Below are positions 1 through 64,000 of a stretch of 64,000 nucleotides of DNA, piece by piece. Both the position numbers and the translations under genes were made by a program. Within the stretch, counting starts at the first letter, position 1, and the number at the start of each line of letters is the position of its first letter. This stretch comes from Vitrella brassicaformis CCMP3155. Taxonomy: Eukaryota > Protista > Chromerida. The notes beneath the pieces are model-generated. The model searched no databases, was not told where the DNA came from, and saw nothing but the letters and a program-made list of their open reading frames with translations. The stretch spans positions 1 through 64,000 of the forward strand of contig CDMY01000218.1 of assembly GCA_001179505.1 (NCBI GenBank). The letters are read 5' to 3'.

Positions 1-313
1 GCCTGCGATGGGGAAGATCCATCATTGTCGAATGCATCGAATTTGGCTTCCTGGTGGTCTTACCTCTCCCTCGTTGGTTGGCCGCCGTCCCGACCGATAG
101 ATCAAACGAAAAGACGTGCCTGGCGTGCCTATCGGCGTGCCCGCCATCCTGCACACACCACATCCGCAGAGCATGAGAATGACTGGAGGGGCTCAACTTA
201 GGAGTGAGTGCTCGGCTCACCTGCATACTAGGTATTAGTTTAAGAGGCGAGATGCTAAGATCTACCACGACGTCTTGACGGGTCAAGGATAATGGATCAC
301 ACCCGTAGCGTCA

Positions 314-409
314 GGGAGGTGTAGCTCAACTGACAGGGGGAGCCCGAAAGGCTCTGGGTTAAACCCGCCGCCCTCGTACAATGTGGGTTCGACCCCGCCG
401 CCTTCCACC
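314..409 (+). ncRNA. tRNA-like / Pol III-promoter-like element (possible tRNA pseudogene or SINE head)
   Basis: A-box-like TAGCTCAACTG (322-332) and B-box GGTTCGACCCC (386-396). The 5' GGGAGGTG can pair with 3' CGCCTTCC, followed by ACC. T-stem GTGGG/CCCGC; D-stem GCTC/GAGC. The D-loop is oversized, the T-loop is 6 nt, and there is no clean anticodon arm. Confidence 0.3.
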
Positions 410-2141
410 TATGAGGCGTTCAGTGGAAATTCGCCACAGCAAGTTCTTGCCTTCTTGGCTCATCTGCAGCGCCCGTGGTTTGCCTGTTTCCGTTTGCAAG
501 CAACTTGCAGCTTGCACGATCGCAAGCTCGCTGGGAAGAGTGTCGATTCCAAAGTTCTGATGCTCTGCCGGTGCTGGACTGAAGCCCCGAGTGGTCGTCC
601 GGCGAGATCTTTCTCCGGCACGCCGTGGTAATGAGATTTTCTTCATCATTGTGCTTGGTTGGCGTGTTGGTGGCTGCTCCGGCCTACAGGCGGTGCTGCC
701 GTCACAGAGATGAGGGCAACACCACACAGACACGCACACACACATGTGGGATGAATCAGACCAGCGCAGAACTGACACGGCCGTCCGGTTTGGTTGCCTT
801 TGTGTGTGTGTCTGCAGGTGTATTTGGCCACTGCAGAGGGCGTGGGCTCTGGCGAAACACGCACCTGCCAGGTGGACTAGTGAAATGCACGACAGAAGCG
901 CACACACACAGACACACATGGGGTGCGCCTGTGTGTGTGGTGTCAGTTGGCTGTGGGTGGGGGCGGTCAGCTGCCCTTTGGTGAGGGTAATCTCGATTTG
1001 CGTGTGGAGATCGCCGTCACAAAGTCGAGAGACTGCGAAAGGGTACGCACACACACGAGAGGCATGTCGATTTGTGTGTGTGTTAATTGGCTGGGGCGTG
1101 TGTGTGTGTCTGGGCACTGTGTTATGTTCCAGAAGATGGCACCGTCGTACGACGAGCAACTCCCAATCTGCCTGATGTGTGGCGTGTTACCTTGTTGTGT
1201 GCGCGGTCGGACTTCGGTGTGTGGCACCGCAACGAGATGAGTGGAGCCCTCCGCGGCCTCACGCGCGTCCGCCGCTTGAAAACAGCAGGACGACGCCACC
1301 CGGCCAAATCGTCGCACGCACAACAAGAAACACACAAACAAGACAGAGAGAGAAGCGTTCAGAAACAATCATGTGTGTGTGTGGCTGAGTTGGACTTTTT
1401 GTCCTCTTCGTCTACAAGCGCTTTGGCTTCGACTTCTTGTAGAAAGAGAGGCGATCAATGGCTGCACTGTCTTCTGTTCCCTGTTGATCCACAGGGGATA
1501 CTGAGCTGTGGGATAAGGCTGAGAGCGCGCTGGAACAGGCTCTCAACGCCGGTAGGGGATCTGCTCACAGCAACGTCGCCCCCGCCGTCCTACGCCCTGC
1601 CGCTGCACGTGACCATCCGGCCGCGGACATCCTGCTCGGTGGTGCTCTCTGTGACGAAATAAATGAGTCACAGACAGGCAGACACAGTGGGTGGGATGGC
1701 GGGATTCGGGGGTGCGGCGCGCGGGTTTGTTTGTATACATGTGATTGGTTGGTTGCCAGTGGGTGGACAGCGGGATGAGAGAACCACAAGACTTTGTGTG
1801 ACTGCGTGATCGTGGCCAAGGGTGTGTAAGGGTCAAGCGAGAATTGAAAAACAGCACACACGCGTCAGCTATCAATCCATCCATCAAAGTCAGCACTGAT
1901 CCATCTGTCAACCCATCGCCAACTCAGCTCGCCACCCCCACTACCCTCCCAGTCGGTCAACAGACAGCTACCGTCCCCCCCGTCGGACAGCCGGCTCGCG
2001 ACGCCTCTCAGCACAGACAGACAGACAGACAGACGGTGTGGTGCCTGACGCACAGCAAACAAGGAGAGGGAGGGGAGAGCAGACATACACCAAGGTTGCA
2101 CTGATACCTCCTCCCCCATATGTCGTGTCATCCGACCTCCG

Positions 2142-4263
2142 TCAGATGGCTGACGGCAGCGCCAGGGCGGGGCCGTCCATCTTGTTGCGGGCCTTGGCCA
2201 CTGTCCGCGAGAAGGCAGCAGGACCACTGCCGCCCGGCTGGGGCGCCTCGGTGGTGCGGAGGTCGATGTATGTCAGCCCATCAGGCCACTTGATCATCCT
2301 GATGGATGCCGCGAAGTCGTCGCCCTCCTCCTCGCCACACAGTATGACGAGTCGGTATGAGGGGCCGATAGTGTTGTAGTGGTAGTCGATGGTGCGGCAG
2401 CCGTCCCACAGGGGCGGCTCCTGGTCCACCAGGGCACAGATGCGACGATACTCGGCAGAGGACGGACTGTAGGACCGATCCGACACCAAACGCGACGACA
2501 GCAATGCCAACCTGAAAGAGCAGGGAGCGAAAAGGCAGACAACTCGACGCATTGCTGTGGTGTGTTCTCTCATTTGAGTCGCTGCATACCTGTTGATGAC
2601 CAACCCACGGAAGCTGCCACACTCGAGAGCATCGTCTGCAGACACACAGACACACAGCGGCAGACACCATCCAGGTCAAGTTGCCTCTCCTGTGGCTTTG
2701 CCCTCCCATCTTACAATGGCACGGGGGATCGGCGGCATCGAAGCGATCTCGATACCTCACCGGAACCGTCTGCTTTGTGTGCACCGTCACCACATACCGG
2801 TCCAGCCTGTCCCGCCCGTTGGCCGTACGCCTCAGCTGCATCCAATTGCCCAGTCGGTGGCTGAAGAGGGCGTATTGCCTCATGCTGGGCGGCCGGCTGT
2901 CGATGACGGCCTTGCTGCCCGCACGCCGCAGGTCGTTTTTCCTCAGCTGGATGGGCAGCTGCTGCACTCGTCCACAGCTCTCGGCGATCCGCAGCAGCGG
3001 CACGTTGCCCGTCCAGTCGCCCCCCGTCACCATCAGGTAGTGGAGGCGGATCAGCCGGAATGGCCGACGGACGCCGGTCGACCGGCGCAGTGGGGCGTAG
3101 CCGATGACGCCTGTGAGGCCGTCGCGGCGAATGATGCTGTCGATGTCGGCGACCAGGGCGGCCGCGACTGTGCTGCTGACCGCCTCGGATGTGCGGCAGA
3201 GGGCGATTGTGTTGTGTGGGGTGAGGGTGGCGGGATCGTCACGGTGGCCGCTGATGAAGGGCAGCAGGGTGCCGCCCATGACATCGGTGGGAATGTCGGG
3301 CAGCCCGGGTAGGAAGGGCGGGTCGGCAGCACCAGACGGCTCTACGGGCGGCGCGTCAATACGGCGGCGCTTCGCATCGACCTCAACCTGCACACACATC
3401 ACACCACACACACATTGGCCGGCATGGTGATGGCGACTTGGTGCAGCAGCCGTACCTTCTTCTTTGTTTGAGTGGTCTCTGTGGTTTTCTCAGCGACGGC
3501 ATTGGCCTCCTCATCGTCTGGCGTGACCAGGGCGAAGGTCTTGGAATGGCCTTCCAGCTAAACCACACACATACACACGCACGCACACCAACACAGTCAG
3601 GAGACGACACACACACTTATCCATTAGTCGAAGTGTACCAGTGCCACGCCATTGAGTCCTCTGAGTCCGTCCTTCAGGGGGCCGAGTGCGTCGGAGATGT
3701 CTGCAGTGGCCCTCTCGAGCATCGCCAGACGCCTCCCACAAACAGAGCCCTGCACACACAGACCACACACATAGGAACGGAAGACACATTGTGAGTGTTC
3801 AGACGCAGTCGTCGACTCACTGACCTTCGCAGCTAAATGTCTGATCGTATCGCCCATCTGCACACACCGCACACACGACACACATGTCACGTCACCCACC
3901 ACCACCTGGGTGCATGGCTTCTCACCTGCGTCTGCAGCGCAATGAAGTGCTCATGCAGGGTAAGCAGCCGCCCAAACGAAGCACAGAACCTCTGCAAGGG
4001 CACACGACACCACGAGATGATCATGAGAAGCAGACAGAAACATGACGGTCTTTGCATGTCTGTGTGTCTGCACATCATGGCTCACCGACTGCTCATCTCC
4101 TTGGGTGCCGCTATGATTGATGAACCCAAAGATATTGCTATATCCACCACCGCCTGGCCAACACCCAAACCACGCCACACATGAGAATTCCTCCCCGCCC
4201 TCGCTCAGTCAGTTCTGTCAGCCCACCTGCGGCAGCTGATGCCGATGCTGATGGGCCGCTCAT
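2142..4263 (-). CDS. Multicopy lineage-specific hypothetical protein, copy A (multi-exon; NLS-like KRRR and F-box-like LPDIPTDV..LLPFI motif)
   Basis: Exons MSGPSASASAAAG / GGGYSNIFGFINHS / MGDTIRHLAAK / GSVCGRRLAMLERAT / VEVDAKRRRIDAPP...FDAADPP / ...DQEPPLWDGCRTIDY...TTEAPQPGGSGPA. Each is homologous to copies at 34.8-37.0, 38.2-39.6 and 42.0-44.3 kb. Confidence 0.75.
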
Positions 4264-4801
4264 GCCGCCCGCTGCGGCTATGCTAACGGGAACCTCAAGC
4301 AATGTCTGAAGACCATCGCACCACGACGCAATGAGTGTGTGCTTTGTACGTCTGTGATCTCTCGTGCATTTGCTTACCGCTGAGAGGGCAGCGAATGTCC
4401 GACGAGCAAATCACTCAATCGATGAGTCAATGAGCCTATTGACATGGGTGAACAGCGGTGTTTGTGTGGCGAGGCGCCGCTCTCCTCTCATGTGCGGCTT
4501 ACATGCACTGGCTGAGGTCATACACCCGCAACTGGACGCTGCTTTTCGCCATCTTGAACACACAAGCGAAAACGCCCCAGGCTGCCGGAGCCATGAAGCT
4601 CGCAAAAGAAGTCGAGATTTTCCGTCGAGAATTCTCGCGAGACGCCCTTCGCGCGTCCCGCTCCTGCAAAGACGCTTTTCGCCTCGCCATGCCCCTGTTT
4701 GTTCCGTTTTCTTGCCTGCCAGGCGCCCTCCTCCCTCTCTCGGCCTTCTTCCTCCACACGCCTTTCATGGCGGTGCCATTCATTAACCGGCCACGTGTGG
4801 T

Positions 4802-5150
4802 CATGATGCAGCAACAAGAGATCAACGCCGTCCGCCAGAAGATCGACTCTCTGACCATTTTGACCGACGAAAACAAAGGAATTGTGACGCCCAAGAAGCT
4901 GGTCAGATGGCCGTGCAGACGTGCTGAAGGAGCTCTACGACGCAGGGAAGCTCAAACTAGTGTGTGTCGACGAGGTACGCCTTTCCGCCTTGCCTCTGTC
5001 TGTGTGTGCGTGGGGTGCATTGTCTTGCGTGTGTGTTGTTGCTGTATATGTGTGCAGGCCCATTGTGTATGTCAGTGGGGGAGGGAGTTCAGGGACGACT
5101 ATCGCAAGTTGGGTCTATCAAGAAGATGGCCCCCAAGACGCCGATGCTCG
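4802..5150 (+). pseudogene. RecQ-family DEAH helicase fragment (frameshifted, truncated)
   Basis: Translated pieces are MMQQQEINAVRQKI...IVTPKKL, VLKELYDAGKLKLVCVDE | intron 4975-5057 | AHCVCQWGREFRDDYRKL, then a frame change to SIKKMAPKTPMLA. These match the RecQ motif II and aromatic-rich loop (DEAHCVSQWGHDFRxDY). Walker A and motifs III-VI are absent. Confidence 0.8.
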
Positions 5151-5259
5151 CCCGTCTGCTGTGCTGCTTCGATCGATTTTATGAGGGTGAGCAGGTCAAG
5201 TCCCATTTCATGGTAGCGCCGCTACTAGCGCGTGTGTTTGATTTCGTCTGTCCTGCTGC
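5151..5259 (+). repeat. Imperfect ~100-bp direct repeat, copy 1
   Basis: cccgtctgctgtg...gcttcga...aggtcaagtcccatttcat...tagcgcg...atttcgtctgtcctgctgc; recurs at 6026-6123. Confidence 0.75.
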
Positions 5260-5387
5260 GACCAGCACCCCGGTGGTCATCCCTGGCACCCCGCTGTCGC
5301 GCCTGAGCCCGCCCACCAGCCGTACGACCCACACACACCGATACACACACCGATACACACGATTGGGCAACGACTGACTTTGTCACT

Positions 5388-5928
5388 GTGTCTGCTCCAA
5401 TGATATCAGCGAACCGATGGCCGGGGGAGTTCGCCATGGACGACGCGCTGGAGGCCGCCAACGCCCGCATGCTGCCGCTGCCGCCCGGCTGGCAGCCGCC
5501 CCCCACCCCTCCCGGACTCGCCGCACTGTGCGACCGGGAGCGGCAGCGGCACTACGAGCAGTTCGAGGAGGGAGCCGGCCCCGCCCCCATATACCGTCCA
5601 GCCACCACCGCACCTCGATGCCGTCCAAGGCAAGCCCATGCCGCCGTCGCCCACGGCCACATACCCTCCTCCCGCCCAGCCGGTGGGGGTGGAGTGGGAG
5701 CGGGTGGCGTGGGAGGCGGTGGAGTTCACCTTTACCGCCCCCCACGGCGAGGTCGCAGTGCAGGGGGGCTGGGTGGTGCGGGAGGGCAGCGGCTGGGGCA
5801 GCTGGAGGGAGCTCCTCTTCCTGCCGGCGGCGGTGGCGCAGCGGCACAGAGTGTCGCAGTGGGTGCGGTTGGCGGAGGTGTCGGGGTGGCGGCGATACTT
5901 TGCCTGCTGCTCACAGCCCCGGCTGTGA
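5388..5928 (+). pseudogene. Hypothetical coding-like segment between the direct repeats (two GC3-rich frames)
   Basis: EFAMDDALEAANARMLPLPPGWQ... and, in another frame, VEWERVAWEAVEFTFTAPHGEVAVQGGWVVREGSGWGSWRELLFLP show strong third-position GC bias. No family recognised, and the two frames do not join cleanly. Confidence 0.3.
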
Positions 5929-6025
5929 GCAGCACCCACCTCACCCTCACTCACAGATGCCTAAGGAGGGGCGGGGGGGCAGTCACCGATTTTTTTTTTT
6001 CCGAGTCACCACCACCGTCTGTCCG

Positions 6026-6123
6026 CCCGTCTGCTGTGTCTGCTGCGTCTGCTTCGACGATTACACATAGGTCAAGTCCCATTTCATTTTAGCGCGAGTG
6101 TTGTATTTCGTCTGTCCTGCTGC
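6026..6123 (+). repeat. Imperfect ~100-bp direct repeat, copy 2
   Basis: Matches 5151-5259 (cccgtctgctgtg...gcttcga...aggtcaagtcccatttcat...tagcgcg...atttcgtctgtcctgctgc). Confidence 0.75.
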
Positions 6124-7051
6124 TAATATGTGTAACTGTGGTGTGTTTTTGGGTTCATGATGGCCTGGCTGGTCTTATGTGTATTATGGCTTTTTTCTTG
6201 GGTGGGCGTCCGTATCTTTTTTGCACCCACAGAGCAGTCTCTCACACACCCACACACGCACAGCCCCTCCCATCGCACACATCTATCTCACTTACATACA
6301 ATGGCAGCGGGTTTTTTTCAAAGTAGAGATATGGATGGATGGCCTGGGTGTGTTTTCACAATCTGGGGAGAGAGGGATGAGGGAGAGAGGGAGAGAGTAC
6401 CGGCATCTCGACAACATCCTCCTCGACGTGAGAACAGCTGCAGGGTTCACGCGCGTCAAGGGCCGGCAGGCAGGCGTCTCCGCTGTCTGGTCCGTTGAGG
6501 CCGCGAACTGGTGTCCCGCTGAGCTTCTCATCCACCCACACCACAGGACAGCCAAATCCACCCACAACCACAACCACAACCGGGGTCAGAAGCGTGGTAG
6601 GTCCGAAGCGTCCCGGACGGCTGCTGCGGAGTGGTGAGTACGGGTCGCAAGAGACAGAGAGAGGGAGACATCGCTGACTACATTTTATATCTGTGGGGTG
6701 TTTCTCTGCTGACCATGCATGGGTGCAGTAGAGACGCAGGGTCAGAGCAACGCACACACGATAACCAACCAGCCGACCACCACACGCACACACGGATGGG
6801 GACGGGTCGATGGATGGATGGATGTGACGATCGCTGTCTGCATTTTATATTCCGCATGCCTTGTCTCTCTCCTTGACGTTATGTCTCACTCACTCTTCAG
6901 TGACGTGTGTGATCTGTTCAACGCTCTCTTATGGACACTATGGACACCAACTTCAGCAGTTCTACAGACACTACACACAGCTAAGCAGACTAAGCAGACT
7001 GCAAAGCTCTCTCTTCTCTCTCCTCTACTGGTGGGTGCATCGCGTCACGCG

Positions 7052-8632
7052 TCATGCGCTCCAGTCAGAGTCGCCACCTTCGGAGCCCCATCCATAGCCA
7101 TCCGAATATCCTCCATCCTGCGACACACCACACCACACATCAACCAGCCCACGCAATCCACAATCTTCGTGTCATTCAAGCGTACGTCAGCCGCCCCATA
7201 GGCATCGCCATCGTTGCCCCCGTAGTCGTATTCTGGGTCGCCACCGCCCTCCTCCGCACCATCGGCTGCAGCCGCTGCGGCATCTGACTGATCGACGTGC
7301 TCCTCAACTACTGCAGGCACCAGGCGAGAGACGGGAGCAAAAGAGAGACAGTGAGGGTGATGTCGGTGGTGAGGGGACTCGCTTCCCCTTTACCTTCGTA
7401 CGAGCCATATCCATCGTCATGCGAGCCGCTATTGACTTCGCTCTCCTCCCCCTCGTCATCCTCGCTATCTTGGTCTCCATACGATCGGCCAGCCGAGAGA
7501 GCCTCAGCGGGCTGCTCGTCGACGATGTAGAACCCGCCAATGTGCCCCACATAAGACGGCTCGTCATCTGCTGGTACGCCACAGAAAGCGAAAGCAGGAA
7601 AGCAGTTGTGGTGTATATATCCGTGTGTTGATGAGTGCATCAGTCTTCTCTCGTCTGTCTCACCGTACGGGCCGTTCGCCGCTGGGTCCTGGTCGTCATC
7701 CACCATCCACAGCCCGCCAGTATGAGCAACCTCGTTCTCGTAATCATTCTCTGCATACATACACGCACAGATGGATGGACGGATGGATGGATGGATGCAT
7801 GGATGGCCCGTCCTGTGTTTGTTCGCCCACCATATGTGTCATCTGGCTCGTCATCTAAGACGGTAAACCCGCCAACACGGTACACAGGAGACTCTGCGCC
7901 ATCCGGCGGATCCGCCCAATCGTAGCTGGGCTCGTCGTACCCACCATCCCCTATCACACACACACACACACACAGAGACACACACAGAGAGAGAGAGAGA
8001 GAGAAAATGGAAATGTGCGCACCAGTGAATGGAAATGGGCGCACCAGTTCATCCGCGCCACATGATCCCTCTCTCTATGTGATTCTCTGCTTACCGGCCG
8101 TCGATGAGTGCACCGGCCTCCCGGTCGCGTACAGCTCGTCCATGCGCCCCTCGACCTGGTAATACCCCTCCATGGCCTCACGAAAGTCCCTGACGCCCAA
8201 TGACTGCGCCATATCCCGCGCGTCGCCCTCGTCAATGTCCAACTCGTCCAGCAGCTCGCTCAGCGGCACCCTGTCCACGATGCACTGGGCGGGGATGCAC
8301 GAGTCGAACACCACCTCCTCGCTCGCATCTGCAAAGTTGTGGGCCCTCTGGTCAGGGAGGCGGCCGCTCACGTCGTGGCCTCGATTGCCATCGTCCGGGC
8401 GGATGACGAGCAGCGTTTTGTCGCGGATGTTCTCGTCGCGCAGGCCGTAGTAGAGTGCGGCAGAGGGGGACTTGCTGGTGGAGATCCATGTGCTGCGCTG
8501 CTGGGAGCCGAACCGGACGTGGTCTTCCAGGGCTGTCCGCTGATAGCCGTATCTCTCCAGATCACCGCCTCGCCGCACACCAGGGTCATCGTCTACACGG
8601 TAAAGGACACCTGGCTGAGGCCGCGCAGCCAT
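7052..8632 (-). CDS. Toxin-like mono-ADP-ribosyltransferase (R-S-E clade) with acidic repeat tail, 6 exons, ~370 aa
   Basis: Exons 8632-8095, 7950-7831, 7750-7664, 7570-7394, 7310-7186 and 7117-7052 all have GT-AG ends and close in frame. Exon 1 carries LYRVD (R), WISTSKS (STS) and NFADASEEVVFDSCIP (catalytic E). Confidence 0.7.
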
Positions 8633-9001
8633 TTCAGGAAGGGAAGAGAATCCTCCTCTGCGAGCTCAGAAATGGCGAGATCACCCGTGGTTCTGAGTTC
8701 TGTATCCGGGCATCCACGTTTCGAAGCATCTGGGTGCGCGAGGGAGGTGTGCTCTTTGAAAACGAGAATCTGTCGAGTGTGCGTGAAGATCACTCATCGG
8801 CAGGTGTCCGGGTGTTCCGCCGTGATGGCTGCATGACAGATCAGGTACGCTGCATGATCTGCACGCTCTTTGATGGGTTTCATGCTGTCATCGAGAGGAC
8901 AGGCAGAATGAAGCACTCGCCGATGTGATGTGTGCGCGTATGTGTGGTGTGTGTATGTGTGTTTCTCAGGTATCGGCACAGTCACAAGCACATTGTCACT
9001 C

Positions 9002-11128
9002 ATGAGGATGCTGACAACGGCCAGCCGGTTTCTCGGCGCGCTGTTCCCTGTGCTGATCCTGACATGCTCGCTGCTGGCCACCCTCCCCTCCCTCCCCTCC
9101 CTGCTGACCTTCCTCACGGCCCTCCTCACCATCAACCTCTCCCTCCTCCTCCCGCCGTCGCGCCACTGGACCGCATCAGTGGCCGCCCTGGCCGTCAGCT
9201 CGTGCATCGTCCTTGCTAAGGTGATTGCTTGTGGGGCGATTGGCGCCACTGGCGAAGGGGCAGGGCCTGAGTGGGTCAAGACCATTGGGATCGGCCCCTT
9301 TCCAAGTACGAGCGAGGTGCTGGCCGTGGTGCGGTTTGTGGTGCCTGACGCGATTTTCCTGATACTGTCGGTGTGCTGGGTGTGTGTGGTGGTGGTACGG
9401 AGGAGGCGGGCTGCGAGGAGCATGACCATGCGCAGCGAGGGGGACTCCAGCTACACCAGCTTCACGGCCCTCCAGCCACAGGCGGCATCGCAGCTCAGCG
9501 TGACGAAACGGTTTGTGGTGATGGTTATCCTTTACGTCTACATCGTGCTCTCGCCCAATGTGCTGGCGCTGCCCTACGCCCTCACGGTGCTGATCGTCCT
9601 GGTGCGGACTGCCTTCGCCTATAAGGACCCTTTCCCGCTGACCCCGATGGCCTACGCCCTGCACGGCTGCTCGAACGCCGTGATCGTCCTGCACTTCCTG
9701 TGCACCTTCTCGTTCGTCTCGCCGAGCCTGACGCCGTCAGTCGCCAGCTTTATCGGCGTGTTTCCCTCTGCAGAGGCCATGGTCCTCTCGTCAACACCGG
9801 CAGCATCTGGTGAGGCGCTGACAGAGCAGCGCGACGCGGGTCTGTTCGTCTTCGGCCAGTACTGCGTCAACCTGCTGCTGGTGGTGCTGCTGTCCCACTG
9901 GCTGCCGGCCATGAAGGAGCGGACGAGCGAACGACAAGAAGACGAAGACGAAGACGAAGAGGAAGAAGAGAGCAATGACGATGCCAACGGCGGCGACGAG
10001 GCCACGGAAAATGGCAACGAGCCCCCTGCTGCTGCTGCTGCGGCAGCAGCCAGTGGTGGTGGTGGGTATCAGTGGGCCACCAGTGCTGGGTCGGGGATGA
10101 TGACGTTCAGCGACCGGACGGTGACGGCTGGTGATCTGGCGAGTGTGGTGCTGGGGCACCACGAGGCAAGGAGCGTGTTTGGGCGGCTGCTGCACTGGGT
10201 GTTCTTCGCAGTACTCACCAACTACACCGGTCTGTAGGCACCGCACCTGTGTGTCGTGTCCTGTTGTGTTGTGTGTGGGTGTGGCTGTGGCTGTGCACAC
10301 ACACACACACTCTCTCTCTCCCTCTGTGTGTGTGTGTTGGTGCAGGTCTGTTGTTTGTTGCCTCTCTGCTGGTGTGGTCTTTGCTATACCCATCGCTGAT
10401 GTCGTTTGTGCTGCTGGCGACGGCCTTCGCCGCGCTGCTGATGATCGAGGCCTTCGGCATCACCAGCAACAAGTACACTGTCAAGCCGGTGTTTATCTAC
10501 GCCACCCTCTTCTACATGACGCAATACCGTAGGCCAAACACACACAGACACACGCACACACACAGAGAGAGAGAGAGAGAGTGACCCCCTGTGTGTGTGT
10601 GTGTGTGTGTGTGTCAGTGTTCAATGTCCGCGGCCCGTGGCTGGACGCCTCCTCGTCCAAGCCGTCCAACATCCCCCTCACCTACACGGCCATCGAGAAG
10701 GTCGGCCTCTGGGACCTGCTCAACCTGCCCTCCTCGCCGGCAGCCAGTGCCGGCAACTCTGCCGACGTACGCAGCCCCTCACCCACACCCACACCCCCTT
10801 CTGGGCTCCATCGCGCTCTCTCTGTGCGTGCGTGTTCGGTTCTGTCCTTCAGAGTGGCCTTCCTCCGTTGGCGAGTGCGTCGGACAGTGCGTGGGGCCGG
10901 TTGTGGATCTTGGCCATCACTTTGGTGCTGCTATCCTGCCTGGCCGTTGTGGGATGGGTTCAGTCGGTTCGCAAAGAGGGTGAAGAACAGCAGCAGCAGC
11001 AGCAGGGGCAACAGCAGCAGCAGAGAGAGGGGGGCGAGGAGGGGTCACGGCACGAGACAGAGAGGGATCTGGAACAGGTGCGTGTCTTGTGTGTATGTGT
11101 GTGTATGTGTGTGTATCAAACAGAATGC

Positions 11129-11163
<35 letters not shown>

Positions 11164-11311
11164 TGTGGGTGTGTAGGGTATGCCCTCCTACTTGCCGCAG
11201 CAGTCGATGGACGAGTCAGAGATCTCCAGCACACTCTTCCCTGCCAGCGAACCCGGCACCGTGCCGCCACACATAGAGGTCCGTAAGGGTGTGGAAGAAG
11301 ACACATACACA

Positions 11312-11350
<39 letters not shown>

Positions 11351-12211
11351 GTTCCCTACTCCATGTGTCTGTCTGTCTGAGTGGGTGCAGGTACAAGTGA
11401 GTCCCCCCAGCACCCTCCCCCACATCTCTGCGTCTCTCCCGCCATCCGGCTTCAAAGCGCAGCACGTACGTCTCTGTGCGTGTGTGTTTAGAACAGCACA
11501 CGGACACCCACCTCTTTCTGTGTGTGTTGGCCGGCTGTGTGTGTGTGTCAGTACGCCGAGCGAGGTGAGATTGGCCAGCATGGCGCCGTGCCGGACAGCT
11601 ACAACGAGAACGACCAGCCAGATAGAGACGACGATTCATCGCCACAGTTCCAACACAGGCAGGACACAGACACACACACACACCGGCACACCAACCGCAC
11701 ACACAGACACAGACATCCACTCTCTCTCTCCTCTGTCTCCCTTTGTCTGCAGGTCGATAACCCAGCGTCTCGACGCCCGTGCCTCTGCGTGGAAGGAGAC
11801 CTTGCGCAAGGGCTGGGGCTGGGTCAAGAAGGGCGTCAGCCGACTGTTCCTGCTCTTCGTGCTGTATTCCGACAAGGTCACCGTGCTGGTGATCCTACTG
11901 ATACTCTTCCCCCTGCTCTCGAGGTCACACACTGGGGGCGATGCGACGCCCGTCAGACATACGAGCCTTATTAGGTTAGACAGACGGAGGGAGGGAGGGA
12001 GGGGGGGAGAGAGGGAGAGAGAGAGAGAGGGAGGTGCTTGTGTGTCTGTCTGCTCAGGGTCGGTTATTTGTTGTGGTTTTATCTGCTGCTGTTTTTCCGC
12101 AAGTATCCCCGGCCCATCTGGCGGGGGCTACTCTGCTACTGTCAGGCAGTCATCTGCGCATTGGTACACACACACGGACGAAGCAAGTTACCTCACTCAC
12201 TCACAGACAGC

Positions 12212-12244
<33 letters not shown>

Positions 12245-15200
12245 NNNNNNNNNNNNNNNNNNNNNNNNNNNNNNNNNNNNNNNNNNNNNNNNNNNNNNNN
12301 NNNNNNNNNNNNNNNNNNNNNNNNNNNNNNNNNNNNNNNNNNNNNNNNNNNNNNNNNNNNNNNNNNNNNNNNNNNNNNNNNNNNNNNNNNNNNNNNNNNN
12401 NNNNNNNNNNNNNNNNNNNNNNNNNNNNNNNNNNNNNNNNNNNNNNNNNNNNNNNNNNNNNNNNNNNNNNNNNNNNNNNNNNNNNNNNNNNNNNNNNNNN
12501 NNNNNNNNNNNNNNNNNNNNNNNNNNNNNNNNNNNNNNNNNNNNCCCCCCGCCCGCGCGTGTGTGTGGTGTGTGTGTCAGTTTCTTTGGCAAGTGCTGTC
12601 CAGGGGCGACTCTCGGTGAGTGCCTCAGCACCGTGCCCCTCTGTGTGGGGTTTTGGTGCGGTTTATGTGTGTGTTTGTGTGTGTGACGGTTGTGTGTGCA
12701 GGTATGTGTGGATCGGCCTGGTGCGGAGCGACCGGATTGACCTCTTTGCATCGCTCGCCTACGCCCTCATACTGCTGGCGTGCTCACAGATACAGATCCT
12801 GCTGTTCTTATCCAAGTGAACCACACACCACACACACACACAGAGAGAGAGAGAGACCCCCTGTGTGTGTGTGTGTGGATGGATGACAACAGGTCCTACA
12901 AGTTGGCCGTGCAGATGGCCGAAGGCACTGCAGACGGTGCTGGTGGTGCCACTGCAACACCCCCGGACACACAGCCACAGCCACAGCCACAGCCACAGCA
13001 GCAGCCATCGGAGCCTGACGACAACCTCACCACCCCTGCCACCAATCAGCAGCAACAGGAGATCGTGGCCGCAGCGGCGGCGGCTGCTGTGGCGCCATCG
13101 CGGTCCACCGCTGGGGGAGGGGGAGGATCGGTCGCTTCCAGCAGAGTGAGATCAGATATACCACACCACACACAGACACTTACAGACACAGACACACACC
13201 GCCTCTGTTGTGTGTGTGTCGGCCAGCGGTCTACAGCGAATGAGTCTGTGCTGACCCACGCGGCGGCCACGTTAGACACTGGGCAGAAACTGTGGGTGCT
13301 GCAGCTCTATGACCGGATCGGGTGAGAGCACACACACACACGCAGAGAGAGAGAGGGAGAGAGAGAGAGAGAGATGGAGGGAGGGAGAGAGATCCTATGC
13401 CTTTCTGCTTCTGTTTCTGTGTGTGGTTGTGGTTGTGGTTGTGTGTTTGATCGGTTCACCAGAATCTGGGTGGTGTTTGCGTTGACCCTGACGGTTGTGC
13501 TGCTGCCGCCGGCCTCGCTCGACAGCTTCTTTTTCCTGGTGGTCCTCGTGGCCGGCGTGGCGCTGCTACAGACCAGCGGATACAAGTGACTTAACCTGAC
13601 GAGCCGATACTAGCTGTCTGTAATGGCGCATTGGCACTCTCTCTCTCTCCGTGTCTGTGTCTGTGTCTGTGTCTTGTCTGTGTTGTGGGTGTGTAGGTAC
13701 CTGCACATAGCATGGTGGATCCAGGCGACCTTCGCGGCGGCCATCGTGCTCTTCAGATACGTCGTGCTGCTCAAACCAGGTCTCACGAGGGTGTCTGCAG
13801 GCCGCACATCCATCCGTCTATCCATCCATCCATGTGTGTGTGTGTGTGTATGTGTCAGTGTATGAGGCAATCGAGAGCGAGTACAAGGCTGCCGCCGGCC
13901 GTGGCGGGTGGGTCTTCACTCTGGAGGAGTGGGGCATCTCCATCGAGGACAACCATCTCCTCAAACTCTTCTTTGAGGCCATTCTGCTCGGTGCGCGCAC
14001 ACGCCCCTCTACACACGCCTAACACTCGCATGTCGACAGAGAGATGCATGTGTGTGTGTGTGTGTGTGGATCTCTGTGTGTGAGCAGGGCTGACTGTGTA
14101 CCAGATCTCGCTCGAGTACGAGATTCAGACGGAGGAGAGGCGCGCAGCGCGCACCCAGCAGCAGCAGCGGCAGCGGCAGCAGCGACAGGCAGCCCACGAG
14201 ATCAGCCTGACGGGCCGCTCGGTGGGGGTGGGGATGATGAGCACCATTGTCGAGGAGAGGGAGAGCTACCTGGGCGACACCACGGCCACACAGCTAATCA
14301 CCGGTAGTACCCAATGCCCCCCCGCACACCAACACACTCGCGAAGAAGCGGCACAGACAACAAGTGCATCAATCTCCCCCCTCTCTCTCCCTCTCCCTCT
14401 CCCTGTGTGTGTGTGTGTGGGTGCAGGTCCGCCCAATGGTGACTCTGACGCCGCCACGGCCCCGTCCACCCAGGTCACCGAGCCCTCACCCCCCACCATG
14501 CCACGCACCAAGCAGCAAGACGAGCCGACGTCTGTGTCGATGCGGCAGCCACTGCTGCCCCTGCAAGCGGTTGCACCGCCACCACCACCGGCACCACCGG
14601 CAAGAGCACCTGACCTGGTGAGTCTGTATATGTGTGTGTGTGGCGTGCAGAGGGACAGACAGACACACAGACAGACAGACAGACAGACAGAGAGGGGAGG
14701 GCGGCATCCATCCATCCCCCTCTCTCTCTGTGTGTGTGTGTCTGTGTGTGTCTGTGTGTGTAGGTGCTTCCCCCACCACCACCACAACCACCAGCAGCAG
14801 CAGCAGTAGCAGTAGCAGTAACCGGCGGCATAGACATGGTTCTCCCGTCGGTGCCGGTGCCCCTGCACGAGTGGGTGGACGAGCGAATGCGCGACCTGAG
14901 TCGGCACGCGGCCAAGGTGCTGATGCTTGTGGTCTTCCTCTGCTCCCTCGACGTCCACTTCCTCAACCTCGTCACCGTACTCGTGCTCTTCTCGCTCATC
15001 TGCGCCGGTGGGTCTGGCTGTGGGTGTGGCTGTGTGGGTGTGCACTCGTCCACTCATCAACACACACACACACACACACGTCTGTCTGTCTGCCTCTTAT
15101 GTGTGGTGGGTGCAGGTCGTGGGTGGAAGCACGCGGGGGTGTTCTTTTCGTTCACTTCGATGTTCATTCTCATCGCCCAATACGCCTGCCGCTTCGACGT

Positions 15201-15321
15201 GGCGCAGACGCACCTCGGGGACGACAAGATCGCCTACTGGGGTTTCGCCTGGACAGGTAGGTAAACCCACCCTGTCTGTGTCTGTGTATGTGGGCGCGCG
15301 TGTGTGTGTGTTGGGTATATC

Positions 15322-15352
<31 letters not shown>

Positions 15353-15775
15353 TGTGTGCAGGTGTGCGCGGTGCCGAGACGGCCTTTCCCTCGTGGACGC
15401 GGAACCTGCTAATCATCCTGTGTGCCATTATCCAGCGATCGCTGCACTTCCACTTCCCCTACACGCGCAAGGAGGGGCCGCTGTCACAGTTCTTTACGTG
15501 AGAGACAGAGGAGGGAGGGAGAGAGTTCTCACACACACACACACACACGGATCCCTTCCTCTCTCTCTCTCTCTCTCCCTCTCTCTGTGTGTGTGTGTTG
15601 CAACAGGTATTACGGCGTGCAGATCGGCCTGTCAGTGCTGCTGCTGGTCGGCCTGTTCCGTGTGAATGCCTTGGCAGTGGTGTACGCCCTCTTCGCGTGT
15701 GTGTTTGTGTGGGGCGCCAAGCCGTACCGCACCAAGTGGGCCGTCATGGCGTGGCTGCAAGTCGCTGCTGTAAGA

Positions 15776-15813
<38 letters not shown>

Positions 15814-17723
15814 TGACCCCCTGTGTGTGTGTGTGTGTGTGTGTGTGTAGGTGATTCTGTCACTATCGATTTTATACCAGTACATCTGGCGACTATGGCT
15901 CCCACCAGGTGGGTACCCTCCCCCTCCCCCCCTCCCCCTCCAACACACACAAACACACTCCTGTGGACAGGTCTGCACATCGGCCGTGTGCGGCGAGTCG
16001 ACTTCCGCGCCCTGTGCCACGCGCTCAAGTACAACCAGCAGCACCTCGACTCGTGCGAAGAAGACTGGATGAGGTGCGCACCCCCCCTCCGCCGCCCACG
16101 AGCGGGGCCCCCATCCTTGTGTGTGTGTGTGTATTGGTCGTCGTTCCTCTGCGCACTCCGTGTGTGTGTGCAGCTGGCTGGAGATCCCGCAGCGCTCGAG
16201 CGGTGTCATGGAGGGGCCCGTCGAGATCGCTGTCGCCGTGCCGGTGCGCACACCAACACACACACACACCCAGACACCCACACATGGACACACACAGAGG
16301 TGCATTCTCTCTCTCTCTCCCTGTCGCTGCTTGTAGGAGTTCCTCGCTCTCATGGTGTGTGGCATTATCATGCGAGCGACACGGCGGACTCCGCTCATCC
16401 TCCCAGCCACAAGGCCGCCGCCCCCATCGCCGCCGGAGCACTCCTACTCGCCGTCCCGGGCGGCGCACACCACCCCAGCGCTCTCCTCCTCCCTATTCTA
16501 CTTCTTCTACCTCTGCCCCTGTGTGCTGTGGCTGCTGCTGCTGGTCAATGCCACTGTCAACTTGGGGGTCATCTCGATCGCTTACACGGTGCTGCTGTGT
16601 GTGAGCCTGCTGCAAGTTGATGCGGTAAGTGGGTGGACAGAGAGGGAGGGAGGGAGGGAGGTGTGGGTGTGACGGTGAGTGGATGCATGCAGCCTTTGCG
16701 GAAGGAGAGGGTCCGGCTGACGGCGATCCGGTCGATCAACGTGTTTGTGGTGCTGCTGCTGACGGTCTACCAGGCGCCCTTCTTCCCATGCCCTTACGCC
16801 ACCGACGAGACACCGAACGCACTGGACAAGCTGCCCATTGGGTGCGTTAGCGTTATGCGTTGCGTCATGCGCACAGACACATGGAGTGCATTCTCCATCC
16901 CCCTGTGTGTGTGTGTGTGTGTGTTGGTCATAGCACATTCCTCTCTCGCCCGCAGCAGTCCAGGAGGGCACCGAGAGCAGCAGCGGGTATGCTGTGCTGT
17001 GCTGTGCAGCCACACACAAGACGCATACAGACCTGTGTGTCCCTCTCTCTCTCTGTGTGTGTGGTGGTGGTGGGTGAAGATGAAGACGAGAACGAGCCGG
17101 AGGGGACTGCCTGGTTGGGCCACGAGAACTGCCAGCGGCTGCAGTCACTCGTCAATGAGCCACACAGGTACCACACACACACACACACACAGAGACAGAG
17201 AGAGAGAGAAGGCCTACACACACATGGATGGCTTTGTCTGTCTGTGTGTGTCTGTATGGCCTAGGTCTAAGGACGAGTGGTACACGACGGGCCTGCAGGT
17301 GCTGGGAGTGCTCAAGCTGGAGGGCCTCAGTTTTCGCGACGGGGTCTTCCTCTGGAACCTACTGCTCTTCATCGTCGCCATGATACAGGTGGGTGCGCAT
17401 TATCTGAGTGTGCTGATTGCTCTCTGAGTGTGTGTGGTAATGGTCAGTATAATGTGCTGTACCATCCGGGCTACGAGACGGGCATGGTGGCCTTCATCCG
17501 GCAGGAGGCCAAACTCAGAGCCGTCAGAGCAAAGTCAGTCAGCCCGCATGTGGCAGTGGCACACACATGCACCCACACACACACATCCGTGTGTGTGTGT
17601 GTCCAGGCGGTTCATCGAAATGTTCCACGTCAAGCGGATACTCAGATGCAGACAGCAGGAGATCGTCAAAGCAGGTAGGTACCCACCCCTCCGCACACAC
17701 GCAGAGAGAGAGACAATGCACAC

Positions 17724-17769
<46 letters not shown>

Positions 17770-20700
17770 CTTCAGTGCTCATCGACCGTCTTCAGCGCGT
17801 GACGGCCCACTTGGCTCGTCTGCAGCAGATATGGCGACGGGAGGCGGAGCCCATCACTGAGGAGGAGGAGACGGAGCGGCAGAAAGTCATACTGGTACAC
17901 ACACACATAAGACACAAAGACGGAGAGGGAGGCCTACCGACCTGCCTGTGTGTTAGGTGGAGAACATATCTCTGAAGGGCTACGCCCCCGCCCTCTCCGC
18001 CGAGGCGCTGGAGCGGTTTGGCTACATCGAACCTCTCGCTCTCGAGTGCCTTCAGATGTAAATTCTGTCATATGTCATGCGCGCCTTCCCCCTACACCCA
18101 CCGCTCTCTCTCTCTGTGTGTGTGGGTGTCTCTACTGCAGGCTCGAGCAGCACCAACTCGGCCTCATCACCGAGCAGGAGGCCCTCAGGCGAGAGCAGGA
18201 CCTCATCCGCCGCGCCAAGGAGCGCGGTGCCACATCTGACTACCTCGACATAGCGGAGTTGTCCATAGAGTCGGCCATGTCGAAGCTCACACAGGGGTCG
18301 CCGCCCACGTCGCCTGTGGTGCAGCAAATGGCGGCAGAGGGAGAGGGACAGGGAGAGGGAGAGAGAGATGAGGCGAAGGAGGGGATTATAAGGAAAATGG
18401 AGAGCGAGCCGGCCGTGGTGTCGCCGGAAAGTGGTGGCAGTGGGCAGCCGATGCCGATGGTACCCGTGTCCGCGTCGTCCCTCTCGATGCCTGCTGGCAG
18501 GTGCGCACTTGTGTGGGTGCCGCCAGCCATCCCTCTGACGCCCGTGTGGTGTGTCGGTGTTTTTCAGGGGTCCTGGCAGCCACATGGGCATGGCAATGAC
18601 CATGGTGGAGCTGCTGCGCGAGAGGACGTCGCAAGTGCGCCTCAGGAGACAGCGGGAAAGGCACCTGCGCCTCAGGAGACACGGGGAGGGGGAGGAGGTG
18701 CCACACACAATGATGCCGCACCCCCTCCCCCTGCCCCTGCCCAGGCCACACACGCCGGCAGCTACGCCCACCCCGCTCAACATCGACAAGAGAAGACCTT
18801 CTGCAGGGGGAACAGCCATGCAGCGGCCTCCAGTGCCCATTGGCGAGGTCAGGGAGAGGGAGAGGGGGGGTGGCAACACAGAGAGACACACAAATGGATG
18901 CTGTGGGTGGGAAATGGTAGGTTGACGAGAGCGACGAGCATGAAGACCTTGACCTGTGGTATGAGGTGGGCGGAGGGTGGGACTACAACAGCCCCCTACA
19001 GGCAGCCAGGGACGCCGTCAGGTGAGTGCGCTCGGGGCACACACACACACACACACACTCCATCACACCACCTTCGCGTGTGTCCATGTGTCTGTGCAGG
19101 GCCGTCTCCCGCTACAGTGCCTTCGGCCAACTCGACTCGCCATCAGGGGTACGTGACGCACACACACAGGGAGAGGCGGAGGATGTCTGTCTGTCTGTCT
19201 GCCGATGCATCAGCCTGGTCCCTCACCGCCCTCCCCCTCTTCGCCCCCCGCCCCACCAGCACATGAAGGCAATGCACTCGCCGTGTCGGGCAGCAGCGTC
19301 CCGCAGCTGCCGCAGTCGCTCGAGCCATCCACACCACCACCAGGGGCCACCAGCAGCGACACCCTGCGGCTGCGCAGGGCGGAAGGGGAGAGAGAGGGAG
19401 AGGGAGAGGACACAGAAGACCACCACCGACAGCAGCAGCAGCAGCAGCAGGCCCCTTGTCGCAACTCTGGTGGCCTGTTCGGGTGGCTCTTCCCCACCAT
19501 AGGCAGCAGCAACAGGCAGACACAACAGCAGCAGCAGCAGCGCAGAAAGCCCCATTCCAGCAAAAGGCGAAGGGTGGTCATTCTCGAGTGGCTCTCCTGG
19601 CTGGACAAGCGCATCAAGCAGGCCATGCAGACGCGCATCGTCGACACGGCCTTTGTGCAGTCGATGAGGGAGCCGCTGCCCAAGCACCGAGAGGGCAATG
19701 GGGCCTTTATGCTGGTGTGGAAGGCGCTCTTCAGCTACACCTTGTTCTATGTGGCGGTGGCGGCCGCGTTGCAGTTCGCCAATGGCCGCACTGTGCTGAG
19801 CGCTTTATCAGTACGGAGGGGACACACACACAGACACCCACACAGGGAGGGCGGGGAGGAGAGGGTCGTGCGCTGGATGGGCCACACACACGCGCGCCAT
19901 ACCTCTCGCTGTCCTTTATCTGTCTCGCTCTCTCTCTCTCTCTCTCTGTGTGTGTGTCTGTGTGTGTCTCTGTGTGTGTGTGTGTTGCAACAAACAGGGT
20001 CTGGCCATCATCTGCTACGGGCTGATCGTGTACCCCATGGCGGCCCACGGCTTCTGGGTCGGCATGATCGGCTACACCCTCGCCATAGTGCTCCTGAAGA
20101 CCTGCTACCAGCTGAGCTTCTTCTGTGCGGAGCTGGTCTTCGACCTGCCCTGCCAGGCACCCCTCAACGTCACATGGTACACAGAGAACACAACACCACA
20201 CAAGACACATGCCTCTCCAAGCGCCACTCTCCCTCTCTCTCTCTCTCTCTCTCCGTGTGTGTGTGCTGCAGGGATGTGATCATCGGCGTCTACAAGGTGC
20301 GCGGCCTCTCGTCCCTCCGAGAAGTCTCCCTCTTCAACGCCGTGTGGGCCGACTACCTCCTCCTCGCTACCCTCTGCCTCCACTTCATGTTCCTCCGCAA
20401 GACGGGCCTCTGGCAGTACTCCGAAGTCGACAGGGGGCTGCAGTACAAGCCGCCCTCGGTGCAGGTGGTGCCGTCTTTGCAGCAGAGGAGAGAGAGGGGT
20501 GTGCACCATCACCATCGCGTGGGCGTGCATCGGAGACGGAGAGACAGGGAGAGGGACAGGGAGAGGAACAGGGGGAGAGAGAGACGGCGAGAGAGGGAGA
20601 GGGAGAGGAGGGAGAAGCAGCGGGAGGATGGGATGGATGTCTGGAGCGACGACAACGTCCTCAGCGGCGTGGAAATGCCGGCAGGTACCTGACACACACA

Positions 20701-22779
20701 CACACACATATACACGTGGTTGCCCGTGTGTCTTCGTGCATGATTCAGACGATTCCTCCTTCCCGATGGTGACCTTCGCCCTCTCTCCCCGGTCGCCAGG
20801 ATCGCCCCCACTGCTGCCCCTCCCCTCCCTCCCCCCACACCCCACCTCCTCGTCCATCGTCTCCTCCATATCCCACCCACCAGGCGAGAGCATGCCCATC
20901 ATCCCCGCCATGCCAATGCTCCCCAGGGACACGGACAAGACCAGCAGCAGCCGCCTCACCACGGCACCGTCAGAGCCCCGTGTGCCGCGGTATATGAGCG
21001 ACCCTGAGATCAGCAAGGCGACGAAGAGGCGGAGAGGCAGGGGCCGGTGGGGGGTGCGTGGCGGCGGCCGTGGCGGTGCTGCTGGTGGTGGGAGGGAGAG
21101 AAAGAGGCGAGACGAAAGACGAGCTGGTGGTGGTGGTGCTAGTGGGGCTAAGGAGGGCACACCAGCAGGAGGAGACGGGCAGCAGAGAGGCCTCACGCTG
21201 ATGAGCCTGTGGAACAGGAGCATCATGGGTACGACGACCGTCGACAGGGGGAGGGAGGGAGGGAGGGAGGCACTGTATGTCCGAGTGGTGTGGGTATGGT
21301 ATGTGTGTGTCGGCTGTGTGTGCTGTGCAGGTGGGGGCAAGGTGAAGAAGCCGGGCGTGGACCTGTACCCCTGGATGTTCACCTTCTCCCTCTGCCAGCT
21401 GCTGATCGTCCTCATATCATATAGCGTCATCTGGGGCGCAGGTGCGTCTGCACGCCTCTCTGCCTCTCTGCCTGCCTAGATTTCCTGGATTTGTGAATGT
21501 GGGGTGGTTACGTGTGTGGTTATGTGTGTGTGTGTGTAGGTGAGACATTGACAGAGAGCCTCCGGAGGAACCAGTTCGGGCAGGGGATGGTTCTGGTGAT
21601 GATTGTCCACATCGCTATCATCATCATCGACAGGATGTTCTACAGGCAAGCGGGCGCAGTCAAGTCAATGGTTGGCGTCCATGGGCCGGTTTGTGTTTGC
21701 GTGTGTCGGTGGTCAGGCTGTCCTTCAAAGAGATCGACTCATCCCTTCCCCCCCGGCAAAGAAGGGTGTACAAAACCGTCAAGGCTGCAAAGGTACCCAT
21801 ACCCCCCTCTCCCTCTCTCCCACCTCTCTCTCTCTCTCTCTGCGTGTGTGTGTGGTGTGCAGGTGATTCTGCTCATAGCGGAGGTGTTGGCGATCCACAT
21901 CCTCTTCATCCACCGCATGGCCCAGCCCGACCAGGACGTTACCGACCTGGAGATCGGCATGTGGGGCAACCCCGCCATGCTCATCTACTACTTTCTGATC
22001 TACGCCTACTTCGTCCTGCTGGCCAGGCAGATCCACCACGACCTGCCCGCCTCCACGGGGGGGCACAATCTGACGTCGTCGACACATTTGTTCAACCGCA
22101 CTGTGTAAGCACACACACACACACACACACATGGCTGGACGGCTCTGCTTCTCTCTGCTTTGGTCAGGTATAGAGTATACCGATCCATCCCGCTGCTAGA
22201 GGAGATCCGGATTTTGCTCGACTGGACGGTCGCCAAGACGTCCCTCGACACGTTCATGTGGTTCAAGCTAGAGGACGCCTACAGCAGCCTCTACTTCGTC
22301 AAGGGCGACATGACGGTCCGCAAAATGTACTACCCGGCGGAGCACAGGTGGTTATCTGAGAAGATCGGACTCGTGAGCAATCAAGAGGGAGGGATGAGGT
22401 CGGGAGATGGGGATTGCGTGTGTGGAGTGTGGTGTGTGTGGATGGTTTAGGGGCTGTGCGGCATTGTGGGCCTGGTGCTGCTGCTCCTAGCGCCCATCCT
22501 GCTGTTCTCCTCCTTCAATCCCGTAAGCTGCCCCCTCCTCCCCCACCTCACACACACACAGGCAGACAGACAGCCACACACGATCTTGACGCACTGATCC
22601 ACTGATGAGCGTATGTGCAGGTGCGCATTTCCAACCGCGTCGATGACGCCACCTCGACCGTCAGCCTGCGGGTCGAGTCCAGCACCGACACACTCGTGGT
22701 GCCGCTCTACGAAGCGTCAAGCGCCGTCACAATCAGAGGTATGCTATGCTATGCAGCCCTTTCTCTCCCTCTCCCACTC

Positions 22780-22810
<31 letters not shown>

Positions 22811-24159
22811 CAGATTTCAGCAAGTGCGAGATTCGCAGGTACCTCCGGAGTTTCCCTCTGACGGAGAGCAACGCCGACATACAGTCGGTCGTATTCCCCG
22901 AGGCCTCCACGACGCCCTTTCTCGTCTCGCCCGCACTCATACAAGCCACCGTTGACGCTCTCAGCGTAGAAACACACACACAGACTCACAGACACACACA
23001 TTTGACACATCCTAATGGGTGTGGGTGTGTGGCTGGTATGGGTGCAGGAGCCCCGGTCGGCTCAGCTGGAGCTATCTTATGAGTTGAAGGGCCGCAACAC
23101 CAAGACGTTCGTCGAAGGTATGAAGCGCTTCCCGATAGACACACATATAGAGAGAGGCAGAGGGATGCACAGACAGAGAAAGGGATGTGTGTGAGCACTC
23201 GTGCGGTATCTGTGTGTGTGTGTGTGCAGGTGGCCAGACGACCGACGTGCTGCGCTTTGCGGACCAGCTGAAGGCCCTCCTCAACGGCACCCGAACCGAA
23301 CTCACCGGTACCCCTCCCCCCACCCACCTCCACACACGCACCATCCTGCCATCTCTCCATCCATTTGTGTGTGTTTGTATGTGTCAACCAACACAACCAC
23401 CAGTGGATCGCTTCTATAACCCCTATGCCGAGCTCGGCGAGACCGGCGTGTCGAGCATCCACGGCGAGCGGAGAAACGCCACGCTCTTCCTCCTCACCTC
23501 CAACGACACCTTCTCGGGCTCGCAGCAGCACTACTGGATCATCAACGGCACCAACACACGCAGCAGCGCCTCACGCGGCCAATCGGACAAGTGCCCCGAC
23601 ACCAGCGACCCCAGGGGGCGGTTCACGCTCGTGGTGGTGTCGCCCCCCGTGCTGCCCTTCTCGTCTGGGAGCGCGCAGGGGGGCGGTGGGGGGCAGAACC
23701 TCAGTGTGGTGGGGCTGTATATCACGGTGGTATTGGCCATTGGGCGGTTCCTGCGGCTCATGTGCCAGGGGGCGTCGCAGCGGGTCATCTACGAGGAGAT
23801 GCCCAACGTGGATCTGTTTGTGGACATTTGTAATGGCGTCTACACCGCCAGGCAAGTCAAGTCGGTCGATCGAGTGCAATCAATCATGGGACGGACCTGT
23901 GTGTGTGTGTGTGTGTGGTCCAGGTTGCGTGGTGATTTGGTCAAGGAGTACAAGCTGTACTTCACGCTTATCAAGCTATACCGATCGCCAGAGCTGCTGC
24001 TGCAGGTCCAGCCACATGTGGAGTGGATTGTGGGCGTCACGTCACACTCGTGTCTCTGTGTGTGTGTGTTGTGTGTGTGTGTGTGTGTGTGTGCAGGTGT
24101 CAGGTGGCGAGCTGCATGGCCACCGCCCCTACCCACCTGGCGCCCCAAAGGTCGAATGA
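9002..24159 (+). CDS. PIEZO: Piezo-family mechanosensitive cation channel, several dozen exons
   Basis: Many TM-helix exons. C-terminal signatures are YRVYRSIPLLEEIRILLDWTVAKTSLDTFMWFKLEDAY (anchor) and VGLYITVVLAIGRFLR...VIYEEMPNVD...LYFTLIKLYRSPELL (inner helix/CTD). The start codon is inferred. The N gap at 12245-12544 lies in an intron (flanking exons join in frame). Confidence 0.92.
12245..12544. other. Assembly gap flanked by poly-C
   Basis: Run of N. Confidence 1.
21646..21716 (+). other. GC-AG intron in Piezo
   Basis: TAC AG|gcaagc...ggtcag|G CTG TCC. Only this donor keeps frame into the next exon (VILLIAEVL); the nearby GT donor gives a frameshift. Confidence 0.75.
23852..23923 (+). 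other. GC-AG intron in Piezo
   Basis: GCC AG|gcaagt...gtccag|G TTG CGT restores conserved VYTARLRGDL. Confidence 0.8.
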
Positions 24160-24711
24160 ACGAACAAATCATCAGTCAAGAGAAAACCAGGTGTCAGTCA
24201 GGGCATAGCTGAGTGGAATAATGGAGTCAGTCGGGTCGGTGAAGCGCTGCATGTCACAAGGGGGGAGACAGACAGAGAGGCGTTTGTTTGTGAGTTTTAT
24301 TGTTCATTACGATGGGCGTGTCATGTGAGTGTGTGTGTGGTGTGAGTGCTGAATTGCATGTGTGTGTGTGTGTGAGGTGTTTGTTTATTAGGTCGTCCGT
24401 CCATGAAGGCACTGACTTTCTAGCCGCCTGTTGTTTATTGCTCATAGCTCATACACCACACACACGTGGATGTCTGTTTGTCTGTCTGTCTGTGTTCTTC
24501 GTCCGTTTATGTGTGCCTGACTGCCGTGTGTATGTTATGTGGGATCCATCCATCCATCTATCTTTGATCAACGGCCGATGCAGTCAGTAGGACGTCTTCA
24601 CCGTTGAGGAGGAAAGAAGGGAAGAAGGAGAGAGGGCAACTCGCAAGCTGAAGCTCGCAGAGATCTGCAAGCTTTTCCCATGAAAAACGTAGCAGAGTCG
24701 TGTTGGTGATA

Positions 24712-27311
24712 ATGGCATCGCACCAAGAGGATTTGTTTGCCCAAAAGCGGCGACTCTCCGTGGTAAGGCTGTTCTCATGACCTCCCGACTTTCCCTCTCA
24801 CTTCACACACTCTCGCTGGCTTGTGCGTGTGGTTTTGCGTGCGGCTGCTCGTGTCAGAGTCAGCTGAAAGAGCAGCTTAGAGAGAGGGGCCTCCCCGTGT
24901 CCGGCAGCAAGAACGTGTTGGTAGAACGCCTCGTCAGCAGCATCACGTGAGCTATCGAGGCAACCACCTCACCTCATGTGGGCTGCCATGCCAATCTCTC
25001 TCTGTGTGCGTGTGTGTGTGTGTGTGTGTGTTTGTGATTGCTCGCAGCCATGAGCCGCCGGATCAGGGCGAAGTACCAGCGGCCGCGTCACTTCACCCTC
25101 ACCCACCCATGAATCTACAGCAGCCACCGCGACCGTTCCCTCGCCATTTGCGGCCACCATTCGTCCAGCGACCGCCCCCCCTCCCAGCCGTGGCTGCCCG
25201 TCCGCCCCGTGGCGGCCGTGCCCGTCGTGATCCTTCTGACCGCGAGGAGAACTCGGACACGACTGAGCGGCTCAATGGCGAAGGTGAGGGTGAGGGCGAG
25301 AATGGTGACGAGATGGAGCCATACGACGACGACGAGGATGAGATGCCGATGGACTATGATGATGAGCACTATGACGATGAGGACGAGATGGACGAGATGG
25401 ACGAGCTGGAGGATTACGGCTTCTTGCCTATTCAGCCGCCAGCTGCCGCTGCGGCAGCGGCTGGCGGTGGCGGTGGCGGGGCTCACCCTTCACACCCCTT
25501 CCACCCGCGCTCGCCCCCCTTCCCTCCCCCCCGTCCACCACACCCACACGACGACTCACCAATGGCGAGGCGGCGGGCGAGCAAGATGCGGCGGTCGGCG
25601 CATCAGCAGCCACCGGGCGATGGGCGGTCAGGAAGGGCCAGGAGGGGCGGCGGACCGGGTGCCTTCCTGGGGCGTGGCGGACACTTTGGTGGTGGCTTCG
25701 GTGGGATGATGCTGCCGCATATGGAGATGCTTCAGCAGGCGGCACTCATGCAGGAGTGAGTGGGCGAGCAGACCCGACCGGAGCAGAGCGACCATCTAGT
25801 CTATCCCCCCTTGTGTTTTGGTTTGCCTGGATGGTATGGTATCAGGTTTGCGCCCTTTGCTCGGCTGGCTCCTCCTATGCTGCCTCCCGGCGCGCCCTGT
25901 CCGCTGTGCAAGGATCAGGGCACCTTCCAGTGGACACTCAACGCACACATAGCCAACAACTTGTAAGTGACCACACTCACTCACAGACACACGCCACACA
26001 GCTGCACACAGACCAGCCGTCATGTTTTTGCAGGCAGCAGCTGTACCAGATAACCATCCCCAGTCAGACGATTCGCTGCAACTGGTGCGACAAGAAGAAG
26101 AAGCGCCAGCAGCAGGGGGCCGCCGGGGGAAATCCCAATGCCGCTGCTGCTGCTGCGGCTAGTAGTGCGGCCGCTGCTGCTGCTGGTGCCGGTGGTGGTG
26201 GTGACAGTGGTGGTGGTGAGAGTGCAAGTGCTGGCCAATGGTTTGGGTTTGGCGTGTTGGGTGCGGTGAGCGGCCACACGGGGCGTGAGGACGACCCTAT
26301 CGATCTCGATAGCGATGAGGACGAGGGCAGGAAGGGCGACGCGGACCCCAACAAGTGAGAGCATGGTGTGGATGTGTCGATTCATGTGTGTGTGTGTGTG
26401 TTGTGTACGTGTCTGCGTCTGCGTCTGTGTCTATGTGTGTGTCTGTGATAGGGTGAAGAAGGAGGATGGTGCTGACGTCCTCAAGACAGAGGACGGGGTG
26501 CCCCCTGGGGTCACCGTCTATGCAGTGCCGGGCGAGGAACGAGGCAAGCGATCCCCCCGAGCCCCCGCCCCTCCAGAAAGAGACAGCACCCCTGCTGTCT
26601 GTGTCTGCAGTGAATCTGCTGTGTCTGTCGTCCTTGCTGCAATTGGGTTACAACTACAAGGACTCGGTCGAGTCGCTGCTGCAGTTCCCCCTCCCACAGC
26701 ACTTCCACCTCGCCAAGCAGATGGCACAAGCCAAGTCAACCGACGTGTACGAGGCGCTCGGCATACGGGAGGCGCAGCGGCAGTCCGAGGAGGCCAAGAA
26801 GGAGGTGCGCTGCGATGCGCTGCGCTGTCAGAGATGCTGATGTCACAAAAGTGTGTGTGTGTGTGAGTAGGACGAGAAGCAGCGCAAGGTCAAGCAGATG
26901 ACACTCATACAAGACCCACACAAATGGCGAGAGGGTGAGGGAGAGAAAGTGCGGGTGGAACTTTGTGTGTTCGTGTCTGTATGTCTTTCTGTCTGGCTAT
27001 GTGTGATGGGATTGGTCAGCGTACGACGGGTGTGACCCCTGTCTGACGAGCAAGGTGTTGAGCTGCAGCGCCATAGTCCACTGGCTCACACACGACGCAG
27101 AGAGGCGCAAAACGGTCAGCCACACAAACCTGCTGGGCTGTGCTGTGTTGCCCTGCCGTCATATGTGTGTGTGTGTGTTTGCTCTGTCGCCAATCTATCA
27201 GCTGCACAGCCTGCTGGAGATGAAGGGCCAGGCCGTCAAGTGGTACAAGAAAGAAGCGCTCTCATACTTCCAGGTCACGAGGTCATCCACACACACACGA
27301 TGGGCACATCG

Positions 27312-27343
<32 letters not shown>

Positions 27344-27969
27344 CTGCGTCTGTGTGTGTGTGTGCAGTTGTTTGAGGAGGACTTGGACGAGTTCATCGGC
27401 ACACTGTCCAGCGCCGATGACGCCACCGTCTCGCAATACGTCAACGACAAACTCCAGGCACGCTCTCCCCCCACCTGACACACACACTCACGAGAAGCAT
27501 ATGCACCGCCCCAAACCATGTGTGTGTGTGTGTGTGTGTGCAGGTGCTGACATCTGCTCTGTATGACCTCCCCGAGTTCTCGAGCAGTATCCCGGCCATC
27601 TTCAGAGACGCTCACCAGACCCTCAGACAGCGACGGAAGCAGCAGAGGGAGCAGCAGCGGCTCGCACAGGCGGCCCCCCCAGGGCCTCCGCCCCCCATGC
27701 CTGCAGCAGCATCTGCTGCTGCTGCCTCTGCATCGGCCGCCGCACCACCCAGGGAGGACACTGACAGTGTTTGTGTGGACCTGACGGGCGACTCGGACGA
27801 GGAGTGGCCTGCTGCTACTGGTGGTGCAGGTGCTGGAGGTGAGAGTGGGTATGAGAGCCAGGAGGACGGGATGGGCGAGGGCGAGGGCGACGATGTGGTG
27901 TTGGACCACATTGAGAGCCGCCAGTCGAGACGCAGGCACGCCGACGTCATCGATCTTGACGATGACTGA
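24712..27969 (+). CDS. SAP-domain protein with CxxC...CxxC zinc-binding pair and multiple SUMO-interacting motifs
   Basis: Exon 2 reads SQLKEQLRERGLPVSGSKNVLVERL (SAP). CPLCKD...CNWCDK spans two exons. SIM-like PIDLDSDED, VCVDLTGDSDEE and C-terminal DVIDLDDD; SUMO-site-like VKKE and LKTE. Confidence 0.7.
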
Positions 27970-28505
27970 CAGACAGACAGACAGAGGGGGGCCAACGGGC
28001 AAGCTGTTTGGTCGGTTTGGGTGTCCATTTGATTGGATTGCACGGAGGCGATGCAAGCAGAGATTGAGCAGCAGAGGCTTCTGTGCATGGTGTGTGTGGT
28101 TTGGCGAGCTAGCAAGCAAGAAGAATCAGCCGTTTTTGCCATAATGGCGCCACGCCATGGCACCCTCTGTCTTCAACAATTCCTCGACTGAGTCCAACCC
28201 ACACGTAATCGATGGTGGATGGGGTGAATGTACGATAGATCCACGAGCAGTCGCAGTGGGGTGCGGGGCACAGCAGCGAGGAGAGGCCAGGCGGACACAG
28301 CCACCACAAATAAATAGCACTCACACAAACGAAGAACAGGCACACGCATACGACGAGTCCACAGGCATCAGACGGCACAAAAAAGATGTGTGTCATCGCA
28401 GTGCCTACTATTATTCTACATGCAGCTGTGCTACAGGCAAGCAGGCAGACTGAGATCTCGCTTGGCTGGCTCCCAAAGTGACCCCCGTAGAAAGCCCCAA
28501 GTTCG

Positions 28506-28618
28506 TCAAGCGCCGTGATGCTGATGCTCTGACGAGAGAGCCGCGAGATTGAGATATCGCGACCGTCTCGGCTTGGCAGGCGTCTTGGGGGGCGACGGCA
28601 GCACGCCACCTGCACGAA

Positions 28619-28650
<32 letters not shown>

Positions 28651-30410
28651 GATGATCACATACAGATGCCTGCACACGATTCCATTCCGCTGTTTGCACC
28701 TGGCTGCACTCGTGTCTGTGTGGCCGTGAGGCGTTTCCATGGCGACCGGCACAGTGGGCAGCGGAAGCCCTGACGCTCCACTCGCTGACACGCACTGATG
28801 CACTCGCTGTGGTAGTTCCCGCCACACGTCTGAGCGAGCCAATGCAGCCGCACAGAGACAGAACGATGTCATTCAATCGCATGTGTGTGTGTGTGTGTAT
28901 GTGTGTGTGCGTGTCCCTCTCACTTGGCAGTAGGCGAGCAGGTTCCGCGCCTCCTCGTTGGCCTGGAAATCCTCGTAACACACAGGGCAACGCTCACCTG
29001 ACGACAGATATGGAGGCCCCACACACACCATCTGGTGGTCACTCTTGTCTCTCTGGCTGGTACACGCCTACGCCTACCAATGATCTCTTTGCGATGGATG
29101 ACGTGTTCAGGTTGAGCGCCCTCCATCGGCAGCCCTGCACACCAGGTGGCCAAGGAGGAATAGCCCAGTCGATGAATGCTCTAATCAATCCTGCAGCCTT
29201 GGCTGGCTGACGGAGGCACCTACCGGTGGCTTCGCTGTACCCTTTTCGGACTTCCAGGTCGGCCAGCACGTGTGTGGGTGCTATCTGGGCGACCTGCCCC
29301 ACCCGCTCCATGATGCCGCTGAGCTCACTCGACAACTGACACACACACACAGACAAGGAGAGAGACAGGGAGAGGAGGAGCCATCCATCCATCCATCCGG
29401 GCTCATTCCCTCCCTCCCTCCCTTCGTGTGTTCCTCACCAGTGCATTCTGCCACACGCGGCTGTCATTGCGGTCGAGCCGCAGCACCCTGACCACAAACA
29501 ACACATGAAACGCACATCCGTCCGTCCATCCATCCATCCATTTGTCCATCTGTCGCGCATTGAGTGATGCCTTTCTGCGGCGACCCACCCACCTGATGTA
29601 GACGAACAGTATGTGCTTGCATACGCCTGTGCCCCTCGCCCGCCGCATCCGGAAGTCCACGCAAGTGCACCTGGGCTCTCGAGCGAGGGTCACTGCATCC
29701 ACACACACACGCGCAGCGCACATCCGTGGCTCATGAATGTATCCCCGCGGCCTCTGGTGAGTGCGTGACATAATACCATCGTACACATTGCCTGTATGTC
29801 CTGAGGCACACACAGACCCACCACAACCAGAGCCACAACAATTGCACGATGGATCGATGGCTGCGCGACGAGTGTGAGGAATGTGTCCCCCTCCCACCCC
29901 CGGGCCACCCATGTGTAGTGTACCCAGAACAGCGAATCGCGCCTCCTCGTCTGACATCAGGGAGGCTCGGATGAGGAACAGCCGATGACGGAACGCACTA
30001 CACACAGCACACGGCGCACACACAGAAGCCAACCCAAGCTATACACATGGCACCGAAGAGAGACAGCCACACTGGGCTTGCCGTTCGATGCGATCGAGGA
30101 CAGCCTGGTTCGGCGCACTCACTCTCCGCGCCTTGCGACGCTCACGAGGGGCAGGTGAAGACGAAGAGGCTGCTGCTGCGGCAGCGCTTGTTGAACGGGA
30201 GCGACGCTGCCGACTGGCACGTGTGTGTGTACCGTCCTGGGCCTCCTCCTCCCCAGCCTCACTCCGCCGTCGCCTGGTGCCCCGCCGAGGGGTCGCTGGC
30301 TGGGGAGAAGGAGCCCTGACAGCCGTGGCGGGTCTGCGGAGGAGCCGTGCTGACCGTCTGACAAGGGATCTCCGGGCGTCTCGTTGTTCCAGAGCATCCA
30401 GGCTGCTCAT
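28506..30410 (-). CDS. SWIM zinc finger + RING finger protein (putative E3 ubiquitin ligase, ZSWIM2/MEKK1-N-terminal-like architecture)
   Basis: FAVLGT-TGNVYD-VTLAREPRCTCVDF...CKHILFVYIR (SWIM). ERCPVCYEDF...YCQTCGGNYHSECI...FRCPLCRSPW (RING). The last exon ends RYLNLAALSSEHQHHGA*. Confidence 0.85.
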
Positions 30411-30526
30411 TCTGCTTTTTCCGTGGATGAATGAATCTCCTTCTCCGTCTGCAGCTTGGCTTCAGCAAACTTCACGGAAGTGAGAGCGCTTTAACACATT
30501 TCAACCACTCATGTGTTGCAGTTCGG

Positions 30527-30615
30527 ACAATCGGCTGATCTGCACAGCACCGAATGTATAAAAGCACATGCACGAGACAAAATATGCATTCTACACCACA
30601 ATCGGCTGATCTGCA
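30527..30615. promoter_or_regulatory. 18-bp exact direct repeat upstream of the SWIM-RING gene
   Basis: ACAATCGGCTGATCTGCA at 30527-30544 and 30598-30615. The repeat is observed; a regulatory role is only inferred from position. Confidence 0.35.
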
Positions 30616-30972
30616 ATGGGCAGCCTCACACTCAGCACAGCAAAAAGCGCTGTGCATCATGAGGTGACATCCACTTCTGTGTCATTCCGCGAGCACGTAA
30701 CACACACGATGAGTGCAGGCATTCCCTCTCACTCCGTCAGTACAGAGCTTGAGGTGCTGCTCCCCGACCAGCCTGAGAAGCCACCCTCAAGCCTGACATT
30801 CCAACCGCCCTGGCCACTCTGAACGCACGGCCCACAGTACAACACCGAAGGCCGGCCACAGGAGCTAGAGGACGTCTCGCTGAACACCGCAGCATGCATG
30901 ATAGCCAGCCACAAAAAGCGCACACAGAGGATGGACAACCAGGTACGAGCAACACACGCACTTCGCTATCTG

Positions 30973-31975
30973 TCATTCCGCGAGGACAGAGCATGACGTT
31001 GTGCCCCCCGACCAGACAGGCGCGACAGGCGCAACAGTGACCGAGAACGATCCTTGACCGGCCTGGCGGCACGACCCACAGTGCCATGCCGAAGGCCCCG
31101 CTCCACAGTGTGGGCATTTCACGCTCGTCACGCCCTTTTCCACCATCTCGTCCTTCACGGACCCCCCCAAAGCGCGACACCGGCCGCAGCAGCTGCTGAA
31201 TATCGATGCGATGGTACAGCCCCGCTGGCTGCTGCAGATGAGCCTCTTCTTCTCACATCCCAGGAGGATGCCGAGGGATTTCACGTCTGCGTTGAGCGCC
31301 TTGATATGCTCCTCCACTGCTTTCTTCTGGGCGTCCGCCGTCTGGTTGATGGTCGTCTTCTCGAGCTCGCCCAGTTCGCAGTGGATCATGTCGATGTTCT
31401 CCTTGAACTTGCCCAACACCTGCAGGCACACCGTAGGCAAGGGCAAATGGATGCATGCGACTTTGGTCCACTCGTTGGCGACACGTGCTGACCTCCAGGG
31501 AGTCGCCGCACCCGCCATAGTGGCCCCAGTTCTCGCATGCGGACATCATCGCCGTGTTGAGCCTTTTCAGGTCGGCGGAGGTCTTGCACTGATACCAGAT
31601 GTTGTCCTTGAAGGGATCGGCTGTGATGACGTTCAGCTTGGCCTCGACCACGTGACCGTCGATGAATGCCCCCACGGGCGTGGTGACGTTGCTCCACGTG
31701 ACGACGAACGTGCCATTGTTGAAGCTTGTATTGGCCCTCTGCCCCACAACGACGTTCGTGTTTGCTGCCCTCTTCTGGTCAATGCGCGTGATGATCTCAC
31801 TGTTGACCTGCACAAGAGCAACCACAGCAAGAGGGGATGGCAGGGACATGCATGGCGGACTCCATCCGTTCTCTCTCACCTTCTGGCGGTCTCGTATTGT
31901 CGTCAACAGGCTGTTGGCTTGCTCCTGCCTCACAGCGAGACAGTTGCACATATTGCCTGAGGCGCGGTCAGCCAT
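30973..31975 (-). CDS. Hypothetical protein, 3 exons, ~285 aa, coiled coil + Cys-rich C-terminus
   Basis: Exons 31975-31880, 31807-31493 and 31419-30973 are all phase 0 with GT-AG. C-terminus SCCGRC...VKCPHC...WHCGSC. Confidence 0.6.
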
Positions 31976-32186
31976 TCTGGACGAAGATCTGCCTCTGAAA
32001 TTCCGTGCAACTTCACGCCCTAACACCTTTGCGAGCTTCGTTCCTTTTGTGTTGGGGAGGTTTGAGCGCTCGGCCGGGCATAGCGCGTATCGTAAGGTTG
32101 CTAGGCGGCGTTTCGGCGGCGGTTCATCATGCCTCACTACCGTAAGCCGCCACGTCAGCAACAGCGCATTTCATTGAGAAGAGCCC

Positions 32187-32993
32187 ATGACATGGCACTG
32201 TGTCGTTGCTCTATGATGTGTGGTGTGCAGCGGACGAGATAGAGTACAGCGAGAAGTATGACGACGGCCTGTATGAGTATCGCCACGTCATCCTGCCCAG
32301 GAAGGTCGTCAGACCACTCAGTTCACTCCACAAACAGCCGGATGATGGCGTTGTATGCATGCAATCTGCTTTGGGTGCCTGGCCTCTGTGGTGGGGTGTT
32401 CAGATCTATAAGAAGGCTGTGGACGCGCGCAACCGAACAGGGAGCCAACTGCTGAGCGGTATGTGTGATGATGGATGGATGGATGGATGGCATGCTCAGT
32501 TGTTTCTGCTCTGCCCTGCTTTCCCTGTTGTGGCTGTGTTGGTTTCCCCAGAGGCCGCTTGGCGAAGCCTGGGCGTTCAGCAGTCCAGTGAGCATACCAG
32601 CCGAGAACCATCCACGACACATCCATCCGACCATTACGCTTCCTTCCCTGTGTCTGTGGCTGTGGCTGTGGCATCGCTCACAGTGGGCTGGGAGAACTAC
32701 GAAGTGTCGGTGGCCCCAACTCAACTCACATATATCCCACACACACGTCACACACCTCTCTCACTCACATGGCCTTCTCTTTGTCTGCCTTTCGTCTGTG
32801 CATCAGGTTCGAGCCGGAGCCGCACATTCTGTTGTTCCGCCGCCCTCTGCGGCGCGACAACATTGCCGCCCAGCAGCAACTGCAGCACATGCAGCAGATG
32901 CAGCAGCAGATGCAGCAGATGCAGCAAATGCAGCAGGTGCAGTACGCCGCCGCCCACGGCGCTGGTGTTGTGGGCGGTCGGCAGATGAACTAA
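32187..32993 (+). CDS. CKS1: Cyclin-dependent kinase regulatory subunit with Q/M-rich tail
   Basis: DEIEYSEKYDDGLYEYRHVILP...LLSEAAWRSLGVQQSMGWENY...EPEPHILLFRRP. The start may be the ATG at 32187 or 32192. Confidence 0.95.
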
Positions 32994-33004
32994 CTCATGG
33001 GAGG

Positions 33005-33304
33005 NNNNNNNNNNNNNNNNNNNNNNNNNNNNNNNNNNNNNNNNNNNNNNNNNNNNNNNNNNNNNNNNNNNNNNNNNNNNNNNNNNNNNNNNNNNNNNNN
33101 NNNNNNNNNNNNNNNNNNNNNNNNNNNNNNNNNNNNNNNNNNNNNNNNNNNNNNNNNNNNNNNNNNNNNNNNNNNNNNNNNNNNNNNNNNNNNNNNNNNN
33201 NNNNNNNNNNNNNNNNNNNNNNNNNNNNNNNNNNNNNNNNNNNNNNNNNNNNNNNNNNNNNNNNNNNNNNNNNNNNNNNNNNNNNNNNNNNNNNNNNNNN
33301 NNNN
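33005..33304. other. Assembly gap
   Basis: Run of N. Confidence 1.
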
Positions 33305-33909
33305 GGGGGAAGGAGATTAAGTTGCTGTGATTGTGATGTCTGCGAGGTTTGACCCGCGGGCGTACAGCCACACGCACATACAGACAGAGAGATGTAGAGA
33401 GACCCCTGTTGCCTACCCCGCCCTCCCCGTTTCCCCCCTCCATGTGTGTGTATCTTTCGTTTTTGCCATGGATGTGTATGGTGTGGGTGAGGCTCGCCGA
33501 CCGTGGCTGGCTGTCTGGCCGCTTCAGGGAGGGCATGATGGAGTGTATGCAGATCGACGTGTGAATGAATGGATGGATGAATGCTCGTCTAAGTGGGCGT
33601 GCCCGGTATTCTTTCCTTTTTCCGCGTGTGTGCACCGGTGTCGAGTGGGTTTAGGCTGCCTCCCTCCCTCCCCGCCCCTCCTACTTACTCACTGCCCGGC
33701 TGACTGACTGACCCACACACAATGCAATGCACACCCATCCATCCATCCATGACACTGACGGTGGTGTATAGGCAGGATTGGATGGCTCCATGACTTGATG
33801 GCTCCATGGCTGCGTGACGTACGTACTGTCTGCCTGTCCGTCTGGGATGCGTGCGTGGCATGCATGTGTTGATAACCGTGTCCGTCTGAGGGGGGGGGGG
33901 GGGGGGGGG

Positions 33910-34209
33910 NNNNNNNNNNNNNNNNNNNNNNNNNNNNNNNNNNNNNNNNNNNNNNNNNNNNNNNNNNNNNNNNNNNNNNNNNNNNNNNNNNNNNNNNNNN
34001 NNNNNNNNNNNNNNNNNNNNNNNNNNNNNNNNNNNNNNNNNNNNNNNNNNNNNNNNNNNNNNNNNNNNNNNNNNNNNNNNNNNNNNNNNNNNNNNNNNNN
34101 NNNNNNNNNNNNNNNNNNNNNNNNNNNNNNNNNNNNNNNNNNNNNNNNNNNNNNNNNNNNNNNNNNNNNNNNNNNNNNNNNNNNNNNNNNNNNNNNNNNN
34201 NNNNNNNNN
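33910..34209. other. Assembly gap flanked by poly-G
   Basis: Run of N. Confidence 1.
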
Positions 34210-34315
34210 GGGGGGGGGGGGGGGGGGGGCGATGGACTGCCTGACTGATCGGTGGCTGGTGTTTGCCTGGTGAGGAGAAAAAAGCTGAAACACGATGTGT
34301 ATGGCAATGATATAA

Positions 34316-37090
34316 AGGCATGCACCGCACCGCACCCGCTATCCAATGAGTCAGTCTTTCGCTCGTGTGAATGGATCCCACACTTACACGTAAGGACACT
34401 GACATAAAAAAGCGCAAGTCGGGCTAGGCTCGGTACACAGCACGATAGACAGCATGGACTGAGCCAAAGAAGAGAGGCAGCCAGGTAGACGCACCAGGTG
34501 GGGTGCCGCATCGCCCTCCCCTCCTGGTGTGTTGCATCCCCTGAGCTGCTGCCGCCCCAACGGCTGCACCCCAGCTACCTCCAATGCCACCCCACCGCTG
34601 CACACGCCCGCCCGCCCCCCAACACTGACTCCTCCACGTGCAGTGGCCGTTGCCGCCCCACTGCACGCCAGCTACTTCCGATGTCTTCGTGTGTGCCGCC
34701 GCCCAAGTCCACCTCAGTCACTCGACGCCACCCCGACAGCTGCAGTCATGAAACAAGAGACAGTCTCACTGTTGTGTTGACTCATCGTGTGTGTGTACCT
34801 GTCTTGATGAGCTCGTTGACCTTTGGGAGGAGTGTGATGGCGTCGCCCATCTTGTTGTGGGCGATGTCAACTGCCCGCGGGAAGACAGCAGGGCCACTGC
34901 CGATCTGCTGGGGCGCCTCGGTGGTGTAGAGGATGATGCTTGCCACCCCATTACCCCAGTTGGCCATCCAGATGTAGGCCACGAACTCGTCGCCCTCCCT
35001 GTCGCCACAGAGCATGACGAGTCGGTGTGAGCGGCCGTAGCTGTGGTTGTAGTCGATGGTGCGGCAGCCGTCCCACAGGGGCGGCTGCTGGTCGATCAGG
35101 TCACCGATGCGATCACACTCAGCAGAGCGGCGACGGTAGGACCGACTCGACACCAATTGCGACGACAGCGATGCCAACCTGAAAGAGCAGGGAGGAAAAG
35201 GCATAGCAGTCGACACATTGGTGTGTTGTGCCCTCTCGTTTCACTCGCTGCACACCTCTTGATGGCCAACTCACGGAAGCTGCCATGCTCGAAAATATCG
35301 TCTGCAGGCACACACACACAGCGGCAGACGCCATCCATGCCAGGTCGCCTCCCCTGTGGTGCTTTCCCCTCTCTCTCTCTCACGTTCACACGGGGGATCG
35401 GCCGCATCGAATCGATCTCGATACCTGACCGGCACCGTCTGCTCGGTGTGCACCACCACCTCACTCCCGCCAAGCTCGTCCCTCCCATTGGCTGTGCGCC
35501 TCAGCCGCATCCCCTCGCCCCGTCGGTGGCTGAAGAGGGCATATTGCCTCATGCTGGGCGGCCGGCTGTCGATGACGGCCTTGCTGCCCACCTGGTGCAG
35601 GTCGACGCCCGTCAGCTCGATGGGCAGCTGCTGCACTCGTCCGCAGCTCTTGGACATCCGCAGCAGCGGCACGTTGCCCCGCCAGTCGCCCCCCGTCACC
35701 ATCACATAGTGGAGGCGGATCAGCCGCATTCGGCGCACTAGACGACTGCCATGGCTCGACTGGCGCAGCGGGGTGTAGCCGATGACGCCAGTGAGTCCGT
35801 GGCGCTGGATGATGCTGTCGATGTCGGCGATCAGGGCGGCCTCGACGGCGCTGCCGACCGCTTCTGATGTGCGGCAGAGGGCGATCGTGTTGTGTGGGGT
35901 GAGGGTGGCGGGATCGTCACGGTGGCCGCTGATGAAGGGCAGCAGGCTGCCGCGGAGGACATCGGTGGGCAGGTCGGGCAGCCCGGGCGGGTCGGCCGCA
36001 CCAGACGACGGCTCTGCGGGCGGCGCGTCAACACGGCGGCGCTTCGAATTCACCTCAACCTGCACACACACATCACACCACCCACACATTGGCCGTCATG
36101 GCAATGACGAGCAAGAGCGCAGCAGCCGTACCTTCAATTTTGTCTTGGTGGTCTTGGTGGTCTTCTCGTTGGCGGCGCGACGGATGAGCTTGAAGGTCTT
36201 GGAATGGCCTTCCATCTAAAACACACAAACACAGGCAGGAGAACCCACGGCTTTCATCAGTCGACAGACGATGGCTGCGTGGACATATCTGTGTAAACGC
36301 ACCAGTGCTACGTCGTTCAGTCGGCCGACTGCTCTACAGAACTCTGAAGTGGCGCTCTCGAGCATCGCTGTGCGACTCTCAGCAACAGAACCCTGCACAC
36401 AGACGACAGACCAGATCAACCGAAAGGAATCAATCACTCATTCACCCGTTCATTGTGCAACGGACGTGTTGACTCACTGACCTTCGCAGCGAGATATTTG
36501 ATCGTGCCACTGGCCTGCGCACACCACACACACCATACAGGATACACACGACGCACATGACACACATGTCGCACGACAGCCCACCATCTCCCTCCCTGCC
36601 ACACAGGTGGTCTCCTCTGCCAGTGCAGCACCTGAGCCACCTACCTGATCGCGGGCATGCTTCAGCTGCTTCACCACCCCACGCAGGCTCTGCAAAGACA
36701 GGCATACACACGACACAAGAAGGTCATGGGCAGCTGACGAACAGAAGACGGTCTTTGCATGTCTGTGTGTCTGTAATGGCTCACCGACTGGTCATCGTTT
36801 GTGTGCCGCTATGATTGACGAACCCAAACAGATTGCTACGTCCACCACCGCCTGGCCAACACACAAACCACCCCACACATGAGAATTCCTTTCCGCCCTC
36901 GCCCAGTCAGTTCTGTCAGCCCACCTGCGGCAGCTGATGCCGAGGGTGATGGGCCGCTCATCGCGCCCGCTGCCGGCTATGCTCACGGGCACCTCCAACC
37001 TATGCCTGAAGACCATGTGAGTGTGGTGTTTGCGATGAGTGTCATGGTTCGTGCTGTGCTTACCGGTGAAAAGGCAGCGACTATACACTC
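34316..37090 (-). repeat. Left arm of ~2.8-kb inverted duplication
   Basis: The reverse complement aligns by eye with 41882-44648 across the 5' UTR intron, coding exons and ~450 bp of 3' non-coding flank (e.g. gcgaaagactgactcattggatagcgggtgcggtgc). Confidence 0.85.
34782..36961 (-). CDS. Multicopy family hypothetical protein, copy B
   Basis: VEVNSKRRRVDAPP...LPDLPTDVLRGSLLPFISGHRDDPATLTPHNTIALCRTSEAV...SKAVIDSRPPSMRQYALFSH...FDAADPP...DQQPPLWDGCRTIDY...TTEAPQQIGSGPAVFP. Confidence 0.75.
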
Positions 37091-37422
37091 AACAGAGGAG
37101 CCATCGCCCTTTCTTTCTCCTTCGCCTTTGAAGCTCGCATGATCGAAGAGGATGGCGGCGAGCTTTGGCGGAGCTCGCGGCGAGTGAACGGCAGCATGCG
37201 AATCGGCATTGTGTCTTCCTCCCCACCCTTGAATTTCACTTCAAAAACAAGACGCCCCCATGGCAGCCCCCGGGCCCCATCATGACAGCGCGCAGTCTCC
37301 CTCTGCAAGCTCCATCTGACTTCAGTGCCTGGCGTCCTACGCAAATGCACTCATCTTCCTATGCATCATCGTCTGCCTCGAATACCTACACGTCTGCCCT
37401 TTAAGGCCCCCCCCCCCCCCCC

Positions 37423-37721
37423 NNNNNNNNNNNNNNNNNNNNNNNNNNNNNNNNNNNNNNNNNNNNNNNNNNNNNNNNNNNNNNNNNNNNNNNNNNNNNN
37501 NNNNNNNNNNNNNNNNNNNNNNNNNNNNNNNNNNNNNNNNNNNNNNNNNNNNNNNNNNNNNNNNNNNNNNNNNNNNNNNNNNNNNNNNNNNNNNNNNNNN
37601 NNNNNNNNNNNNNNNNNNNNNNNNNNNNNNNNNNNNNNNNNNNNNNNNNNNNNNNNNNNNNNNNNNNNNNNNNNNNNNNNNNNNNNNNNNNNNNNNNNNN
37701 NNNNNNNNNNNNNNNNNNNNN
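37423..37721. other. Assembly gap flanked by poly-C
   Basis: Run of N. Confidence 1.
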
Positions 37722-38242
37722 NCCCCCCCCCCCCCCCCTTCAAAGGGGGGGGGGGGGGATTGCATCGCTCCTCTCGTCGAAGCCTTTGTCATTGCAGCCT
37801 TCCTATCCCCCAACACTCACCGCATGCACTCAGCAAACAGAACGATAAACTTGGAACAAAGCGAGTTTCTGTGCACCAAACGTGAATTCTGCTGAAACTT
37901 CTGGCGTCTCCTCTTTTCCAGCCCTTCTGAGATACGTACTCAACCTCACTCAACCTCAAGGCGATCAAAAATCACTCTCGACAAACTGTGTATATTTGTT
38001 GCCCGGAAATTTCGTATGCTCTCCGTCTGCCCGATCGCCTCCCATTACTCGGGGGCCCCTCCCTCCTGTAACAGTTCGTCGACACGCATTCGCGTGGGGT
38101 CCCATCGAACGGATGGAGGAGCTGACTTGATGTTTGAGCACAGCCGCCGGCGTGCCATTCCTGCGAGTGAAGATCTCCAGTCGGCGAATGTGTCGTCTCC
38201 GAGCAAGTGAGAGATCTCCGCCACTGCTGCATCATCACAACC

Positions 38243-39556
38243 ATGGAATCGTCGAGCTCATGTGACCATAATACTCTCCCACAGGTGTGAAGAGAGAGCA
38301 CAGGGCCACACAGCACATTCTGACTGACTCTCCTCTTTGGTTGTTTTTTCCTCAGGCCACTGCCGCCCCACCGCCGCCCTTCTCTATCCTCGACGCCTTT
38401 GTTGAGCAGGAGGGTCTCGGGCCTTATGAGGTGCAGGCTCTGTCTGACCGCATCCGCCGGCTGCTGGGGAGAGAGGGCTGTGCCGAGCTCTTCGGTGCCA
38501 CTCGCATTCTCGCACTCAGCGACGCCATCGCCGAGAGCATCGGACGGCACATCGACCAGCTGCTGCGCGACAACCAGGTCGACAGAGTGCTCAGCTACCC
38601 CCAGCAGCAGCGGCAGCAGCCCGACGGGGATTTCTGGTGCGCCTGTGGTGGGTGCTGGTCAATGGCGGGCAGTGGGCGGCGAACGAGCCAATCCTGCGCC
38701 TGGCCAGGAGCAGTGGCTGTCTGGCGTCGCTTCCACTCATCATCACAGCAGCCGACGTGCAGCAGGCGACGGCCGACAAGACCGTCTTCCTCAACCGCCC
38801 AGAGGCCATCTGCCAATACAGCCTTTACGCCCACCAACTGGGCCAGAACACGCAGCTGACGCGCACGGCCAACTGGCGGGACGAGCTGGGCTGGTGGGTG
38901 GTGAGGGTGCACAGCGATCAGGAGACGGAGGAGCAAACGGTGCCGGCCGAGTATGCGGAGCAATTCGATGCCGCCGATCCCCCGTGCCGACGTGAGAGAG
39001 GAAGGTTAAAACAGTGAATGGGGAACTTGGCATGGATCGATGGTGTTTGCCGATCGATGGTGTTTGCCGTTGTGTGTTTGTGTGTCTGCAGACTTCCGCG
39101 ACGTGATTATCCAGGAGTATTCAGCGACTCAAATGAGAGAAGGAACACAACAGCGATGTGTCGTGTGCGCTGCCTTCCTGCTCTTTCAGGTTGACATGGT
39201 CGTCGCGTTGTGCGTCGCTTCAGTTCTGGCATCCGCCCTCTGGTCAGTCTTTCCACATTTATGAGCTGATCGACCAGCAGCCGCCCCTGTGGGGCTGCCG
39301 CACCATCGTCGACTACACCAGCGACCACAGCAGATTCGGCAACTTACCCCGCCGACTCGTCATTCTGTGTGGCGACGAGGAGGGCGATGACTTTGCGGCC
39401 TTCATCAGGATGTTCAAGCACCCTGATGGGCTGACATCCATCGAGCTCCTCACGACAGAGGTGCCCCAGCGGGGCGTCAGTGGTCCGGGTGCCCTCTCCC
39501 AGACACTGGCTTTGGGTCTGCTCAATTGGGTCTGCTGGTGCGAACGCGACACATGA
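38243..39556 (+). pseudogene. Diverged multicopy family member, copy C, with apparent frameshift
   Basis: Shares RTANWRDEL...FDAADPPC and DQQPPLWGCRTIVDY...CGDEEGDDF...TTEVPQ with the other copies. The frame changes in the GGGG run near 38626-38629 (QQPD.. to FLVRLWWVLV). This could be a sequencing error. Confidence 0.6.
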
Positions 39557-40124
39557 GGGGGCCGGGAAGCCTTGGAGTCTGCTGTGGGTGCATGTCTGCC
39601 CTCTTCTCCCTGTTCTTTGTCCTTTGTGTGTGTCAGGCATCACACCAGCAGCATCGGCGAGTGGGTGAGGGCTGGCGTAATCGACAGGAATGAGGGTATG
39701 TAGCTGCTGGCTGACTGAGCGGCGTGGTGGTTAAGTGACTTTGGTAGCCCGGTGTACATAATATGGATCAGATCAACGGATGGTGCGTGATTGCCAGCTG
39801 TTTTTGAGTGTTCGTACGATAGACCCACCCCCTGTGTGCCCACGTGTCTGTCGTGTGTAAATGGATGTGATGTGTGGCTCCCTCCGCTTCGTCCGTCGCC
39901 ACAAGTGCAATGCACACCTGTCAGTCAATTAACTCACTCCACGCATCAACAGTCCCCCACACAAGTGTACTGTGCGTATGCATCGCTATCTCAAGGTCAC
40001 GGCAACGGGAAAAGAGCGATTAACGCTCCACACCCACCTCTCTCTCCCTCCCTCCCTCCCTCCCTCCCTCTATAGAAGCACGCCGCACACCGACTGCCGA
40101 TGATCCTTGCACCCATCTACTCTG

Positions 40125-40475
40125 TCACGGTGAGTCGTCTCCGTCTTTGTTGGGCGGCAGCTTGAATGGCTTGCTCATGCCGGGCCGCTTGGGCATCTTG
40201 TTCTCGCTCAGGAACTCGTCCTGCATCTCCTGCGCTCGGTCACCCAACCCACACATCTGCACACACACACACATAGAGACAATACACACAGGCAGGAAGG
40301 CACCCAGGCAGCAATGGTGTGTGTGGTGGGTGTGCCGCTCACCTCGGCCATCAGGAAGAGCTGGTCCACTGTGGCAAACTTCAACTTATTCACGGCTACA
40401 ATCCTGCACGCAATCACACACACACACACACGAGTGGATGAATAAATGCAGCTCCCACCCTCCCTCCCTCCCTGT

Positions 40476-40506
<31 letters not shown>

Positions 40507-41730
40507 TCTCCCTGCTTACTTTTCCCTGAGCAAGGGGTCGTGTCTGATGGCCTCGCTGATCATGGTCTTGAGGGCCGCCCTCCTGGCCTCGCCCAGCCGC
40601 GGCTTGGTCGTCTGGATGTCCCCCCCCATCGAGATGCTCGCCACGCGCGGACGGAACCCTGGGGACGACCGGTGCTTGCCCTTGTTGGCCCCCTTGCCGC
40701 CCGCCTTGCGCTTGGCCGCCGCCCGCCGCGTGTTGGGGCGCCTCCTACTGCCCTTTGCCAGCTGGTCGCTGTCGTCATGCATGTCAGCGTCGTGGTCCTT
40801 GTCTGAGGCATTCACGTCAGAGGTGCGCAGGCGCCTGCTGGTGGGGGAGGGGCTGCTGTCGTCTCTGAGCATCATGTCAGATTCACTCTGGTCGGTCTGC
40901 GATGATTTGGGGTGGTGGGAGAGGGTGGCGGCCACGGGCAGGTGGGCGTAGCGCTTGCGATAGGCCTCGTAGGTCTGCAGGGGGTGGGCGGCCGACTCGG
41001 TGGCCGACAGGGGGGACCCGCCGCCGCCGCCGCCGCCGCAATCGATGCTGTCTGAGGGGGGGCTGGTGAAGCTCGTCTGCTCGCCCGCCCCTCCCCCTAG
41101 ACCATCCCCACTGGTCGGCGACGCGCCGCCCTCTCCAGCACCCTTGGACACTGGCCGACTCTGAACGGATTGATGAACCAAACACAGACACACACACACA
41201 CCAGTATTGATTGATCCTTCAGCAAGGCTTCCTTGTGTGCGTCTTTTCATGCATACCTTGTGCAGTTCCAGCACGGCACACGCCGCCCTGACGGCCCCGG
41301 CGGCGTGCATGTCCCTCATATCTTCGGTGAACGTCCCGTCGGCCCACCGGCGATGCGCCTCGGTGACGAACACGGCCAAATCGGGCAGGGCGAGGAGGGT
41401 CTCGACCACTTCTCCCGCCAGCAGCCTGTCGTTGCTGGCGAACTTGGCCTTCATGTGGTTGGCTGCCGGGACGAGCCAGGCCAGCAGAGGCGAGAGGTCC
41501 TTGGCTGCGATGCCGCGCACCACGGTGTGGGCGGAGGGCGAGTGGTAGTGCCCAGAGGAAATGTAGACGTCCATTACGCCACGGGCGATCTCCAGCAGCT
41601 GCTGAGGGTACAAATCCCACGGCGACGGTCCCGCTGGGGAGGCAGAGACGGTTGCCACGACCGATGGCTGGCTCGGACAGACCAAGGCGGGAGGCACTTG
41701 CTCCACAACGGGCTCCGACTGGCCATCCAT
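40125..41730 (-). CDS. Hypothetical protein (helical N-domain, low-complexity linker, basic region, conserved-looking C-domain)
   Basis: Strong coding bias. Exons end ...KTMISEAIRHDPLLREK / IVAVNKLKFATVDQLFLMAE / MCGLGDRAQEMQDEFLSENKMPKRPG...DSP*. No family recognised. Confidence 0.7.
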
Positions 41731-41881
41731 GGTAATCGATGACCTCACGGGATGCTAGAATGCCAGAAATACTCTCCTTGGACCGAACTCTGCTGATCGT
41801 CAAACCCGAGATCTGTAGGGTTTCTCGAAGGGAAGGCAAAGAGCTCTCAGGCTCCTTTCTCGCAGGATTCGCAACTCGTCT

Positions 41882-44648
41882 GAGTACAGCGGCTGCCTTT
41901 TCACCGTAAGCACAGCACGAACCATGACATTCATCCATCGGAAACACCAGACTCCCACGGCTTCATCGTGGGATGGCCTTCAGGCATTGCTTGAGGTTCC
42001 CGTGAGCATAGCCGGCAGCGGGCGCGATGAACGGCCCATCGGCGTCGGCATCAGCTGCCGCAGGTGGGCTGACAGAACTGACTGGGCGAGGGCGGGAAGG
42101 AATTCTCATGTGGGGTGGTTTGTGTGTTGGCCAGGCGGTGGTGGACGTAGCGGTGTGATTGGCTTCATCAATCATAGCACCATACAGAGTGACGGGCTGC
42201 CGGTGAGCCATCAAGCCATCACAGCCACACAGCGCGGAGAGCACCGCACGGGGTGTCGGTGTGTTCATAGTGATCTGTGTGTGTGCCTGCCTGCCTTTGC
42301 AGCTGTCCTCTGATGTGTTGGCGCAGCTGTCGAAAGTCAAAACACAGTTAGCCGTGTTGGACTCAAAGGTGAGAGGACAGCACAGAGGGAGGGAGAGGGC
42401 GGCTGACTTATGTGTGTGTGTGTGTGGTGTGTGCAGTTTGTCAAGAAGATGGGCATCTCTGACACTATCGATTACCTCACTGCGAAGGTCGTCAGTCAGC
42501 GCATAGCTGACCTCCCTTCGTGTGATATTCTGTGGTCTGTGGCTGTGTGCAGGGGTCTGTTGGTGAGAGGCACCTGCCCATGGTGGAAGGGGCCGCGTCA
42601 GAGATCTTTGGTGCGCTGGGCGACCTGGAGAGGGAACTCAAACGACTCAACGGCGCGGCACTGGTACGCACAGACACATCTACTGTCGGTCCTTCAACTG
42701 GTGGATGAGTGTATGTGTCTTCTCCTGCCTGTGTGTGTGTGTGTGTGTGTGTGTATCAGCTGGGGGGCCACTTCAAGAGCTTCGCATTTGTCCCCCCAGC
42801 CGCTAAGAAGACCACCACAGAGACCACTGACACACTCAAGAAGGTACGACCGCTGCACGGTGAAGCCATCATGACGGCCAAAACTATGGCGTGATGTGTG
42901 CAGGAAACTGTTGCAGACAGCACATCCTGCCCGAGTCGTCAAGTGCTGCGGCCCCGCGCTTCTTGCCCGGCCTGTCCCTGCCCACCGACGTCCTCCGCGG
43001 CACCCTGCTGCCCTTCATCAGCGGCCACCGTGACGATCCCGCCACCCTCACCCCACACAACACAATCGCCCTCTGCCGCACATCCGAGGCGGTCAGCAGC
43101 GCAGTCGAGGCCGACCTGGTCGCCGACATTGACAGCATCATCCAGCGCGACGGACTCACAGGCGCCATCGGCTACGCCCCGCTGCGTCAGTCGAGCCATG
43201 GCAGTCGTCTGGTGCGCCGGATGCGGCTGATCCGCCTCCACTACGTGATAGTGAAGGGGGGCGACTGGCGGGGCAACGTGCTGGTGCTGCGGATGGCCAA
43301 CAGCTGCGGACGAGTGCAGTAGCTGCCCGTCGAGCTGACGGAGGACGACCTGCAGCACGTGGGCAGCAAGGCCATCGTCGACAGCCGGCCGCCCAGCATG
43401 AGACAATACGGCCTCTACGGCAACCGGCTGGGCGAGAGGATGCGGCTGACGCGCACTACCAACGGGCGGGAGATGCTGGGCGGGTATGTGCAGGTGACGG
43501 TGCACACCGAGCAGACGGTGCCCCGCAGGTATCGAGATCGATTCAATGCGGCCGATCCCCCGTGTGAACGTGAGAGAGAGAGAGGGGAAAGCACCACAGG
43601 GGAGGCGACCTGGCATGGATGGCGTCTGCCGCTGTGTGTGTGTGTGTGTCTGCAGACTATTTGGGTGAAGAGCATGGCAGCTTCCGTGAGGTGGCCATCA
43701 AGAGGTGTGCAGCGACTGAAATGAGAGAACACAACACACCAATGTGTCGTGTTGTGTCTGCCTTTTCCCTCCCTGCTCTTTCAGGTTGGCATCGCTGTCG
43801 TCGCATTTTGTGTCGGATCACTGGTGGGATCCGCCCTCTCCTGAGTCTGACCGCATCGGTGCCCTGATCGACCAGCCGCCGCCCGTGTGGGACGGCTGCC
43901 GCACCATCGACTACACCAGCGACTACACCACCGGCGGCACACGCCGACTCGTCATACTGTGTGGCGAGGAGGATGGCGACGACTTCATGGCCCACATCGA
44001 GGTGCACAAGCGGCCTCACGGGTCGGCATCCATCGCCCTCTACACCACCGAGGCGCCCCAGAAGATCGGCAGTGGCCCTGCTGTCTTCCCGCGGGCAGTC
44101 GACATCGCCCGCAACAAGATGCGCGACGCCATCACAGTACTCCCACAGGTCAACGAGGCCATCAACACTGGTACACGCGCACGAGAACACCAGATGAGTC
44201 AACACAAGAGTGAGACTGTCTCTTGTTTCATGACTGCAGCTGTCGGGTTGGCGTCGACGTGACTCAGGTGGACGGCGGCACACACGAAGACATCGGAGGT
44301 AGCTGACATGCAGTGGGGCGGCAACGGCCACTGCACGGGGAGAAGTTAGTGTTGAGGGGCGTGGCGTGCGTGTGCAGCGGTGGGGTGGCATTGGAGGTAG
44401 CTGGGTGCAGCCGTTGGGGCGGCAGCAGAGGGGATGCAACACACCAGGACGGGGACGGAGATGCGGCACCCCAGCTCCCTCGTAGCTAATCGACCCCTCC
44501 GTCTACCTGGCTGCCTCTTTTCTGGCTCTGTCAATGCTGTCTATCGTGCTGTGTACCGAGCCTAGCCTGACTTGCGCTTCCATGCGTGTGGGATCCATTC
44601 ACATGAGCGAAAGACTGACTCATTGGATAGCGGGTGCGGTGCATGCCT
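41882..44648 (+). repeat. Right arm of ~2.8-kb inverted duplication
   Basis: Inverted homology to 34316-37090. Confidence 0.85.
42027..44262 (+). pseudogene. Multicopy family copy D with premature stop
   Basis: Same exon series as A/B, but CGA GTG CAG TAG CTG CCC (stop at 43320-43322) where A and B read RVQQLP. Confidence 0.7.
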
Positions 44649-45225
44649 TGGCATCAACGCATACTCATGTCTGAGAGGCAACAGTTGACATGCGACGCGA
44701 CGTACAACGGGCAAAAAAACGCACAAAGCAATACGCACACACACACACACGCATGCCGGCAATGTGTGAGAGAGAAAAGGGATACAGAGGGGGTCCACGG
44801 TAAGATGCGCCTGCCTGCTGCTGCGTGCATGTAGGCAGTAAGACTTAAAAGGCAGCATCCATCCATCCATTCATCCATCCGTCCATCCGTCCACCGATAC
44901 AGTCCTACAAAGACGCGCATCACCCAATGTCCATCTACACACCTAAGAGCTGCCCCTGCCCTCAGCACATCTCAATGGGAGCGTACAGATTATTCTGCGC
45001 AGCGATCCTTGCGCAGAATGACCTGCACGTCCGCTCTGAAATGTGCCCCGAGCCCGGCGACACACTGCAGCCATAGATCAATTTGCTCACTCAGGTCAGC
45101 CAAGTGAAGCACGGGACCGAAAAAATCCCCCGCTATCTATCGCTCTCTCATCGCCTCGATCTGTGTATCTATCTAGCAGTAGACACAGAACACTCCCCTC
45201 TGTGTGTCAGGTCGGTCGCCCGAGG

Positions 45226-47849
45226 TCACTTGGCCGGCTGCACCTGTCCGCCCGACACGTCGGCCCATCGCTTGAGCATCAACTTCTGCACACACAGCAA
45301 CGCCTCGCGAGCAACGTCCCTGACGCACACAGACATCAGACAGAGAGGGACAGGGAGAGGGAGAGGGGCATGTGCAGCCGTGGTGGTGGTGGTGGTGGCT
45401 GGTATGCTGACTTGTTCTTGTGTGACAGCAGCATTAGGAGAAACTGCTTGGCCTTCAGCCGGTCCAGCACCCTGACACACGCACACACGCACATCGATCC
45501 ATGAGATCCACCAGCACCAAAGAGCTCTGTGTGTGCTGGCCCGCTCACTTTTTGCCGGTGGGGTAGAGTCTGGCGAATTCTCCCAGGTCGTGGCAGGCCA
45601 CGGCGACGGTCTCCAAATCGTCGGCCACCAGCAGCTTCATCAACACCTTCACGACCTGCATCATCGGCCACCAGATGGGACAGAGAGAGGAGGGGGTGGT
45701 GTGTTCTGCTGTGTGTGAAGGTCTCCCTCCCTCCCTCTGGTTTCGTGGCTGACTCTGAAGTCGTCTTCGCCGAACTTCTCGATGTTCTCGTGGAAGAACT
45801 TCTCTGCAACAACAATGGGTGCATGGATGGATGGATGGATGGGTGTGTGGGCGGTGTGTGTGGGTCCAGAGCCATCTCACCTTGGTGCAGGTGTGACCAT
45901 CTGAGTTTGCCGTTGGCGAGCTCCTTCTCGTAACGCTCAAAATTGCTGCAGGCAGGCAGGCAGGCAGGCACAACGACACAAAAACCAACCACACACATGC
46001 CCGCTCTTCTCTCCCCTCTGTGTGGCTGGGAGTGTGGCACCGACCTGTATTGTTTGACTTTTGACTGTAGGGTGTAGAGTGTCTGTCTGATCTCCTCGTA
46101 CAGCTCGGCGTCGCGCCACTTCTCGTACTCGAGCAGCTGCAGCACCTGCAAAGTGTTGCGCTCCAGCAGATCCTCAACCGCCTTGTCCTCCTCCAACAAC
46201 GCCTGACGGACCAACACACGCTCACACAGATGGACAAAGTGACCAATGGCTGGGTGTTTGGCTGACCGGCAGTGTGTGTATGCAGACGCGGACGACCTTC
46301 TCCACTCGACTGTCGCCCAGCACCTTGCGCAGCGCCAGCACCACACCCCGGTCTGTGCAGCACAAAGGCGGGTGGGGGCAACATGGCATCGATCGCAACC
46401 TGGTGTGTGTGTCGGTGTGTCTGTGTGTGTGTGTGGGTGAGAGCCTGACCGATGAGTTGTTTGAGAAGGTCAGGTCTGAAGCTGCTGAGCCACACGCAGA
46501 AACACGCCTTGTAGAGGTTGGGCGCCGGTCGCTCGGGGTCGACGTTCTTCAGAATCCTATGGCCATGCAATGCCACACACCCCCGGCACACGCAACCCTT
46601 TGCACAGCGTCATTGCCCCCATGTAGCGAACGAAGCTGCTCACATGTCAGTGACGCCCCGGGCCTCGAAAACGGTGTTCCGATACGCATCTGACATCAAA
46701 CAACACAACGGATGGATGGATGGATGGTGCCGTGTGTCGTGTCCTCACTGTTTTTGAGGAGGTTGCAGAAGCTCTCGAGCTTGCCCAGCTCCGTCATGGT
46801 GTAGGACGCTGGCACACACACATACACTGACCGCATGTGTGTTGGTCTATGTGTGTGTGGGCTGCCTTTGCTGCCTGCGGACCGTTGACGATTGAGGTGA
46901 CGAATGTGGTGACCTGCGACTCGCTGAACTTCTTGCTGCCGCCACGGCTGACATCCACACACACACACACACACACGCAGGCAGGCAGGCAGGCAGGCAG
47001 AACAGCTGTATCTATCTATCTATGTGTGTGTGTGTGTGTGTATGTGGTGTGTGTTTGGGTGGGTGGCTGACCACATGAACCCCGAGAGCAGGTAGGCGGC
47101 CTTGTCTGACGTGGCCGTGTCCACATCCTGACGACTCAACGTCCTGACGCACACACACACACACATAGATTATTGGATGGATGGATGGATGGATGGAGAG
47201 AGAGAGAGAGAGAGAGGGAAGGCACTTCACTTATCCCCTTTTGTGTCTGTGCATGTGCCTACTTGTGGAATGGGGTGAATATGTCCGCGTCGGGGAGGCA
47301 GCCCATCAGCACGTCGTAGCGACTCCCATCATCTGAACCGCAGACACACACACACAGAACCATAAAACCCTTTGTGTGAGCGCATGTGTGTGCATGGCTC
47401 GGTGTGCCGTTTGGTGTGTGTGTCTGACCTCTGACGACTTCCATGATGAGTGTGATGATGTACTGGATGGCCTGCAGGTCCATCAGATTCAACACACTAA
47501 ACACCACCGGAGGCACCTCGCTGTGCTGCACCACACACAACCAAGAACCATCAGAGGGAGAAACCAGAAGAGCCTTTCTCCTTCCCCTCTCTCTCTGTAT
47601 CTCTAATCGCCCAGCCACCCGCCCCACCGTGAGTATGTGGTTGGCCCGCTCTTCGCTGGGCATATTGTGGAGCATCTGCAGCACCGAGGCGCTCCCCGGT
47701 TTGAGCAGATGGCTTTGCTCATACTTGTGCCAGCCAATGTCGGCCGACAGGACGCTGTCCTCCTGACCAATCGACGCCCCGGCGGTCTCGGCCTGCGCGA
47801 GGGACAAGAGCCGCTGCTGCTCTTCGCTCGACTGGAGGGTGCGCGCCAT
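45226..47849 (-). CDS. VMA13: V-type proton ATPase V1 subunit H
   Basis: ...LEYEKWRDAELYEEI...SNFERYEKELANGKLRWSHLH...KFFHENIEKF...VAVACHDLGEFARLYPTGK...VAREALLCVQKLM. Confidence 0.92.
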
Positions 47850-49194
47850 GGATGGTGGTGATCCGGGACGATGGTGAGGCAGAGGATGGTCAAAAGGGGG
47901 TGGAAATGGGAGACCTGGCGGTTCTTTTGATCTGCCGTCGACGTTTGCGAGCTTAGCTGAGGGGGGATTGAACTGATGTGTAAGGGTATTTGTGAGGATT
48001 GGCGCTGTGTGTGCCAGCTGGATGGCTAGACAGATGGATGAATGCAGTCGAGTGAATACAGTCGATTTCGTCAAGTGTTGGTATCAATCAATTCATGAGT
48101 GAGGGAGTGCTCTGTCTGTGTCTGTCTGTCTGTATGGCTGCCTGCCTGCCTGCCTGCCTGCCTACCAGTTCCATCACGCCATGCCCATGCATCATGCATC
48201 CCATTCAATGACACAGCCACACCCGTCGCTATCATCCCTGAAAGCCTGGACCGCTCCCCGACCCTCAAACTGAGAAGCACCAGTCGTTAGTTACTATTAC
48301 AGGCAGTGCAGGCCACGCATACATCGCATGGTGGGTGGATGGATGCTACACACAGGGCAATGCCACCCAGTTGGTTAGTTAGTTGGCTGGCCGGCTGGCG
48401 CGGTGCGTATGCGGCACCACTCAGCCGCCCAGTCACTACAGCAGTCGTGCAAATGGGTCAACCACAGCTACCTACCAGTACAGCCACACGTGTGCAGGCG
48501 AGTGTGTGTGCGCGTGTGTGTGTATGTCTCCACACGTGAAAACATCTGGCTGGTGCAAAGAAACAGGAGAGAAAGTGTTTCAGTCCAAAGCACACAACAA
48601 AGTATGGGTAGTGGAGTCAGTCGAATGAACCGTGGACCAAAAATACAACAGATACGCAGTCAGTCAGTAGTGGTAAGTCGACATGGATGCACACGGGTAT
48701 GGCGGTACGCTCACACCTCTACACGCATCTCACGCATCCACGAGCCATGCATGGGTCACGATTGTCACCACATGAGAGTGAATTCGTCTGTCATCCATCC
48801 ATCCATCTATCCATCCATCCAGACACACACCCCCCGACACGCTGGCTGCATCACAGTCAGTCACCGGGCAGGCATGGGCCTCATCCATCCATTCTGGCAG
48901 CCAGTCATTCACAAATAAGCCAGTCACGCAACCAGAAAGTACCCACCAGACGGCATTCGACACTCTGACAAACGTCACGCCACCCACACCCATTGCCAGC
49001 CCCGGGCCGACACCATCCATCCATCCATCCACCCACCCTCCACCAACCGACCTCCCGCCCCCGACAAGCTCCACCACCACCACCACCACCAACCGATTGT
49101 TTCGGTCAACGAGAACACCGCCGACGCACATAAGAAGTAGACAGACGGGGAGTAGACAGCGACACACCACACCCACGCACACGAACGAAAAGGG

Positions 49195-49408
49195 AGTGTC
49201 TGCACCATACGGAGAGACAAAAAGAATACGACAAAGCAGTGTCTGCACCATACGGAGAGACAAAAAGGATACGACAAAGCAGTGTCTGCACCATACGGAG
49301 AGACAAAAAGAATACGACAAAGCAGTGTCTGCACCATACGGAGAGACGAAAAGAACACGACAAAGCAGTGTCTGCACCATACGGAGAGACAAAAAGAATA
49401 CGACAAAG
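49195..49408. repeat. Minisatellite: 5 tandem copies of a 43-bp unit
   Basis: Unit AGTGTCTGCACCATACGGAGAGACAAAAAGAATACGACAAAGC starts at 49195, 49238, 49281, 49324 and 49367. There are 1-2 substitutions in copies 2 and 4, and no spacers. Confidence 0.97.
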
Positions 49409-49502
49409 GCGAAGAAAAGGCAACGGGTAGGGCTGCTGACTCAAAAGCAATACAATACACTCATAGACAAAAAGAAAGAAACGGCCATCCTCTCCCGTCT
49501 GT

Positions 49503-52500
49503 CTACATATGGGTGCGTGGGGGCCTCCTCTCGTGTGGTGGCGGTGGGTGGTGGGTGGGGTGCTCCTCGTCGCACACGCTGCCCTTGTCGGCGGCCGGAG
49601 AGGGCATGGACGGGGCTGCACGGGACGACGTGTCACTTGGGGGTATTGGTGGGGGCCGGTGCGAACCCAGGCATGCCCGCTGCATAGGCTGCTGGTGGTG
49701 CGGGTGGTGCGAATGCGGGTGCAGGCGCTGCCTGTGGTGCTGGCGGGGTCGGTGAAGGGAAGAGCATGGCCGGCAGTCCGTAGCCCCCTGCTGTGCGTGT
49801 GCAAATGGCGGTGGCTGGTGCACTGGTGGCCCTTCGCCCTTGGCAAGGCTGATCAGCGGGTTGTTGGTCATGTCAACACCCACACCACGCATACCACCCA
49901 CACCAGGCATTCCCATCGGCATCGGCCCTGGTGGAACGAAAGGGCCATGTGGGTGTCCGAAGGGCAGGGCCGGTGGCGGCATAGACGACTGGGCCGGCGA
50001 CGGGGGCGGAGTGGGCCTCGGGCGGGGCTGCGGCGAGTTGGGCGGGTACAACAGGTGTGAGAGCGTCGTCTTGGTGGGCGACATGCCGGGCGAGCCCGCA
50101 GGCGCAGGCAGTGGCGCGGAGGGGGGCGGGGGGGCCGGTGCGACAATCACGCGCGGCGGAGGCGAGTACTCCTGCGCAGAGAGACACACACAGGGAGGGA
50201 GGGAGAGACACAGACACGATGACCGACCAGTGGCGTCATCCTGCTCGCTGTGTTGCTTCGCTTCCTTACCTTGTCCCGCTGTGTGGCCAGGGGTTCGACA
50301 TGGGCGTCGTGTGAGAAGGTGGGGTTCACGTTGTGCAGAGTGGCCTTCCTCTTCTGGGGGCTGCTGTTGGACTCGCTCCCCATCTGACTCACGTTCGTGC
50401 GCCCCGACGGGGTCACGGGCGCGCCAGACGAGATCTGAGGCTTCAGCTGCTGCCAGAGGTGGGGAGGGGGCGGGGGACCCCCACGCCGCACGTCGTGCGC
50501 GAAGGGGTGCTCGGGCAGCAGCGGCAGAAACCCATGTATCGGCATTATGTGCTGCATGTGTGGGGGCGGGGGCGGCATCGCGCCCATCCCGCCCTCAGGC
50601 ACCGCATTGCCCACGGCGAACCCCTGAGCCACAAACGGGCCCGGCCCCATGGCGCCCGGCGGAGCGACTTGAAAGAAGTGCGGCGGCATGGGTGGGGGGC
50701 GCTGGTCGGTTGCCGCGTGGATGCCCTTCTTTTTCTGTATCTTGAGCGGCGCCGGCCTGAAGCCTGCCTTGAGCCCCTTGCCCCTCCCGGCGCCCTTCTT
50801 CTTGCCGCCCTTGCCGCCACCAGCCCCACCCACACCCAGATCGCCCTCGAACGCCGCCAGGGAGTCATCGGCCTTGGCGCCAGGCCACGCGGGATGGTGG
50901 TAGAAGGGCGGGGCGGGTACGCTGACGGCGACGGGGACGGCCGGCTCGGCGGCCTCGCCCTGCTGCTGGCCGTCTGCGCCCTCTGCGCCCTCTGAGCGTG
51001 CAGCGTGCCTGGAGCCGACCTTGTGGATGGGCATCTTGGGCAGCGGGGACGGGGAAGGGCTGGGGCTGGGCAGCTCGTCCTCCGCGGCCTCGGTCGCAGC
51101 TGAGAGACAGATGGACCAGCAGGCAGAGACAGACAACAGGTGGTGTGGTGTTCCGTGGCTGTGTGGACAGGACAGCGTACCCCATTTGGCGGCAGTTTCA
51201 GAGGTCATGAACTCGTAGCCCAGGTCGTCGAGTGAGTCGACGGGTCCGCCCCGGTTGGGGCCGCGGATGAGCTCCTCGAGATGCTCGCCTTGCAGCGCCA
51301 CCCAACGGAACGCACCCGCATCACGCTGATGGATGGACACACGAATGAACCACACACACACACACACGACAGAGACGGTGAGCTTTGGTTGGTCTCGGTG
51401 TGTGTCTGTCGACATGTGTGTGTGTGTTGTGTGGCGGGGAGCTCTTCACCCACCTTGTCATTGAAGTACCAAAACTTGCGGAAGCGACCGNNNNNNNNNN
51501 NNNNNNNNNNNNNNNNNNNNNNNNNNNNNNNNNNNNNNNNNNNNNNNNNNNNNNNNNNNNNNNNNNNNNNNNNNNNNNNNNNNNNNNNNNNNNNNNNNNN
51601 NNNNNNNNNNNNNNNNNNNNNNNNNNNNNNNNNNNNNNNNNNNNNNNNNNNNNNNNNNNNNNNNNNNNNNNNNNNNNNNNNNNNNNNNNNNNNNNNNNNN
51701 NNNNNNNNNNNNNNNNNNNNNNNNNNNNNNNNNNNNNNNNNNNNNNNNNNNNNNNNNNNNNNNNNNNNNNNNNNNNNNNNNNNNNNNNNNCCGGAAGCTC
51801 TTCTGGGGGCTGCTGTTGGACTCGCTCCCCGTCTGACTCACGTTCGTGCGCCCCGACGGGGTCACCGGCGCACCAGACGAGATCTGAGGCTTCAGCTGCT
51901 GCCAGAGATGGGGAGGGGGCGGGGGACCCCCACGCCGCACGTCGTGCGCGAAGGGGTGCTCGGGCAGCGGCGGCAGAAACCCATGTATCGGCATCATGTG
52001 CTGCATGTGTGGGGGCGGGGGCGGCATCGCGCCCATCCCGCCCTCAGGCACCGCATTGCCCACGGCGAACCCCTGAGCCACAAACGGGCCCGGCCCCATG
52101 GCGCCCGGCGGAGCGACTTGAAAGAAGTGCGGCGGCATGGGTGGGGGGCGCTGGTCGGTCGCCGCGTGGATGCCCTTCTTTTTCTGTATCTTGAGCGGCG
52201 CCGGCCTGAAGCCTGCCTTGAGCCCCTTGCCCCTCCCGCCGCCCTTCTTCTTGCCGCCCTTGCCGCCACCAGCCCCACCCATACCCAGATCGCCCTCGAA
52301 CGCCGCCAGGGAGTCATCGACCTTGGCGCCAGGCCACGCGGGATGGTGGTAGAAGGGCGGGGCGGGTACGCTGACGGCGACGGGGACGGCCGGCTCGGCG
52401 GCCTCGCCCTGCTGCTGGCCGTCTGCGCCCTCTGCGCCCTCTGAGCGTGCAGCGTGCCTGGAGCCGACCTTGTGGATGGGCATCTTGGGCAGCGGGGACG

Positions 52501-55500
52501 GGGAAGGGCTGGGGCTCGGCAGCTCGTCCTCGGCGGCCTCGGTCGCAGCTGAGAGACAGATGGACCAGCAGAGACAGACAACAGGTGGTGTGGTGTTCCG
52601 TGGCTGTGTGGACAGGACAGCGTACCCCATTTGGCGGCAGTTTCAGAGGTCATGAACTCGTAGCCGAGGTCGTCGAGTGAGTCGACGGGGCCGCCCCGGT
52701 TGGGGCCGCGGATGAGCTCCTCGAGATGCTCGCCTTGCAGCGCCACCCAACGGAACGCACCGGCATCACGCTGATGGATCGACACACGAATGAACCACAC
52801 ACACACACACACACGCGACAGAGACAGTGAGCTTTGGTTGGTCTCGGTGTGTGTGTCTGCATGTGTGTGTGTTGTGTTGTGTGGAGGTCTTCACCCACCT
52901 TGTCATTGAAGTACCAAAACTTGCGGAAGCGACCGTTGTAATACCCAACCTGCACACACGCACACACCCATCATGCGCACATGAGCTCAAGTCTCATGTG
53001 GATGCGTGTGTCTCCGCTTACCGCCCAGCTGTTGGCCCTGCCATTCCAGTAGACCTTCGAGAAGCTCCCCTGCCCACCCTCGGGCGCCACCGCTGACGAG
53101 CGGCGCTTCTTCAACGCAGCAGCTGACGCAGCACTCATCTTCTTCTCGCCCCCACGGTTGACAATCTTCTGGCTAGGCATCCAGTCGCCCCCCTCGTCCC
53201 CCTCACCCCCGCCCTCCTCTGTCTCACCCTCTCCGCCAGTCACCNNNNNNNNNNNNNNNNNNNNNNNNNNNNNNNNNNNNNNNNNNNNNNNNNNNNNNNN
53301 NNNNNNNNNNNNNNNNNNNNNNNNNNNNNNNNNNNNNNNNNNNNNNNNNNNNNNNNNNNNNNNNNNNNNNNNNNNNNNNNNNNNNNNNNNNNNNNNNNNN
53401 NNNNNNNNNNNNNNNNNNNNNNNNNNNNNNNNNNNNNNNNNNNNNNNNNNNNNNNNNNNNNNNNNNNNNNNNNNNNNNNNNNNNNNNNNNNNNNNNNNNN
53501 NNNNNNNNNNNNNNNNNNNNNNNNNNNNNNNNNNNNNNNNNNNNGCTGAGAGACAGATGGACCAGCAGGCAGAGACAGACAACAGGTGGTGTGGTGTTCC
53601 GTGGCTGTGTGGACAGGACAGCGTACCCCATTTGGCGGCAGTTTCAGAGGTCATGAACTCGTAGCCCAGGTCGTCGAGTGAGTCGACGGGTCCGCCCCGG
53701 TTGGGGCCGCGGATGAGCTCCTCGAGATGCTCGCCTTGCAGCGCCACCCAACGGAACGCACCCGCATCACGCTGATGGATGGACACACGAATGAACCACA
53801 CACACACACACACGACAGAGACGGTGAGCTTTGGTTGGTCTCGGTGTGTGTCTGTCGACATGTGTGTGTGTGTTGTGTGGCGGGGAGCTCTTCACCCACC
53901 TTGTCATTGAAGTACCAAAACTTGCGGAAGCGACCGTTGTAATACCCAACCTGCACACACGCACACACCCATCATGCGCACATGAGCTCAAGTCTCATGT
54001 GGATGCGTGTGTCTCCGCTTACCGCCCAGCTGTTGGCCCTGCCATTCCAGTAGACCTTCGAGAAGCTCCCCTGCCCGCCCTCTGGCGCCACCGCTGACGA
54101 GCGGCGCTTCTTCAACGCAGCAGCTGACGCAGCACTCATCTTCTTCTCGTCCCCACGGTTGACAATCTTCTGGCTAGGCATCCAGTCGCCCCCCTCATCC
54201 CCCTCACCCCCGCCCTCCTTTGTCTCAGCCTCTCCGCCAGTCACCCCGCCCCCGTCAGCAGCAGTCGCCGCCGCAGCGGCTGCCGCAGCAGCAGCCGCCT
54301 TCTTCTCACGCTCCTCCTTGCGAGCCGCCGCCGACTTGGTGGTCTTGGCCTTAGCCTTACCCTCGGACCTCGGCGGCGGGCTCGGCAGCGGCTCCTCCTT
54401 CACTGAGGCGGGGAGTGTGGGCGTGGGCGTGGGTGGGGGCGGGGTGGGGGAGGGCGGCATGGGGGTCATGCGGTCCTTGGCGTTGGCCGCCCGGATCTGC
54501 AGGCCCATCTGACGGATGGCATTGCTCCAGTTGCTGAGGTCGTTGTCGCCGCCGTCCAATGACCCCTCTGCCACCTCCAACTTGACCACCGCCCAGGGGT
54601 CCTCCCAGCCCGCTCCCGTGCCCACCACCGACCCGGGCGACTCCAGGCGGCCGCCAGGCGACAGGTTGAGCGCCCCGGCCTCGGTCTCGGCGGCCTTGAT
54701 GGCCTCTATGTCAGCCACAAACGTGGCGTGGGGGTCGTGACGCGCCAAAATCCGCTGTGCGGGGTGCACGTACTGGTCGTTGTCTTTGTCTGCATTGGCC
54801 CCCACCTTGCGACGCTTCGACTGGCGAGGGGGCGGCTTCTTGCGTGGCAGCGGGGGCAGGGGCGTGTTGGGCGCCTGCGCCTGGCCGGCCGGGGGCTCCT
54901 CCTCGGCGGGGAGTCCGCCAAAGGTGGGGAAGGGCGAGGGAGGGGGCGGCTCGGGGACAGGGAGCGCCGCGTACTGCGCCACCATGACGGCATCGTTCTC
55001 CCCCTCGGCGCTCGACTTGCTGGGTGAGGAGTTGACCATCTCGTGCTGGAACCGCTTGGACGGCGACATGTCCTCCAGCCGACCTGCCTGCATCAGCTGC
55101 GCTCGCCGGTTGCGCGTCAGCAGCCCGTCGTCACGGTCGCCCCGGAGGTGCCTGTCCTGCAGCAGGTCCGTGCGCAGACTCGCCAGCGCGCGCCGCTTGC
55201 GCGCCTCGGGCGACGGCAGGTCGAACAGGGACGACGGTACGCCGTGGTGGTACGCCGCGCGATGCCGCCTGTGTCTGGCCATGAGTGTTTCCTCCTCGCC
55301 GGCCGATGCGGAGGGGTGCGGGTCGGGCAAAAACAGGGGCGTGGGCGGCCCCCCTCCCCCTCGGTATCGGCGGCGAGACGAGAAGGGGTCGGGGGATGGC
55401 TCGGTGCACGGCGACAGGGAGGGGGATCCCTTCTTCTTGCGGTCCCACCCCGAGCCGCCGTACGGCGAGGGGCTGCCGCCCAGACGTCTGCGGCGGGAGG

Positions 55501-56871
55501 CGTTCTTGCGCGCGAAGTCCTCAGCAAGCTTCTGCGCCTCGTCGAAGCCCAGGCGCTGCGACACACACATGTACTAAGCATGAGCCGAGCCATCCACGGG
55601 TGTGTCTGGTGTGCGAGGGATGATTTGTTCTGTTTTGTGTGTGGTCTGCCTCCTCGCTGCCTGTGTGTGGTGCGCATACCCTGGCTGGAAACGTCTTCAT
55701 GCGACGTTTGCCGCTCTGGTCGTCAGTGAAGTTGACACGCCACTCCTGCACACGACCACACCAGAACGGACAGAGTGAGTGAGTGCCGTCACGTCTGTGT
55801 GTGTGTGTGTGTGTGTCGGATGGGGTACCTCTCTGGGCGGCCAGTAGTAGACCCCCCGTATCTGCGAAGTGGGGCAGTCGGGGTTGGTGCTGATCCCGCC
55901 GCCTCCGATAATGGGCGACAGCAGACGCCCCCCCGCACCCGGACTCTTGCGCCGAGCACTTCCCGCGTTCCCCCCACCCCCACCCGCACCGCCGCCCCCG
56001 CGACCCACACGCGACCCCGGCGTGTAGTCGTCATCGTTAGCCGGCTCCTCGTCCTGGTTCTCCATTTCCGCGTCGCTCTCCGACGCGTTGGCCTTGCGCG
56101 ACTGCCGCACCTTGCGGCCGGACCGGCGCGGCCCCTCGTACTTGTCATCCTCGTCGAGGGCTCGCGGCGATGGCGGAGGTGGAGGGACCGGGCTGGCCAC
56201 CTCCTTGGTGGTCTCCTCCTTGCAGGGTGTCACGTGCACTTGCGGGGGCGTGATGGTAGGGATGGGAGGGACGGGAGGGGCAGGGGGCATGTCGACATCG
56301 GCCTTGACCTCAGTGGTCTTCGTGTCCGGCGCCTCCCGCCCTGGTTGTTCCATGACGGATGGTGCTGGTGCGTCCTGGGACGACATGGGGGGTGGTGCGA
56401 CGTTTCTGGTCTCGGGGGAGTCTTCAGCAACGACAAAATTCACGGCAGGGTGGTGAGGATGAGGTTGCGGGTAAGGTGGTGGCTGGTTCTTGGGGCTTCC
56501 TTCTGCTTCGCCGAATGTGGCGCTGGAAGAGCAGTTGCTTAATAACGAAGGTAACACCTGGGCGCTGCTGCGGCTAATCTGAGAGGGCAACACACACACA
56601 CACAGCAGAGAAACAGAGACAAAAAGACAGACGTGAGATGGATGGGGGTGAATGCAGCCACGGGTCCGTGTATGGGGAAGCTGCAAGCGCCTGTCCCTGC
56701 CCTTCCCTCCCTCCTCATCCCAACCTCCCTCGCTCATGAGTCCTCTCAGCTACTCATCGGCTCTGCCCGGCCTGACTGCGCGCGCCAGTGCGAGACCCCT
56801 CCGCCTCCCCAACTCACCAGAGCACTGTCCTCTACGGCTGTCTGCTGATCCGCATGAGCGCCAGATGCCAT
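49503..56871 (-). CDS. ApiAP2-family transcription factor (two AP2-like domains, Pro-rich low complexity)
   Basis: AP2-1 spliced: QIRGVYYWPPREEWRVNFTDDQSGKRRMKTFPARRLGFDEAQKLAEDFARK. AP2-2-like: SKVYWNGRANSWAVGYYNGRFRKFWYFNDKRDAGAFRWVAL. The C-terminal region is repeated and interrupted by two gaps. The stop may instead be at 49633 in another frame. Confidence 0.8.
50340..54244 (-). repeat. Three tandem occurrences of the AP2-2-containing block, separated by N gaps (51491-51790, 53245-53544)
   Basis: The RDAGAFRWVALQGEHLEELIRG exon occurs near 51.2-51.3, 52.6-52.8 and 53.6-53.8 kb. The outer two look identical where they overlap; the middle one carries substitutions. Confidence 0.85.
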
Positions 56872-57754
56872 ATGAGCCTCTCCTCCGAACCCGAGAGCGC
56901 GAGACAACCCTCTCGGAGAGAAGTCGGGCGACCCGCAATGATTCACTCAGCCTCTCCGTCCAGCAACACGAGAGGGGGTCACAACGCCGTCCACAGGTGC
57001 TTCAGGCGATTGGTGCGGACCTCCTCCCTGCACCGAGCGATCCACCACAGAAAGCGATGCTCATTTTTCATTCCCGTGCCTCACGGGAGGCTCCGTGAGC
57101 TTCCCTGACCCTCAGGACGCTGCCGTGAATGCTCACCTGTTGGGAATGGCAGGGCCGCGATGGCCGTTGGCGGCAAAAGGGCAGAGAGTGGAGGCAAAGG
57201 GCTGCCTGCGATGGATCAAGAAGAGCCTGGCGCCCTGTCTCTACCCACACCAATGACCTCAGACGCGCCAGGTGTCCAAAAAGTAGGACCTCGCCTTGCT
57301 CCGGGGCTTAGGGCGCGCAATGGGCGCTCGCTTGCGCGAAACGATATTTTAGCTGGCTAAGCTCGCATCCGAGCGAAGGGAGCGTTTGCAGCATCTCTGC
57401 GTGTTTGGTGGCGCACTGCCGCAAGAAACCAAACCACACACCTCAGCTGGACTCGCACGCCGAGTGCGTGAAGCCGCGTCGCAGCGTGGAGATTTGGCCA
57501 GAGGTTCGTTCTCTCTCGCGTGACGCCCAAGGGGCACACAACAGCAAGAGGTGCGGTGAGCAGGCACTTTCTTTGTGGCGTAGATCAGACGCTGCATGAC
57601 ATGACAGGTGCTGCTGAGGAGCCACTGTGGACTCTGTGTGTGCTGGTGTGGTTGCGCGTGTGCCGTGCCGTACAGGCGGGCAGGCAGGTTTTTGTTTGCG
57701 GGAGCGTGGGCGTGATTGAGGATGCCAACCACTTCGGCAGACCTGGACTCAGGC

Positions 57755-59110
57755 ATGGGTGACCTCCGTGACCAGTAAGAAGCGGATCCACACAGACACT
57801 CCTGTACCATGTGTGTGTGCCACGATGGATGCCCCTTCTCTGCCTCTCCCTCTCCCTCTCTCTCTCTCCCCGTGTGTGTGTGGATGTGATGGCTGCAGGT
57901 ACATCTCCAAGATCCCCTCCTCGGCCTTCCTGACCCTCGCCCCCGACCTGCTCAAGGAGGGCTCCGTCTACGTCGCGCAGCTCTCCACCGTCGACGGCGG
58001 CCGCGACGCCTTCATCACCGAGGCGCGGAGCCTCGTCATCGAGAACGACGAGGCCACGACGCATGTGGACGTGCTGCAGAACCTCGAGGACCCCTCACAG
58101 TGGATGGTCATAGAGGCCTACAAGCGGGGCGGCGGGCCGGCCAGGGATGCGCAGGGCAAGCTCTCGGGGTTCCTCAAGCGCACCGAGAAGCTCATGAGCG
58201 TGCCGGAGGACATGAGCGAGCTCGAGATGATGGTGGAGTCGCCCGATCTGGCCGAGAAGCGGGACCTGACGACCGTGTACCTGGAGCAGGTGCAGTGCAA
58301 GCCCGGCATAGGCATGGACGACAAGCTGATCGAGGCCACGAGGACGCTCTCGAGGGCGGTCGGCGGCCACACCACCGCCCCCGACACACCCAGCACCACC
58401 ACCACCACCAGCCCCGCCAGCACCATGGCCAACGGCAGCAAGCCCGACGCACTGAGAGTGGTCCCCCCCTCCCCCGGCACCATAGCCGCCCTCGAGATGG
58501 TGCGCGACAAGGCCAACCGCTTCATCTTCAGCCTCTTCCTCCACTGTCGATCTGCCAACGACGCCATGGAGATCAGGCAGGGCCGCGACTTCCAGGCCTG
58601 GGCCGAAGCGGTCGCACCCTACCTCGACGGCGGGGCCAAGGTCTACTACTACCGCTCCGTCATCCCCTCTGCAGACAAGAGCCCCATCCCAGTGCGGGCC
58701 GCCGTGCCCTCAGCGGAGCTCAAGCGGCTGCCTGTGAGGGACAGCTCCTACTGGGAGCCGCAGAGCGACGGGACGGCCGTGATTATGGACGACGAGAATC
58801 TGCTGCCGTACAGCGACGAGCTCAAGAAGCGGTACCAGAGCTACCTCGACTACAAGAATGCCATTGTCGAGAAGGAGGGGTCGCTGGAGCGGTTTGCCCA
58901 GGGGTATCGGCTGTATGGCTTCAACAGGGTGGAGGGGGGGTCGCGGGGGAAGGGGTGGCTGCTGCGCGAGTGGCTGCCGGCCGCCAAGGCCGTCACGCTC
59001 ATGGGCGACTTCAACGACTGGAACCGGGAGAGCCACCCACTCGTCAGCGACGATTTTGGCAGGTGGACCCTCTTCCTCCCGGACGATAGGAAGACCGGTA
59101 AGGCCATTCT

Positions 59111-59141
<31 letters not shown>

Positions 59142-62100
59142 GGATGGATGGATGGATGGATGGCACGTGTATTGTTTCAGGTGAGTGGGCGTTGCAGCAC
59201 AAGTGCAAGGTGAAGCTGCACATCCAAGGCAGCGACGACGAGTGGTTCGACCGCATCCCCGCATGGACACGACTCGCCTGGCACTCGGCCACCACCAACC
59301 TCTTCGACGCCATCATCTGGACGCCCAAGACCCCGGAGAAGTACACCCCCAAGCACCCCCGCCCTCCCCGCCCCTCCACTCTCAAGATCTACGAGGCCCA
59401 CGTCGGCGTCAGCTCGCTGGAGGAGAAGATCGGCACCTATGTGGAGTTCATCGACGAGGTGCTGCCGAGGGTGGCGCGGCTGGGGTACAACGCCATCCTG
59501 CTCATCGGCGTGCAGGAGCACGCCTACTATGCCAGCATGGGATTCCATCCCACAAACCTTTTCGCGCCGTCCTCTCGGTTCGGCAGCCCGGAGGAGCTCA
59601 AACAGCTGGTGAGAACCACAAGACTTCGCTCACACACGCACAGAGAGAGAGAGTGCTGTGTGTGTGGGTGGCAGATCGACATTGCGCATGGGTACGGCTT
59701 GGTGGTGATGATGGACGTGGTGCACTGCCACGTGTCGACCAACGCCCTGGACGGCCTCAACCTGATGGACGGCAGCGAGGGCTGCTACCTGCATGAGGGG
59801 CTCAGAGGGCTCAACCCGGCATGGGACTGCAGGCTATTCAACTACAAGCAGGTGGGGACTGGACTGGCCCCAGACAGACAGACACAATCACACACGCAGA
59901 GAGAGGGAGGGAGAGATGGATGGAATGGAGATGGATCCATGTGTGTGTGGTGTGTGCTGTGTGGTGTGTGCAGTGGGAGGTGACGCGCTTCCTGCTGTCC
60001 AACCTGCGGTACTTCATCGACGAGTTCATGGTGGACGGCTTCAGGTTCGTCGGCGTCACATCGATGATCTACAAGCACCAGGGCATCTGCGCTAAGTTCA
60101 CCGGTTCGTTCGCACGCCACCCACCCCACCCCACCCACAGAGAGAGGGAGGGAGGGAGCGAACGGCGGGCAATTTCCACCCACCCTGTCTGTCTGTCTGT
60201 CTGTCTGTGTGTTAAATGCCCCAGGTGACTACGCACAGTACTTCGGTTTTGACAGCGACGAGGAGGCCATCACGTACCTGACGCTGGCCAACGAGCTGGT
60301 GCACACGCTGCTGCCCGACCACGGCATCACCATCGCAGAGGAGACCAGCAACATACCCACTCTCTGCAAACCCGTCGCCAAGGGCGGCATCGGATTCGAC
60401 TACAGACTCGCCATGGAGAAGGCCAATGCGTGGAGGCTGCTGGTGAGGGTGTGTGTGAGTCAGGCACCACACACAGACATGCAGACCCACACAGAGAGAG
60501 CGCCATTTCTCTCGTCGTGTGTGTGTTGTGTGTTAGGCAAAGCGCCGCCGCGACGAGGAGTGGGACTTCGAGGAGCTGGTGCAGACGCTGACAGGGCGCC
60601 GGAAGGGCGAGAAGTGCATCACCATGGTCGAGTCCAAGGAGCAGTGCCTCACCGCCAAACGGCCCCTCCTCGTCGCCATGTTTGCCTGGGAGTCCCTCCA
60701 CACCCACGCCGTCGGCGGCGTCGCCCCACACGTCACCGAGCTCGCCGCGGGGCTCCAGCGGCTCGGCCACGAGGTGCATGTCTTCGTGCGCACCACGCAG
60801 GGCGGCAACTCCCACAGGGTCTTCTATGGGGTGCACTACCACGAGTGCCAGTTCGGGCAGAACAACGACTTCGTGCAGGAGATGGTCAACATGTGCGACT
60901 CCTTCGTGTGGTCGATGGACCAGTCCGAGAACTTCATGAACGAGACCTACCAGATCACACACGCCCACGACTGGCTCGCCGGCAAGGCACTCGCCAAGGC
61001 CAAGCTCTCCGGACACAGAGCCGTCATGACGATGCACTCAACCGAGTTCGGCCGGTGCGGCAACAACGCCTATGGCGGCCAGTCGGGGCGTATCCGCGAC
61101 ATCGAGGCGGAGGCCTGCCACGTCAGCGACCGAGTCATTTGTGTTTCGGGGGTGCTTGCACAGGTACGTACGTCGTATGCGTGTTTGTGGAGCAGTCGGG
61201 TGAACCCACGCACATGGCCCTCTCTCTCCCTCTGTGTGTGTGTGTGTGTGTGTGTGGACTGGTCGATGCGCAGGAGGTGGTGGGTCAGTACGGGATTCAC
61301 GAGGGCAAGATCAAGGTCATCTACAACGGCATCCACGCCGAGCAGTTCGACGGCGAGGAGGACGCCGGCGCCATCAAGGGCAAGTACGGCATCGGCGCGA
61401 TGGAGCCCACCATCCTGTTCGTTGGCCGCATGGCCGTCCAGAAGGGCCCCGACCTGCTCGTCGAGGCCATCCCGATGATTCTCAACATGCGCAACGACTG
61501 CAAGTTCCTCATGGTCGGCGACGGGCACATGAAGGCCGGCCTCGAGGGCAGGACCCAGCAGCTCGGCGTGGGACACGCCGTCAGGTGGCTCGGCAAAAAG
61601 GGAGGCGGCGAGCTCAAGTCCCTTTTCAAGGTGCGCACGCCACGCCACGCCCGACCCCACCCACCCTCCCTCCCTGACACAACCAGAGACGCCTCACTCA
61701 CCACAAACCCTCCTCTGTGCTTTTGTGTCTGTGTGTATGGATGGATGGATGGACGGATGTCAGGCGTGTGACGCCGTAGTGGTGCCGTCGCGCAACGAGC
61801 CGTTCGGCATTGTGGTGCTAGAGGCCTGGTCGGCGAGCAAGCCAGTGGTGGCCACCACTTGTGGCGGGCCGCGCGACTTCGTCTCGCCCGACAACGACGG
61901 GTGGCTGGTGGACCCTGAGCCGGGCTCCATCGCCTGGGGCGTGTGCGAGATTTTGAAGAACTTCGCCCACAGCCAGTGGATGGGCACCCGGGGGCGCGTC
62001 AAGGCGGCCTTCAACTTCTCGTGGGACACCATCGCCCGCCAGACCCGTGACGTCTACTACGAGCAGATGAACCGCCACGACGCCCCGTACGCCAGCTACC

Positions 62101-62954
62101 ACCTGGGCGACGCCACACTGGCCCACGTGCTGATGGGCTCGGCCATGTACAACAACATGGGTGTCTTCGACCCCAACGAGGGCGCCGCGCGCGGCCTGGC
62201 CCTGCACAAGATGATCCGCCTGTTTGGCTGCGGGCTGGGCGGCGACGGGTACATGACCTTCATGGGCAACGAGTTCGGCCACCCGGAGTGGATCGACATG
62301 CCGCGGGCGGGCAACGGGTGGTCGCACTCACACGCGCGCCGCCGATGGGACCTGGCGGACAACAAGGACCTCAAGTTCAAGAACTTCGAGTTCTTCGAGG
62401 CGTGTTTGTTGCGCTGGGAGAGCAAGCTCCAGTGGATGGCCGCCCCCTCCGAGAAGCTCATCGTCTGCATGCCGAGCGACAAGGTCGTCGCCTTCGAGCG
62501 GGGCCCCTGCCTCTTCCTCTTCAACTTCCACCCCACGGCCTGGTACAGCCAGTACCGAATCGGCACCTCATCCACCACTCCCCTCCTCGCAGCACTCGAC
62601 ACCGACGAGGGCCGGTTCGGCGGCCTTGACCGCCACCAGGACGCGCACCTGAAGCCGTTCCCCATCGGGGAGGGCTGGAATGAGTGCGATGGGTCGATCT
62701 TGGTCGACCTTCCAGCCCGCACCGGCCTGGTGCTGGCGCCGGTGGACGTGCTCGAGAAGGCGCGCCGGACGGCGGTCAAGGGCGAGGAGGTCCTGGCCAT
62801 GGACGTGGACGACTTCGTGTCGTCCCTGCCGAGGTGGAAGATCAGGGCCAACGGGGCGGCGCCCGCCACCAGTGGCAGCGTCGGCACGGCCATCAAGGGC
62901 GGCGTGTCGTCGATGCCTGTGGGGGGCGTACGGCCCATGAAGAATGGCTTCTGA
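57755..62954 (+). CDS. Fusion protein: ABM-like x2 + CBM48/GH13_8 branching-enzyme-like fold split by an inserted GT4 glycosyltransferase
   Basis: Branching-enzyme motifs: [73 protein letters not shown], then [16 protein letters not shown] and VVAFERG...FNFHP. GT4 motifs: [45 protein letters not shown]. The introns are all GT-AG and in frame. Confidence 0.92.
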
Positions 62955-63226
62955 GCGAATGAGGGAGGGAGGGATGGAGGTCGCCGTGCCGACCACACGA
63001 GCAGTCCGGCTAGCTCAGCTCGTTTTTCCTTCCTCGGTTGGCTTGGCTGCTGCCTGGATTGCTCGGCTGGCGTGACGTGGCCTGCCCTGCTGGTGCGCGT
63101 GGTCGGTAGGCTCCTGTTGCTCTCTGTCCGCGATGTGTTTGCTTATGCCCATACATGTGTGTGTGTGTGTGCGTGTCGATGTGGTCTGCATTTTTCTGGT
63201 TTGGGAGCGCGGGCACAGCAGCAGAG

Positions 63227-63261
<35 letters not shown>

Positions 63262-64000
63262 TGCGTGGTTTCTTTCTCTGTCTATCTACCTATCTTTTTT
63301 CTGACGGACAGACAGCCAGACGGGCGGGGATGCAGGCAGGCAGACACGCCGGCATGCCGGTAGGCAAGTTTCTGGGGTCTGCCTGCCTGCCTGTCTGTTT
63401 GGATGGGGCCCTTCTGTGTGTCACGTGCTGTGGTGTCATGTGTCCTGTGTCCTGTGTGGCCCATTGAGGGTGGGCTGGTGAGAGCCAGGGAGGTGGTCAC
63501 TTGACGATGCGTCAATGGTGTGAAAAAAATGAATGGATGGATGGATGGATGGTGCCGAAAGGTCATTGGACCTTATCCGCAGCCAGACGGACAGACAGAC
63601 AGACAGACACCAAGGTAGCGAGCCAGTGTGTAGAGAGAGATGCACCCCACCCTCAGATGCAATCAATGCCTGCAATGCCACTCACGCCACCCACCATGGG
63701 GCGTTTTGTAGTTCTCGCGGCCCCCTCTCTCTTGCCGGGCGGGCGGGCGGGGGTGCGATTGAACGGTTAAGTCCATCCACCGTGTGGCGCTGTGTGTGTG
63801 GCTGACGTGTATGATAGCCAGACAGACAGACTGACGGGTGTCGGTCGGTGGCTGCCTGTGTTGTGCTTGTGGGAGGCAGGCAGGTGTGCTTGTGGGAGGC
63901 AGGCAGGTGCGGAGCGGACACTTTCAAGAAAGAGGCGTCGATGTATGGATGGAGGGATGGATGGGTAAAATGGGTGCGTGAGTGAGTCTTTTATGGCGGG

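Follow-up and report, generated by a model that had tools for sequence, protein, structure and literature searches.

The window, a 64,000-nucleotide stretch of the Vitrella brassicaformis CCMP3155 genome (contig CDMY01000218.1, positions 1 to 64,000), carries on its forward strand a ten-exon gene in which a glycosyltransferase of family GT4 is embedded in a protein of the branching-enzyme type (a BE2::GT4 fusion). From the N-terminus, the product comprises a weakly ABM-like region, a CBM48 module, a GH13_8 barrel as far as conserved region IV, the GT4 domain, the remaining barrel and an alpha-amylase C domain (Table 1). Pfam matches over the whole protein are CBM_48 (E = 1.5e-14), Alpha-amylase (2.6e-8), Glyco_transf_4 (2e-25), Glycos_transf_1 (1.2e-37) and Alpha-amylase_C (9.4e-10).

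Table 1. Features of the BE2::GT4 fusion gene; residues are numbered along the public protein model P0001 (CEL94386.1).
Feature	Position	Strand	Basis
Non-coding first exon (5' UTR)	57371..57550	+	GT..AG joint to 57676 in spliced contig X6 record 16
CDS of BE2::GT4 fusion gene	57722..62954	+	9 coding exons, 1459 aa; ATG 57722, stop 62952-62954
N-terminal region, lineage-specific	57755..58913	+	Residues 1-345; weak ABM / ferredoxin-like signal
CBM48 starch/glycogen-binding module	58914..59266	+	Residues 346-435; spans intron 59098-59180; Pfam PF02922, 1.5e-14
GH13_8 (beta/alpha)8 barrel, first part, to region IV	59267..60650	+	Residues 436-762; aligned to rice BEI, human GBE1
Val634 at GH13 nucleophile Asp position	60049..60051	+	GFRFVGVTS vs GFRFDGVTS
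Glu690, general acid/base of region III, kept (IAEE)	60338..60340	+	Alignment
Lys758-Glu759 replacing region IV His-Asp	60636..60641	+	ESKEQ vs ESHDQ
Complete GT4 (GT-B) domain in beta7-alpha7 loop	60651..62099	+	Residues 763-1164 (402 residues); introns 61164-61273, 61631-61763; Pfam
Gly784-Gly785, N-terminal glycine motif	60714..60719	+	At least 98% conserved, 60 GT4 sequences
H866-A-H868-D869-W870 motif	60960..60974	+	Family alignment
Arg985...Lys990 (GRMAVQKG), phosphate-binding R/K motif	61427..61444	+	Family alignment
Glu1064-x7-Glu1072 motif	61797..61823	+	Family alignment
GH13_8 barrel, second part (alpha7 to alpha8)	62100..62477	+	Residues 1165-1290; alignment to 7p43, 4bzy; Foldseek
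Alpha-amylase C-terminal all-beta domain	62478..62750	+	Residues 1291-1381; Pfam PF02806, 9.4e-10; branching-enzyme alignment
C-terminal tail, about 67 aa	62751..62951	+	Without Pfam match

The exons that follow the 5' UTR exon lie at 57676-57774, 57899-59097, 59181-59608, 59675-59851, 59974-60103, 60225-60442, 60537-61163, 61274-61630 and 61764-62954, separated by GT-AG introns. Their spliced translation is free of stops, and an in-frame stop stands two codons 5' of the first ATG. The C-terminal 1448 residues are the whole of the public model CEL94386.1 / A0A0G4EG74, which begins at the ATG at 57755 and is 11 residues shorter at its start. Several introns are directly backed by spliced contigs from RNA-type runs. 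One RNA contig of 1423 nt (X1 record 3) begins in exon 4 and reaches exon 9, crossing the first GH13-GT4 junction. Its pieces, of 393 (86+177+130), 218 and about 625 nt, match the fully spliced form, showing that the gene is transcribed as one mRNA across this junction. The second junction is crossed by the RNA-run contigs X1 record 5 and X2 record 13. The joints of introns 5, 6, 8 and 9, whose repeat-rich ends were filtered, are placed by contig arithmetic, bin depth and the public model. A preliminary description, made from the DNA letters, had put both junctions inside exons 60537-61163 and 61764-62954 and had read the locus as one gene without a merging artefact. These coordinates stand, and the stop-free frame, the RNA contigs and the match to CEL94386.1 bear out the single gene. 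RNA across both junctions, to which that description had looked for support, is present as a spliced contig at the first; at the second the contigs cross the junction itself, and the intron 8 and 9 joints are inferred.

The GH13 sequence breaks off after ...MVESKEQCL, where L762 is encoded by 60648-60650, and the barrel restarts at 62100 with HLGDATLAH. Alignment with solved branching enzymes places the break exactly between ESHDQ(S/A)(I/L) and VGDK(T/S)(I/L)AF; on the far side, the alignment of exon 10 to 7p43 and 4bzy begins at its query residue 113. In each of the 15 aligned fusion sequences the insert falls into identical columns. An AlphaFold2 model, computed on a 45-row alignment and leaving out the C-terminal tail, reached a pLDDT of 93.8 and a pTM of 0.88. 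Foldseek superposes this model on rice BEI (7ml5) with a TM-score, normalized to the target, of 0.93 (rmsd 1.5) and on human GBE1 with one of 0.95, the latter alignment covering all 1061 residues. In the DSSP assignment beta7 spans model residues 426-430 and the first GT4 strand 445-449; the insertion site, the loop after beta-strand 7, is on the side of the barrel that carries the active site. The split barrel is thus predicted to refold as a branching-enzyme fold around the GT4, which answers in the affirmative, as far as the model goes, the preliminary description's question of whether the GT4 could be accommodated as a loop insert.

The N-terminal region is the least defined part of the protein. 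Only residues of about 275-340 align with Toxoplasma and Hammondia (phmmer against the family), the ABM signal (Pfam E 0.005) falls under the cut-off, and single-sequence AlphaFold2 prediction of the 345 residues gives a pLDDT of 34.6 and no usable fold. Feature matches to ABM proteins, with a score of 0.78, are no more than a lead. Pfam recognises no domain in the C-terminal tail.

By fold, the protein belongs to GH13_8: Pfam and Foldseek identify CBM48, the (beta/alpha)8 barrel and the alpha-amylase C domain, and the four conserved regions of canonical enzymes (rice BEI, 3AMK/7ML5; human GBE1, 4BZY) remain recognisable. Unlike these, it has Val where they have the nucleophilic Asp, Lys-Glu at the His-Asp pair of region IV, and a 402-residue GT4 in the beta7-alpha7 loop. 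Where an active GH13_8 enzyme has an Asp nucleophile, a Glu acid/base and the Asp and His of region IV, the Vitrella protein has Val634, Glu690, Glu759 and Lys758, so that, judged by its residues, it shares the GH13_8 fold but does not qualify as an active branching enzyme. Of the three catalytic carboxylates (Asp nucleophile, Glu acid/base, region IV Asp), at least two are missing from each of the 14 fusion representatives, and the region IV His is missing from all of them; the five canonical branching enzymes compared retain all four residues. Since comparable losses occur in all relatives, the barrel has most likely been retained as a scaffold that binds alpha-glucan, and the pattern argues that the GH13 half is a pseudoenzyme across the whole fusion family. 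The Vitrella barrel is 47% identical to canonical branching enzymes, compared with 36% to other fusions; with this and the retained acid/base Glu, it may still have some residual, non-canonical activity.

The inserted GT4 shows the opposite pattern. Its Pfam scores are far above the cut-offs (Glyco_transf_4, 90.2 vs 28.5 bits; Glycos_transf_1, 129.5 vs 26.4 bits). Across 60 GT4 sequences from bacteria, red algae, one glaucophyte and the fusions, 84 positions are at least 98% conserved, among them GG, HxHDW, R985/K990 and E1064/E1072; the preliminary description had rightly called the R/K and E-x7-E motifs intact. The Vitrella domain has the full motif set expected of an active, retaining NDP-sugar transferase. 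Among the fusions, mean pairwise identity is 0.56 in the GT4 and 0.31-0.34 in the GH13 parts, which argues for strong selection on the GT4 half. The closest solved structures by sequence are MshA, sucrose-phosphate synthase, BshA, archaeal glycogen synthase and GlgM, with E-values of 1e-24 to 4e-19; their scores are all similar and modest, so that homology assigns neither donor nor acceptor. Our literature search found no biochemically characterised member of this GT4 family. Among NCBIfam models, TIGR02149 (glgA_Coryne/GlgM subfamily) matches best, but the score of 149.4 bits is below the NCBIfam cut-off of 302.4 and the insert was therefore not identified as GlgM. GlgM, a GT4 maltose-1-phosphate synthase, acts in alpha-glucan metabolism, as the insert's family appears to; its structure (PDB 6TVP) is matched only at 3.6e-19.

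Free-standing GT4s are 54-59% identical to the insert over 95-99% of its length, and the GT4 domains of Vitrella and Toxoplasma are 70% identical. The bacterial relatives (54-58% identical, about 389 aa) come from Planctomycetaceae, Pirellulales and SAR324. In two of six bacterial contigs the GT4 gene is flanked directly by genes for an alpha-glucan phosphorylase on one side and a GH57 branching enzyme on the other; in two more a phosphorylase is encoded within three genes; no glucan genes stand beside the GT4 in the other two. The preliminary description's suggestion of a prokaryotic glycogen-cluster GT4 is thereby supported, in that the family has bacterial members in glycogen-type clusters. 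In Mycobacterium, the GT4 alpha-1,4-glucosyltransferase Rv3032 is encoded beside the GH57 enzyme Rv3031, a pairing that resembles the neighbourhoods described here. The red-algal, glaucophyte and bacterial proteins share all motifs with the Vitrella insert but are separate proteins. The algal ones carry N-terminal extensions of 55-283 residues; in the eight scanned no recognised domain was found, including any starch-binding module.

In a quick GT4 tree with SH-aLRT support only, the smallest starred set that contains Vitrella consists of 14 fusions, one fusion fragment and a misplaced long-branch outgroup (100*). Both outgroups failed, one being a family member and the other having a branch length of 10, so that the tree is effectively unrooted. 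In this unrooted tree the sampled bacterial GT4s form their own 99* clade, the red-algal and glaucophyte GT4s are as close to the fusions as the bacterial ones, and no single sister of the fusions is picked out among the three groups. A direct bacterial donor, which the preliminary description had considered possible, is therefore not supported.

The same architecture is present in Toxoplasma, Hammondia, Cryptosporidium, the gregarines Selenidium and Digyalum, and the Symbiodiniaceae Symbiodinium and Effrenium, with the insertion at the same position in at least 14 protein clusters from independent genomes and transcriptomes. Fusions in coccidia and dinoflagellates had been suspected in the preliminary description, and both were found. 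The architecture is already described, with its distribution and genetics, in a preprint of October 2026, which treats the fusion as a synapomorphy of the Myzozoa (apicomplexans, chromerids and dinoflagellates) (bioRxiv 10.64898/2026.09.25.754361). With a submitted paper cited in support, it reports that starch synthesis in Chromera velia requires the fusion and that lesions in starchless mutants are distributed across its whole length; with a nonsense allele that spares only CBM48 and a handful of BE2 residues, starch still reaches as much as 20% of the normal amount (bioRxiv 10.64898/2026.09.25.754361). As this truncated allele makes starch, the preprint's authors regard GT4 and BE2 as regulators and not as the essential activity. 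In Toxoplasma, TGME49_209960 carries the name SBE2 (PMC9241709).

The Vitrella gene has the domain order and insertion point of the myzozoan BE2alpha-GT4-BE2beta protein (for example the 1707-aa Toxoplasma 'glycosyltransferase' XP_002369745.1 / EPR57846.1). What distinguishes it is an N-terminal extension of its own, about 330 aa long and weakly ABM-like, and a barrel that has diverged less from canonical branching enzymes than those of the other fusions. As nothing essential sets it apart, we assign it to this family. The preliminary description had seen an unusual chromerid component, adding that a prior characterisation in apicomplexans would remove its novelty; the gene turns out to be a general myzozoan fusion, and the preprint, together with the fusions in other genomes, rules out a new architecture. 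Our analysis adds the loss of GH13 residues in all 14 fusions, the conservation of the GT4 and the bacterial glucan-gene neighbourhoods. Neither the family-wide residue loss nor a bacterial GH57 neighbourhood occurs in the preprint text, in which the words 'GH57', 'inactive' and 'nucleophile' are absent.

Cytosolic starch is stored by apicomplexan parasites (in Toxoplasma cysts and Cryptosporidium oocysts), by chromerids and by dinoflagellates, and we know of no animal counterpart of the BE2::GT4 fusion. We propose, with a probability of roughly 60%, that the Vitrella protein is an active GT4 glucosyltransferase that a dead barrel keeps attached to glucan. A eukaryotic GH13_8 branching enzyme would have received a whole GT4 in the loop after beta-strand 7, and its barrel would have been kept for binding alpha-glucan after its chemistry was lost. 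Together with CBM48, the barrel could hold a glucan chain beside the GT4 cleft, where glucose from UDP- or ADP-glucose would be transferred, priming alpha-1,4 chains or elongating them. A separate active branching enzyme, BE1 (GH13_9), would then branch these chains. The loss of chemistry in the scaffold, the conservation of the GT4 and its relatives in bacterial glycogen clusters make this an assayable hypothesis that contrasts with the regulator model of the preprint.

According to that model, the GT4 and the barrel are both non-catalytic modules for folding or substrate sensing, and they govern the presentation of an essential N-terminal CBM48 region. The barrel is clearly catalytically dead, as the model expects, and the truncated Chromera product yields its residual starch without a GT4. 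Sensors, however, need no intact catalytic residues, yet GG, HxHDW, R/K and E-x7-E are conserved to at least 98% and the GT4 as a whole is conserved nearly twice as strongly as the rest of the protein, while a loss of at least 80% of the starch fits the removal of an important activity. We consider a purely regulatory role rather improbable. An active GT4 might also contribute without elongating glucan directly, by producing a soluble molecule, such as maltose-1-phosphate or a sugar-phosphate disaccharide, that serves as donor or primer, or by glucosylating a protein primer, with the barrel serving only to localise it to starch. Such a role would accord with the chemical diversity of GT4 enzymes (PMC11046441) and with TIGR02149 as best model and SPS, MshA, BshA and GlgM as nearest solved structures; but the 149 bits are far under the 302-bit cut-off, and the products of the bacterial neighbour genes, branching enzyme and phosphorylase, act on polymers. 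This we judge unlikely.

That assembly or gene modelling has merged two adjacent genes is extremely improbable, given that both junctions lie within exons, that RNA contigs cross each of them and that the insertion recurs at the identical position in the independent protein clusters; the inferred joints of introns 8 and 9 are the sole gap and nothing else speaks for an artefact. Beyond the tethered glucosyltransferase that we favour, we raise only tentatively, and with more doubt than belief, the idea that the inserted GT4 belongs to an ancient, so far uncharacterised class of enzymes that synthesise or prime alpha-glucan as obligate partners of a branching-enzyme-type protein, and that in its myzozoan form it may be the starch-initiation activity still missing in organisms without a classical glycogenin-primed pathway.

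A second combination of branching-enzyme and GT-B glucan-synthase-type modules in one polypeptide is found in the dinoflagellate BE2-GT5 protein (for example Polarella glacialis CAE8637345.1), which the preprint describes as well (bioRxiv 10.64898/2026.09.25.754361). There the modules stand in tandem, with a GT5 (SSI/SSII-like) following a complete branching enzyme, whereas the Vitrella GT4 is inserted. The partners of the GT4 itself differ between lineages: it lies beside GH57 in Planctomycetota-like bacteria, is free-standing in red algae and glaucophytes, and sits within a dead GH13_8 in Myzozoa.

The BE2::GT4 fusion, a GT4 glycosyltransferase set inside a GH13_8 branching enzyme (BE), is encoded by one intron-rich gene on the + strand, at 57.4-63.0 kb of the window, in which ten exons are read from canonical GT-AG introns. 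The spliced gene translates from an ATG at 57722 into 1459 aa without stops. The final 1448 residues are identical, letter for letter, to the public Vitrella brassicaformis CCMP3155 protein CEL94386.1 (A0A0G4EG74; P0001, whose numbering is used here), and the public annotation therefore has the same exons. Logan contigs from RNA-type runs are spliced over the gene. One (X6 record 16) joins exons 1-2-3-4-5; another (X1 record 3, 1423 nt) has listed joints at 59608/59675 and 60442/60537, and its pieces (86+177+130 = 393, then 218, ~625 and ~185) are consistent with full splicing from exon 4 into exon 9. Its sequence accordingly takes in GH13 regions I-IV, the first junction and over half of the GT4 domain. 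The second junction is crossed by two RNA-run contigs (X1 record 5 and X2 record 13). Introns 5, 6, 8 and 9 are inferred; their joints are absent from the contig joint listing because repeat-rich intron ends were filtered. Tracts of (CA)n/(TG)n and GGAT/GGATGG repeats lie near 3' splice sites, in introns and flanking DNA (59102-59170, 61226-61256, 61738-61757 and 63533-63550).

Exons of the fusion gene and features of its protein product
Feature	Window position	Strand	P0001 residues	Basis
Exon 1	57371?-57550	+		non-coding
Exon 2	57676-57774	+		GT-AG reading
Exon 3	57899-59097	+		GT-AG reading
Exon 4	59181-59608	+		GT-AG reading
Exon 5	59675-59851	+		GT-AG reading
Exon 6	59974-60103	+		GT-AG reading
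Exon 7	60225-60442	+		GT-AG reading
Exon 8	60537-61163	+		GT-AG reading
Exon 9	61274-61630	+		GT-AG reading
Exon 10	61764-62954	+		GT-AG reading
N-terminal extension	57755-58913		1-345	Pfam E 0.005; atlas score 0.78
CBM_48			346-435	Pfam E 1.5e-14
Alpha-amylase			499-572	Pfam E 2.6e-8
Glyco_transf_4			783-956	Pfam E 2e-25
Glycos_transf_1			967-1130	Pfam E 1.2e-37
Alpha-amylase_C			1291-1378	Pfam E 9.4e-10

A Pfam run on the whole protein gave five matches, from CBM_48 to Alpha-amylase_C, all exceeding curated cut-offs. Exon 8 aligns to rice BEI up to the first junction, and in exon 10 the barrel restarts opposite LVGDKTLAFWLMDAAMY of 7P43; the insert boundaries are 60650/60651 and 62099/62100. 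As judged from alignment, the insert displaces no BE sequence, the flanking segments being contiguous in ordinary branching enzymes. The GT4 domain within a BE fold is a real feature that had been correctly described, and the alignments to rice BEI and 7P43 confirm its insertion point. The N-terminal extension is Vitrella-specific, with a weak ABM / ferredoxin-like signal; alignment to the Toxoplasma protein is limited to residues ~275-340, and the confidence of a single-sequence AlphaFold2 model is too low for it to be informative (pLDDT 35).

A search with exon 10 against 1.84 billion representatives returned ~20 clusters in which the match covers both the C-terminal end of GT4 and the barrel sequence that follows it. 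Named clusters include Toxoplasma gondii (1707 aa, annotated 'glycosyltransferase' / '1,4-alpha-glucan branching enzyme'), Hammondia, Cryptosporidium ryanae and C. felis, the gregarines Selenidium and Digyalum, and Symbiodinium and Effrenium; the relatives' fusions have the same Pfam domain order. The search in relatives suggested earlier was thus positive for Toxoplasma, Cryptosporidium, Symbiodinium and Effrenium, and the possible novelty of the architecture falls away: the fusion is biologically striking, yet already reported, as a myzozoan synapomorphy (bioRxiv 10.64898/2026.09.25.754361, 2 October 2026). The words 'GH57', 'inactive' and 'nucleophile' are absent from the text of that preprint. 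The present analysis adds that GH13 catalytic residues are lost throughout the family and that GT4 is strongly conserved and apparently intact; it also adds a confident model of the refolded barrel and the GH57/phosphorylase neighbourhood of the GT4 family in bacteria. A different, tandem arrangement is seen in Polarella glacialis CAE8637345.1 (P0021, 1455 aa), where a GT5 starch-synthase domain comes after CBM48, GH13 and Alpha-amylase_C; the preprint reports such BE2-GT5 fusions for dinoflagellates. One 1938-aa ORF from a Logan contig (P0002) encodes a complete branching enzyme and then a second CBM48 with a GT4-interrupted branching enzyme, a tandem BE + BE::GT4.

Region II of the Vitrella barrel reads GFRFVGVTS, against GFRFDGVTS in branching enzymes, the nucleophile Asp being replaced by Val634. 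The acid/base Glu of region III is retained (IAEE), and His-Asp of region IV is replaced by Lys-Glu. When 14 fusion representatives are aligned with 6 unfused BE-like proteins, every fusion proves to lack the region IV His and two or all three of the catalytic carboxylates, and the nucleophile position is occupied by V, Q, E, L, T, P and, in a single case, D; D/E/D and His are kept in 5 of the 6 unfused proteins. On sequence grounds the fusion barrel is a predicted pseudoenzyme, and such varied replacements are the pattern that relaxed selection on catalysis would yield. The unfused exception (P0086, 677 aa), in which Arg stands in place of the nucleophile and Glu in place of the region IV Asp, is likewise a predicted pseudoenzyme.

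The AlphaFold2 model of residues 325-1385, from a 45-row alignment, has a pLDDT of 93.8 and a pTM of 0.88. Foldseek superposes it on rice BEI (7ML5; target-normalised TM 0.93, rmsd 1.5 Å) and human GBE1 (0.95), and the alignment covers all 1061 residues, so that both barrel halves are placed around a ~400-residue gap. The split barrel is thus confidently predicted to refold around the insert, as the preliminary description had proposed to check. Beyond beta-strand 7 (model residues 426-430), the first GT4 strand (445-449) is reached within ~15 residues, and the final GT4 helix (815-829) leads back to barrel helix 847-852; in the model, the insertion site is the beta7-alpha7 loop. In TIM barrels this loop lies on the face with the active site and substrate groove.

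Among fusions, mean pairwise identity is 0.56 for GT4 versus 0.31-0.34 for both barrel parts, CBM48 and the C domain. In a set of 60 GT4 domains from fusions, red algae, one glaucophyte and bacteria, the Vitrella residue is at least 98% conserved at 84 positions, including G784-G785, H866/H868-D869-W870, R985, K990, E1064, E1072 and G1086-G1087, and just two positions are fixed differently in fusions. The R/K and E-x7-E motifs noted earlier as intact (R985/K990, E1064/E1072) are therefore present and among the most conserved positions. The GT4 part looks active; a role in structure or sensing alone would hardly account for its conservation pattern.

We favour, at a probability of roughly 0.6, an active GT4 glucosyltransferase tethered to alpha-glucan by a dead BE scaffold and CBM48. 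The scaffold and CBM48 would keep GT4 on the glucan, GT4 would prime or lengthen chains, and a separate GH13_9 enzyme would afterwards branch them. According to the preprint, starchless Chromera velia mutations are distributed along the entire fusion, and starch in a truncation allele still reaches as much as 20%; the authors see BE2 and GT4 as proposed regulators of an essential N-terminal CBM48 function. That both parts regulate without any catalysis seems to us unlikely, as the near-invariance of catalytic GT4 positions is hard to square with sensing. An active GT4 that yields another product is also unlikely. The best PDB sequence matches of GT4 are MshA, cyanobacterial sucrose-phosphate synthase, BshA, Pyrococcus glycogen synthase and GlgM (8e-24 to 4e-19), and the top NCBIfam model, TIGR02149 (glgA_Coryne/GlgM subfamily), scores half of its cut-off; in these comparisons, neither a solved structure nor a curated family fixes the GT4 chemistry.

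Free-standing proteins share 54-59% identity with the Vitrella GT4 over 95-99% of the domain length and form two groups: one from red algae (Porphyridium, Pyropia, Gracilaria, Gracilariopsis, Cyanidium, Compsopogon, Rhodella, Madagascaria) and the glaucophyte Gloeochaete, and a large bacterial set of ~389 aa (Planctomycetaceae, Pirellulales and SAR324 among them). Six bacterial contigs were examined (L001-L006). In L001 and L003 the genes run in the order GT4/5-like, GH57 branching enzyme (Glyco_hydro_57 + BE_C), free-standing GT4, alpha-glucan phosphorylase, GH57; L002 and L005 have a glycogen phosphorylase at most three genes from GT4, and the GT4 flanks examined in L004 and L006 hold no glucan genes. 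The likeness to a prokaryotic glycogen-cluster GT4 stated earlier thus holds for the family, with glucan genes nearby in four of six contigs. In L001 (Planctomycetaceae MAG JAJFVE010000112.1), the 590-aa GT4/5-like protein encoded at 6473-8245, two genes upstream of GT4, falls on a long branch inside the same bacterial GT4 clade, and the cluster therefore comprises two family paralogues flanking a GH57 branching enzyme.

In a quick maximum-likelihood tree without a usable root, a branch with SH-aLRT support of 100 has all fusions on the same side, and the bacterial sequences form their own clade (99); the tree gives no resolved branching order among red algae, the glaucophyte, bacteria and fusions. 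The lateral prokaryotic origin considered earlier is not indicated in the form of a direct bacterial donor. The preprint prefers an origin from cryptophytes or red algae (bootstrap 71) or from glaucophytes (bootstrap 58), support as weak as that in our tree.

Elsewhere in the window, two - strand ORFs (52971-53861 and 53972-55570) share their C-terminal ~75 aa (...SQKIVNRG.EKKMSAASAAALKKRRSS...HMRLELMCA), with a run of N at ~53.2-53.6 kb between or within them. The pair is probably a tandem duplicate, made or exaggerated by the assembly gap.
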